Shown here one piece after another: positions 1-54,331 of a DNA stretch of 54,331 nucleotides. This DNA comes from Catajapyx aquilonaris (lineage: Eukaryota). The notes under the pieces are model-generated. The model was not told where the DNA came from and did no database searches. It worked only from the letters and a program-made list of their open reading frames with translations. Each line of letters opens with the position of its first letter. The first letter of the stretch is position 1. The translations under genes and the position numbers were made by a program. The stretch covers positions 1-54,331 of the forward strand of contig KZ538681.1 in NCBI GenBank assembly GCA_000934665.2. The letters run 5' to 3'.

Positions 1-464
1 TTCTTGCGTTTTATATTGATTATTTTTAACTTGACTTGACTGCAAATGTAATGGGCAGAACTCACTACATGCTTTGTTGGGCAAGTTATACCAATTTATA
101 GACCATTTTATACACACATATGGACTACATACATTGTAGTAACCTATATACACATTCCGCCTTCACGTATTCATTGTATTCCATGACAGGGTGGCCAGGG
201 ATCACCATCAGGTATCACACCTGGCCATCTCACATGGCAATGCAATGAATCCACTGCTGTCTGCTCAGGTACACACATTATACATGCATTATACATGTTC
301 AAAATAATGTTAATTATAAGAATTGTTGCCCTGCACATTCTCATCTAGGCCTATCATTTAAATGTTTGAATAAAATAACATGTAATAAGAGAGATTACTT
401 TGTTTCTGTCCTAAAAATCTAAAATCCTTCTCATAAATCTGATTAGAAAGCAATGAGGACAAAA

Positions 465-876
465 GTGTCGTGTAAGTCACGTTTCGAGTGTCGTGTAAGT
501 CACAAAAGAAAAAATTTATTTCTTGTAAAATTAATAACATAACACCAAGTTCACATAATATTATTTTAATTTGGGTCTTTGAAAATATCTTCCCTACAAT
601 AACACTAACAATTAAGTCATAACTGTGAATAATTTTACATTCATATCTGAAGCCTCCGTTACCAGTGGCTTTCTTGTCGTGTAAATCACACATTCCTTTA
701 TATATTTATATAACTCAAATGAAATGTGCAACTGTTAAAATTAATTAACACTTGGATACAAAGTGCATATTTAGGTCTAAACACCCTTTCCTTAAATGCT
801 ACGTTTGTGGTTGAAAAATTTAAAAGTTAGGCATAAACTGAGTGTCATGTCGTGTAAGTCACGCGTGGAATTAGCC
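465..876. repeat. DNA-transposon-like end with repeated subterminal motif GTCGTGTAAGTCAC (about 4 copies)
   Basis: Motif recurs at about 467, 489, 676 (variant) and 850; the last copy runs into GCGTGGAATTAGCC, a TIR-like end. No partner end was seen. Confidence 0.4.
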
Positions 877-932
877 GTATATAATTTTACAGCTGTCACA
901 AAATGACTTAATTATAGAAGTTTACTTTCCAG

Positions 933-1670
933 ATGACGGCTGAGACGATTCATCTTAACCATGTGCACTTATTCAACGAATCAGACACTATAACTTCTGA
1001 GATTTCGTGCATAGAGGAAGTGCAGGGTACACCAGGACATGCTTGCATCCTGCACCAATTCTTCCTGTGGAGAGTGATTGGACGGTTCTACACCCCAAGT
1101 GGGGAGATGATGGTCCGTGTGGTAGACACAGAGGAATACGCCGTGTATCCTTCTGTTGGCATGGCACGTTCTGGCGTTTTCAACCAAGTTGCCCGTGATT
1201 TCGTCAGCCGTGGGATCCAGTCTGGATTAATCAAATTTTTGGTACTCTAATGAGCTGCATTACAGATTTACGGTTTCCCTCAGGACCAGCAAGTATTACG
1301 AGATGGAACAAGAACGGGGTCCCGATATGTTGCACTTGGAGAATGTGCAGATTGTCTTCATATTCTGGGGAGTACTCTTGGGTTTGTCTTTCTTCACGCT
1401 TCTTGCGGAAATTGCTTCAGCAAAAAGAAATTCTCCGCAGAAGAAAATGCAATATAAGAAAATGGAGAAGGTCCGAGCCATCAGGAGAATACCACTTGTC
1501 TTCGTCAAGAAAAAGATGAAAAGGAATTACTTGGATCCGAAAGAGACGGGCAGAGGGTGTAAAAAGATGGCATCTCATCTAGTTCAACCGTCTTCTAAAC
1601 CATGTTCTATCAAGACTACCAAGATGCAGGAGACCAGCAAATACGAAATGAAATATCCTTATTTACCGTA
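933..1670 (+). pseudogene. Orphan terminal exon of an ionotropic receptor (S2-M4-C-tail), frameshifted paralog of 7487-8191
   Basis: Same ttccag|ATG acceptor and near-identical peptide to 7487-8191 (HLNHVHLFN...CIEEVQ...LENVQIVFIFWG...YPYLP). An extra T in the T run at about 1236-1240 shifts the frame. No upstream exons in 1-932. Confidence 0.8.
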
Positions 1671-2435
1671 GATGTTAAGAGACACTGCCGCAATTGTAGT
1701 TGTAATGCACTGTGAACAGCAGTAAGCCTACACTTAATATGTGCAAATTCTGAATTAAAAATCACAAGTGTACTATATTCTATTATTTCTTGTAAAACCA
1801 TTTTTTTCACTTTAAGAAATCTGACAGAATGAAAATAAGTAAATATGATACAGCATGGATGAAAAGTTTATTTCGCAAAATCACTTGTAACTAACCCAGT
1901 TCCAACAATACAATTATTATCCCATGACCATGTCATCATGTATCTTTTTTATTTTTTATCAATCTGGAACTCGTAAGTCAACGGGAGCACAAAAGCGTAA
2001 AATTACAAGCAACGAAATAAGCCACGATGTCATTTCTGGAGGAAATATAGTTATTGAACCGTATTAATTAGCAGGTTCCTACTCTTATGCACGTGACTGA
2101 GATTAAATATTAACAACTCCAGCTCGCAGCCGTTTGGGATACTTGGCCCGTAATGACGTTCCACTTTGCCGCGCAAAATAAGGTTGTCTCAAACATGAAT
2201 ATTATACCTATATATATCCCTTGCATCACGTTATTGTGAGAGGTTTTGCTGTTTATTTTATGCACTTTTAGATGAGTGACGATTCCAAGGGCAGCTTAAC
2301 CAAGAAGAAAGTACAGGAACAAAGAACTGAACCATTTTATCCTTGATTTTACAGTAGGCCTATTTAAATGAATTTATTAGTGAAAAAATATCTGCGTTTT
2401 CTGGCTAAGGGAGGATTATTTTAATGTATACAGTC

Positions 2436-2590
2436 ATAATGTACGGAAAATGAGAGAACGATCTGACTTCATCAAGGTTTCCGCATGAAAATACCCCCAC
2501 AGAACAATATGAGTAAACAATGTCGTCAACAAAAAGCAACAATGGAATACACGATGACGTCAGATCGTTCTCTCGTTTTCCGTACATTAT
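2436..2590. mobile_element. Small MITE-like inverted repeat
   Basis: ATAATGTACGGAAAATGAGAGAACGATCTGAC.TCATC (about 2436-2474) recurs as its reverse complement at about 2553-2590. Confidence 0.6.
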
Positions 2591-3130
2591 AGTTACGCGT
2601 TATTCCGTAAACGATGTGATTCAAGTAAAGGTCGTATACAGTTACAGCCCATTTCTCCCGAAGTTTATATTTTTATGTATATTTTTGACCCCGACAGAGG
2701 TACCCAATAATATTTCCAATTCCAGGTGTGACCTAATATTATATCAGCTGCAATATAATTGGTCACAGAGGTTGTTAAAAATTGAATAAAATATTAGAAG
2801 CAAAGAAACACATCGGAATATTTCAAGTAAGGTGGTGTCCCCTAGCGGTCACTACTTGTCATCAAGTCGATGTTTACTTTTTCAATATCCTACACAGCAT
2901 GAGAATATTGTAAATCCCGTCAATTTGTCACAGGCCTACTTCACAGAGCTGAGGATTTTGTGCACTGCCACCCAGCAGCATCGGTCTTCCTTTGGACGCC
3001 AATAGAAGAGCTATATGATCACTCTCTTGCTCCATCATATTATCATGGTAATCCCCAAACTCACATGACACATATGAAAAAAATTGTCTATCCACACCCT
3101 ATCCGGTGCAATGTCACGTCTTAGATATAA

Positions 3131-3637
3131 GTGTAATCCCATCAAAAACATTTCTGTAAAAAAAGCCAAGTTCTCCTGACTGCTTGGCCGTCAAAAGTGG
3201 TGAGATCTGAAATACGGCCAAGTTCAACGTCGTACTCATTACTGGCATTCTCAACTTCCTCAACCTAAACCACTAACTTTGTTTTTCCAGGTCGGCCTTA
3301 AGTTTAATCATCAAAAAATTTTAATGGAATTTCTCTTGCTGTAACTTGGCCATTGCTCTTAAAACATGGAAACAGTAAGTTGTAGAATTCAACAATACCT
3401 CGGACATGAGCAATGGCCAAGTTACAGCAAGAGAAATTCCATTAAAATTTTTTGATGATTAAACTTAAGGTCGACCAGGAAAAACAAAGTTAGTGGTTTA
3501 GGTTGAAGAAGTTGAGAATGCCAGTAATTGACTACGACGTTGAACTTGGCCGTATTTCAGATCTCACCACTTTTTACGGCCAAGCAGTCAGGAGAACTTG
3601 GCCTTTTTTTACAGAAATGTTTTTGATGGGATCTCAC
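3131..3637. mobile_element. Foldback/MITE, about 225-bp inverted arms with a spacer of about 50 bp
   Basis: 3136-3358 is a near-perfect reverse complement of 3408-3632; GGCCAAG/CTTGGCC motifs repeat internally. Confidence 0.85.
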
Positions 3638-3989
3638 CTCTTTTTGTAGGCAGGACTGCAGGAGTGTAGGATAATTATAAGAAAGCTCGGGGAGCCCCCT
3701 AAGGTTGGGCGTGGAAGCAATGGTCCGTTAAATATTCCAAATAAGGTAATGAATAACTTAGAGCAAAATGTGTAGGTTATATACAAGTACGAAAGTATGT
3801 AAAACTCTATCTTTTCCTCTGAATAGGTATGATTTTCTTCTGCTTTCTCATATTACGCTTCCTTTTTTTCTGTTCTGGTTGTGCGAATTGGACATCTGCT
3901 ACACCTGATCGCATAGCCCATTCGCGATCCTTAACCACTTAGATGCCTTATTAGCCCTTTTGAGTATGGATAAGTCTGGTCGGTAAACA

Positions 3990-4260
3990 GATCTCAATCT
4001 ATCGTACTCCAGAATAGCTGACTCTTGAGCCTTGATGTTAGTAAAGGAGCCATTGATGAGATGCACTCCATTGATACTTTTAACTCAGGAAAGAGCCACG
4101 TAGGCTTGACCGCACGAGAAGACAGAGGAACCCATATCGATGAGTGCATTAGTGAGACTCAGGCCTTGGCTCTGTCCTCTGTATGGTAATGGCATACACA
4201 CAAATTGGGAATTGTTCCCTGTACACATGTTGTTGATGACCTCGAATTTTGTATTTGTAT
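3990..4260 (-). pseudogene. Degenerate PIF1-type helicase fragment (Helitron RepHel remnant)
   Basis: Minus-strand frames give VYREQFPICVYAITI / SQGLSLTNALIDMGSSVFSCGQAYVALS*VKSINGVHLIN...AILEYDRLR, matching PIF1 motifs V-VI, with a frameshift and a stop. Confidence 0.8.
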
Positions 4261-4379
4261 TATTTTGTATTCTAGGTATTTTGGTATTTGTAGTTGTATT
4301 TGTATGAAATATTTGTATTAGTATGAAATACAATCGCAGCTTCAGTCAGATAGCTAGCGGCAGTGACGTAGCCAGGAAT

Positions 4380-5070
4380 CCAGTTCAGGGGCGGGGAGGT
4401 CCGCCGCAGGCGAAATTTTTCGGGTTCAAGGTCACACGAGCTTAGGTGAATATGGGAGGTTTGAATGGGTGTGTATTAGATGAAATTAGTAGCACCTTTC
4501 CCCCCCCCCCCNNNNNNNNNNNNNNNNNNNNNNNGGGGGGGGGGGGGGATCATGACGAAAAGGTTGGGAACCACTGTTATAATGTGAAATGACAAATGAG
4601 TAAGTTGTATACAGTTTATTCGGGTCCCCTTAGGTCGGTTCCAGCCCGGGCCCTTGACCCCCCAGTCCGCCCCTGTACCAGCATACCAAATTCAGCATCC
4701 TAGGACCAAGTGCTGGAAGTTCCATATAATTTTGATGATCAGTGAGTCAGTCAGTGAGTCAGTCAGTGAGTCAGTCAGTGAGTGTCATATTTTGGCCGTT
4801 TCGGGAGTTTTTAGGATTTTTTAAAGTCGGAAATGAAAAGAGATATGAACATGGAAGTAAGGGGGCATTATTTTTAATCGATTTTCATCTACCCAAATAA
4901 AAATTTTGAAGCCACCTATGTTCACCAGGGCGAAGATTCGAGGGGGTCAAAATGACGTGAGTTGTGTCGGGTAAAGGTGGTCCGGCAGTGCGGCGAGAAC
5001 TTGGCGGGGGTACTGCCGTGCCCCCTAATCTTTTTGTATATCAGGGGAGATCGGGGTCGGTTGTAACACT
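4380..5070. repeat. Nest of non-autonomous TE fragments (hAT-like ends, (CAGTGAGTCAGT)n-containing Helitron-like repeat) around an assembly gap
   Basis: AGGTTGGGAACCACTG (4561-4576, hAT-like end), CAGT-based microsatellite at 4740-4783, GC-rich hairpin end at about 4983-5026, N gap at 4512-4534. Confidence 0.45.
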
Positions 5071-5917
5071 TTTTGGTCTGGATTTTTTAATTCAGTTACA
5101 TATGCATTTAGGCAAAGGTGTTTGACTTGGTGGAAATAAGGCAACATTCCTCTATGTAATATTAACATTATAAAATCTTAAGATTAAAAATCGGTATATT
5201 TTTCCAAGGCAAGGCAGAGTATGCAAGTAGATACAATACCTCGAACACGAGTACTCAGTAAAACTTCCTGTACTCAGTTTTCAAAATATGCGAAATATTT
5301 TTATTTATTTGCCATACAAAAAAAATCTTCATTGTCTGTGCTCTTTAAACGATCGTGCCAATGCATGTCAATCGAGGTCATGATCTCTTAGTTTTATCCC
5401 CTCAGCTGCATACAGTTACTGTAAGAACAGTACGTGAATATATTACAATAAGGCCAGCAATAGTGAAGTGCAGAAATGAAAAAAAGAAGTTCATATTTCC
5501 TAAAGGAACTCGTGGAGTGCATTATATTTCACTGAACTATATGGAACCCGAAAGATTGACATTCTAATATGTTGCACACCTCCCTATGTTGGGCATTTTT
5601 CTTGGATCCGTCAGTGTCCAACATAGACAGGTTTCACCGTATATAACAGACCTTGAATAATAAATACGCCTTACGCGCATGCATTACGTACGTATTCGGT
5701 TCGCAGCGTAATTAAAGGTTCGGACAACACTGAAATCTGTGAAAGAGTGGCATATTGACATGATAATATTTCCAACGACTGCGATAATTATACAGGTAAG
5801 ACAAGGGTATGATACAGTTATTGTCGTTCACATGAGTCCAAGCAAAGGCGAGAAGCAGAATTATCCGCAGAATGCTGCTTCTTTTTGCATTCTAGATGCA
5901 TTTCTGGCATTTTCCTC

Positions 5918-8191
5918 ATGTGGAAAGTTACAGTTCTGCTTGTTACTGGAGCCTTGGGGTGGTTCCCTGACCATCGTGAACCCGACGAATATCATCTTCT
6001 GGTTCGATTGGCCCAGGACATCCAGGATGACCCCGAGTATTCCAACTGCTCCCTGGTGGTGTCCAGGAGGGAGGAGAACACGAGCGTGTCTCTGGAGGAC
6101 CTGATGCGAACCCAGGGCCATTCCTACAGGCCCTCGGTCCTCCTCAACACCCACCATCCCACGGGAATCTCCATCCAGCCCTGGGAAGAGTACCCGGGAC
6201 TGACCAGGGAGGAAGAGCTCTACTCCTTCCGAACCATGCCCCCTGACCTCGTGTCCAGGTTCTGGCCAGGAGGAAGCTGCACCTTGAATCTCTTCGTGCT
6301 CGACTCCCCTGACCACCTCCCTCAACTGGTCCTTCACACAGCGGCCTTTGTCAGGGTGAGGAACCTCGACGACCCTTTCCTGATGCACTTCAAGAGCGGA
6401 GACCCCGAAGACATGCTGAAGGAGGAACCTGTCTCAGGGATCAAGTTCAAGGTCGCAACCGGGTAGGGACTTGCTTAGCCAGACTCTACCATTGTTGTTT
6501 CTTTTGGATAAAAATTTATGAATACTTCCAAAAATCTTTGTCCTCAGGTTCTCCCAAAAGGAAGGCTTGAAAATGCAAACCGTGTGTCACTCGTGCAGTG
6601 ATGGGGGACAGCCTTCATCCATGCCCTTGGATGGGTACCCAAGAGGAAAGGATTTGTACCCAGACACGGCCAGGTCATTCAATGGACGGGAAAACTGTTT
6701 CATCTCATACGATGACGACAATGACCTTGCCTCCGCTCGTAAAGTTCTTCGTAAACATGGTCACAGCGTTTTGACAGCTCAAGACAATTCACTTCTGGCA
6801 CTTGAAGATTATCTGGGCACTCGTACCACCACACAAATGGCTGAGCCATACAAGAATACTTTGGACTTTCAACTTTCAAATGGGACGTGGATAGGAGCCG
6901 CTCAAATCATTCTCTCTGGAAAGTGCCAGTATGGATTCGTATTCTTTCCGTCATCTGACATTATTCGCTACATACACATAGCTCACAACTTATTTCCTTT
7001 TTATCTATCGTTCGTAACCACCTTACCTGCGGTTATGCACACAAGATGGACAGTGTTCGTCGAACCCCTCAGCTGGCAAAGTTGGCTGGGACTGTTCGTG
7101 TCCATCTTCGCCTGCTCTCTTGTCCTCGCTTTTCTTCTGAAAAGAGGGTCCGGCCACAAGAACAGTATCATGTACCCGATGGCCACATTATTCCGGATTA
7201 TTTTGGAGCAACCCAATGAGCTTCCGGATTTCACAGGAGTGAGGACCTGCATTGGGGCCTTCTGGATATTGGCCTTGGTGCTGGCCTGTGGATACAGGAG
7301 CAAGATGGTGGAGGTCATGCTCCTGCCAGAGATAGAGAAACTTCCCGACACACTGGATGAGCTGCATCTGTCCGGATTCAAAGGGATCATGTCTTACCCG
7401 AGCAGGCTCGTCCTCGATCAGGTGATCTGTTCATTGATGAAGTAATACATTGGAAATTTAAACCAATACATTTCTTCACTTTCCAGATGGCGACGCAGAC
7501 AAATCATTTGAACCACGTGCACCTATTCAACGGGTCGGAGACAATAGTTTCCCAGCATTCTTGCATAGAGGAAGTGCAGCATACTCCAGGACGGGCATGC
7601 ATCCTTTACCAATTCTTCCTGTGGAGAGTGATCGGAAACTTCTACACGCCAAGTGGAGAAATGAAGGTGCGTGTGATAGACACAGAGGAATACGGCTTAT
7701 ATTCTTCAATTGGAATGTCACGTTCAAGCGTCTTCAACGAAGCATTCAGTGATTTCATTGACCGCCTGCTGCAGTCTGCACTCCACTCTTTCTGGTACGC
7801 CAATGAGCTGCATCACAGATTTACATTTGCTGTCAAGAATAGCCCGTATTACGAGATGGAACAGGAAGGGGGTCCCGATATGTTGCACTTGGAAAATGTG
7901 CAGATAGTGTTCATATTCTGGGGAACATTCTTGGGTTTTGCTTTCACCACCCTTCTTGCTGAAATTGCTTCAGCAAAAAGAGATTCCCAACAGAAGAAAG
8001 ATCAAACCGATAAGATGGTGACGATCTGCGCCTCCAGGAGAAGACAGCTTCGCTTCGTCGAGAAAAATGATCCGGAATCGCAAGAGACTGGCAGAGAGTA
8101 TGGAAACGTGGCATCTCATCAAGTTCAACCATCTCCTAAACCGTTGCCCATCGAGACCAAATCTGAAATGAGATATCCATATTTACCGTAG
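5918..8191 (+). CDS. Divergent ionotropic receptor (IR, variant iGluR), 3 exons: 5918-6462, 6548-7421, 7487-8191 (707 aa)
   Basis: Signal-peptide-like start (MWKVTVLLVTGALG), S1 motif NGTWIG, pre-M1 PLSWQSWL, M3 FWILALVLACGYRSKMVEVMLLP, DTLDEL, M4 LENVQIVF...LLAEI. GT-AG introns with consistent phases (2, 0). Confidence 0.9.
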
Positions 8192-8324
8192 AATACTGCT
8201 GATGCTGGTATTGCCACAACCAAATCACTATGCGCATGACAAGGTATGACCCGGAAAATTACCGGCACGCCTGAATAATAATTACTATTTGGGCTATCCT
8301 CAACACGGATGCCATCCACAGTCA

Positions 8325-8500
8325 CCGGCGGCGGTGGACTGATGGTGGTTAGCGCGTTCGCCTCTGGTCCCACAGTTGTGGGTTCGAACCTGGCCGAGGT
8401 CGGTGACTTTTCTCTGGCTGGCCCCAGATTTAAAGAAAACTTGCTTTGGTACAACCGGCCTTTAGTAAAGTCACTTGAAACTAACATAGATCCCACAATA
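8325..8500 (+). mobile_element. tRNA-derived SINE-like element
   Basis: A-box-like TGGTGGTTAGCG and B-box GGTTCGAACC (8381-8390); no clean cloverleaf; absent from the paralogous duplicated flank at about 1670-2030. 3' end approximate. Confidence 0.55.
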
Positions 8501-10206
8501 TTATGTCTTCATGTATATGTATGGTATTATTCTGGAACTCATATAGGTCAATATAGAAGGACAAAATTGTATTACAAGAATGGGAACAGGCCAGGCTGTA
8601 TCATTTCTGGAGGAATTGCATAAGCTATTGAACCGTAATCATTAGTAGGTTCCTACGTCTACACGTCACTGGGGTTAAATATCAGTTCACAACTCCAGCT
8701 CGCAGCGAATTGTGATATGTAGCCTCTATAGTTACTTTCCACCTTCTGTAATCAAAGTAATGGAAGAGGTGAATACTGACTAGCCTGTGCACATATTTAT
8801 TCTTAAAATTTCTGCTTATTTTGTGCACTTTTAAATGAGTGGCAAAAACCAAAATAGGCTTTACCACGAAGCAAATGACAAGAATTGAACCATTGCACCA
8901 GTATTTATTAAAACAAAATATAATATTGGCGAAAATCTTTTTCTGGCTACAAGAGCTACAGGTACTCTACGAGATGCCACTTATTCACGGAAGTCTTGTT
9001 ACTGTGAAAAATTGCAAACTGATTGAGGACACCTCAATTGGCACACACTGTCACGTCATACCTTGTTTTGCATAATTTTATGTAACTCTCTCCCTGTATA
9101 TATCAGAAGGGATTAGTTTAGTATACCTCCCACACATAATAGAAATGTCTCCGTCATTCACGTCCCACCCACTCTCAAAACTGACATGTGGACAATAAAA
9201 CATTACCTAATAAAACACCTAAAGTGTATAACACTTTGTTGCACCTTTCTACGTCACCCAAGGCCGAGTGTGTAATAAAAAGTAACCGCGTGTAACGATT
9301 AGCAAATCATCAACCCCGCCCACAAACACATACACTCACACACTCACACGTGGTCCTCTCTTTCGCATTAATTCACATCGTCACTCGTGACATCACACGC
9401 TGCTGTCCTCCATGTGCCTTAAATGGCTCGCATGCAACACGGGAGGCCTGTTTTGGTGCACGGACCAAGAAGCATCATACTCCGCAACACGTAATATGCT
9501 AATTAGGAGATCACTCGTCTGAATTTTTACGTAACCAGGGAAAACAATAATTTGGGCCCAATTAATACTGGCCTTGACTTTTGGTTTTGTAATAACGTAT
9601 AGCATACCTGTGCAACTGACTTCTTCGTTGCTTGTAAAATAATGCGTCTTACAGTTGCATCAAAATAATTATTAAAATCCAGTTTTGCGTAATGTGGTAT
9701 TTGAAGTTGTTGTTTGTGCATTGGGACGTGACTAGGTTCCACATACGCACGTCGATCGTACAGTACGTGCGCTTGTACGTGTGTCAGAGCTTCGACCGTA
9801 ATTTGCGACGAGTGTTGACGTAGGAAACAGTGAAGGGGGTGGGGTGCCGAAGGGCCAGTTTGGCAGCAGATGGAATGAGGGGGTCCCGACGAGTCCCAAA
9901 ATATCTGGGGCATGTGTGTGAGTCACGTGTCTCGCATCCCTCGCATATCTCCAGAGAAATACGCACAAGGGGCAAGGAACGTGCTAGAGACATTCAGTTC
10001 TTCCTATAAACACACACAGTTCACCACTCAAAAATTTTGGGCACTCCAACAGGATATGAGCATTGTTCAAAAAATAGAATCTGGCGCATCTGTCGTTACA
10101 CAATGTACGAGCTCGTATGTTAGAGCAGGGTGGTCCATTCTATAAGTTGAAAACCGCCTCCTATTAATTATTTGAACAAATTTGCTCCACCATTTTATTC
10201 ATAATA

Positions 10207-10313
10207 TACATGGGTGACTCTAAAGTCTGGGTACATACCGTAGGTCAACTATAACAATACAATATTATTACCTACAGTATGTGTATGTGTCCAGACTTTT
10301 GGGTCACCCTGTA
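10207..10313. mobile_element. Tc1/mariner-type MITE (about 105 bp)
   Basis: TA-CA(T)GGGTGACTCTAAAGTCTGG...CCAGACTTTTGGGTCACCCTG-TA: imperfect TIRs flanked by TA. Confidence 0.65.
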
Positions 10314-11689
10314 CAGTATAGAAACCCCCTATTCTTCAGTTGCACATTTGCAACAATTGGTCACACTCTTAAAAGGGTTGGTGGGGTGAACAACCCACAT
10401 ATCAACCTTCAGAAACCAATCTTTAAAATCAAAGAATATTAACAAATCAGCTCATTCCCCTGGCTCTGAGTTTGTCCTTTTTTTTATTCATACACATTTA
10501 TTTTTTTAAAATATTTTGTTTCGGAGAGTTGCCATGGGCAGTGCACCACCCTGTGATGAAAAAAAAAGCGCGGTTTGTGTGTGGGGAGGGATAAGCAAGC
10601 AAAAGCATCCCCTACCATGAGATGAGTCAGCCCCATCCAATACGTCACGTCACACACTAAAATTACGAGCCCCCCTCCACCAACCCTCTCCCCAACCCCA
10701 ACCGCCCCCCTCTAAAAGTTTGATCTCCATTGGCAACCTCGCCTCCCCTTCTCCGGAACATACCAAAAGCAAAAAGTGCGCAAGTGACTTCGGATGCACT
10801 TGATGCACTCACCAATTTCCTGCCTTGAATTATGTAACCTGCTGTGTAATTCTTCCACGCCCCTCTTGTCCAATTTTAATCCTATAATTAAAGGGACGGA
10901 GATTTATCCGGCTTAGAGATAATTAGTGTGTACTCTTAGCATTGCAAGCGTAGGGGGGATTGAGTAATTGAAAGTTAATGTACTGTGCCCATGGATAGAC
11001 AATTGGATTGGGTATTTAGGCAGCGCCAGGTTCTTTTTTCAGTGTCACAAAATAAAAGGCGGAATTGGACAGCGTATGTGCTGTAATTAGGCATGTGTAC
11101 TGTGAAGGAAGAAACGCAACTACACAATTATTAACTTTGAATATATTACATAAACATTACTTTTACGAGCAGCTAATTAGTAGCTAATTTTATGCTAATT
11201 TCAGCAATGATTACGTAATTATAATTTGCAAATGATATTCAATGGAGCATTCGTTTGGATAATATAATACATCCTTATTTCAGCATATGTGGTCAATTCT
11301 TAATAATTTTTTCTACGTGCAAAATTTTGCACCACAGCTTGAGGTGCTTAATTTTTTAATTAAGAAACAGGACCAACTAGACTGAAAATTTGCACTCCAT
11401 GGCTCACTTTGGAGTATACAAATGATCATTTTTGAGGTGCAAATTGCACCTTTGCATCCGAATAATTCGACCCCTGCAACAATGTTACGTATGTACTACA
11501 TACGCGAGTGTCCCTCAAATAATTACGCAAATTGAATCAGTGCTGATACGGCATCCAAGCACGACACGGATGCAATTGCTCATTCCGCAAATTACTACTA
11601 AATCACCCATCCCAAAATAGTCATCCCTATTCCATTTTAGGCCATCCCATTCAGACTTATTCAGACAGAACAACAAAAATGTTGCTAGT

Positions 11690-11840
11690 ACATTCTAGAG
11701 TATGACTCGCTAATTATTCTACCCCCCTAATCCCCCCCGCCTCTACTCCGAAAAACCCACACACTCTTGCACTTGCGCCCTTGTAGCACGTAACCTCCGC
11801 GCATATAAAAGGCATGAAACCTCGCAACCTCGCTCAGTAC
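11690..11840 (+). promoter_or_regulatory. Core promoter of the small HSP gene (TATA + arthropod Inr, partial HSE)
   Basis: TATAAAA at about 11804-11810, TCAGT initiator about 30 bp downstream (11834), TTCTAGAG HSE-like motif at about 11693. Confidence 0.6.
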
Positions 11841-11912
11841 GAGTTGTCCTCAGCTCCAGTGAACAAGTGTCTAGTGCAGCAGGCATTACCCCCCACAAAC
11901 CAACATATAACA

Positions 11913-14900
11913 ATGATGTCCAGAAGCATCCCCGTGAAGCTTGGAGACTTCAGCGTGATCGACTCCGAATTCAACAATATTCGTGAGCGATTTGACGCCG
12001 AGATGAGGAAGATGGAGGACGAGATGACACGCTTCAGATCAGAGCTGATGAACCGAGAGTCCTCGTTCTTCAAGAGCACCACCAGGTAAACCAACCACTG
12101 AAATTAGACGTCCTTGGCATGACTTCCGGTTAATTTCTTTTGGCTTTGCTTAGTTTTTGGCCACCCTTGCTGTATATGTAGAGGAATGGAGGGCATCGAT
12201 TTTAAAGGTCATTCCCCAACCCCCTTGGAGTCTCCTTGGAGACCATCATACGGTTCGATACATGGTGGTCTTGTTAGTTGTTGGACACACACGCAACGTA
12301 CAGATGAAAAATAATGTAGGTGTGAAACGTGTAGAGTGCTTTGGCCTAATAAAGGCAATTGGGCGGAACCTGTTTGGTCACCTTTGGACGCTGCCCACAC
12401 TATATGAAGACGAACCAAAAAAAAAAAGCTTGACCTCAGGGCATCATGTCACAAAAAGTACTATAAAATGAGCATTGTTTTCTATAACTAGTAAAATACG
12501 AGCGATAGTTTTATACAACTAGCAGGGGACCCGTTCTTCGCACGGTGATTGATAAGTAAAAGAAATCTGTGCCAAACATCATTTTAAAATTTTAATTTTT
12601 TTGGACACTATTTAGACTCATAATATTGCAGTTTTCGTACATTTAATCAGTGTCACGTAAGACGTCAATATGCCAAGTTTACGCACTTAAAGTACTCCGG
12701 AAGTTGGTTAGGTAGCCGTCACATAAATACCAACAAACTTTCTGATTTATATAATTATGTAGGAATAATACAACATTTTAATATCGTAATGTTGGGCTGA
12801 AATTTATGGCATTTTGGATCTTCACGACTTTTGAGGCAAAAGTTTGGTCGTAAATAATTGTGATTGTAATTAACACTGGGTGAGGCTTAATTTAATATTC
12901 AGATTGGGTCCACGTGGCAACACAGCGTGGGGTTGGGTGGGAGAAGTCTTGATGATGGATGGGGCCAAAAGGGAGAGAGTCTCGCGGATGTTTTTGTCGC
13001 GTGTGGCCGACCCCCATGAAAACGAAAGAGAATTTTCTCCACAACAACCAGGCTGAAAGCTTCCTATTAGCATGAACTGGGCGTTAAAAGCGCGCCTATT
13101 TAGCCGAGAAAATTACGTCATTACTTCCTGTGTACTCGAAAAAAAAATCGTTCCGGTTCGAAGACTCGAATAATCTGAATATCGTGCCAGGTTAAATAGA
13201 TAAAGTGGGTGGTTGTAATAACATGGAAGTGAAGTTATGGGGATAATAACCCTCCACTAAAAAGTTTGTATACGAAAAAAAAAAAATTGTGCGAAGATTT
13301 GAGGTTGGTCCAAGTTAAACTTTTGGTCTTGAGGCACGTCACCTTTCGGTGACGTCAGCACTGCGAAATTTAAAACAGCCACATCTTGGGTTTCGGCTCA
13401 GAGACGGATTCGACTTCTTCGGCTTCAAGCCAAAATAAGAGTGGCAAGGGTGGCCGAAAACCTTGCAAACAGTTAACCGAGAAGTTAACATAACTAATAG
13501 CTTTGATGCTTGGTGTGAAGTGTAACAGCGTTTTATTTCCCAACTAGTTAACTAACCCATAATTATTTTTTTGTTTCTTTTTTTTAAAATTAGCTAATCG
13601 TGAATAATTTGCTAACATTTGTTGGGAAATAAAACGCAGGTAATGGACTTTGCATGACCTATTTTCTTCCTCATTTTTTCCCCCCCCTAACCAACCTGCC
13701 TGCCTACTACTATCGGGGTGAAGTCACACCAACAGCAACAACCAAACGACCTCGTCGTCTGGACGTGGCACGTCAGCCAGGGAGTTTCCAACAGAGCCTT
13801 TACTCTCAGATTTTGGGTCAAACTGGCCCGGTTCTAGTCGACAACATGAGAGTCACAGCGCTTCGGAGGTCCGTACCTCGTTCTTGGACAAAGGACGAAG
13901 GACTGAAAAGAGCGAGGAAAAGAGCACCACATCTTCTTCCTCCTCTACCACCTACGAGAAGAGGTGCTTTGGTGGGCTTAGCTGTTGTCTTGTAGCATGT
14001 GGGGGGGTCTAACAAATTGGGCGGAAAATGGGTACATAATTTTGTATAAAAACATGAGCAAAATGGTAACATATGCTTCTTTTTTTTCCATTGTCAGCTC
14101 GACAACATCGTCGTCGACGACCTCTGATGGCAGCTCACTCCGTCCAGAATCACAGACTTGGCTGGAAACCCTCAACAGCCCACTGATCCAGGATGCAGGA
14201 GGCGACAAGATGCTAAAGCTGCGTTTTGACGTCAACCAGTACACACCGGAAGAAATTGTCGTCAAAACTGTCGACAACAAGCTCCTGGTTAGTAAACACG
14301 TCGCACGTCGGCCATTTTCATCCCAAGCGTAGCGTTGGAAATACCTGCCAACTGCGCGAACTGTGGTGCGCACTCGGTGGCGCCCATTTAAAAAAAATCG
14401 TCGATAATACAGCCTGGAAAAATCGACATTATTGCTCATGCTGTTACGTAATCATTAACATGCAAATATACTACTCTAGACGCCATAAAATGCAGGGTCA
14501 CTGTTCTCGCTCTTGAAGTATGTGCCCTTGGGAAAGGTCGACCCTCCCCATACTATATCTCTAAATATTTTTTTGTATGTGTGTGTGTGTGTGTGCAAAA
14601 GTTGTGGCCACGATGTGTGGGTAGCAGACGCAATAACTATTTCGCAGCAACATTTTTTGGTAGACTCTGCATTTGGCATGACTATATATCCGGAGGAGTC
14701 TGATTGGATGGAAGTTGTACTCCCCAGACTCTGTCCATATATGGAAGCACACACATCACCTTTTGCGCCGGCCTTCTTTTTCACTAGCTCTCTGGCGCGG
14801 GGGCTGGGAATTCCAAGACCGGCAAGGTGTTGCCGCACTTACACTTTCACTATATGCAGAAGAAGAAGAAGACAAGGATAGAAATGGACCGGGTGAACAT

Positions 14901-15819
14901 TTGCAACGGTCTAATTTTGGGACTGGCTTTTTTTTATTGACGATCCAGCTTCACAAGTTGACCCTACTGAGTTAATAAAACGGGTTTAGAGGACGGGAGA
15001 AACTATTTATAAATTAAGTAAATTCATATTGGTATATCTATATAATAGCAGCAGAACCAGTTCTTCGCACAGCCTGTTTCCATTGTAAAAAAAAAGTCAC
15101 AGACCGGAAAAAATATCATTTTTATAGTCATTTATTAGACCCCCTTTTCCTCAATCAGCAGAATTTAAGCCATCAATGTGCAAAGTTTCGTCACTCTCAG
15201 TAGTCCGAAAGTGGGTTAGGTATCACGGACATACAGACAAACTTTCTGCTCTATGTAAGAAGATGGAATTGGCTAGGAGTGACTTTGTTCCTACGTTCGT
15301 TGACTCATCACCTAGGTGCATGTTACCACTTAGAGTGGGATGAGCCTATGCGCCAACTGGTAGTGGATTGTCGTACTACGTCAAAGTGAGCTGGCCGGGC
15401 AGTGTTGCCAAATTTGCTAGTATTTCAATAACTATTACTGGTGCTTAATTTCGCAATGTTATCCAGAAAAAATTGTTCTAGACGCAATTGGCTTCTATTC
15501 CTGCCTTACAGTGGTCTTATCAGAACGTATAAACTTGAAGGAAAATCAATACGGTCTTCTATAATGGCGAGTGGCTCTGGGATTGTTGACCTAACGAATA
15601 TTTTTTTGCGTCTTATTGTTGCAGGTTCACGCAAAGCACGAGGAGAAGAGCGATACCAAGTCGGTGTACCGGGAGTACAACCGTGAATTCCTGCTGCCCA
15701 AGGGCACCAACCCTGAGATGATCCGTTCTTCGCTGTCCAAAGACGGCGTCCTCACCGTCGAGGCGCCGTTGCCAGCTCTGGAGGCAGGCGAAAGGATGAT
15801 CCCAATCGCCCAACACTGA
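11913..15819 (+). CDS. Small heat-shock protein, Hsp21.4 / Drosophila CG14207 orthologous class; exons 11913-12085, 14098-14287, 15625-15819 (185 aa) plus optional exon 13724/13838-13963
   Basis: N-terminus IPVKLGDFSVIDSEFNNIRERFDAEMRKMEDEM and alpha-crystallin domain LKLRFDVNQYTPEEIVVKTVDNKLL/VHAKHEEK...LSKDGVLTVEAPLP. Canonical splice sites; AATAAA at about 16021. Confidence 0.93.
12519..12764 (-). mobile_element. Non-autonomous Helitron (Lep1-like), copy 1, in sHSP intron 1
   Basis: On the minus strand: TC start, internal AAAGTTTG motif, 3' hairpin CCGTGCGAAGAACGG then CTAG-T. Homologous to 15045-15263. Confidence 0.6.
15045..15263 (-). mobile_element. Non-autonomous Helitron (Lep1-like), copy 2, in sHSP intron 2
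   Basis: Shares GTTCTTCGCAC, GGTTAGGTA and ACAAACTTTCTG blocks with 12519-12764; A|TC start on the minus strand. Confidence 0.55.
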
Positions 15820-16141
15820 AAAAAAAACACACAACAAACCAGAAGAAAAAAAAATTTGAAACAAAAAAAAAATATTCTCTAACTAATATATATTATTGTT
15901 GATGACAAAAAAAAATTAATGCACAGATTGGGCCTATACCTGCACAAGGATATTTTTGTCTAATCTCCTTGAGTGGTGACAATTTAATTTATGATGATGG
16001 GTGAGGATTTATATTTAAAAAATAAATAAATATAATGTACTGAATTATATTTCACTGTCTAGCTTTGTCTCGCAGTGTAAACGAGGTCGTCACCATTTCG
16101 TTGTGTTCATGCAGTTTATTGTCCAATTCATGAATAAATGG

Positions 16142-16523
16142 TCACTCTTTATGGTACATCGTGTCTTCATTATTATTTTTTCGTCTCCAGCCAAGGACGA
16201 GCCAATGGTAATATTTTGGCTCATCCAGATTGCCAGATAAGATGCTGAGGACAGGACCACTGGCAGGAAAGGTCACCTTGGACACACCTGCGACACCACA
16301 ATTTATCAGACACACACAAAAAAAAGAGACGAAGGTTAACATACTGTTTAGTCCTCCACATGTCTTCAATTGGCACGAGTGTCGGTATGTCAATTTTGGC
16401 AAGACTGTCGCCCAATGACGCACCATACGACCTTCTGTAAGACAATGACTACCGGTACATTTTGTAGGCTACTGAAGGTGACTGCTGACCTGAATAGTCA
16501 TCTGGTCGTCCATTGCAAATCAT
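16142..16523 (-). CDS. Unknown small spliced gene (89 aa) or lncRNA; exons 16523-16490, 16434-16345, 16287-16142, plus an upstream exon at >=16602
   Basis: Three consecutive GT-AG introns of 55-57 nt, an open spliced frame, and AATAAA about 20 nt past the stop. No recognisable domain. Confidence 0.45.
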
Positions 16524-18167
16524 TGAAATGCAAATTAGATGTCACCTGTTTGTTATGAAACTACAGCACAAAATCGGTACTAAATGGCAACAGTGACTTA
16601 CAAATTAGCGGTAATGACATCAGCACTCATTGTTTAATTATTGCTTCTGGTGGTGACGACGGCTACATTTCGCAAGATAACATTCCAGGAAGACCCACTA
16701 CCACGCATCAGTACCTCCCCCAAAGTATTTTCGTTGAAAAGTGGCCTAATTTTCCGGGTATCCTGAAAACATCCTGTTTTCACAACACACTTCTGCCCAT
16801 CAAAAATAATGGCGCCCGACTAGAAAATAAATTCCTCCCATCGTAAAATGATCATAATATTATTGAGCAAATATGCTTCAATCACGAAATCTCCATACAT
16901 ACTCCCTTGCATATTTTTTTTCTTGTATAGGCCTACGTGTCCGCTTCCATTAAGGAGTCAGACCATTATTGTATAACCTGCAAAGGCAAGTGCATTGTGC
17001 ACTTTGGCATGAGGCAGCAAAAGCTTGAGTCATGATTCGTGACGAGGAAGATTTTCAGCCTGGGATGAGCTAACATTAGATCTATGATCAGTCTGGTGGT
17101 GCGCGATTCATTCGAGCGGAGGTTGTTGTGTAGGGTTTCCTGTCCTATTCATTGCAACTTCCTTTTTTTGCAACCAAAGTGAAAATGCGCCATCTGGTTT
17201 ACAAGGTTGGGGTGTTCAGCTTTGGATTACTCGGCAGATGGCGGTCCAGGCTTGGGATATAGAATGCGGAGGACCTCTGATGGCCGCGGGTAAAATTTCT
17301 AGGAACATGCACCATGAAGATGACTAATCCTTGGATGAATTTTCCAGAGAATTAATTGGTGACGAACTTGTACTAAAAACAATTTTACCCAAACATGTAC
17401 GAAAAAACCTCTCACGGGCTTTTGTAATTCAATTACAAACACGTGGAGAAGAAACTATAGCAAAATGCCAAGGGGATAAAGAGATAATAGTCCCAGTGAG
17501 CTCCAATGAGATAGCAGATCCGCCTCTGAATGTTTCTTCTGCCTGATTGGATTGCTAAAGTTTTCCTATCGTAATATATCTTCATTCGTTCCCTGAACTT
17601 GCCTATATCTCTCTCTTGGAATTGAAGGACGTAAATTCTTGCAGGCTTCTTCCAGCCATTAATTTCACATATAACTGATAGCAGAATTTTTTGGGGCAAA
17701 ATTTTCTTTTGCGCTTATTTTACTGTATAAGTTTCAACTGATCATATAGAAAAGAATTTGTCGTGGTCAGGATATCCGGCACTGGACAACTTGATTAATG
17801 ACCTCATCATACAGAGTGCATTGTAAATTGCGATATGTAATCAACGCGTGCCATCACAATTATTTTCTCCAGTGCACGTGCCTCTTTGTCACGATTTTTT
17901 TCCCTCTTTTTAATTACCCAACTTTAACAACCACTTGACACGACACATTCACCTCGTTACACCTAATGTTGGACCAATTAATCCATAGTACGTACCTGAC
18001 TCTTCTGAAGCATCAACCCAATGCAACGTCCTGGCCTACAAAGCATGAACTATGCCAAAATACTTTTTTTGGACACCATTTTTTTTCCATACAAAACATA
18101 AGAAAAGTAACTGTATTTCACATGCGCAAGATATACAAACGGTGCTGATGTTCCAGTGAGTGACCTG

Positions 18168-19404
18168 TCACTTTTTTATATATACTATAGTCACCCATTT
18201 TTTTTTTTTTTTTTTGTCTGTGTGGGTCGGATGCCTGCTCATGTGGGCTTGACCGCACTTCCAAGTTGCGCCCTTCCGGACAACGCTTCCATTGTGGGTT
18301 CTTCCGGTAACCAAAATTAAAACAGCCTGACCCCCCTCTGCGGGTCTGTTCACCTGTCCTTTCTAATGCTGTGGCACAGGTAGCAAGCTGCAGCCAGACC
18401 AATCACCTCGACGCCGGCGACGCCCAAACCGACGGCTCCCAAAAGCAATGACTCGGATCTGAGCCATTGTCGCAGCTTAGGAAGACAACCCTGGGAAATA
18501 ATGTCAAAAGGTCATCATTTTGACATTCATGTTTCAAAATTTGCTGACCTCTGCATGTCGTCCGAATTGCTGGCGTGCTTCAGGCGCCTGGCAGAGTGTC
18601 CTGTTGCGAGGTACTGGGTTCAAAAATGCCCTGGGGTCATTGGCGTTGGCCAGAAGACAACAGGTCAACGGTATGTTCATGTCCGCACCTCCCAAACGAC
18701 GAACACGCCAAGTGGACGCCTCATAATCCAACGCGCTTTCAACACCGCAGCATTGGAACTGCCAAAATTTGGTCCGCGGTGAGTCATCACTAGCTGATGA
18801 CTCACCGCGGACAAACTTCTCAAGCTTACTGACCTTGTACTGAAGGTAGTCGATGGCCCTTGTGACCTGCTCTTCTCCTGAGGTACCGTACCGACCTTGC
18901 ACCTGGTTGGAAAGCGAGTCGGTCACCCTGGTCAGAAGCTGCGACTGGAACAGCATCGCGGCGCCACCGACGCCCAGCTCAGCCAGCATCACAATCAAAA
19001 GGAAGAAACAATACTACACACAACAATGGGTGCCAAACACTGGCTATAAAAGGATGCTTACGAAGCCAAGGAGACATGGGCTTTCTCTAAGTGCGGCGCA
19101 GCAACCGATGACTCCGACGGCGCAAACGACGCCTCCGACGCCTAGGAGAGCTAGGGACAGCCAGTAGAGAAGAGGCAAAGGTGGGCCAAGATGGTCCCCT
19201 AAATGCAGAAGATGAAACAGTAGGACTCGACCACTGTCTGTCACCAGAAGAAGACCCAGGACGAACAAGCCGGCGCCTGAAATCTGCATCAAAATTTAAA
19301 TTAATTTAAATTAATTAGCGAATAAAAATTGCACTTACCCAAAAGACGCAATTGAAGCATAGAAGTAATGCTTTGCCAACTTTGGACTCATCCTTCACCT
19401 TCAT
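18168..19404 (-). CDS. Tetraspanin; exons 19404-19339, 19283-19062, 19013-18834, 18758-18549, 18490 to about 18168 (3' end uncertain)
   Basis: Four TM segments, FN.VFW in TM1, IGCCAALRES, EC2 motifs CCG, PLTCC and GC; phase-0 GT-AG introns. Confidence 0.9.
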
Positions 19405-20457
19405 AGCTTTCTGAAAATGATCCGACACCACACCGTTACAATATTTTCACTTTTTAATATAATTGATTGATGTGTAATGAACGGTATTAATTTCCGAGTT
19501 CAAAAGGTGAACGTGCGAACTGGAACAATTCACATTATTTTCACTCCATTCCCACACTTTCACCTTTAAAAAAAAAATCAAACTTCCCAAATAAAATTGA
19601 ATAGAAAATATTCCCGTGACAATAAGCTAACATCGGAGCGTGTGTCAAAACAAAAGGACCTTTAAGAGGATGAAAGTCATTCCGGAAGAAGAAGATGTTG
19701 AGAACAATTGGAGCGAACATCCTCTTAGCCTTATTTTGAGCAACAAAAAGAGTGTATGCAACAATGGTCATGACTTGCCCGATTCGATGCCCTCGTTTTT
19801 AGCTGGACCGAAGAATGAAAGGGTCGGTTTGGGAAGATTTGGTGTGGTCAACTCCACACTATTTTTGTCAACTTTATATCGCCATGACCTGAATGCTCAG
19901 CATCCCTATACACAGTGCTCAAGTTGGAAACAAACTATGCAATGAACACATATGTTGACGACATATGAAATAGCATGCCTGCAATTTTGTAATGAAATGT
20001 GTTGTGTCAAGTACTTACGTGCAGGAGCTGAAATCCAGCACGTTCAGTCCGGAGGCACAAGCATGTCCGGCCAAACCACCTGCGACTAGCTGAATGCAAC
20101 TCGTCCCCATATCCCTTCACGCCCACTGGATCTCCCTCCCCCCTCCCTTCCTCTCTCTCTAATCCTCCTCCTGACTAACCAACCCCACCCTCTCTACCCA
20201 ACCAGAAACATAACCTAGTTTTGATATCATGGGAAAAATACCTTTCGGAGGAAATGGACAGGGGAAGGGGGGGAAAAAAAATGCGGCTGAGGGTAACGAG
20301 CAGGAAAAATTAATAGACCATGCGTTTACAGAGAAATATGTAACGTTTCATTATTCCGGATTGAATGTGTACACACATATTGCATCAGATTTGTATCCAG
20401 GCATGGAAATGTTTTTTTTATTGTGCTGATGTTTTTCACAATGTTTGGAAGGTAGAT

Positions 20458-22005
20458 TCAAAAGTCGATTTTCTTTCCGTGGATTCTGCCGCAACTAGGC
20501 ATCACCGGCTCATCCTGCTCTCGTTCAGTCGTTTCAGGCAATTCAGGCGGCAAGTGCAGCTTCTAAAATGTAAAGAAGAAAACATGTCACAAATACACCA
20601 ATCAAAAGTACTTTAGGTATTCACAACAAGCAGGACTCACTTCGATTACAAACTTCCTTTTCCTTAACTTGAACGCGAGGTCAAATGTTTCAGGGATGTG
20701 ACCCACCAATGAGTTCAATGTGGGCAACTTCACCAGATGGAACAGCCCTTGGTAATCCTTAAACACTGGATTAGTTTCCTGATCTGAGCCCTCGAACGAC
20801 TCCAGACGGATCACAGTATCGCACATGTGCTCGCACCGTCGCATCCCCAAATCATGCGGAAACAAGTGCGTTGGCATTGTGACCACAGCGACGGCAAAGG
20901 ATGACCTCAAGGTTGCCCTAAGCCGCATCAGAAACTTGGAGCGAGACCTGCCAGACCAGTACGGCGACCCAAACGAGTGGATCCCAATCCTCATGATTTT
21001 TCCAGCACTTCTGTCAGTGGTCCCTAATTCCTGGCTCTGTATCTCAGTCTGAATGGAACGAATCAGATCCACATTAGGGTCTCTCCAATAAGTGACGTGA
21101 GCCTCTTGGATGAGATGTTGGGGAATTTTCTTTGACAGATCGTACTGATGGCTGAAGTCTGAACTGCCTGATGACTGAAGCCGTGGATTGTGGCTGTACC
21201 GCCACGCAATCTGCATTGGAGTGCTGTCACCTTCAGCCTCCATATCTTCCGAGGTCGAGTCCCGCATAACGGGTGCAGGTAGCTGGCTCACCTGGAAAGC
21301 ACAAGCATCAATGGGTATCATTTAATTACTTTGCTTCACATTATTGCAATTTGTCAGTACTGTATCATTGTTTTTCTGATAATACTTATTAATTTATTCA
21401 TTCATGTACTTATTTATTTATTCATTCATGTACTTTTTATTCATTTATCCATTCATGTACTTGTTTATTCATTTATCCATTTGTGTACTTGTTTATTCAT
21501 TTATCCATTCATGTACTTGTTTATTCATTTATTTCCTTATTTCCTTATTTATTATACATTATTTTTGTGAACCATTGTTTGAACCGTAAGCGTACCAGCT
21601 CCTCCGGAGTCACGTCCAGTGCACAGACATGTAGCGAATGTCCGCACTGGATACCTTCAGCCAGGAAGTACTTGAGCAGCATCTTCGCATAACTCCCATA
21701 CGTATCTTCCTCTGCAACAATAACAAAAGGTCACATAACCTCCAAGCTAATTTTAAAAAATCAAACTTTACCTATCATCAAAATAGTCCCAACTGCAAGT
21801 CCACCACCTGTGAAGATAGTTATTATTTTTTCCTGCCCATTATTTTGAGACCAGCTTTTTCCCAATGTATGTTACCAAGCAGGTGGTCCAACGAGGCAGC
21901 TCCGGTGGACACCAGAAGCTGTGCGTTGTGTACGGAGGGCTTGGTACCGCGTATTCTTGGCCATCTGCTCGGCGTGGTGCGGACGAAGCTCGTGGGCGCC
22001 GCCAT
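20458..22005 (-). CDS. Elp4: Elongator complex protein 4; exons 22005-21876, 21807-21772, 21711-21596, 21291-20641, 20562-20458
   Basis: GTKPS..NAQLLVSTG..SLD.LLGGGL.VG, EED..GSY...LLKYFLAEG, M.IAWRY, LAFKLRKRKFVIEKLHLPP, C-terminal DF; consistent splice phases. Confidence 0.93.
21385..21545. repeat. Degenerate AT-rich tandem repeat (TTTATTCATTTATCCATTCATGTAC-like) in an Elp4 intron
   Basis: Repeated ATTCATGTACTT/TTTATTCATT units. Confidence 0.75.
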
Positions 22006-22292
22006 CTTGACAACAGAGGTGCCAGAACAAGATGCACGCAGCTTCAGCTGGTACCCCTGCAACGGCATGCCACACCCATCTTATTCACACACCGGATTTG
22101 GCACACCCTCTAGTTGATTGGCTCCCAACAGCCAATGGAAGCCCGGCTTATGCCATATCCAATGTGCCTTTCACACTCCTGGGCCCAACCCATACAAATC
22201 CGAACCTGGGGCGTTGTCCCAACTGTTTTGTGGACTTCAGAATATTTTTCTTTCAATTTTTATGCTTTTGACTGATGCTCTGCTGAGCCAAC

Positions 22293-25200
22293 ATGTCCAA
22301 GTTCTACGCTGCTTGTCTGGCCTCGTTCCTGCTCAGCCTACTTCACACCGGTCAGTACTCGCCTCTTTTAAATACAGAAAAAAACATATAGTTGACAGCA
22401 TGTTGCATGAAAAGTGCAGCATCCCTCTGAATAATGCAGTGTTATGAACTAAGAAGGTGGTCAACTATGCACTTAACGGATGATTTTATTTTATTTTTAA
22501 ATTCAGCGGACAGCCTCTGGTGCTACCGGTGTGTCGGGACGCACCCTGGATGTGGGGACGACTTCGACTGGCGCTGGTACTGGAGCTGGTACTGCCCGGA
22601 GGCAGACGACAAGTGTGTTAAGCTCATTGAGAGGAAAGATGGTGAGAAAATGTGTCAAATTATGTAGTAAGATCATACTACCATCTTTTGCAGTTAATTC
22701 GTCAGGGATCAGGCATTTATTAGTATAAATTATTATTTATTATTGTAATTTATTAGCTATTATTGTCATTTATTAGTTAGTTATTAGTCTTATTACTGTC
22801 ATCTATTAATCAGTTATTGTCATTATTACTGTCATCTATTAATCAGTTATTGTCATTATTACTGTCATCTATTAATCAGTTATTGTCATTATTACTGTCA
22901 TCTATTAATCAGTTATTGTCATTATTACTGTCATCTATTAATCAGTTATTGTCATTATTACTGTCATCTATTAATCAGTTATTGTCATTATTAGTTATTT
23001 ATTATTGTCATTATTTAGCAATTTTGTCATTATTAATTTATTATCGTCATGTACTTGCCCAAACCCAGAATAATTCGCTCACCCTGATATTTCCCAGTTG
23101 AGAATATGGAAATGACGAAATATAAATTAATTGCACATAAATAGGGTGTCATGAAGGTCGCCTACGTATAGAGTGGCATCTTGCCCACATGATGGCACAA
23201 AAATGCCTCCTCCAGCGCACATATGACCCAGGTCCCAGAGGTTTAAAAATGCGCAATGGGAGTCAGAAGTGTTCGTTCACAGCGCGCACTGCGTCAAATG
23301 AATTCGCTCAAGTACAATGACTCGATGCTCTGGCAAGTTCCTTTCGAGATAGCAGGCATCATTTCATGCTCGAACTCTGCGCTGGAAGGTTTGACCATGG
23401 TACGTGGAAGACCTCTCCAAAAAGACTTGCGAGTAGCCATACTGACAGCCCACAACGCGGGAAGGTCCGGCCGTGACATCGCACGGTCTTTTCAACTGCC
23501 ACAGAGAACTATTTCGGACCTGCTTCGGCGATATGCGCAGGCAGGGAGCTTGCTACCAAGACGTCGTACCGGACGTCCTAGGACAACGACACCCAGGGAG
23601 CTGAGAACATTGCGCCGATTGGTCAAGAAAGACCGCCGACAAAGCACGGCCGACGTGAATCAGGAATGGGCAAGGGTTACCGGGCAACCACGGTCGACAT
23701 CCACATGCAGGAGAAGGCTACATGAACTGGCGATGGATTTCTACAAGGTGAGGACAAGGTGCCACGTGCATAGATATAGTGTCACATCCGTAGTATTAAC
23801 CATTTTACTGTAGGCCAAGAAAAAACCGCTGCTCACCCATGCCCAAAAGAGGAAGGCATTGCTAAGGGCGAAGGAGAGGAGGGGGTGGAACAAGAGGATC
23901 TGGGCCACAATCATCTTCAGTGACGAGTCCTCTTTCCAAGTGATCCCGTCGGACACCCGGCGACACCATTCGCACGAAAAAGGACGCTTTCCATCCAGAC
24001 TGCCTGGAACGGACTGTGAAGCATGCAGCAAGTGTGATGGTGTGGGGCTGTATAGGGAGGAGTGGCACTGGAACCTTGCAAGTTGTGGAAGGGAAGATCA
24101 ACCAACACAAGTATCAGGCCGTCCTGAGGGACAGTCTCTTGCCATCGCTTCCAAAGCTGCGCCCGATGGGCAACTTCCTGTTCCAGCAAGATGGAGCTAC
24201 ATGCCACATCGCAAAAAAACGACCAAAACGTGGCTGGACGACAATGGTATTGGTACCCTGCCATGGCCTCCCAGCAGCCCCGACCTCAACCCTATCGAGA
24301 CAATATGGAAGAAAATGAAGCAGCATCTGAGGCACATGCGTCCCCGAACTGTCAAGTCACTGGTACAGAGACTTCAAGAAATATGGGATAGTGTGACCCC
24401 AGAGCAGTGTGCAGCTCTCTACGACAAGATGCCCCAACGTCTGGAGGCTGTTATTGCAGCTAAGGGGGATGTCACGCCTTATTGAGTGCCTTTATGTTAT
24501 CCATGTTCATTAAAATGCATAATTACTGTACCTGAGCGAATTCATTTGACGCAGCGCGCGCTGTGAGCGAACACTTCTGACTCCCATCGCGCATTTTTAA
24601 ACCTCTGTGACCTGGGTCATATGTGCGCTGGAGGAGGCATTTTTGTGCCATCGTGTGGGCAAGATGCCACTCTGTACATAGGCGACCTTCATGACACCCT
24701 ATTTATGTGCAATTAATTTATATTTCGTCATTTCCATATTCTCAACTGGGAAATATCAGGGTGAGCGAATTATTCTGGGTTTGGGCAAGTATTACTTATT
24801 AGTACTATTATAAATAATAAGGACTAGGTGTACATACTAGTGGGCTTGCCCCATTATGGGATTAATTTTGCAAAGTAATGAATGAATTATTTATCATTAC
24901 TAATTGCTGCTAATTAATTTCCAGCTGATGTGCTGATTACTCGGGATTGCCTGAGCAGCCTTCGAGTGCACAGGCATGACATTCCGGCTGATACGTACGA
25001 AGGGTGCCGTAATGCTTCCACTGATGTTCGTTTGGGTCATTATGTGTTTGACGACATTAAGGAATATGATGTCCGCAGGTTGGAATAATTTATCTTCTAA
25101 CTTGAGTGCAAATGTGGTCGGATTACTTGGCGGTTTTGTTGTAATTTTTTTCCTGTGTTTTGCAGAAATTATTACGACCAGGTGACCTGGTGCTTCTGCG

Positions 25201-25298
25201 ATTTCGATGAGCGCTGCAATGATGCACACACTCGTTTGTCGTCGCCGCTACTCTTGGCAGCAGGTCTTGCAGTACTTTACCAGATCTGGCATTTGTAA
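22293..25298 (+). CDS. crim: Ly6/uPAR GPI-anchored protein, crimpled-like; exons 22293-22350, 22507-22641, 24925-25078, 25166-25298
   Basis: Signal peptide, LWCYRC..T.PGC..DF.W, CPE.DD.CVK..ER, ITRDCLS.L...DIPAD.YEGCR, IKE.DVRR.YY...TWCFC..D.RCN and a hydrophobic GPI tail. Matches my recollection of Drosophila crimpled. Confidence 0.85.
22791..22988. repeat. 33-bp minisatellite, 6 copies (TATTACTGTCATCTATTAATCAGTTATTGTCAT)
   Basis: Head-to-tail identical units in crim intron 2, just upstream of the Tc1 insertion. Confidence 0.9.
23054..24789 (+). mobile_element. Full-length Minos-like Tc1 transposon (1736 bp; 263-bp TIRs; TA target duplication)
   Basis: TIRs at 23054-23316 and 24527-24789, TA at 23052-53 and 24790-91, AATTCGCTCA repeated at both ends of each TIR (IR/DR layout). 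Confidence 0.95.
23397..24485 (+). pseudogene. Tc1 DD34E transposase with a 66-nt intron (23748-23813) and two compensating frameshifts
   Basis: MVRGRP...GRPR...FYK|AKKKPLLT...IIFSDE...VMVWGC...FQQDGA...WPPSSPDLNPIE..W...AKGDVTPY. Frame switches at about 23964 and in the A run at about 24213-24219. Confidence 0.88.
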
Positions 25299-25720
25299 TA
25301 TTTTGTAAGTCGTTGTGAATTCCAGAAAAAAAGCATGAGACAATATTTTCCACTGTTTCCGTCCACATGGCAGCATTTACAGTTTGGCAACTATGGACAT
25401 TGTACTGTTCAGATTTTTTATTTTATGTGAATAAAGGAATCTCAATCTCACATTTGGTTTCGAGTTACACCAAGAGTGTGACTTTTGGACCCTATTATGA
25501 TTCCAGCCTCATATTCCGCCTGGAGAGAGACTAAAGGAAATAACAGGCCGTGAATTCCAGGTCAGCTTTATTTTTAGAAGTCTCCTTCTATTGTGCTATT
25601 CCCTGTCATTGTCGCTTCCTCACTTGCAGGATTACCATCATTGAAGAAAGACGTTCACTGCTGTCGCAGAATATTTTTGCTGATTTTTTGACCTGACTTG
25701 ATATTCCAACGGCAGTAGGG

Positions 25721-26483
25721 ATGTTTGAGAACGTTACGGCCTGTGTAGCTCCTGGTGGCTTTCTATGCGCTCGCTTTCCTGTTTATTCCACGAACTTCAG
25801 TAAGTGTCTCACTTTCCGTTCTATCATGCAGAATTTTGAGTAATTTCTCTTTCTCAATCAGCTCACCTCACCTCCTTTGTAATCTGGATGTTCATGATGG
25901 GCAGCTTACACCTGTTTGTGTCATTTGTGCTAACGTGCGTTACACAACGAGGGGTAGGTCATGTCCTGTAAATTTTTAACGCATATGAAAATGGATGGAT
26001 ACAGAAAAATAATTTATCTCCACACAAAATGTGATTTGTGGATAAATGAAATAAGTGCAGATTTGCTCAAAAGCTTAAATAAAAATAACATGTTTCTGTG
26101 ACTATCCTGATTTATCTCAATTTAAAGTTGAGGTTGGTATCCACCCCTTCATATGGAAACTTGCAGTATCAATTTTTGTAAATGGCCTGCAACATTTCAT
26201 GGTCAGAATTTTTTTTTTGTTCCAGCGAAGCTTAATCTCAATAGTGAGACAACACCAATCGATGAGCAGGAGAATGTGCGCTTACTTCGCTGTCTTAACG
26301 ACGGTGATTTTCACTGTCGATACCATGTTTCCCAAGCTGAGTGACGCCTCTTTCACCATCACACTTGTCTTATGCGTAATGGATGACTACTTTGTTGGCT
26401 ACATTTTCACTTATGTCAACATAACTGATATTGATCCAATTCGTCCGAGAGATCGAGTGTATATGACAAGGATTACTGACTAA
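25721..26483 (+). CDS. Very divergent or degenerate member of the 4-TM array (exons about 25721-25799, 25862-25953, 26226-26483)
   Basis: GT-AG introns with family-like phases (1, 0) and hydrophobic exons ending ...DDYFVGYIFTY. A family-type first exon was not found intact. Confidence 0.35.
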
Positions 26484-27269
26484 TTTTGTAGGCACATAAG
26501 GGCTGATCTTTTACATGCACAACCAACTGATGTGGTTTTGTAAATATTAATTACTGTAGGTGCTGTATTACTTCGCATTTATGTCATCCATTAATATTAA
26601 GGTGTCACCAATGATTACTGTGTAGGATATATTTCACGAGCTGTTTCATCACTGATTAAGCCATTGCATCACACTTGTCAGGAAATATAACAAATGAATG
26701 AATACAGTGAAACCTGCCTAAAGAAGAGCCATTCCATTCAGTAAAAAATATTGTACTGAACAGGTTTCCGTTGTACTGTCATGACTGAATTGCATTGAGA
26801 AGTCTACGAGAACAGAAATGTTTCATAAGGTAGTTTTAGTAGGGTTCGTTATTGGAAGATTTAGTTTTTTTTAACTTCATTTAATGGGCTATATATATAT
26901 TTATTGGATTAGCTGGTATTATGTCTAAATAATTGATCGCATTACTGCATATTCATCTTTCAAGGAGAATTCATGACCTACCTCATCTGGTGTAGGAACA
27001 ATTACAGTTGGATATATCCTGTACATTATAGTCAGTATAATATCGCTGGACTATGCGCTATGTCGTATGTGTTATTATGACTGTGTGAACCTTTTTTTTC
27101 TCTTGCTGTATGGTCATTGAAATCACATAATCCGAATGGGACAGTGAAGCAGCGTGCCTTGCACAACATCATAGAGCATGTTCCTGTTCATTATTCAGTT
27201 TGGTTTCCGGAATAATGAGCCAAGCGCAATCATCCCTGCCGGTTATTACTACTCTCTCAGTATCATATC

Positions 27270-27571
27270 ATGATGGCAGCAAGGTTGAGCTTAGCATCCA
27301 AGGAAAGCTGTTTCTACTGGACTCTAGCCAGAGCAGCCACACTCATTGTTGCATATGTGTCACTTGTAAGTATACCTGCACTTGTATTACATAACAAGTA
27401 ACTTTTTCCATGTCTTTTTGTTGCAGTTAGTGTACATTATGCTGACATCTTCCTCGCTTAGCAGAACTGGAATCGGGCTCTATTGCAACAACTTTTACTA
27501 CGATTCTCCAACATATCCTAACTGTCTCTGTTATAATTATTCATATTACGACATGCTCGTTTGTGCGAGAG
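27270..27571 (+). pseudogene. Partial 4-TM array paralog (exons 1-2 only: 27270-27365, 27427-27571)
   Basis: RAATLIVAYVSL|gtaagt and TGIGLYCNNFYYD...C.C..Y resemble the copy at 29937. Exons 3-5 were not found. Confidence 0.55.
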
Positions 27572-27934
27572 GTTTCCTCCGCATGCGTGCCTGTCATACT
27601 CCGCTCTCCGTAATAAAGTTGCGCATGTGACATATTGTCTTGTAATTTTACATATCGCAATGCTAGTATAGTGCTAATCGGAAGTGTAGTACTTCGCATA
27701 AAGTCCATGGCAAATTATATATGGCCAAACTCTTTTTCAACATATGAATATTACAAACTATATGATGACGATACAGGAGATGGCATGTTTGCCTTTTTGT
27801 GTTTAGACTCCACGTGTCTCATCCGGCAATATTTTACACTCATGACACCTTGTTGAGTGGCCATGGCCTTCGCATGTTCCCTTCTTCCTGTCCATCGTTT
27901 TAAATATATTTCTGCTACATTTACGAAGTTCGAA

Positions 27935-28598
27935 ATGAAACTTGTGGACAACTTTTGCCAGTACGTGTCCAATCACACCGGATTGATTGTGGTCGCATGC
28001 ACGTCAATGGTGAGCAATTGGCACATTTTTATTTAACAATCGTATTAACCTCATGTTATTCATAGGTAGCAAATGTTGCTGTCATTTTCTTCAGCCTCTG
28101 CTATATTTATGGTGTTTCATCTCAAGGTCATGGGTATTCCACTGCTTATGCTGGTGCGTTTATTTCAGCACATGTTTGTACAGCATTAATTTTTTGCCTT
28201 AATTGTTTTAGGTCAGATTTTAACCGGTGTTGCCACCTGCTTGCTAAGTGCAGTAGGACTTATTGCAGCGGCTTCATTTATTAATCACATTGTCAAGGTG
28301 GGAGTTCATTATTACGACAAATGCAGATGATGAGTAGCCTACAAACAGACAATGCATTTTTCAGGAGGGACAAAAATGCAGTACTTTCTGGATACGTCGT
28401 CAAGTACATGGTATGAGCACAGTGTTTGCAGCCACAGCCTCAGTTTTGCTTCTGAACAGATTGCTCTCAGGAGTTGTCACCAACTGGTTAATACTCATTT
28501 ACATATGTGTCCAGATTTATTCACTTTCCTCCGTATTTAGCTATTGTCATGGCAGTTTCCTCGCAAGAAAGCAAATGGAATGTACTGACATTATGTGA
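27935..28598 (+). CDS. 4-TM protein (DUF4728/LAPTM/Pasiflora-like), divergent 4-exon copy: 27935-28009, 28066-28153, 28212-28297, 28365-28598
   Basis: MKLVDNFCQYVSNHTG, 86-nt exon 3 as in the paralogs, VQIYSLSSVFSY, open frame, AATAAA at about 28630. Confidence 0.75.
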
Positions 28599-28866
28599 GA
28601 CTGATTTCAATTAGCATTTCATAAAAATGAATAAATTATGCCTCACTTTTTTCTTATTTATTTGCATCCAATGTGACCATTCAGCACTTTGTCGGTCAGT
28701 GATAAAATTGTCCTTGAGTTTTTCAACATTGCGTATAAACTCATGCCCACTTGACAGGGGCCAACTGCCCACTTATTAAAGCATCATGAGTCACCCACGT
28801 ACACAAAGCTAGGAGTCTTCCTCATGTATTAGAGAGACCAAGTCGTAGATTCTGTTGCATTACAAG

Positions 28867-29695
28867 ATGAAGCTGAAGTCACCTCTTTTGGATAACTGCT
28901 GTTGCTGCGTGTCCAACCGGACCGCTGCCATCACTTTTGCCTACTTGTCACTAGTGAGTATGAAGTGACTTCATGTGTACAGTAATATTAGGGTAATGAA
29001 ATGTGTTACATAATGTTATTGTGAACAGGTGGGATATTCACTCCTTATTGTTGGATGCTTGGTGGAAATGGGTTTCGGCATTACTTATCATCACATATAC
29101 TCATCTGTTCCGTCTTCTCGTGATAGAAACGATTTGTACGTCGGATTTGGTAAGTACTAATTTGATATCAATAACAGCCATTGCCTTTTGAAGTGTAATC
29201 CATGAATATGACCTAATTATTATTGCAGCGATGATTTTTGCTGGGGTTCCCACCTTCCTTGTGAGCATTTTGGGCATCGTCTTCACTGTGATTCTTATCA
29301 ACGGAATCTACAGGGTACGATTGATTACATAATATTATTCAGTAGGCCTACCCATATAAATATTTTAATTACTTTGCAGAGGAAGATGCATTACATAATC
29401 CCGTGGCTTACGATGCAAGCCTACGCGTGTGTGTATACATTCGGATTCATAATATGCGTTTTGATTGCCAACGTGACATTAATTAGTGCCATCGGAGTTC
29501 CACTGCTGATGATCCTACTTGGCGTGCAAATCTATTGCACTCTCGTTGTCTTCTCATTCTATCAGGTAAGACTCAAGTTGACATATTATCCAACAATTAC
29601 ATTAGCACAATATATTGTTGTTGCAGGAAACAAAAAAGGAATTCCGACATGTCGATCTGGAGTTTCAGCCCAACGCATTCAATGTTGAAATCTAA
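28867..29695 (+). CDS. 4-TM protein copy A: 28867-28953, 29029-29149, 29229-29314, 29380-29565, 29627-29695
   Basis: MKLKSPLLDNCCCCVSNRT, INGIYR, YIIPWL, QIYCTLVVFSFYQE; canonical introns; AATAAA at about 29742. Confidence 0.9.
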
Positions 29696-29936
29696 AATAT
29701 TCTCCATTAATATTTTGTTTTATATAAGAAAAAAGATTTCAAATAAAATGTTCTGCGTGATCCTGTACCTCTCGTTTTTTTTATATACCATAAACAGGAA
29801 CACCCTTGACACGAATTCCTGTTTTATTATTTTCTGGTATCCGGCCGGACCCGCATTGAAAAGAAACTTTCCGACGCCTATTTTGCGCAAAATATTTTCC
29901 ATCCCAGTCATACAGATCATCATCAAAGAGGACAAG

Positions 29937-30863
29937 ATGAAACTACGCTCACCAGTCCTAGAAAACTGCTGCTGTTGCATTTCCAACAGGACAGGAGCCC
30001 TCATTGTTGCCTATTTATCACTTGTGAGTGTCTCATATACCTTGATTGCATCAACATTGAAAATAATCGGACATTTAAAGTACATGCAACTGAACTGTTG
30101 CATTAATTACTGCACATTTTTTGACACATTTCAGGTAGGATACATATTATTAATCCCAACTTCTATCGGATGTGCTGGAACTGGGATTGGACTGTTTTAC
30201 ACGTCGCACTATTACGATGATTACCACAATGAACCATACCAGACCAGACCAGGCTGCCCTGATTGTTATCGATGCCACGATTATGACATCATTGATCAGT
30301 TCATATTTTCAGGTTGGTGTTTCTAGAGCGAAAACAGGTCATTTTTACTTTTAAAAAAATATATATTCAATGTTTCAGGTATGTTCGTCGGTGGAGTGTT
30401 GCTGTTGTTTTTCAGCATTTTGGGAGTCATATTTACTGCTATGATGATCAATGGAATTCATTCGGTATGCGCCTTTTCTTTCGATTATTTTTTTTTTTAA
30501 AGTAGCCTACACAGTATTATCTCAACCAATGTGCACTGCAGAACACACCTCATCTTATTGTACCCTGGATAACATATCAAGTGTTTGGAGCAGTTTCAAC
30601 ATTCGCTTCAGTTATAATTATACTTGTATTCAACGAGGCAACATTGAGCGCCGCAGGTGTTCCATTGCTCTTTCTGTTAATGGGATTTGAGATATACTGC
30701 ACACTGGCAGTGTTCTCCATTTATCAGGTATAAACTATTCATATTTAAAACACATCTCCCAACAGTAATTAACAGCCTTTTCTTTCAGGAGATGTACCGT
30801 GTGCCGCCTCCAATTCCGTTAGACTTCGAAGGTAATGCTGCCTTCGATTCTGAGTGTCGTTAA
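29937..30863 (+). CDS. 4-TM protein copy B: 29937-30023, 30135-30312, 30379-30464, 30542-30727, 30789-30863
   Basis: MKLRSPVLENCCCCISNRTG, long Cys/His/Tyr-rich loop 1, IVPWI, EIYCTLAVFSIYQE. Confidence 0.9.
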
Positions 30864-31239
30864 TTGCATCAATTGTAATTTCCTCATTACAATAAAAAAC
30901 AATTATATGCGTGTATGATTGTATGTTCTGCGAAATGACATATAATAGAAGTGGAAGGAATGGTCCGATTCGCAAAAATTCATTGATTATAGGACAGTCT
31001 GCTAATATTAGCGAAACGTGACTTAATTGCATGACACCGCCGAGAAACTTGCGTCAAAGCACGTAAAATTCATCAAAGACCTGTGTGGATCAATGTCAAG
31101 CTTGGTGGGACGTATTAATTGCATAGGTGTGTGCGCAGTCCAGCTCAATACTGTAACTACCACTAGAAATGTAAGGAAGGTGCTGCAATATTGTCCATAT
31201 AGTGAATCGTCCAGTCCTTTTTATTTTGTGTGCAAAAAA

Positions 31240-32130
31240 ATGCGGATCAAAATTCCTTCGCCAATATTGGACAGATGTTGTTTCTGCATAACGACTCAAA
31301 CTGGAGCTCTCTTGGTGACATATGCGTCGTTGGTGAGTTATGGACTTATTCAGCTATATATGAACATATAATATTTCTATTGGACACTATTGCAGGCTGG
31401 ATACACAGCCATTCTTCTAGCATCACTTCTGAACCTCGGAGTCGGACTTGCGTATTATTACACGAGTCATTACTATCCGGATGAAGTGACCTACTACCAA
31501 GGTCGAATATTTTCTGCCACAAGTAAGTGAAAAATATTTACTAGAAATCAGTTTCTATCCAAGCAAATGTTAAGAGAATCCCAAAAAAATGTTTCTTGAA
31601 AATGAATATGTGACGTGACTGAAATATTTCAGATATGATCTTTTCTGGAGGTCCCGCCATATTTCTGAGCATTTTAGGACTGTTGCTGACCGCATTGCTG
31701 CTAATGGGAATCCACAAGGTCAGCATTTATATTACCGCAAACAAAATTTAGTGATCTTAAAATTTTTCGACATTTTCAGAAGGAACCGATGTACATAATT
31801 CCATGGATAACTCTACACGTGAACAACTCGGTCACAACCTTCGGACTGATCGTTTGCGTCCTGCTAATTAATGTCCCGATAATTAGTGCAGTGGCAGTCC
31901 CGCTTCTTATCCTTTTACTCGCCACTCAGGTCTATTTCGTCTTGGTCATAGTCTCATTCTATCAGGTACGGTCTTAACTAATTATTAGCGCAATATTTTT
32001 TTAACTTTAAATTTTATACATCCGGCAGGAAATGACGACAGTGGTTCAATCCGTTCATACCATCACTAAATCGAGGCACAAATCGAAGAACAACAAGGAT
32101 TCCTTCGACAGTCTAACTATCTCACCATGA
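31240..32130 (+). CDS. 4-TM protein copy C: 31240-31332, 31396-31522, 31633-31718, 31780-31965, 32029-32130
   Basis: SPILDRCCFCITTQTG, GIHK, YIIPWI, QVYFVLVIVSFYQE. Confidence 0.9.
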
Positions 32131-32468
32131 AAATGTACGCACCCAAATAAAAACTACGTCAAGTAATAGACGTTGTATGTGTTTTGCATATCCTACATGT
32201 AAAAGTGTGCCTTGAATTTTTTGTATAGGTAAATAAGCTGTCGGGGTGTGTCAGCCCTGGCAATGTGCTACGCAGTAGTGGTTAACCTTGATCCTTTCAT
32301 GGCCTGAAACCGTGTAATAATAGCATTGCAGAGTTCATCCTCTGCACTTTTTTTTGTCAAACTGTATACAGAGTGTGTTGGCCGTAGCCGGCAAAGTAGT
32401 GACGTCACCACATCCTTTGTGCTGCTCATACTGCACATGAGTAGGTAAGAGAGTCTAGTCGTCTCAAA

Positions 32469-34034
32469 ATGAAGCTCCGTTCACCTCTATTGGAAAACTG
32501 TTGCTGTTGCATATCTAACAGGACTGGTGCTCTCATCTATGGATACCTGTCGCTGGTTAGTTAAGTGCAAATATTAATTCGTCTTTGGTGTGGAATTTAC
32601 ATTACGTTTTTTTTGGTCGTCTGTCAGGTTGGGTACATAGTGCTTCTGTTGGGATCCGTGGTCGACATGGGATTCGGAATTGGATTGTACTATTCCAACC
32701 AGGCCAGTGGAGAAAATCGGGGCCGGTCGGATTACATGTCTACGATGTTTACTTCAACATGTAAGTGCAATGACTGAATTTTGACTGAATTTATTATTGT
32801 ATCACTTTGTGCATGACTTCAGCCAGGTTTTTATTCTAGCGCTTGCCAAGTTGTTCATGTCTTTGCTGGGTGACTCAGACCACTCTCGAGAGAGATATAT
32901 ATGTCAAACTACTTGCACTTTGACCTTTCAAATAACGTGCGGCATATCGCGATAGCTGGTCCTGTTTAGCATGTGCACTTGTGCAATCCTGCGGGAAAAA
33001 GGCTAATTATTCGAACGTAAAGAAGGTGTTTTGAGTTACGGAAAAATTACTCGCATGACTTTAGAATGAAAAATTATTAAAATTGTGTTCCCGATCCATT
33101 AAATGATAAAGGAGAATATACATTTAATGGCATACTTTATTCAATAAATTTGATAACTGGGATTTAAATAGGTTCACACTCGCATTGACGAGAGTAATTT
33201 TAATGCTCCTTCCCAAGAACATGATTAATTTTATTATGATCTTTGTTAATAATTCGTGGTGCAGCCTTGCTTTTCAGCGGAGGTTTGACACTTTTGGTCA
33301 GCGTTTTGGCGATCGTGTTCACCGTCATGCTCATCAACGGAATCCACAAGGTATGTTCGTTTGGACTGGTTGCGAAATATTCGGTGGCTGCTTAAAACAT
33401 CTGTGCTCTATTTTTGGCAGAAATCGCCTCACTTCATGATTCCGTGGCTGACTCTCCAAATATACGCCTCTGTCTACACATTCGGCTGCATCGTTTGCAT
33501 CTTGGTTTTGAACGTCTACCTGCTAAGTGCCATCGGAGTTCCCCTTCTGGTGATACTTCTAGCGCTGGAAATATACACAACCATGGTCGTCTTCTCCTAT
33601 TATCAGGTACTATATTCCACTATCTGTATAGTTAAACACAATACCTGTTATCGATGGAAACAAACATTGGGGTCACGACACAGAAAACCGCAGAAAACCA
33701 CGAGCAATAGCCTTTTTAAAATGAGCTCACTCACATACAGTAATATTCTTTACAAAAAATTAATGGGACTGTGAGTAATTAATCTTTGTAACTAGAATAT
33801 TATTGTATGTGGGTGACATCTGGGTAATTACTCTGGAAGATGTTTACATCGAGACATTTTACTACATCATGATTTATGGGTGCTGAAGTTGACAATTTAT
33901 TTGCATTTCGCATATTTTTGTATAATGCACATTTTTAACGGCCAAAACTTTTGCTTTTTCAGGAATTGAACAGCTTTGTCCGTCACATGCCCCTGGATGA
34001 AGCTAGTAATGCCGGCTTTGCAGTTGACGCTTGA
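32469..34034 (+). CDS. 4-TM protein copy D: 32469-32555, 32628-32760, 33265-33350, 33421-33606, 33963-34034
   Basis: MKLRSPLLENCCCCISNRTG, INGIHK, FMIPWL, EIYTTMVVFSYYQE. Confidence 0.88.
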
Positions 34035-34980
34035 TGCCAGTCAGATCATGTATCCAGACAATAACTACTTGCATTTACAAGCTTCAATTCTTTTCACCTT
34101 TTATACAAGTCATTAATAATTATTCAGATTTGCCATGTACTGCGCAATAATTTTTATAACCACATTCAGTGTGTGAAACTGATGTTTGGACTGTATTCAG
34201 AGCGTGTTTGTATTATTCGTGAGAAATATAAAAAAATGACATGTTGAAGTTGACTTTTTAATCTTCCTAATTAATCACACAATCGAGCAATTAAGCAGGA
34301 ATAAAAATAGACTTGTGCTATCTGGTGACATTAATGGCCGGGACTTTGGACCTGTAACAAAAGGCTTGCTTTGCGATATAACCAGGAAAACTCGGCAGAA
34401 AGTGTAGCATGGTTTGCATATTATATACTGTGCAAGCCTTTGTCATAAACATATTCGGTGTCAGGTAATGTCACAGCTCAGCAGCTTTTATGCTGATGGG
34501 CCAACAATGCTGATACGAACATAAAATTGCACTGAAGTACATTATTTTACCTATTGATGCTTTTTTCATGGAGAGTGACCTTCGTAAATCCGGAACGTAA
34601 ATCCGGATTACTGTGTGCGCAACTCCTACACATATCGATCCTCTCTACCCTCAATAAACCCTCCGCCATTATTCCCTCTGGAGCTCTCCATAAATCCTCT
34701 TCTATAAATCCTCATAAATATTCAGCCTGCATGCGTATATCCGGTCTAAGCTTTCCAGTGTTGTTGTGAACATGGTTCTGATCAGGATGGTGCTCGCCCC
34801 TGGTCGCGCCCATGGTCCTAGCTAGCTCCAGACAAGCTGGGCAATAAGTGAAACGGCATCAGGAGGTAAGCTGGACAATATTCATTCATATTTTTGAATA
34901 ATATTGCAGAATGATCAAAGATTTTTACCGATTTTAAAGTAATGCTTTACGTTATAGGAAAATTTGGAGACAAAATCAAG

Positions 34981-35871
34981 ATGGAGGACCAGGAGTTCCT
35001 CATGCTTATGAAAAAGAAGCTGTCGAGTCACGTCCAGAAATATTTGCTCGCTTGTGGATTTGACAAACCCGAGTCTTTCCTTGGCTTGAATTTTGCCGGA
35101 CCTGATGATTTCATAAGTCAAGTTGAGCAATACATGAGAGAAAATTCAGACGTGCTTGTCGAGGACGAGTACTCTGCCAGGGAAATGTACGGCCCGTACT
35201 GGAAAAAGCCCGCAGCTTTCAAAGTCTCACCTGGCCATCGCTCTCAAATAATCGCATTTGCTAAGGAAATAGAAAGCATAATTTCACTGGGTCACTCTCA
35301 AGGAATTTCCTCTAAGGTACCAATAAAATGATTTGAATATTACCAGTAATATTAAACTAAATAATAATTTTATTTCCAGCCAGAATTCCAGTCTCAAAGA
35401 AGCTTCAGCAATGACGAACGGACTTCAGACGTTGTGTACAATACAGATGTTCCTTCAGGCTCTCCAAAAAATGCGGCTAGTTTCATGACTAAAGAGATGC
35501 ACAAGAAGATACTGGAGAAGACATTGGCGGCATGGTTGGCAGCCAACAAAGAAAGGATGGAAGATTGTTACTCGGGCCGATTTGCAACAATCGACGACTT
35601 TGGAGTTTCGGTCACAGATAACGCGAACAAAATGTCATCAACCGTCTATTGCGGCCTGTGCTCCAAATCAGTCAATCTGTTCCTTGGTCCCAGTGGCAAG
35701 AGCTGGATCACATCTAATTTTCAAAGACACGTAAGACGCATGCACTTCAAAAAAGACTCTCCTTCCAAAAATTACGATCAACCTGATCTATCATTTGTGA
35801 AGCAAGAATGTCCCGAAACTGCGAATATGGACGTGAAAAATTGCATACAAAATGAGGTAAAATATTTGTAA
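34981..35871 (+). CDS. Transposon-derived-like protein with an N-terminal helical domain and a C-terminal BED-like zinc finger; exons 34981-35316, 35380-35871 (probable 5'UTR intron 34866-34957)
   Basis: Open spliced frame across a phase-0 63-nt intron; CGLC...WITSNFQRHVRRMH zinc-finger motif; upstream gag|GTAAGC donor and tag| acceptor. Confidence 0.7.
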
Positions 35872-36128
35872 TAATATGTGTGTAATAAATTAAGGTATGA
35901 TCGTGCTGATTTCTCCTTTAAATATTCCATACGTGACCTCTACCGTATAGGTAAATTGGCCATGTCCTTCGCATGTGTATAAAACATCTGACGGCGACAA
36001 TATTCCTGGAAACCATGGAACGCGTGAAACGCAAAGCCCCATTTTTGATTTGTTTGTTTTTTATTGCTCCCTTCCACTTGAAAGTCCAAGGTTGCACGCA
36101 AAATTTCAGAGCGCAGTCTCGTCCAGCC

Positions 36129-36713
36129 ATGTTCGGTATGTACAAAAAGGATGATGTACCGGTGGAGTCATACCCTCCGTGGACGACATACGACGGGTCG
36201 CTGACAAGGTCTGCTCGTTTGTGGCTGTACGAGTTCGACCAAGCATGTGCACTTCGAGGCATACCGAGCGACGACAGGATGGTGCACATCCCAGAGGTAC
36301 TGAAGGACCGAGCGTACCTGTGGTACGTGCATCGTGCCAGGACCAAAGGCGAGTTCAAACACTGGTCCACATTCTGCTCGGAGTTGATCGTCAGTTTCGA
36401 GACGCCCAACTACAACCTGTCCCTTCGACAAACGCTGTCCAGTTTGAAGCAGAGGTCATCCCTGAACAAGTATGCGTCCGAGTTCTTGAGGTTGGCATTG
36501 GAAGTGCAAGGGATTGACGAGAAGGACAAGGTGCAGTACTTTACTGAAGGTCTGAAGTCCAGGACCAGGACTGAGGTGATATACAGGGAGCCTTCGACCT
36601 TGGAGGAAGCGATTGAGGTCGCGGTCAAGTTTGAGGCGTCGCCATTTGGACGCGGTTACAAACGCATCAATCTCAAGAAGAAGATGGCGGCCTTTACTGA
36701 CAGAACTCAATAA
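36129..36713 (+). CDS. Stand-alone Ty3/gypsy Gag capsid-domain protein (Arc-like), 194 aa
   Basis: YDG...A..WL..F..AC, LKDRAYLWY, WSTFCSEL..SF, L.SLKQ..S..KY.SEF..LA, YFTEGL...V.YREP.TLEEA..VA..FE; gccATG context; no CCHC knuckle, pol or LTRs nearby. Confidence 0.85.
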   Translation: MFGMYKKDDVPVESYPPWTTYDGSLTRSARLWLYEFDQACALRGIPSDDRMVHIPEVLKDRAYLWYVHRARTKGEFKHWSTFCSELIVSFETPNYNLSLRQTLSSLKQRSSLNKYASEFLRLALEVQGIDEKDKVQYFTEGLKSRTRTEVIYREPSTLEEAIEVAVKFEASPFGRGYKRINLKKKMAAFTDRTQ

Positions 36714-38051
36714 CTTATGTCTCATATGAATACACATGGAAGTTGAAGTGGCTTGTCATTTTATTATTTTTGGCATGTTCGACAACAATGCCAGGTCGTC
36801 AATAAGTTGTTGTTTTTTTTGCAGGTTGTTGCTATAATAACAAGTTCGGGTCGATATTATTTTGTAAAAATAGTTTGCAAGAATCTGACTACATTTTTCA
36901 TCAAAGTACGTGCAATTGCGAAATTGCGAAAATGTGCCACTGAATGTTGCGATTTTGATATTTTTGAATTACTATGGAGACGTGCCAAAATGCATTTTAT
37001 ACGTTTGTAAAAATTCCGACCTTTAGTCACCTCTGCGAGATTTGATGTAATTTTAGAATTTTGCTGCAATATTTCCCCAGCCTACGCTCGCGAAAAGTGC
37101 ACGCGACCATCGTTGATTAGTTCATTAAAATTGTAAATGAGGCCAAATCTTTTTATTATATCTACAGAGCGTGTCCCAGATCAGGCAATAAAATATTCGC
37201 AAAAAAATAGATATTTGTATCCTGGCTTGTCAATGCAATCCAATGCCAATTTTTTTTATAAATGTAGAAATCGCAACTTCATATTCGTATTATTGAAATT
37301 CGACCAAACGTGTTAGGCTAATGTTATTATTATTACCAACAACATCTCTTCCATCTAATTTTATTACACATGTTGTATTACAGATACATACATTCGGTAT
37401 TACCTGTAAGTGCATTTCACAGGGTATACATTCACAAGTTATATTCCGTCACAGGCTGCATTACTTTCACAAGAAAATGTGGCGATAAATTACTACTTAT
37501 TAGAAACAATACTTATACGAGCACATACATCACGTCGTTTACCAACACCTTTGATGTATATAGGGTATTTTAAACATTTGAAACGACATATTTTCCACAA
37601 TGCAATGCAATGGAGCAGTCGATCGTCACAATACCATTTGCTTGATTGGATTTAAATTAGACTCAAAGCAGTAACTTGTATTTGATCCTTCCGTCTGACT
37701 AGTGTGAAGTATTGATGAAGCAGCATTTATAGATAATTAAGTGATGATTGATTATTGTTTTTTGCGGCCTTGATAATATTGCGGAAACAATTTCGCGAAT
37801 TTCAAAATAATACTTGTCGTCTGTTATTCTATTAGACTAGAAAAGTGAAGCTGTTTTCTCTATATAACATGTCCTTTTGGATTAATACTTAAATTAATAT
37901 ATTTTACACTTAAAAATTAATTACAAATAGCAGCTTTCAAAAATGTACTTTCGCAGCCTTCTGCTGATGGATATTAAATCGGCCTGCTCATTTATATACT
38001 AATATAATCCATAAAATATACAGGGTGTTTTATAATAAGTTCCTCGCACTT

Positions 38052-39836
38052 CTAGGAAAGTTTGAGTTTACGACAACACTTCTCCTTCAGCGTCCTGACC
38101 ACACACGCTCCAATAAACTCGCAAATAAAAGCAACAGCAGACACAAAAACGCCGACAACTGCAAATGTAACCGTCTCCTTCATTTGGTTCAACGTGATGC
38201 TCCTCGGACCCCCTTCAAACAGAGCCATCTTCCCAGATTTGTACCACTTAACCCGCTCTTCCTCTCTCTTCTTCTGCCTTCCCATAATCGCTTTGAAATG
38301 CTGAAGTCCTGATTGCCAATATAAGAGCACACCACGGTTCAGGGACTCGTGGATGACCGAGTGTAAACGGGTGCATATCCCGCCCATTAGGATGGGCAGA
38401 TCACAGGTCACGATATGAAGTTGATCTTGATGATACTGGTTGTTAGGATCTTTCAAAAACTCCAAAGGTGTTTCTTGCACGAGACATGCGTGCTTTTCCT
38501 TCAGAGCCCTTGGAATACAGGTGTCCATGAATGGCTTTAACTCCGGATCACCTATTTCAACCTTGGCAGCTATTTCTTGCTGGACAGGACTGTTGGTCAC
38601 ATTTACGAAGGAATCAAAGTACCATTTTTTGGAGGATGACCAGGTGTACCCCATGTCTATCAGGTCTTTCAAGGTGTCCACGTTCTTCACAGGCGGATGG
38701 ATCATCAATTCCACTAGTTTGGATGAATATGCTGTGCAGATCACGATACAAAATAATAAGTAGGTCCCGAAGAACAATGCTGCTGTACCAGTGAAGGTGG
38801 ACTTAACACTTCGCCCAAAAATTGGTGGCAATGTTTTTTGAGTTAAAATATCTAACCAGGATAAATTCTTGACACCCGACACCTTATTCACGCACAAAAT
38901 AAAAGTGGTCGATGTAACATACGTTGCAAACAGACTGATCCAGACTATTCGAGGAAATGGCAACAAAATCTGTTCCCATGTTACGATTGGCTCGTGTCTC
39001 TTTGTTATAATTGCCATCATTTCCATTCGGTATGGTTGAGTAAACCTTGAGGTTATACTTCCTATTGCCACACGCTCACAGAAGCCGTAGTCCCCATGAA
39101 AAGCCTTCGTTGCCTCTATTACAGTGTCATAATTCAGATATTGGCTTACTATTTCATCCACAGTATCATCGTACATGCACACTTTAATTTTCCGACCATG
39201 TAAGTCTCTAGTTGTGTCCGGAAAGAGCTGACCATTGAAAGATGTCACGTTCTGCAACTCTGTGACTGAGTATTGACCATTGTTGCAGAAGAAGCAAGGC
39301 TGTAGAAGTCTGCAAGTCAGCTGGCCATTGACGCGTTTTAATCTGTCGATTCCTAGAGTGTGCTTGACCTTGAGTTGTTCTTCACCAATACACTGATCAA
39401 TGTTGCCTTCTCTCGCATAAAGGACTATAAAATTACGTGACATCTTCCAGTTCATCAGAGCTCGAAAGAAAGGATCGTGCAAGTACGTGTGCATGGTCAT
39501 ATACAAAATGACAACCTTGCACTGACCTGACACCTGAGGCACAAACTCCTTGCTCTTCACCACTGAATCGGTGTAGTTATTAATCGAAGATATGACTACA
39601 GTGTTTTTCACACTTCTGGTCAGTTTCATTAAACTCGTACTGTCCAACCCCCAATCTTCGTAATATATTGCAACGGAACATGATGCCAACAGCTCGTTTT
39701 CTACTATCCTGGACACCGCCTCGGATAAAAGATCTTCGTCTGTCTCTATCACAGGTGTTATACTCACTCTTCCATGTGTGCAGCCTGATGTGATGATAAG
39801 CCAACAACACAACGTGATGCAAACAGTCACTCTCAT
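38052..39836 (-). CDS. Intronless divergent ionotropic receptor (594 aa)
   Basis: Signal peptide, LFPD..RDLHGR, FTQPY, PF...VW, M3 IVICTAYSSKLVELMIHP, DTLKDL, QSGL, M4 ...FICE. Confidence 0.9.
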   Translation of the reverse strand: MRVTVCITLCCWLIITSGCTHGRVSITPVIETDEDLLSEAVSRIVENELLASCSVAIYYEDWGLDSTSLMKLTRSVKNTVVISSINNYTDSVVKSKEFVPQVSGQCKVVILYMTMHTYLHDPFFRALMNWKMSRNFIVLYAREGNIDQCIGEEQLKVKHTLGIDRLKRVNGQLTCRLLQPCFFCNNGQYSVTELQNVTSFNGQLFPDTTRDLHGRKIKVCMYDDTVDEIVSQYLNYDTVIEATKAFHGDYGFCERVAIGSITSRFTQPYRMEMMAIITKRHEPIVTWEQILLPFPRIVWISLFATYVTSTTFILCVNKVSGVKNLSWLDILTQKTLPPIFGRSVKSTFTGTAALFFGTYLLFCIVICTAYSSKLVELMIHPPVKNVDTLKDLIDMGYTWSSSKKWYFDSFVNVTNSPVQQEIAAKVEIGDPELKPFMDTCIPRALKEKHACLVQETPLEFLKDPNNQYHQDQLHIVTCDLPILMGGICTRLHSVIHESLNRGVLLYWQSGLQHFKAIMGRQKKREEERVKWYKSGKMALFEGGPRSITLNQMKETVTFAVVGVFVSAVAFICEFIGACVVRTLKEKCCRKLKLS

Positions 39837-40555
39837 TGCTGATGCTGATGATGGGCCTTTTTAAATTACTAACAAATGTTTTCTTATAATCTTACTGACT
39901 GTGGATTACTATACAGTACGTACGTATAGTCTCTAATATTCAAAGCACGAAAATAATAGAAAAATATGCTTAAAGTCGACATGTCTCTCACAATAATGTG
40001 GCCTGTAATCTTTCCGAGATATATATTTTGTACTTCCACAACAAGGCACAATAGCACTTAACTGAATGAAATATTGACAATCTCAACATGTTGACAGCTT
40101 AGGGCGTGCACCAGTGAAATATTGATCACAGTCTGTACCCGCATTGTTAGACTGATAACCGGTTCTCTTTTTTTTCCTTTTTGGCCCCTATCATATCATG
40201 GTGATGACAACGACTTTGCTTTGTCATGACAAAGAACGCGGCAAATGCTCATGAAGACTAGTCTATCATAAGATTGCTAATAAACAGAGACTGAGGAGAA
40301 TGCAGTTTAATCGCATCTTCATTATATTTTGCATAATTGTATAATCAAAAGCCTCCCCCTGCGATTAAAGCAACAAAAAACACGATATAAACGATAGGCG
40401 ATGATGTTACCCCCTTCTCAAATGACACCAACCCTGTCCGCACAATATTATCGCCGAAGACAGAGATGCGACCATTATTGTCCTGTTTGGTCCTGTGGAG
40501 AAAGCTGTGTCGACCACACTGCTTGCAATTCTATTTCTGCACACTTTTCGCCAAA

Positions 40556-41603
40556 ATGAAACTCCGTTCTCCTCTTCTGCCAAACTGCTGCTGCTGCATC
40601 TCCAACCGCACTGGAGCTGTTATCTTCGGAATACTCTGTTTGGTACGGTAATATTCATGTCATTTTACTTTGTAATACAGGCAGAAATTGCATGCTAGTA
40701 ATGTAAGGAATTTAGCCAATAATGCATATGAAAAAGACAGTTTTATACCCGTTTCATCCCCATTAACAGTGCTCATTACAACTCTGCTTGTCGTTACAGA
40801 TATCGTACACGATCCTTCTCCTGGGTTCCATAGCTCTGACTGCCATTGGACTGCACGGCCGGTACAACATTCCCATTATTAGTACTTCCATCGAACATGC
40901 TCAAGCTCTCCAGAAACTCTACATGTCCATCGGTATGCAATACACGTACAATACTCAGCATCACACTGTTTGCATGTTATTTTTTTCAGAGATGATATTC
41001 TTCGGAGTTCCTTCTTCCTTCATGAGCGTGATGGGCATCATCTACACAGCAATGTTGTACAGTGGTGTGCAAAGGGTAAGTGTACAGATTTCGCTTTAAT
41101 ATTGCATAGTTTGCTGGGAAATGAATGATATTTTTTTAACGATTCTTTCGACTTTCAGAAATCTCCAAATTATCTCATCCCGTGGTTGGCCATTCACATC
41201 ATGATATCAGTCGGTACTCTAGGAATGCTGCTGGGGGTCCTGATGATCAACATCGCTCTTGTGAACTACATCGCCGTTCCACTGGGGCTTGTACTTCTGG
41301 GACTGGAGATTTATAGCGTCATGGTCATTTTTTCTCATTATCAGGTACATGACCTTATTAATTTCTAACCCCCATCATACGAGTTGGAAACTCTAGATAA
41401 ATAAAATTTCTAATTGGAAATTATTCATGATTGAATTATTTCATTCACACTATACTGTACAAGCATTATTTGCATGTCAGAAATTTTATGCATGTAGATG
41501 TTTCAGCGTAATTATTATTACGTGACGATTAACTCTGCAATTTTTCCAGGATATGACCAGTTTGGTGCCTCACGTTCATCTGGATGAAGTCAACCTGGCG
41601 TAA
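40556..41603 (+). CDS. 4-TM protein copy E: 40556-40642, 40800-40932, 40990-41075, 41159-41344, 41550-41603
   Basis: MKLRSPLLPNCCCCISNRTG, YLIPWL, EIYSVMVIFSHYQD; same exon phases as copies A-D; AATAAA at about 41652. Confidence 0.9.
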
Positions 41604-41941
41604 AATATTTACCAGACGAAATTTCATTGTTCACTTGTAAGTATTAAGAGCAATAAAACGCAATGATTTTTTGTCGGTACACAATGATCGGAGTACTCCA
41701 ATCTCTCATTGCTCACCTTCTAACGTCTAACCCTTCACGTGTCCGACTCGATCTCGGTAAAACAATGTTATTCTACTTGTCAATGCCAAAAAAAACTTAT
41801 TTCAGAAAGCTGACCTTATTATCCTAATGATTTCCTTGATTTACCTAGTAAGTACCGGTAACTACAAGCAACCTAGTTGCTGTGTTACATTGAGAGTAGG
41901 TTTCTGCACAGTAAATGCACATTATTCAAAACCTAATTGGA

Positions 41942-41943
<2 letters not shown>

Positions 41944-41985
<42 letters not shown>
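41944..41985. repeat. (AG)n microsatellite
   Basis: Pure AG run. Confidence 0.95.
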
Positions 41986-41987
<2 letters not shown>

Positions 41988-42248
41988 GCCTGCTGATTGT
42001 GTTTTGATCAATGTCAATTTCATTTGTCGAATGTGTTGGCCGTCAACGTGCACCGTCAACAAATATTTGCGAAATGTCGCCCCTAACCAATTACGCTGAT
42101 GGCATTTGGCTGTAGCCGAGCATGTAAACATCTGCTTACCTGTCAAGTGTTCTCTTGGAAACATCGCAGTCGCATATGTATATACCAGTGCGTGTGCTTT
42201 GTACAGGTGACTTGTCCAGCTCAGCAGTTGCTGAAAATTAAAGTAACA

Positions 42249-44075
42249 ATGGCCGTGACCGCTGCTTCAATTGTGTTGTGCCTCATCGTCATCATGGCAG
42301 GGCGGAACTTTGGGCAAGTTATAGTCACATCCGAACATGACGAAGAGACAGATGGGGCCCTTTTGGCCGAAGCAGTGTCCAGGATGATGACAGAGAGCCA
42401 ACAGTTGGAATCATGCTCTCTTGCTATATTCTACGACGGCCCAGAGCTAGACAGCGGATTGCAGAAATTGTCCGCAAATGTTAGCAACCCTGTACTTATT
42501 TTCTCGCTTCACAACTATCCAGAGTCAGTGGACAGAAAGGCGTTTGTGTCCCAGATGTCAGGACAATGCTTCACCGTCCTGTTTCACGCTGATTTCGACA
42601 CATACCTTTACAATCCGTTCTTTCGAGCCATGAAGGAAGGGAAGATGAGCCGCGACTTTTCAATCATCCATGCCAAAGGTGACAACCTGGACGAAATAAT
42701 TGGCACGGAGCACATCAAAATTAAGTTTCTGCTTGGGATAGACAGACTAAAACGAATCAAGGGCCAGCTGACCTGCCGACTGCTGCAGCCGTGTTTCTTC
42801 TGCAACAAAGGTCAATACTCACTCACAGAGTTGCAGAACGTGACCTCCTTCGATGGCCAGCTCTTTCCGGACACAACAAGAGATTTCAACGGACGAGAAA
42901 TCAAAGTGTGCATGCACGATTGGTGGATCAATTTATTCCTGGAGCAATACTTGCATTACTCTACCTACTGGTTACACAAAGACTCGTACTTGGGTGATTA
43001 CACTTTTTGCGAAAGGGCCAGACTATCCCTCCAGGAATTGAGCTTCACTCAACCATACCGCATGGAAAATATAGTCATTGTAACAAAGAGGCACGAACCA
43101 TCCATCACATGGAAGCAACTTTTGTCGCCTTTTCCTGGCATAGTATGGATCGGCATGTTTGCAACTCTGATTGTAGCGACCACTTTCAACCTGTGTTTGG
43201 CGAAGATGGATTCAAGCCCAAACATTCGCGCATCTTGGATTGATATGCTGACAGAAAGAATACTACCGCCCATTTTTGGACAAGGAGTTACCTCGACTGT
43301 CAGCGGTGCCGCAGCCTTGTTCTTCGGCATTTACTTATTCTTTTGCATCGTGATCTGCACAGCCTATTCTTCCAAGCTAGTGGAATTGCTGATCCATCCT
43401 CCTGTGAAGAACGTGGACACCTTGAAAGACCTGATAGACATGGGGTACAGATGGTCAGCTAAGCAGCAATGGTATTTCGACACCTTCGCCAATGTCAGCA
43501 ATCCGGTGCTGAAAGAAATCGTGTCAAAAGTCGAGATCGACAATGAGCCATCCAGAGTTGACCTCAACACCTTTCTGGATCTGTGCATCTCTAGAGCACT
43601 GGAGGACAAGTACGCCTGTCTTGTGCAACAGCGTCCATTTGCTATGGTGAACGATGACGACGACGCGTATCACAGGGATCAGCTTCACATCGTTGTTTCA
43701 GACCTTCCTGTCATCATGGGCGGAATTGCGGCGAAGCTGAATTCGGTCATACTTGAGTCGCTCAACCGCGGCGTTTTGCTGTACTGGCAGACTGGGGTCA
43801 GGAACTACCACCAGGACATACGAATGGAGCTGAAGAAAGGAATTGACGCCACTGCCAGGTACAAGTTTGCTGGTAAGACGGGAATATTACCGGATGGGAC
43901 GGCAAAGCCTTTGTCCCTAAACCAAATTAAGACGCCGTTTTTGCTTGCACTCGTTGGATTGGCCTTTGCTGCCACTGTGTTCGTTACAGAGGTTGTTAAA
44001 GCGGCCATTGTTAACTGTGCTCGCCACGTTCAATGGAATAAATCTAAACGCTATTGCTGCAAGCGTAATCAATGA
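42249..44075 (+). CDS. Intronless divergent ionotropic receptor (608 aa), paralog of 38052-39836
   Basis: Signal peptide from ATG 42249; shares QLTCRLLQPCFFCN and IVICTAYSSKLVEL.IHPPVKNVDTLKDLIDMGY with the minus-strand IR. Confidence 0.9.
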   Translation: MAVTAASIVLCLIVIMAGRNFGQVIVTSEHDEETDGALLAEAVSRMMTESQQLESCSLAIFYDGPELDSGLQKLSANVSNPVLIFSLHNYPESVDRKAFVSQMSGQCFTVLFHADFDTYLYNPFFRAMKEGKMSRDFSIIHAKGDNLDEIIGTEHIKIKFLLGIDRLKRIKGQLTCRLLQPCFFCNKGQYSLTELQNVTSFDGQLFPDTTRDFNGREIKVCMHDWWINLFLEQYLHYSTYWLHKDSYLGDYTFCERARLSLQELSFTQPYRMENIVIVTKRHEPSITWKQLLSPFPGIVWIGMFATLIVATTFNLCLAKMDSSPNIRASWIDMLTERILPPIFGQGVTSTVSGAAALFFGIYLFFCIVICTAYSSKLVELLIHPPVKNVDTLKDLIDMGYRWSAKQQWYFDTFANVSNPVLKEIVSKVEIDNEPSRVDLNTFLDLCISRALEDKYACLVQQRPFAMVNDDDDAYHRDQLHIVVSDLPVIMGGIAAKLNSVILESLNRGVLLYWQTGVRNYHQDIRMELKKGIDATARYKFAGKTGILPDGTAKPLSLNQIKTPFLLALVGLAFAATVFVTEVVKAAIVNCARHVQWNKSKRYCCKRNQ

Positions 44076-44339
44076 ACATGCTTACATCGGCAAAGGTATA
44101 TGCACAGTGGTATAAGTTGCAATGATGAATCAGCATACACGAGAACAGTTTTGAGAAAAATTGCTTTGAATGTCGCACCTGTGAAATTAATTCAGTGTCC
44201 TTTTCGGTCACTTATTGCAGAAGTATGCAGATTTCGCCCGATTGATTTTAATTGAATGAAGTATTATTCTTTGTGTATTATGTTCCTATAGGCATAATTC
44301 AATTTTGACATTTTTGTGGGTCGACGCTTTGTTGCATAT

Positions 44340-44502
44340 CAGGGGTGGAATTTTGAATATTTTGTCCATGTGCAAACTTTCATCTAGAGTGCAAATTATT
44401 TACTTGGAGTGCTTAATTTTTAATTACTGCGTTTAGGCATATGGAACCACCTAGGTCCAAGAGTGCAAATTGCACCTTTGCATCTTCATATTTCTACTTC
44501 TG
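44340..44502. mobile_element. hAT-like MITE; related copy at about 11290-11476
   Basis: CAGGGGTGGAA.../...TTCTACTTCTG ends; both copies share GTGCAAATTGCACCTTTGCATC and GTGCTTAATTTTT. Confidence 0.5.
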
Positions 44503-44569
44503 ATATAATTTATTATACATGTAACTTACAGTATAAAGTGTTGATTTCATTGTGGCTATTATTGTTTCA

Positions 44570-45276
44570 GTGAAGAACCCAAATTAATTCGAATGGATCG
44601 CAGCAGTTAGGAAGATGTTTCTTGACAGAGTATTATATCTTGACACCTGGTTCAACAACTTAGATAAAATTAATTTAGAGAACATTGTAGAATCTTTTAT
44701 TCAATCTTCTATAACTGAAGATGTTACTCGCGGCTCAAATTCTAAGGAGAAGTACGCCCACTATAAGCACTTATTAACAGATCACTTAAGAGAAAGTTAC
44801 TTCGATTACCAGTTACCTCTTCCTGTCACAAGACTGGCTGCTAATCTAAGAAACAACTCAACATCTTATTGGCTAAAAGGCTACATTATCCGCCTGGACA
44901 AAGCTGTACACTATGTAATAGCTCAGACGCTTTTGACCTTTTCCACTTTTTGTATGAATGTTATTTCTTCGCAGAGTACAGAGATATAATTTTGGCTGGG
45001 TTACCGGGGCTCCCCCCATATTCAGTGACTTTACTTTTTCAACACTTGGCTAAAGAAGATAATATGTTCAGTTTGTACAGCTTTTTTATGGCAGCATCAA
45101 AAAAATTACAATTCTGTGATATAACACTATGACCCCTTTGGTATCATACACTGTACGATATATCCACCCTCTGTTGATTAATGCACATTATAATATATGG
45201 TGAGTCCCCCTCCCCGCCCCGAACGTGTTTGTATATATAGGGGAAGGGGAAATAAACCACCACCACCACCACCACC

Positions 45277-45356
<80 letters not shown>

Positions 45357-45381
45357 TATTATTATTATTATTATTATTATT
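44570..45381 (+). mobile_element. 5'-truncated non-LTR retrotransposon (ORF2 C-terminal CCHC region) with a simple-repeat tail
   Basis: Frameshifted ORFs 44615-44989 and 44869-45132 with CTLC-x9-HFLYEC...YR; AATAAA (45251) directly followed by (CAC)n(CAT)n(TAT)n at 45257-45381. Confidence 0.7.
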
Positions 45382-45459
45382 GTGGCTATTGTGACTCATG
45401 TGTACAGTCTTTTAGGTTCCTATCAATTGTTTATTCCATTCTACAGTACTCGTATACAA

Positions 45460-48407
45460 AAGGACACAGCTGGAACCGTAGGTATATCGTATATGCTTTA
45501 TACAGCACAATACATTGTGTAACCCCTGACCTCGGGTCACACGCTGACTAGATCAGTAACGCAGGTTCAGATGGAGAAAAGATGTCAGAGTGGGAGAAAA
45601 GGGCGGAAGAAGTGGAGGGGAAAACTGGAGAAGCCGAGAAAATCATGGTTCTTAATAACATACTGTATAATGAATATGCCCTTATTACTTAATATAACTG
45701 AAACACAAATTGTACAAATTCCCGTAGAAAATATACAAGGATATATTATGAGAATTTATTTGGCAAATGACACTGCATTGAGATTAATGGTATTTTGTGT
45801 GGCGCCCTTTCCTTACAATAAGTACATGCTGGAGAGAGTGTCAGTATCGAAGGAGCGCAGTGGTCTAGTGGCTAAGGCGCTTTCTTCGTAACCTCAAGGT
45901 TGAAGGATCGAATCCTGAAAGAAAGAAGTCGTTTCTTTTTATCGCTGTGGACCTTTCTCGCTGTTACTTGGTCTGTCGTTTCACATTTATTTCTCTTTGA
46001 ACTGCATCTGGTAAATAGGCTAGACCCTTCCAACACCCATAATTTCGTTACCACAGAGCGTGGCGCTGTGGTAACGCATCAGACTCTCAGTCGGGAGATG
46101 TGGGTTCAAATCCCGAATCTCCACGGTTGATGAGTCAGAAAAAAAATTTGCAGCCGACATCTCTGGCCAAGATGGCGACTGTTTCTTCGCAGTTTCCCCA
46201 ACACTTCTTCAGAGGTGTCGGAGGAGCAGCGAAGAGGGGGGGGGAGGGGTGGAGAGGGGGAGGAAAGGGGGGCAGGGGTGAAAAATTTTTGGAAATTTTT
46301 AAAAATTTTTAAAACAAACACCTGCTTAATGGGAGGGGGCGGTCACTTTTTTCGAAGAAAAAAGTCTTAAATTTAATCATTCAAAGAATTGAAGAATTCA
46401 GGTTTGTGTGGGCCATCCCCAGCCCCCACCCTACCACTGCCCAAGTGGGTGCATTTACCTTATACCTGGGAGTTCCATTCTCAAACCTATTATCCCCCCA
46501 AATATTTAAGCCTACAATTTAAACTATAGGTCCAATGAAATCACCAGCACATGCAAATGAATCGGCACAATTTTTAGGTCATTTTCAATGTTTTGTTGCA
46601 GCCTGACCTTTGACCTGAAAGGCCCTAATATTAGGTTTTTGGTCTCGGGCCAGGCCCTACCTCGGTCTCCATCTGTCGGGTCTTTCGTAATGAGACTGTA
46701 CAGAGCACAGTACATAGATATAGGCTACAGTACATCTCTCGATGTGAACAAGTATGCCCCTAGCCAAATGTATCAGGCCCAGTTGGCAGGTCTCAGTATA
46801 TGAATGTGACGTAGGCGAGTGGTCACCTCCTTGGGGTCATAAGGACGGACATTCGGCATCACCGTTGCGTGGCATTGCTCTATGGATTAATAAAATAATA
46901 AATCCCGACCCGCTTCTGCTGTGGGTGGAGATGCGCAGATCGTTCGACTCGGTTTTACTTGGGCAAATTTTCGAGTAGGCTTGGTGACCTTCATGTCTCT
47001 TTGACCTTATACATATTCCCCCCTTTCCACCCCCGCCCCTCTACCCACAAGGACAGGCGGACTGCTACATTTGGCTAGCAGGCTAGGGGCATTACTACCT
47101 CACACAGAGAGATATACTGTATATCTATGTACTGTGCTCTGTACAGTCTCATTACGAAAGACCCGACAGATGGAGACCGAGGTAGGGCCTGGCCCGAGAC
47201 CAAAAACCTAATATTAGGGCCTTTCAGGTCAAAGGTCAGGCTGCAACAAAACATTGAAAATGACCTAAAAAATGTGCCGATTCATTTGCATGTGCTGGTG
47301 ATTTCATTGGACCTAAAGTTTAAATTGTAGGCTTAAATATTTGGGGGGATGATAGGTTTGAGAATGGAACTCCCAGGTATAAGGTAAATGCACCCACTTG
47401 GGCAGCGGTAGGGTGGGGGCTGGGGATGGCCCACACAAACCTGAATTCTTCAATTCTTTGAATGATTAAATTTAAGACTTTTTTCTTCGAAAAAAGTGAC
47501 CGCCCCCTCCCATTAAGCAGGTGTTTTAAAAATTCCCTTAAAAATTCCCCAAAAAAATTTCTCCCCTGCCCCCCTTTCCTCCCCCTCTCCACCCCTCCCC
47601 CCCTCTTCGCTGCTCCTCTGACACCTCTGAAGAAGTGTTTGGGAAACTGCGAAGAAACAGTCGCCATCTTGGCCAGAGATGTCGGCTGCAAATATATTTT
47701 TTCTGACTCATCAACCGTGGAGATTCGGGATTTGAACCCACATCTCCCGACTGAGAGTCTGATGCGTTACCACAGCGCCACGCTCTGTGGTAGTGGCGCT
47801 GTGGTAACGAAATTATGGGTGTTGGAAGGGTCTAGCCTATTTACCAGATGCAGTTCAAAGAGAAATAAATGTGAAACGACAGACCAAGTAACAGCGAGAA
47901 AGGTCCACAGCGATAAAAAGAAACGACTTCTTTCTTTCAGGATTCGATCCTTCAACCTTCAGGTTACGATGAGAGCGCCTTAGCCACTAGACCACTGCGC
48001 TCCTTCGATACTGACACTCTCTCCAGCATGTACTTATTGTAAGGAAAGGGCGCCACACAAAATACCATTAATCTCAATGCAGTGTCATTTGCCAAATAAA
48101 TTCTCATAATATATCCTTGTATATTTTCTACGGGAATTTGTACAATTTGTGTTTCAGTTATATTAAGTAATAAGGGCATATTCATTATACAGTGTGTTAT
48201 TAGAAACCATGATTTTCCCGGCTTCTCCACTTCTTCCGCCCTTTTCTCCCACTCTGACATCTTTTCTCCAACTGAACATGCGTTACTGAGCTAGTCAGGG
48301 TGTGACCCGAGGTCAGGGGTCACATAATGTATTATGCTGTATAAAGCATTATAGATTATACGATATACCTACCAGCATATACGATATAACCTACCAGCTG
48401 TGTCCTT
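45460..48407. mobile_element. Large foldback palindrome: about 1.3-kb inverted arms (about 45460-46772 and 47066-48407) with a spacer of about 290 bp
   Basis: The arms are reverse complements with scattered substitutions and small indels; mirrored ORFs appear in the track (e.g. 45900+/47955-, 46715-/47127+). Each arm has two tRNA-like heads. Confidence 0.9.
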
Positions 48408-50175
48408 CTTTCTGAAGATTTGGAAATGCTGGCCACCTTACCTGCTACATAAGGCCTGAAAAGGGAAATTTCTACTAAAAGAAAATAATAGATTCCCACA
48501 CATGAAGAGCATCGACTATCACACGTTCGTCAAAAACAAAACAAAAAAGGAGAAGAAACTGCGTATGTTCACAAATTATTCCGTCTGCAGTACATCACCA
48601 AGCACCATCATCACAATAAAGATGTTACTCTCGAACTGATACTTCAAGGGGCACTCTCCCAAAAGCAAGGTGTATCCATGGTTCACAGCGTCGCGATTTT
48701 TTAAAATGCAAATTGTGTACTGCATTATGTACATTAGTTAGTACAATGCATTAAACCATTTGCTCGGTATACCATGCATACACATAGAGCGCTTAAAACT
48801 TGTCATAGCTCCTTGTCATATAGTTCCTGCTCAATTGAAAAAATACTTGTAGATCGCTGCGTTAGACAAGAATAAATTGAAATGAAGAAATATGAAGAAA
48901 AAGATAGCTAACTCTGCTCGAGTATATGTGCAGGAAGAGCTCACCTATAATCTTGTGGTGTTGACGAGTACAAAATGAAGGACTAAAAATTGTCAAAAAA
49001 AAATCATTATCTAACAATATGAACGTGGATCAGTTAAAACATAATAATGGTGACTGTTTGAAACATTTATTATGCACATTCAATGGGAGGTTCCTGGTTA
49101 CAATTAAGCATTGCGAATGGTTCAAGGAGATTGATAGTATGCAGTTGTGAACTGGGTTGTCTGAAAATCAGGTATGACGCACATTTTCTAGATTCAATTT
49201 TTTTGCCATTATTAGCTCCATATTAGCCACTAGATCAATGCAACACATGACAAACATCTACTACATACGCGGGTAATTAGCTATTACTGTAATACAGGCC
49301 AATATTTAACTCGAACGAATACTTGAGGAACGTATTTTAATGTTTAGAGGCAATCACATGCTATGAAATTGAAGCCTTTTTGATTCTAAATTTCCTTAAT
49401 AACATACTGTACTTGCCTCTCTGAAGTCCTGGCCAACCCCTCTCTGCACACCGTCATTACTCGTAATTGACCTGGAATCTCAACGAGGAAGAATTTATTG
49501 AGGGATAATTAAGGTTCTTTATTAGCAAGCTTGTTTTTGTTTTTTCCGATCCACAGATGTGTGCACACCACGCATTATATGAACCTGTGGTCCACAATGG
49601 CAAAGTTCTACCTCAATGTATAGGGCTCTATATTGATTAAATTCTTTTTTTGTGCACATTTTTACAGACTGCACTGAAGACTGAATATAAGATGAGATGA
49701 GGTATTATTTTATCTTCAAATCTGACATTAATTTAGGAGTAATTTCACGGGAACATGTCTAAACCACAATATATTATAGTGCTCCAAAGTGAAAGGTTGG
49801 GGGGAAAGACAGTAGTCAGCGTCATAAAAGCTGCACTCAAGGGCCAGAAAAGAGCAACAAATGACCATAAAGATGACAGCCTTTCAGACATATTATTATA
49901 TTTCCTGACAAGGGATACGAGACTGCGGTCCTTGCCTATTTTTACCGAAAATTATATTCGCTAATGGCAATTATACATTATTTTAGACGTGGTTAAAACT
50001 AGAGTAACACAGACACAGGCAAAGGCGAATTTTAGGATGGGAATAGGCGGAAAAAGAAATTACAGAGCAATACTTTAAGCATTGAAGCGCTTATTTCTGC
50101 CACAAAAAATGACGAATGATTGGGGGATATAAAAGAGGTGAGGTAACAAGGTCAGTTGACCAGTCCACTGTGTAA

Positions 50176-52161
50176 ATGGGACGTGCAATGTTGCTGGTTC
50201 TCCTTCTGTGCGTGGGTGAAGGTGACTCTCGGTTGACCAGGAAGAAGGTTGGGATGGAGTGGTCATCGGAGGAGGAGGCCTCTCTGGTGGCATCCCTGGT
50301 GCTCATGGCCCATGACCCGAACTGCCTCCTGGTGCTGGCCACGGGTCAACCCCAGTCCTCCTTTTATGACCATCAGATGACCCGTCTCCTCCTCAAGAGG
50401 GCCCACTCTTCATCTCCTGTTCTGTCCATCCGTTGGTCCCCATCCATGCCCCAGTCCACCACCAACACACCTGAGTACTGGTTCTCTTGGCTGGAGAGAC
50501 CCATGGCCAGGCACCTCCACAACTGCGGGCTGTTCCTCTTGGCCCTGCCCCGGGTCCAGTACCTCAGGCCCTTCCTCCGACACCTGGCATCTATAGTCCG
50601 GATCAAGACCAACAGGGACAGGTTCATCTTCTGGACACCATCTGGACCATCATCATCCAGTGATGATGCTGTGGTGAGGGACGCCCTCTTGGATCCGGAC
50701 GCAGAGAGGATGCTCTTCTCCCTCGGGATGATCTACCACAACCACACCAGGAGACTCTCTCTGCTCAGTAACTGTCACTTCTGCCATCACGGAGGTCATC
50801 CGGCTGTGGTCAACACAGGTTCGTACGGTGCTGGTCAGGAACGGACTCCGGAAGAGTTGTTCCCGGATTATTCTAGGAATCTCCACAATAGGTTTCTGAA
50901 CGGTAGTGGTCCTTTTCAGATAGACAAAAGTGAAGTAAAGTATTTTCTAGACAACAACATGCCCATGTTTCCCCAAATATCTATTATGACGCCACTCAGT
51001 GAAATTTTAAATTTTAACTGGAAATTAGAAGCTTTCGATTTGAGTGACGGGCAACTTCCAGATGTTCGACTCCCCGACGGTAACTACACAGGTCCTACCG
51101 GTCTAATTGTTAAACGAGAAGCAGTGTTTGCAGTAACAGTGTTAAGAGATGAAATGTCATTTGTAACGGATGTCGTTCATCCGCATTCATTATCTGCACT
51201 TACATTCATAACTAGAGCGTCCAGAATTAGTTATTCTTGGAAATCAATTACTCAACCATTCACCCCTGAAATGTGGGCACTTATCTTTGTGGCAAGTGTA
51301 ATCAGCAGTGCAATACTCTGCATGATTCTGAAAGGTAGTTCTACCATAAGCCCGCCCTTCTCCACTCGTCCTCCTCCTTCTCTTTTACTCTATTCATTGA
51401 GATACCTATTTTCCACCCTGATCGAAGAAAACCCAAACCAGGTCCCGACCAGTCAACCAGCCCGAATATTCATCGCTTTCTGGTGGGCATTTTCCCTGGT
51501 CATAATCTGTGGTTACGAGGCTCTTTACTTTGCGTTTTTAGCAAGCCCTGAATTGGAGGAATTGCCCACATATTTTAGTGACAACGTGAAATGGCCGAAG
51601 TGGACTTGGGGAACTGTTGAATTCATGAAACCGTTCCTGGGCAGTGTGCTGGAGTCTTTTGATCCTGCAGTCGCCAAAGACATGATAGACCACATCGATT
51701 TGAACTCGTGCGTTTTGGAAACAATAAATTCCGATCACTCGTGCATTTCCGTGTATGATGCTCTAACTGCAGGCAGCTTTCAATTCGCAGACAAGGCTGG
51801 GAATCTGCCAACAAGGTATGCTGCCGAAAATGATATGATGCTTGTAGGAGCTTCAATTACCGAAAAGTACAGCCTAGTGTCACCAATATTTAGTAGAACC
51901 GTTAATTACATAAGGGATTCGGGTATTTTAGACAAATTAGCAATGATGTTTGACCATGCATGTTTGGCGATGGGAGTCAAGGCTTCCCGTAAAAACAATA
52001 TATTGTACGAGAGATCGATGGCATTGAATTTTATGCAGATGAGTGGACCTCTGTATTTTCTATCTGTTTGCTCGTGGTTTCTCGGGACTTTAGTTTTTCT
52101 GGCGGAGATCTTTTCCCATGGAACGCGCTTCCGTCATACGATATTTGCAAATGCACCTTAG
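50176..52161 (+). CDS. Intronless divergent ionotropic receptor (661 aa)
   Basis: Signal peptide, CHFC, LFPDY.RNLHNR, DGNYTG, QPFTPEMW, RIFIAFWWAFSLVIICGY, DSGIL, M4 ...FLAEI. Confidence 0.9.
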   Translation: MGRAMLLVLLLCVGEGDSRLTRKKVGMEWSSEEEASLVASLVLMAHDPNCLLVLATGQPQSSFYDHQMTRLLLKRAHSSSPVLSIRWSPSMPQSTTNTPEYWFSWLERPMARHLHNCGLFLLALPRVQYLRPFLRHLASIVRIKTNRDRFIFWTPSGPSSSSDDAVVRDALLDPDAERMLFSLGMIYHNHTRRLSLLSNCHFCHHGGHPAVVNTGSYGAGQERTPEELFPDYSRNLHNRFLNGSGPFQIDKSEVKYFLDNNMPMFPQISIMTPLSEILNFNWKLEAFDLSDGQLPDVRLPDGNYTGPTGLIVKREAVFAVTVLRDEMSFVTDVVHPHSLSALTFITRASRISYSWKSITQPFTPEMWALIFVASVISSAILCMILKGSSTISPPFSTRPPPSLLLYSLRYLFSTLIEENPNQVPTSQPARIFIAFWWAFSLVIICGYEALYFAFLASPELEELPTYFSDNVKWPKWTWGTVEFMKPFLGSVLESFDPAVAKDMIDHIDLNSCVLETINSDHSCISVYDALTAGSFQFADKAGNLPTRYAAENDMMLVGASITEKYSLVSPIFSRTVNYIRDSGILDKLAMMFDHACLAMGVKASRKNNILYERSMALNFMQMSGPLYFLSVCSWFLGTLVFLAEIFSHGTRFRHTIFANAP

Positions 52162-52532
52162 CATACCGGTAATTATGTAGGCTAATCTTAAACGGTGAAT
52201 TTTGTGGAAGAATATTCATGGCGGAATAAGTAATAAATATTCTTTGGTACTCCTTGGTACTCCAGTGTACACTTTACAGTAGTGTGGTTAACGTTTTCCA
52301 TTGTCATTTGAAGCACATGGGTCATGCTTCATGCCCCCTCTATTATGCAATGCTACATAATGAGGTGAACCCCCCCCCCCCACCACCAAAAAATCAAGTA
52401 ATTTCAAAACACTTCATTTGCCTGGAAAAGTATGTGAGAAATGTGCCTGTTCTAGGAGAATCACCCAAAAAAGTGATTCTTCCCTTTTGTGCAGGGGTAA
52501 GTGAAATTTCAAATCATTTCCTAAACTTCACT

Positions 52533-52770
52533 GGTGTGGTGGCCGAGATGGTAACGTCTTGGCTTGGTGTGTGAAAGGTCCCAGGTTCGATCCCCGCCTG
52601 GGAGTTTCCTTTCGCCTGCGTCGGGAGGGTCTCTGACCTGCACCAAGGAAGGTGTCTGGCAACCTAACCTCCTGGTCCAATTTGAGACAATGCACTTGCA
52701 CTCCCTCCCCAAGAATCCCTATCTTCTGCTTGATTCCTTGCAGCGGAGACTGAAGAAAAACTACACTCTA
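52533..52770 (+). mobile_element. tRNA-derived SINE-like element
   Basis: A-box TGGCCGAGATGG and B-box GGTTCGATCCC (52584-52594), followed by a non-tRNA body; acceptor stem does not pair cleanly. Confidence 0.6.
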
Positions 52771-54170
52771 TAAAAATGATAGTGGTGTGCCACCCCCTTA
52801 TAAGGGCTCAGTCCTATCACGGGGTTTTAAAAAAATAAAATAAAATAAAATAAAATACTTCACTGAACGGCTTTTATGAAAATTCAAGTCAGCGTCGATC
52901 AAATATATTACACAATAATTAGACCTGAAGTTATGCAGTTATGAAGTTATCAGGTAAGATTATGATATAAACTTTTACAGCATCATGTAGTTGCAACAAT
53001 CCTCATCTCAGGCATGAATCAATCAAAGGACTGTAAAAATATACTGTATAAATCAATTAAAATACATTTTGGTTATCCAGAAGAAGCATTTCATATTTTC
53101 AGTTTTCATCTGACATGAGCCTGACATGTTATTTCCCCATGTGTCCCACGACTTTGCAATTTAATATTTTTCCAATAAAATATCAGTCATTCTTGGACAA
53201 TAAGTTAACATGACTCTTCCCATTCAGTAAATTTTGAAACGCCATGTTATTCCACTCCAAAATGAACTATGTCCTATCATATTGACGCAAAAAGTTACAA
53301 GATTGTACCAGTGAAAATTAAGTAATCAGCAGTTTTTGCTCATATTACGACCCGTTTTTTTTACATAGCCGCCTTTGATCGTAGACCCCTCAGTTCTCAT
53401 GTCAATACAGTCAGTAATGGCGCAATGGACAATCATGATTGTATAGAATCATTGTTGAAAAACCCAAATAGCCTACAGTAATTTTTTGGAGATCAAAGTT
53501 ATTTGCTGCAAAGTCTAAATCTGTGAAATATACACATGTGAAAATCTAAGTAAGCTGATATCAGTTTTGAGTAAACAAAACTAGTTCTGAAGTAATACAT
53601 AATTATTATTGGACGATTCTATCAGCATAATCACGATGCATTCTCATGCAAGCAAAATAATTCCCCCATTTGACGATGTGCTACCAATGTTCCCCAAGTT
53701 ATCGGCACCAAAACTCACCATTAGTGACTGCAGTTACATGTCGTTGAGCAATATATAGCATGGCGGATTCCGGTATATGTACAGTACAAGGTCAAATGCC
53801 CTTCTGACTGACTTAACTATGCATCTTCTTGGGTCCCTCACAGCAGCATCTTGCACACAGCAACTTGAGATGTGCATTAAATAGACGGAAAACTAATTTC
53901 CCGCCACTCACTTAACACACACATACATATACCTCGCTCCAGGCGGACGATACCAAAAATGGACATTCACAAGGCCACTCCAGCCCCCCTGCTTCCACCT
54001 TTCCCACCCACCCACCCTATAGTTGTAGCATTATTTCATATTCAAACGAACAGTTGCCAAAATAGCATTTACAGATTGTATTATGTTGGCAAATAATATT
54101 AATCCCTTGGACTGTATTATTTATTTTAATTTATTCTCCTTGGCGCATTATTAATTTATTATACTTCCTA

Positions 54171-54331
54171 CGAGGGGTGTTATATAAGTTCGTGGTTTCA
54201 AGTAGACATACGCGAGACATGACAAAGAAACAATTTTATTTCTCAACATAGTCCCCACACCGGTCAATACACTTTGTCCATCTTCGTGGCAACTTCTCCA
54301 AACCGCTCCGGTAGAAGGAAGAATCTCCCCC
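54171..54331 (-). mobile_element. 3' end of a mariner element (runs off the window)
   Basis: TA|CGAGGGGTG TIR; minus strand encodes ...FYRSGLEKLPRRWTKCIDRCGDYVEK* (stop at 54236-54238), the classic mariner C-terminus. Confidence 0.88.

Follow-up and report, generated by a model that had tools for sequence, protein, structure and literature searches.

dArc2 is a capsid-only, two-lobed protein derived from a Ty3/gypsy Gag; it has no zinc knuckle, and its chain counts 193 aa. Ty1 p22 and Drt2, which are truncated-Gag restriction factors of yeast, and RTL8, an antagonist of PEG10, are Gag capsid pieces without nucleocapsid or pol that are encoded apart from an active element; they are Ty1/copia-derived or mammalian, and p22 and Drt2 consist of the C-lobe only. 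The inhibitory action of truncated Gags on related elements is described as experimental in PMC10951436 and PMC11684626. According to PMC10516033, dArc is known to form capsids, to load RNA, to be expressed and to be conserved, and dArc1 is an independent domestication. The same source ties bona fide domestication of mammalian metaviral capsid genes to placental retention and purifying selection, and gives a dN/dS of 0.03 for ARC.

Here we describe a capsid ORF that stands alone in a window (the whole stretch of DNA analyzed, 54,331 nucleotides) that looks like gene-dense invertebrate DNA. Whereas the properties of dArc have been established, the product of this ORF, P0001, is known from sequence alone. 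P0001 resembles dArc2 in being capsid-only, two-lobed, derived from a Ty3/gypsy Gag and devoid of a zinc knuckle, and with 194 aa it also has the dArc2-like size that the sequence-only reading had given it. However, its identity to dArc1 and dArc2 is 12–17% in structural alignment, and only the family profile, not P0001 alone, reaches the dArc chains by sequence. P0001 falls in the same sequence family as the Gags of Ty3/gypsy elements (Metaviridae), from which it differs by being single copy and by lacking their N-terminal segment, their linker and CCHC knuckle, pol and an LTR. It shares with p22, Drt2 and RTL8 the state of a separate capsid piece, but no related active element at least 80% alike is present among the contigs listed for it. 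The ancestral domain is the same as that of mammalian ARC, PNMA, RTL/SIRH and PEG10 and, as in the domesticated-gag class (Arc/dArc/PNMA/RTL), the ORF is intact and single copy and the other element parts are gone.

The capsid ORF, its family and its predicted fold

The ORF and its parts, with the lobes delimited on the predicted structure, are as follows.

36129..36713, + strand, capsid-only Gag ORF; ATG 36129, TAA 36711–36713; 194 aa and stop (protein P0001)
36165..36404, + strand, predicted capsid N-lobe, residues about 13–92; short strand and four helices
36405..36647, + strand, predicted capsid C-lobe, residues about 93–173; five helices
36648..36710, + strand, basic tail, modelled with low confidence (pLDDT 51–77), at the position of the relatives' linker and CCHC knuckle

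As first read, the 194-aa frame is uninterrupted from ATG to TAA; it lies in a stop-to-stop opening of 252 codons (35955–36713), and the predicted mass of P0001 is 22.7 kDa. The assignment to Ty3/gypsy capsids with both lobes also stands. Pfam Ty3_capsid (PF19259) matches residues 48–170 with an E value of 4.8e-13 and 49.4 bits (cut-off 29.1), Retrotrans_gag (PF03732) matches with 5.1e-12 and 46.3 bits (cut-off 24.1), and the predicted fold is two-lobed. The third positions are GC-rich, as claimed: GC1/2/3 of the ORF is 0.47/0.41/0.69, and GC3 of the neighboring coding ORFs is 0.44–0.61. GC content in 120-nt windows reaches 0.51–0.57 in the ORF, against 0.34 directly 3' of the stop and 0.42 5' of the start. 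This GC island roughly coincides with the ORF, its borders lying within about 60 nt of start and stop.

A HMMER search of P0001 against 1.84 billion representative proteins returned 2401 relatives at E ≤ 1e-3, of which 268 had E ≤ 1e-10 and none had E ≤ 1e-30. The best 150 of these 2401 are Gag or Gag-Pol proteins with 27–40% identity to P0001, including 13 polyproteins longer than 900 aa. The closest relative among the matches listed, P0002 (258 aa), has an E value of 2.4e-25 and 38% identity. P0001 had no match in word-indexed protein searches (near and longer lengths), and a metagenome scan gave 180 pattern matches, none of them confirmed. Since no relative much above 38% identity appeared in the protein and metagenome searches, no ortholog of P0001 was found there.

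Our alignment has 103 rows, P0001 and 102 relatives taken from P0002–P0120; the 17 others of these 119, mostly long polyproteins and short fragments, were dropped by hand, and the selection is non-systematic. Retrotrans_gag is found in 103 of the 103 rows, Ty3_capsid in 102, zf-CCHC in 37 and a gag-type aspartic protease in 10, with P0001 among the rows without a zf-CCHC match. In 14 columns of this alignment conservation reaches 90% or more, and P0001 has the conserved residue in each of them (14/14).

With P0001 alone as input, the structure model was poor (pLDDT 46), and an alignment-based model was used instead (pLDDT 90.4, pTM 0.75; predicted structure). The model has nine helices in two lobes, four in residues 29–90 and five in residues 95–170. 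In a Foldseek search with this model the top rows were all Arc, dArc, Ty3, PNMA2 or PEG10 capsids, with TM-scores on the target of 0.71 (dArc2 capsid chain) and 0.68 (Ty3). About 150–157 residues of the model can be superposed on the capsid chains of dArc2, dArc1 and Ty3, so that at the level of predicted structure these three chains match over their whole length. The values of the structural comparison are given below, with the residues superposed in last place.

dArc2 capsid: 10.0; 3.5; 157/164
dArc1 capsid: 9.8; 3.4; 156/164
Ty3 capsid: 10.2; 4.0; 150/155
PNMA2 capsid: 8.7; 4.3; 160/180

A homodimer prediction for P0001 (score 0.00, mark 0.32) has no bearing either way on its assembly.

At the sequence level, phmmer of P0001 against the PDB gave 11 sequences with E ≤ 10, none of which is an Arc or dArc chain. 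The family profile, run against PDB chains, reached Ty3 Gag at 8.1e-20, dArc1 at 3.4e-14, dArc2 at 7.7e-09, Arc at 1.5e-06 and PEG10 at 2e-05. As the direct phmmer search misses the Arc chains and TE-type Gags reach 2.4e-25, P0001 is, judged by these comparisons, a member of the Arc/dArc/Ty3 capsid superfamily but no ortholog of Arc or dArc, so that a co-option, if there was one, would be an independent event. Of the independent domestication proposed from the sequence, the solitary capsid, its dArc2-like size and shape and its independence from Arc and dArc hold, and the domestication itself is a plausible candidate.

Missing element parts, copy number and age

P0001 is short at both ends. 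Only 16 residues precede its PxFxG motif, against about 25–50 in the relatives examined, and the 24 residues that follow its C-lobe (171–194) are basic (pI 11.1). In the relatives examined, the C-lobe is followed by a linker of about 50 residues and a CxxCxxxGHxxxxC knuckle. No zf-CCHC match was found in P0001 or in any frame downstream, in agreement with the earlier description of a basic tail in place of a CCHC nucleocapsid, and the six frames of the whole window gave no piece resembling a knuckle at E < 0.6.

When 13 Gag-Pol polyproteins were compared with the whole window by tblastn, all 13 matched 36126–36665 only and none matched elsewhere at E ≤ 1e-3; this search detected no protease, RT, RNase H or integrase adjoining the capsid ORF. 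The ORF was also the sole match of the family HMM among 1104 six-frame pieces of the window (next-best E 0.65). No LTR-like flanking direct repeat longer than 80 nt was present in 30000–42000, where the sole 80-nt repeat family is a repeated exon of neighboring paralogous genes. The sequence-only reading was thus right, for the tblastn search and for the repeat search of 30000–42000, that protease, RT, integrase and LTR are missing nearby. It had also reported mostly broken TE remnants in the window; one broken Tc1/mariner-like remnant was found, and no others.

23247–24485, + strand, Tc1/mariner-type transposase remnant; HTH and DDE_3 matches, in-frame stop 23811–23813

Copy number was assessed on contigs of three DNA runs (X1, X2 and X4) from one sample, placed on 33500–39500 at a likeness of at least 80%; this sample may be the window's own source, which would make the runs non-independent, and the record filter drops some contigs. 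In bins 35510–37519 the depth equals exactly that of a single spanning contig (36.6 in X1, 31.6 in X2 and 22 in X4), which is also the depth of the flanks. No second copy of the capsid ORF at least 80% alike is present among the contigs listed for X1, X2 and X4 in these bins. Within the contigs of one sample, the ORF is single copy at a likeness of at least 80%. No recently active parent family is therefore visible. Sister copies, if any, are less than 80% alike and, if neutral, each would have diverged from their shared ancestor by at least about 10%.

We simulated neutral decay of the frame in 5000 trials, assuming AT-biased substitutions and one indel per ten substitutions. An intact frame remained in 32/5000 trials at 10% divergence, in 198/5000 at 5% and in 1318/5000 at 2%. 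We infer that this simulation favors selection on the capsid ORF only in the case of an old insertion. It does not apply to a lone insertion that is young (e.g., horizontally acquired) and was trimmed by deletions, and a young copy would be just as likely to show high GC3 and to retain the conserved residues.

Neighboring genes and possible starts of the capsid ORF

Upstream of the capsid ORF lies a multi-exon gene, here called gene U, which the sequence-only reading overlooked and which opens other gene models for the ORF. Gene U and the candidate signals around the ORF are listed here.

34911..35871, + strand, gene U; exons 34911–35316 and 35380–35871, about 288 aa
35884..35889, + strand, AATAAA, likely poly(A) signal of gene U, 13 nt 3' of its stop
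35951..35956, + strand, candidate donor GTAAAT (TAG/GTAAA, GT at 35951), motif
35978..35984, + strand, TATAAAA, candidate own promoter element of the capsid ORF from a motif scan, 145 nt 5' of the ATG
36015..36017, + strand, alternative in-frame start (ACCATGG), which would add 38 aa (232-aa form)
36104..36109, + strand, candidate acceptor TTTCAG behind a T-rich tract, motif 20 nt 5' of the capsid ATG
37124..37192, + strand, first canonical poly(A) signals 3' of the capsid ORF (ATTAAA 37124, AATAAA 37187), candidate

The intron of gene U (35317–35379) is 63 nt long, in phase 0 and bounded by GT..AG, and the gene ends with its stop at 35869–35871, about 260 nt 5' of the capsid ATG. Its product has a weak BED-like Cys2His2 motif (Pfam zf-BED E 0.15, below threshold), and a homolog search (exon 35380–35856; longer lengths) found no relatives of gene U. 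Contig depth is slightly raised in bins 35108–35509 (41.7 vs 36.6 in X1), a hint of a partial paralog elsewhere. We considered and rejected the first coding exon of gene U as a degenerate second gag N-lobe: its 13 BLASTP matches all have E ≥ 0.16 and the family HMM did not match.

The capsid ATG at 36129 had been credited with a good Kozak context. With GCCATGT (–3 G and +4 T), its context is no more than fair, and the in-frame ATG at 36015 has a better one; no further ATG occurs in any frame between the two. The 38-aa extension (36015–36128) would begin with a basic stretch followed by a hydrophobic one, signal-peptide-like in look. It overlaps a T-rich tract that resembles the polypyrimidine tract of an intron, and its GC3 is about 0.47 vs 0.69 for the capsid ORF. 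The donor at 35951 and the tttcag at 36109 that had been pointed out are both present as motifs, and a second CAG acceptor-like motif ends at 36116. Judging by these motifs, gene U upstream, the TATA box and the in-frame upstream ATG allow starts other than 36129. On the 3' side, the first 410 nt after the capsid stop are free of canonical poly(A) signals in a motif scan.

Several single-exon receptor-like ORFs are present in the window.

38052..39860, – strand, receptor-like ORF, single-exon, 602 aa, variant ionotropic-receptor-like, convergent with the capsid ORF
42087–44075, + strand, receptor-like ORF, single-exon, weaker Lig_chan match
6522–7445, receptor-like ORF, single-exon, weaker Lig_chan match
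50176–52161, receptor-like ORF, single-exon, Lig_chan 3.8e-10

The ORF at 38052–39860 lies 1339 nt from the capsid stop, where an iGluR-family receptor gene had been placed at about 1.3 kb. Its Lig_chan match has an E value of 0.12 only; it is 52% identical to the ORF at 42087–44075 and weakly related to that at 50176–52161. The closeness of the capsid ORF to receptor genes is positional, with no support beyond position. Several diverged DNA-run contigs fall on the receptor gene at 38525–39328 (– strand), with 6–14 differences per roughly 60–110 nt, which points to close paralogs or alleles of it elsewhere in the genome.

Pfam places further genes in the window: DUF4728-like genes, a PAXNEB exon and a tetraspanin exon. 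The segments 29212–34206 and 38052–44075 look like tandem duplications of a unit made up of a DUF4728-like gene and a single-exon receptor-like gene, and gene U and the capsid ORF sit between two of these duplicated units. An 80-nt exon piece is repeated at 30652, 33531 and 41269. Run X5 has a 791-nt contig on 33500–34206 that ends at 34206 and skips 33603–33958, a segment with GT..AG ends. As this contig is a spliced form of the DUF4728-like gene (joint 33602 to 33959), run X5 is probably RNA. Its contigs leave gene U and the capsid ORF uncovered, a blank that has no bearing either way on expression.

Possible readings: co-option, relic or fusion with gene U

That the ORF is a co-opted stand-alone capsid gene kept by the host comes close to being probable. 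It would be all that survives of a Ty3/gypsy (Metaviridae) element inserted long ago, and the host would keep it as a single-copy gene. By analogy with the capsid proteins of Ty3, dArc1 and dArc2, P0001 may self-associate via its capsid lobes, and the basic tail, standing where the nucleocapsid would face the shell interior, would give loose RNA binding. Its transcript would begin either at a promoter of its own, with the TATAAAA at 35978, or farther 5', in which case an intron in the 5'UTR would end at 36109. As for what such a gene would do, a dArc2-like shell former is a tentative and somewhat unlikely answer, and an inhibitor of related retroelement assembly that acts as a truncated Gag is an unlikely one; we lean slightly toward the shell former, and the data do not separate the two. 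We regard as decidedly improbable the fuller proposal of a further independent invertebrate co-option of a gypsy capsid, dArc2-sized and with a basic tail for the knuckle, that forms shells around RNA. Under this proposal, a translation start at 36015 would supply a signal-peptide-like N-terminus that might route the shells.

The ORF may well be, short of this being probable, a neutral relic: a fairly young truncated Ty3/gypsy gag whose LTRs, nucleocapsid and pol were deleted, which has no function and has not yet accumulated stops. Solitary gag ORFs are common as debris of LTR elements, and no ortholog was found for P0001 in the protein and metagenome searches. Both of its ends are short compared with the relatives (N-terminal segment of about 25–40 aa; linker and CCHC), as random deletion would give, and at 2% neutral divergence more than a quarter of the simulated frames (1318/5000) stayed intact. 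What argues against a relic is that no copy at least 80% alike, and thus no recently active parent, is visible among the contigs listed, and that polyprotein tblastn, family HMM and repeat search found 0 element remnants outside the capsid ORF. The borders of the GC island also demand two deletions that framed the capsid domain and left a usable ATG and stop. A third, very unlikely reading joins gene U and the capsid ORF in one longer unit, with the capsid ORF as its final exon; this would yield a fusion of about 482 aa (BED-like finger and capsid) or, with the acceptor at 36109, a two-cistron RNA. The two lie on the same strand, and near the end of the last exon of U a donor-like GAG/GTAAAA stands at a codon boundary (35856/35857). 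A strong T-rich tract with TTTCAG precedes the capsid ATG by 20 nt, the 58 codons 5' of that ATG are free of stops in the capsid frame, and joining the donor to the CAG that ends at 36116 maintains the frame and gives the in-frame fusion. However, with the better acceptor, 36109, the capsid frame is lost and a stop follows at 36152–36154, and U has its own stop at 35869–35871, followed 13 nt later by AATAAA. In addition, GC3 of 36015–36128 (about 0.47) is unlike that of the capsid ORF (0.69), and none of the 150 best relatives is similar to the U exons (0/150; best BLASTP E 0.16).

If it is a relic, the capsid ORF is ordinary retrotransposon debris. If the co-opted, host-kept gene is the right reading and the ORF is under selection, it would be one more independent case beside the gypsy-derived animal capsid genes Arc, dArc, PNMA and RTL. 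Such a case, outside the fly and tetrapod lineages and pared down to two lobes and a basic tail, could reveal which Gag parts are needed for a host function, be it shell formation or element blocking. Should P0001 indeed build RNA-holding shells, an 'Arc' would have arisen by convergence for a third time, and nature would offer a minimal capsid for RNA transfer.
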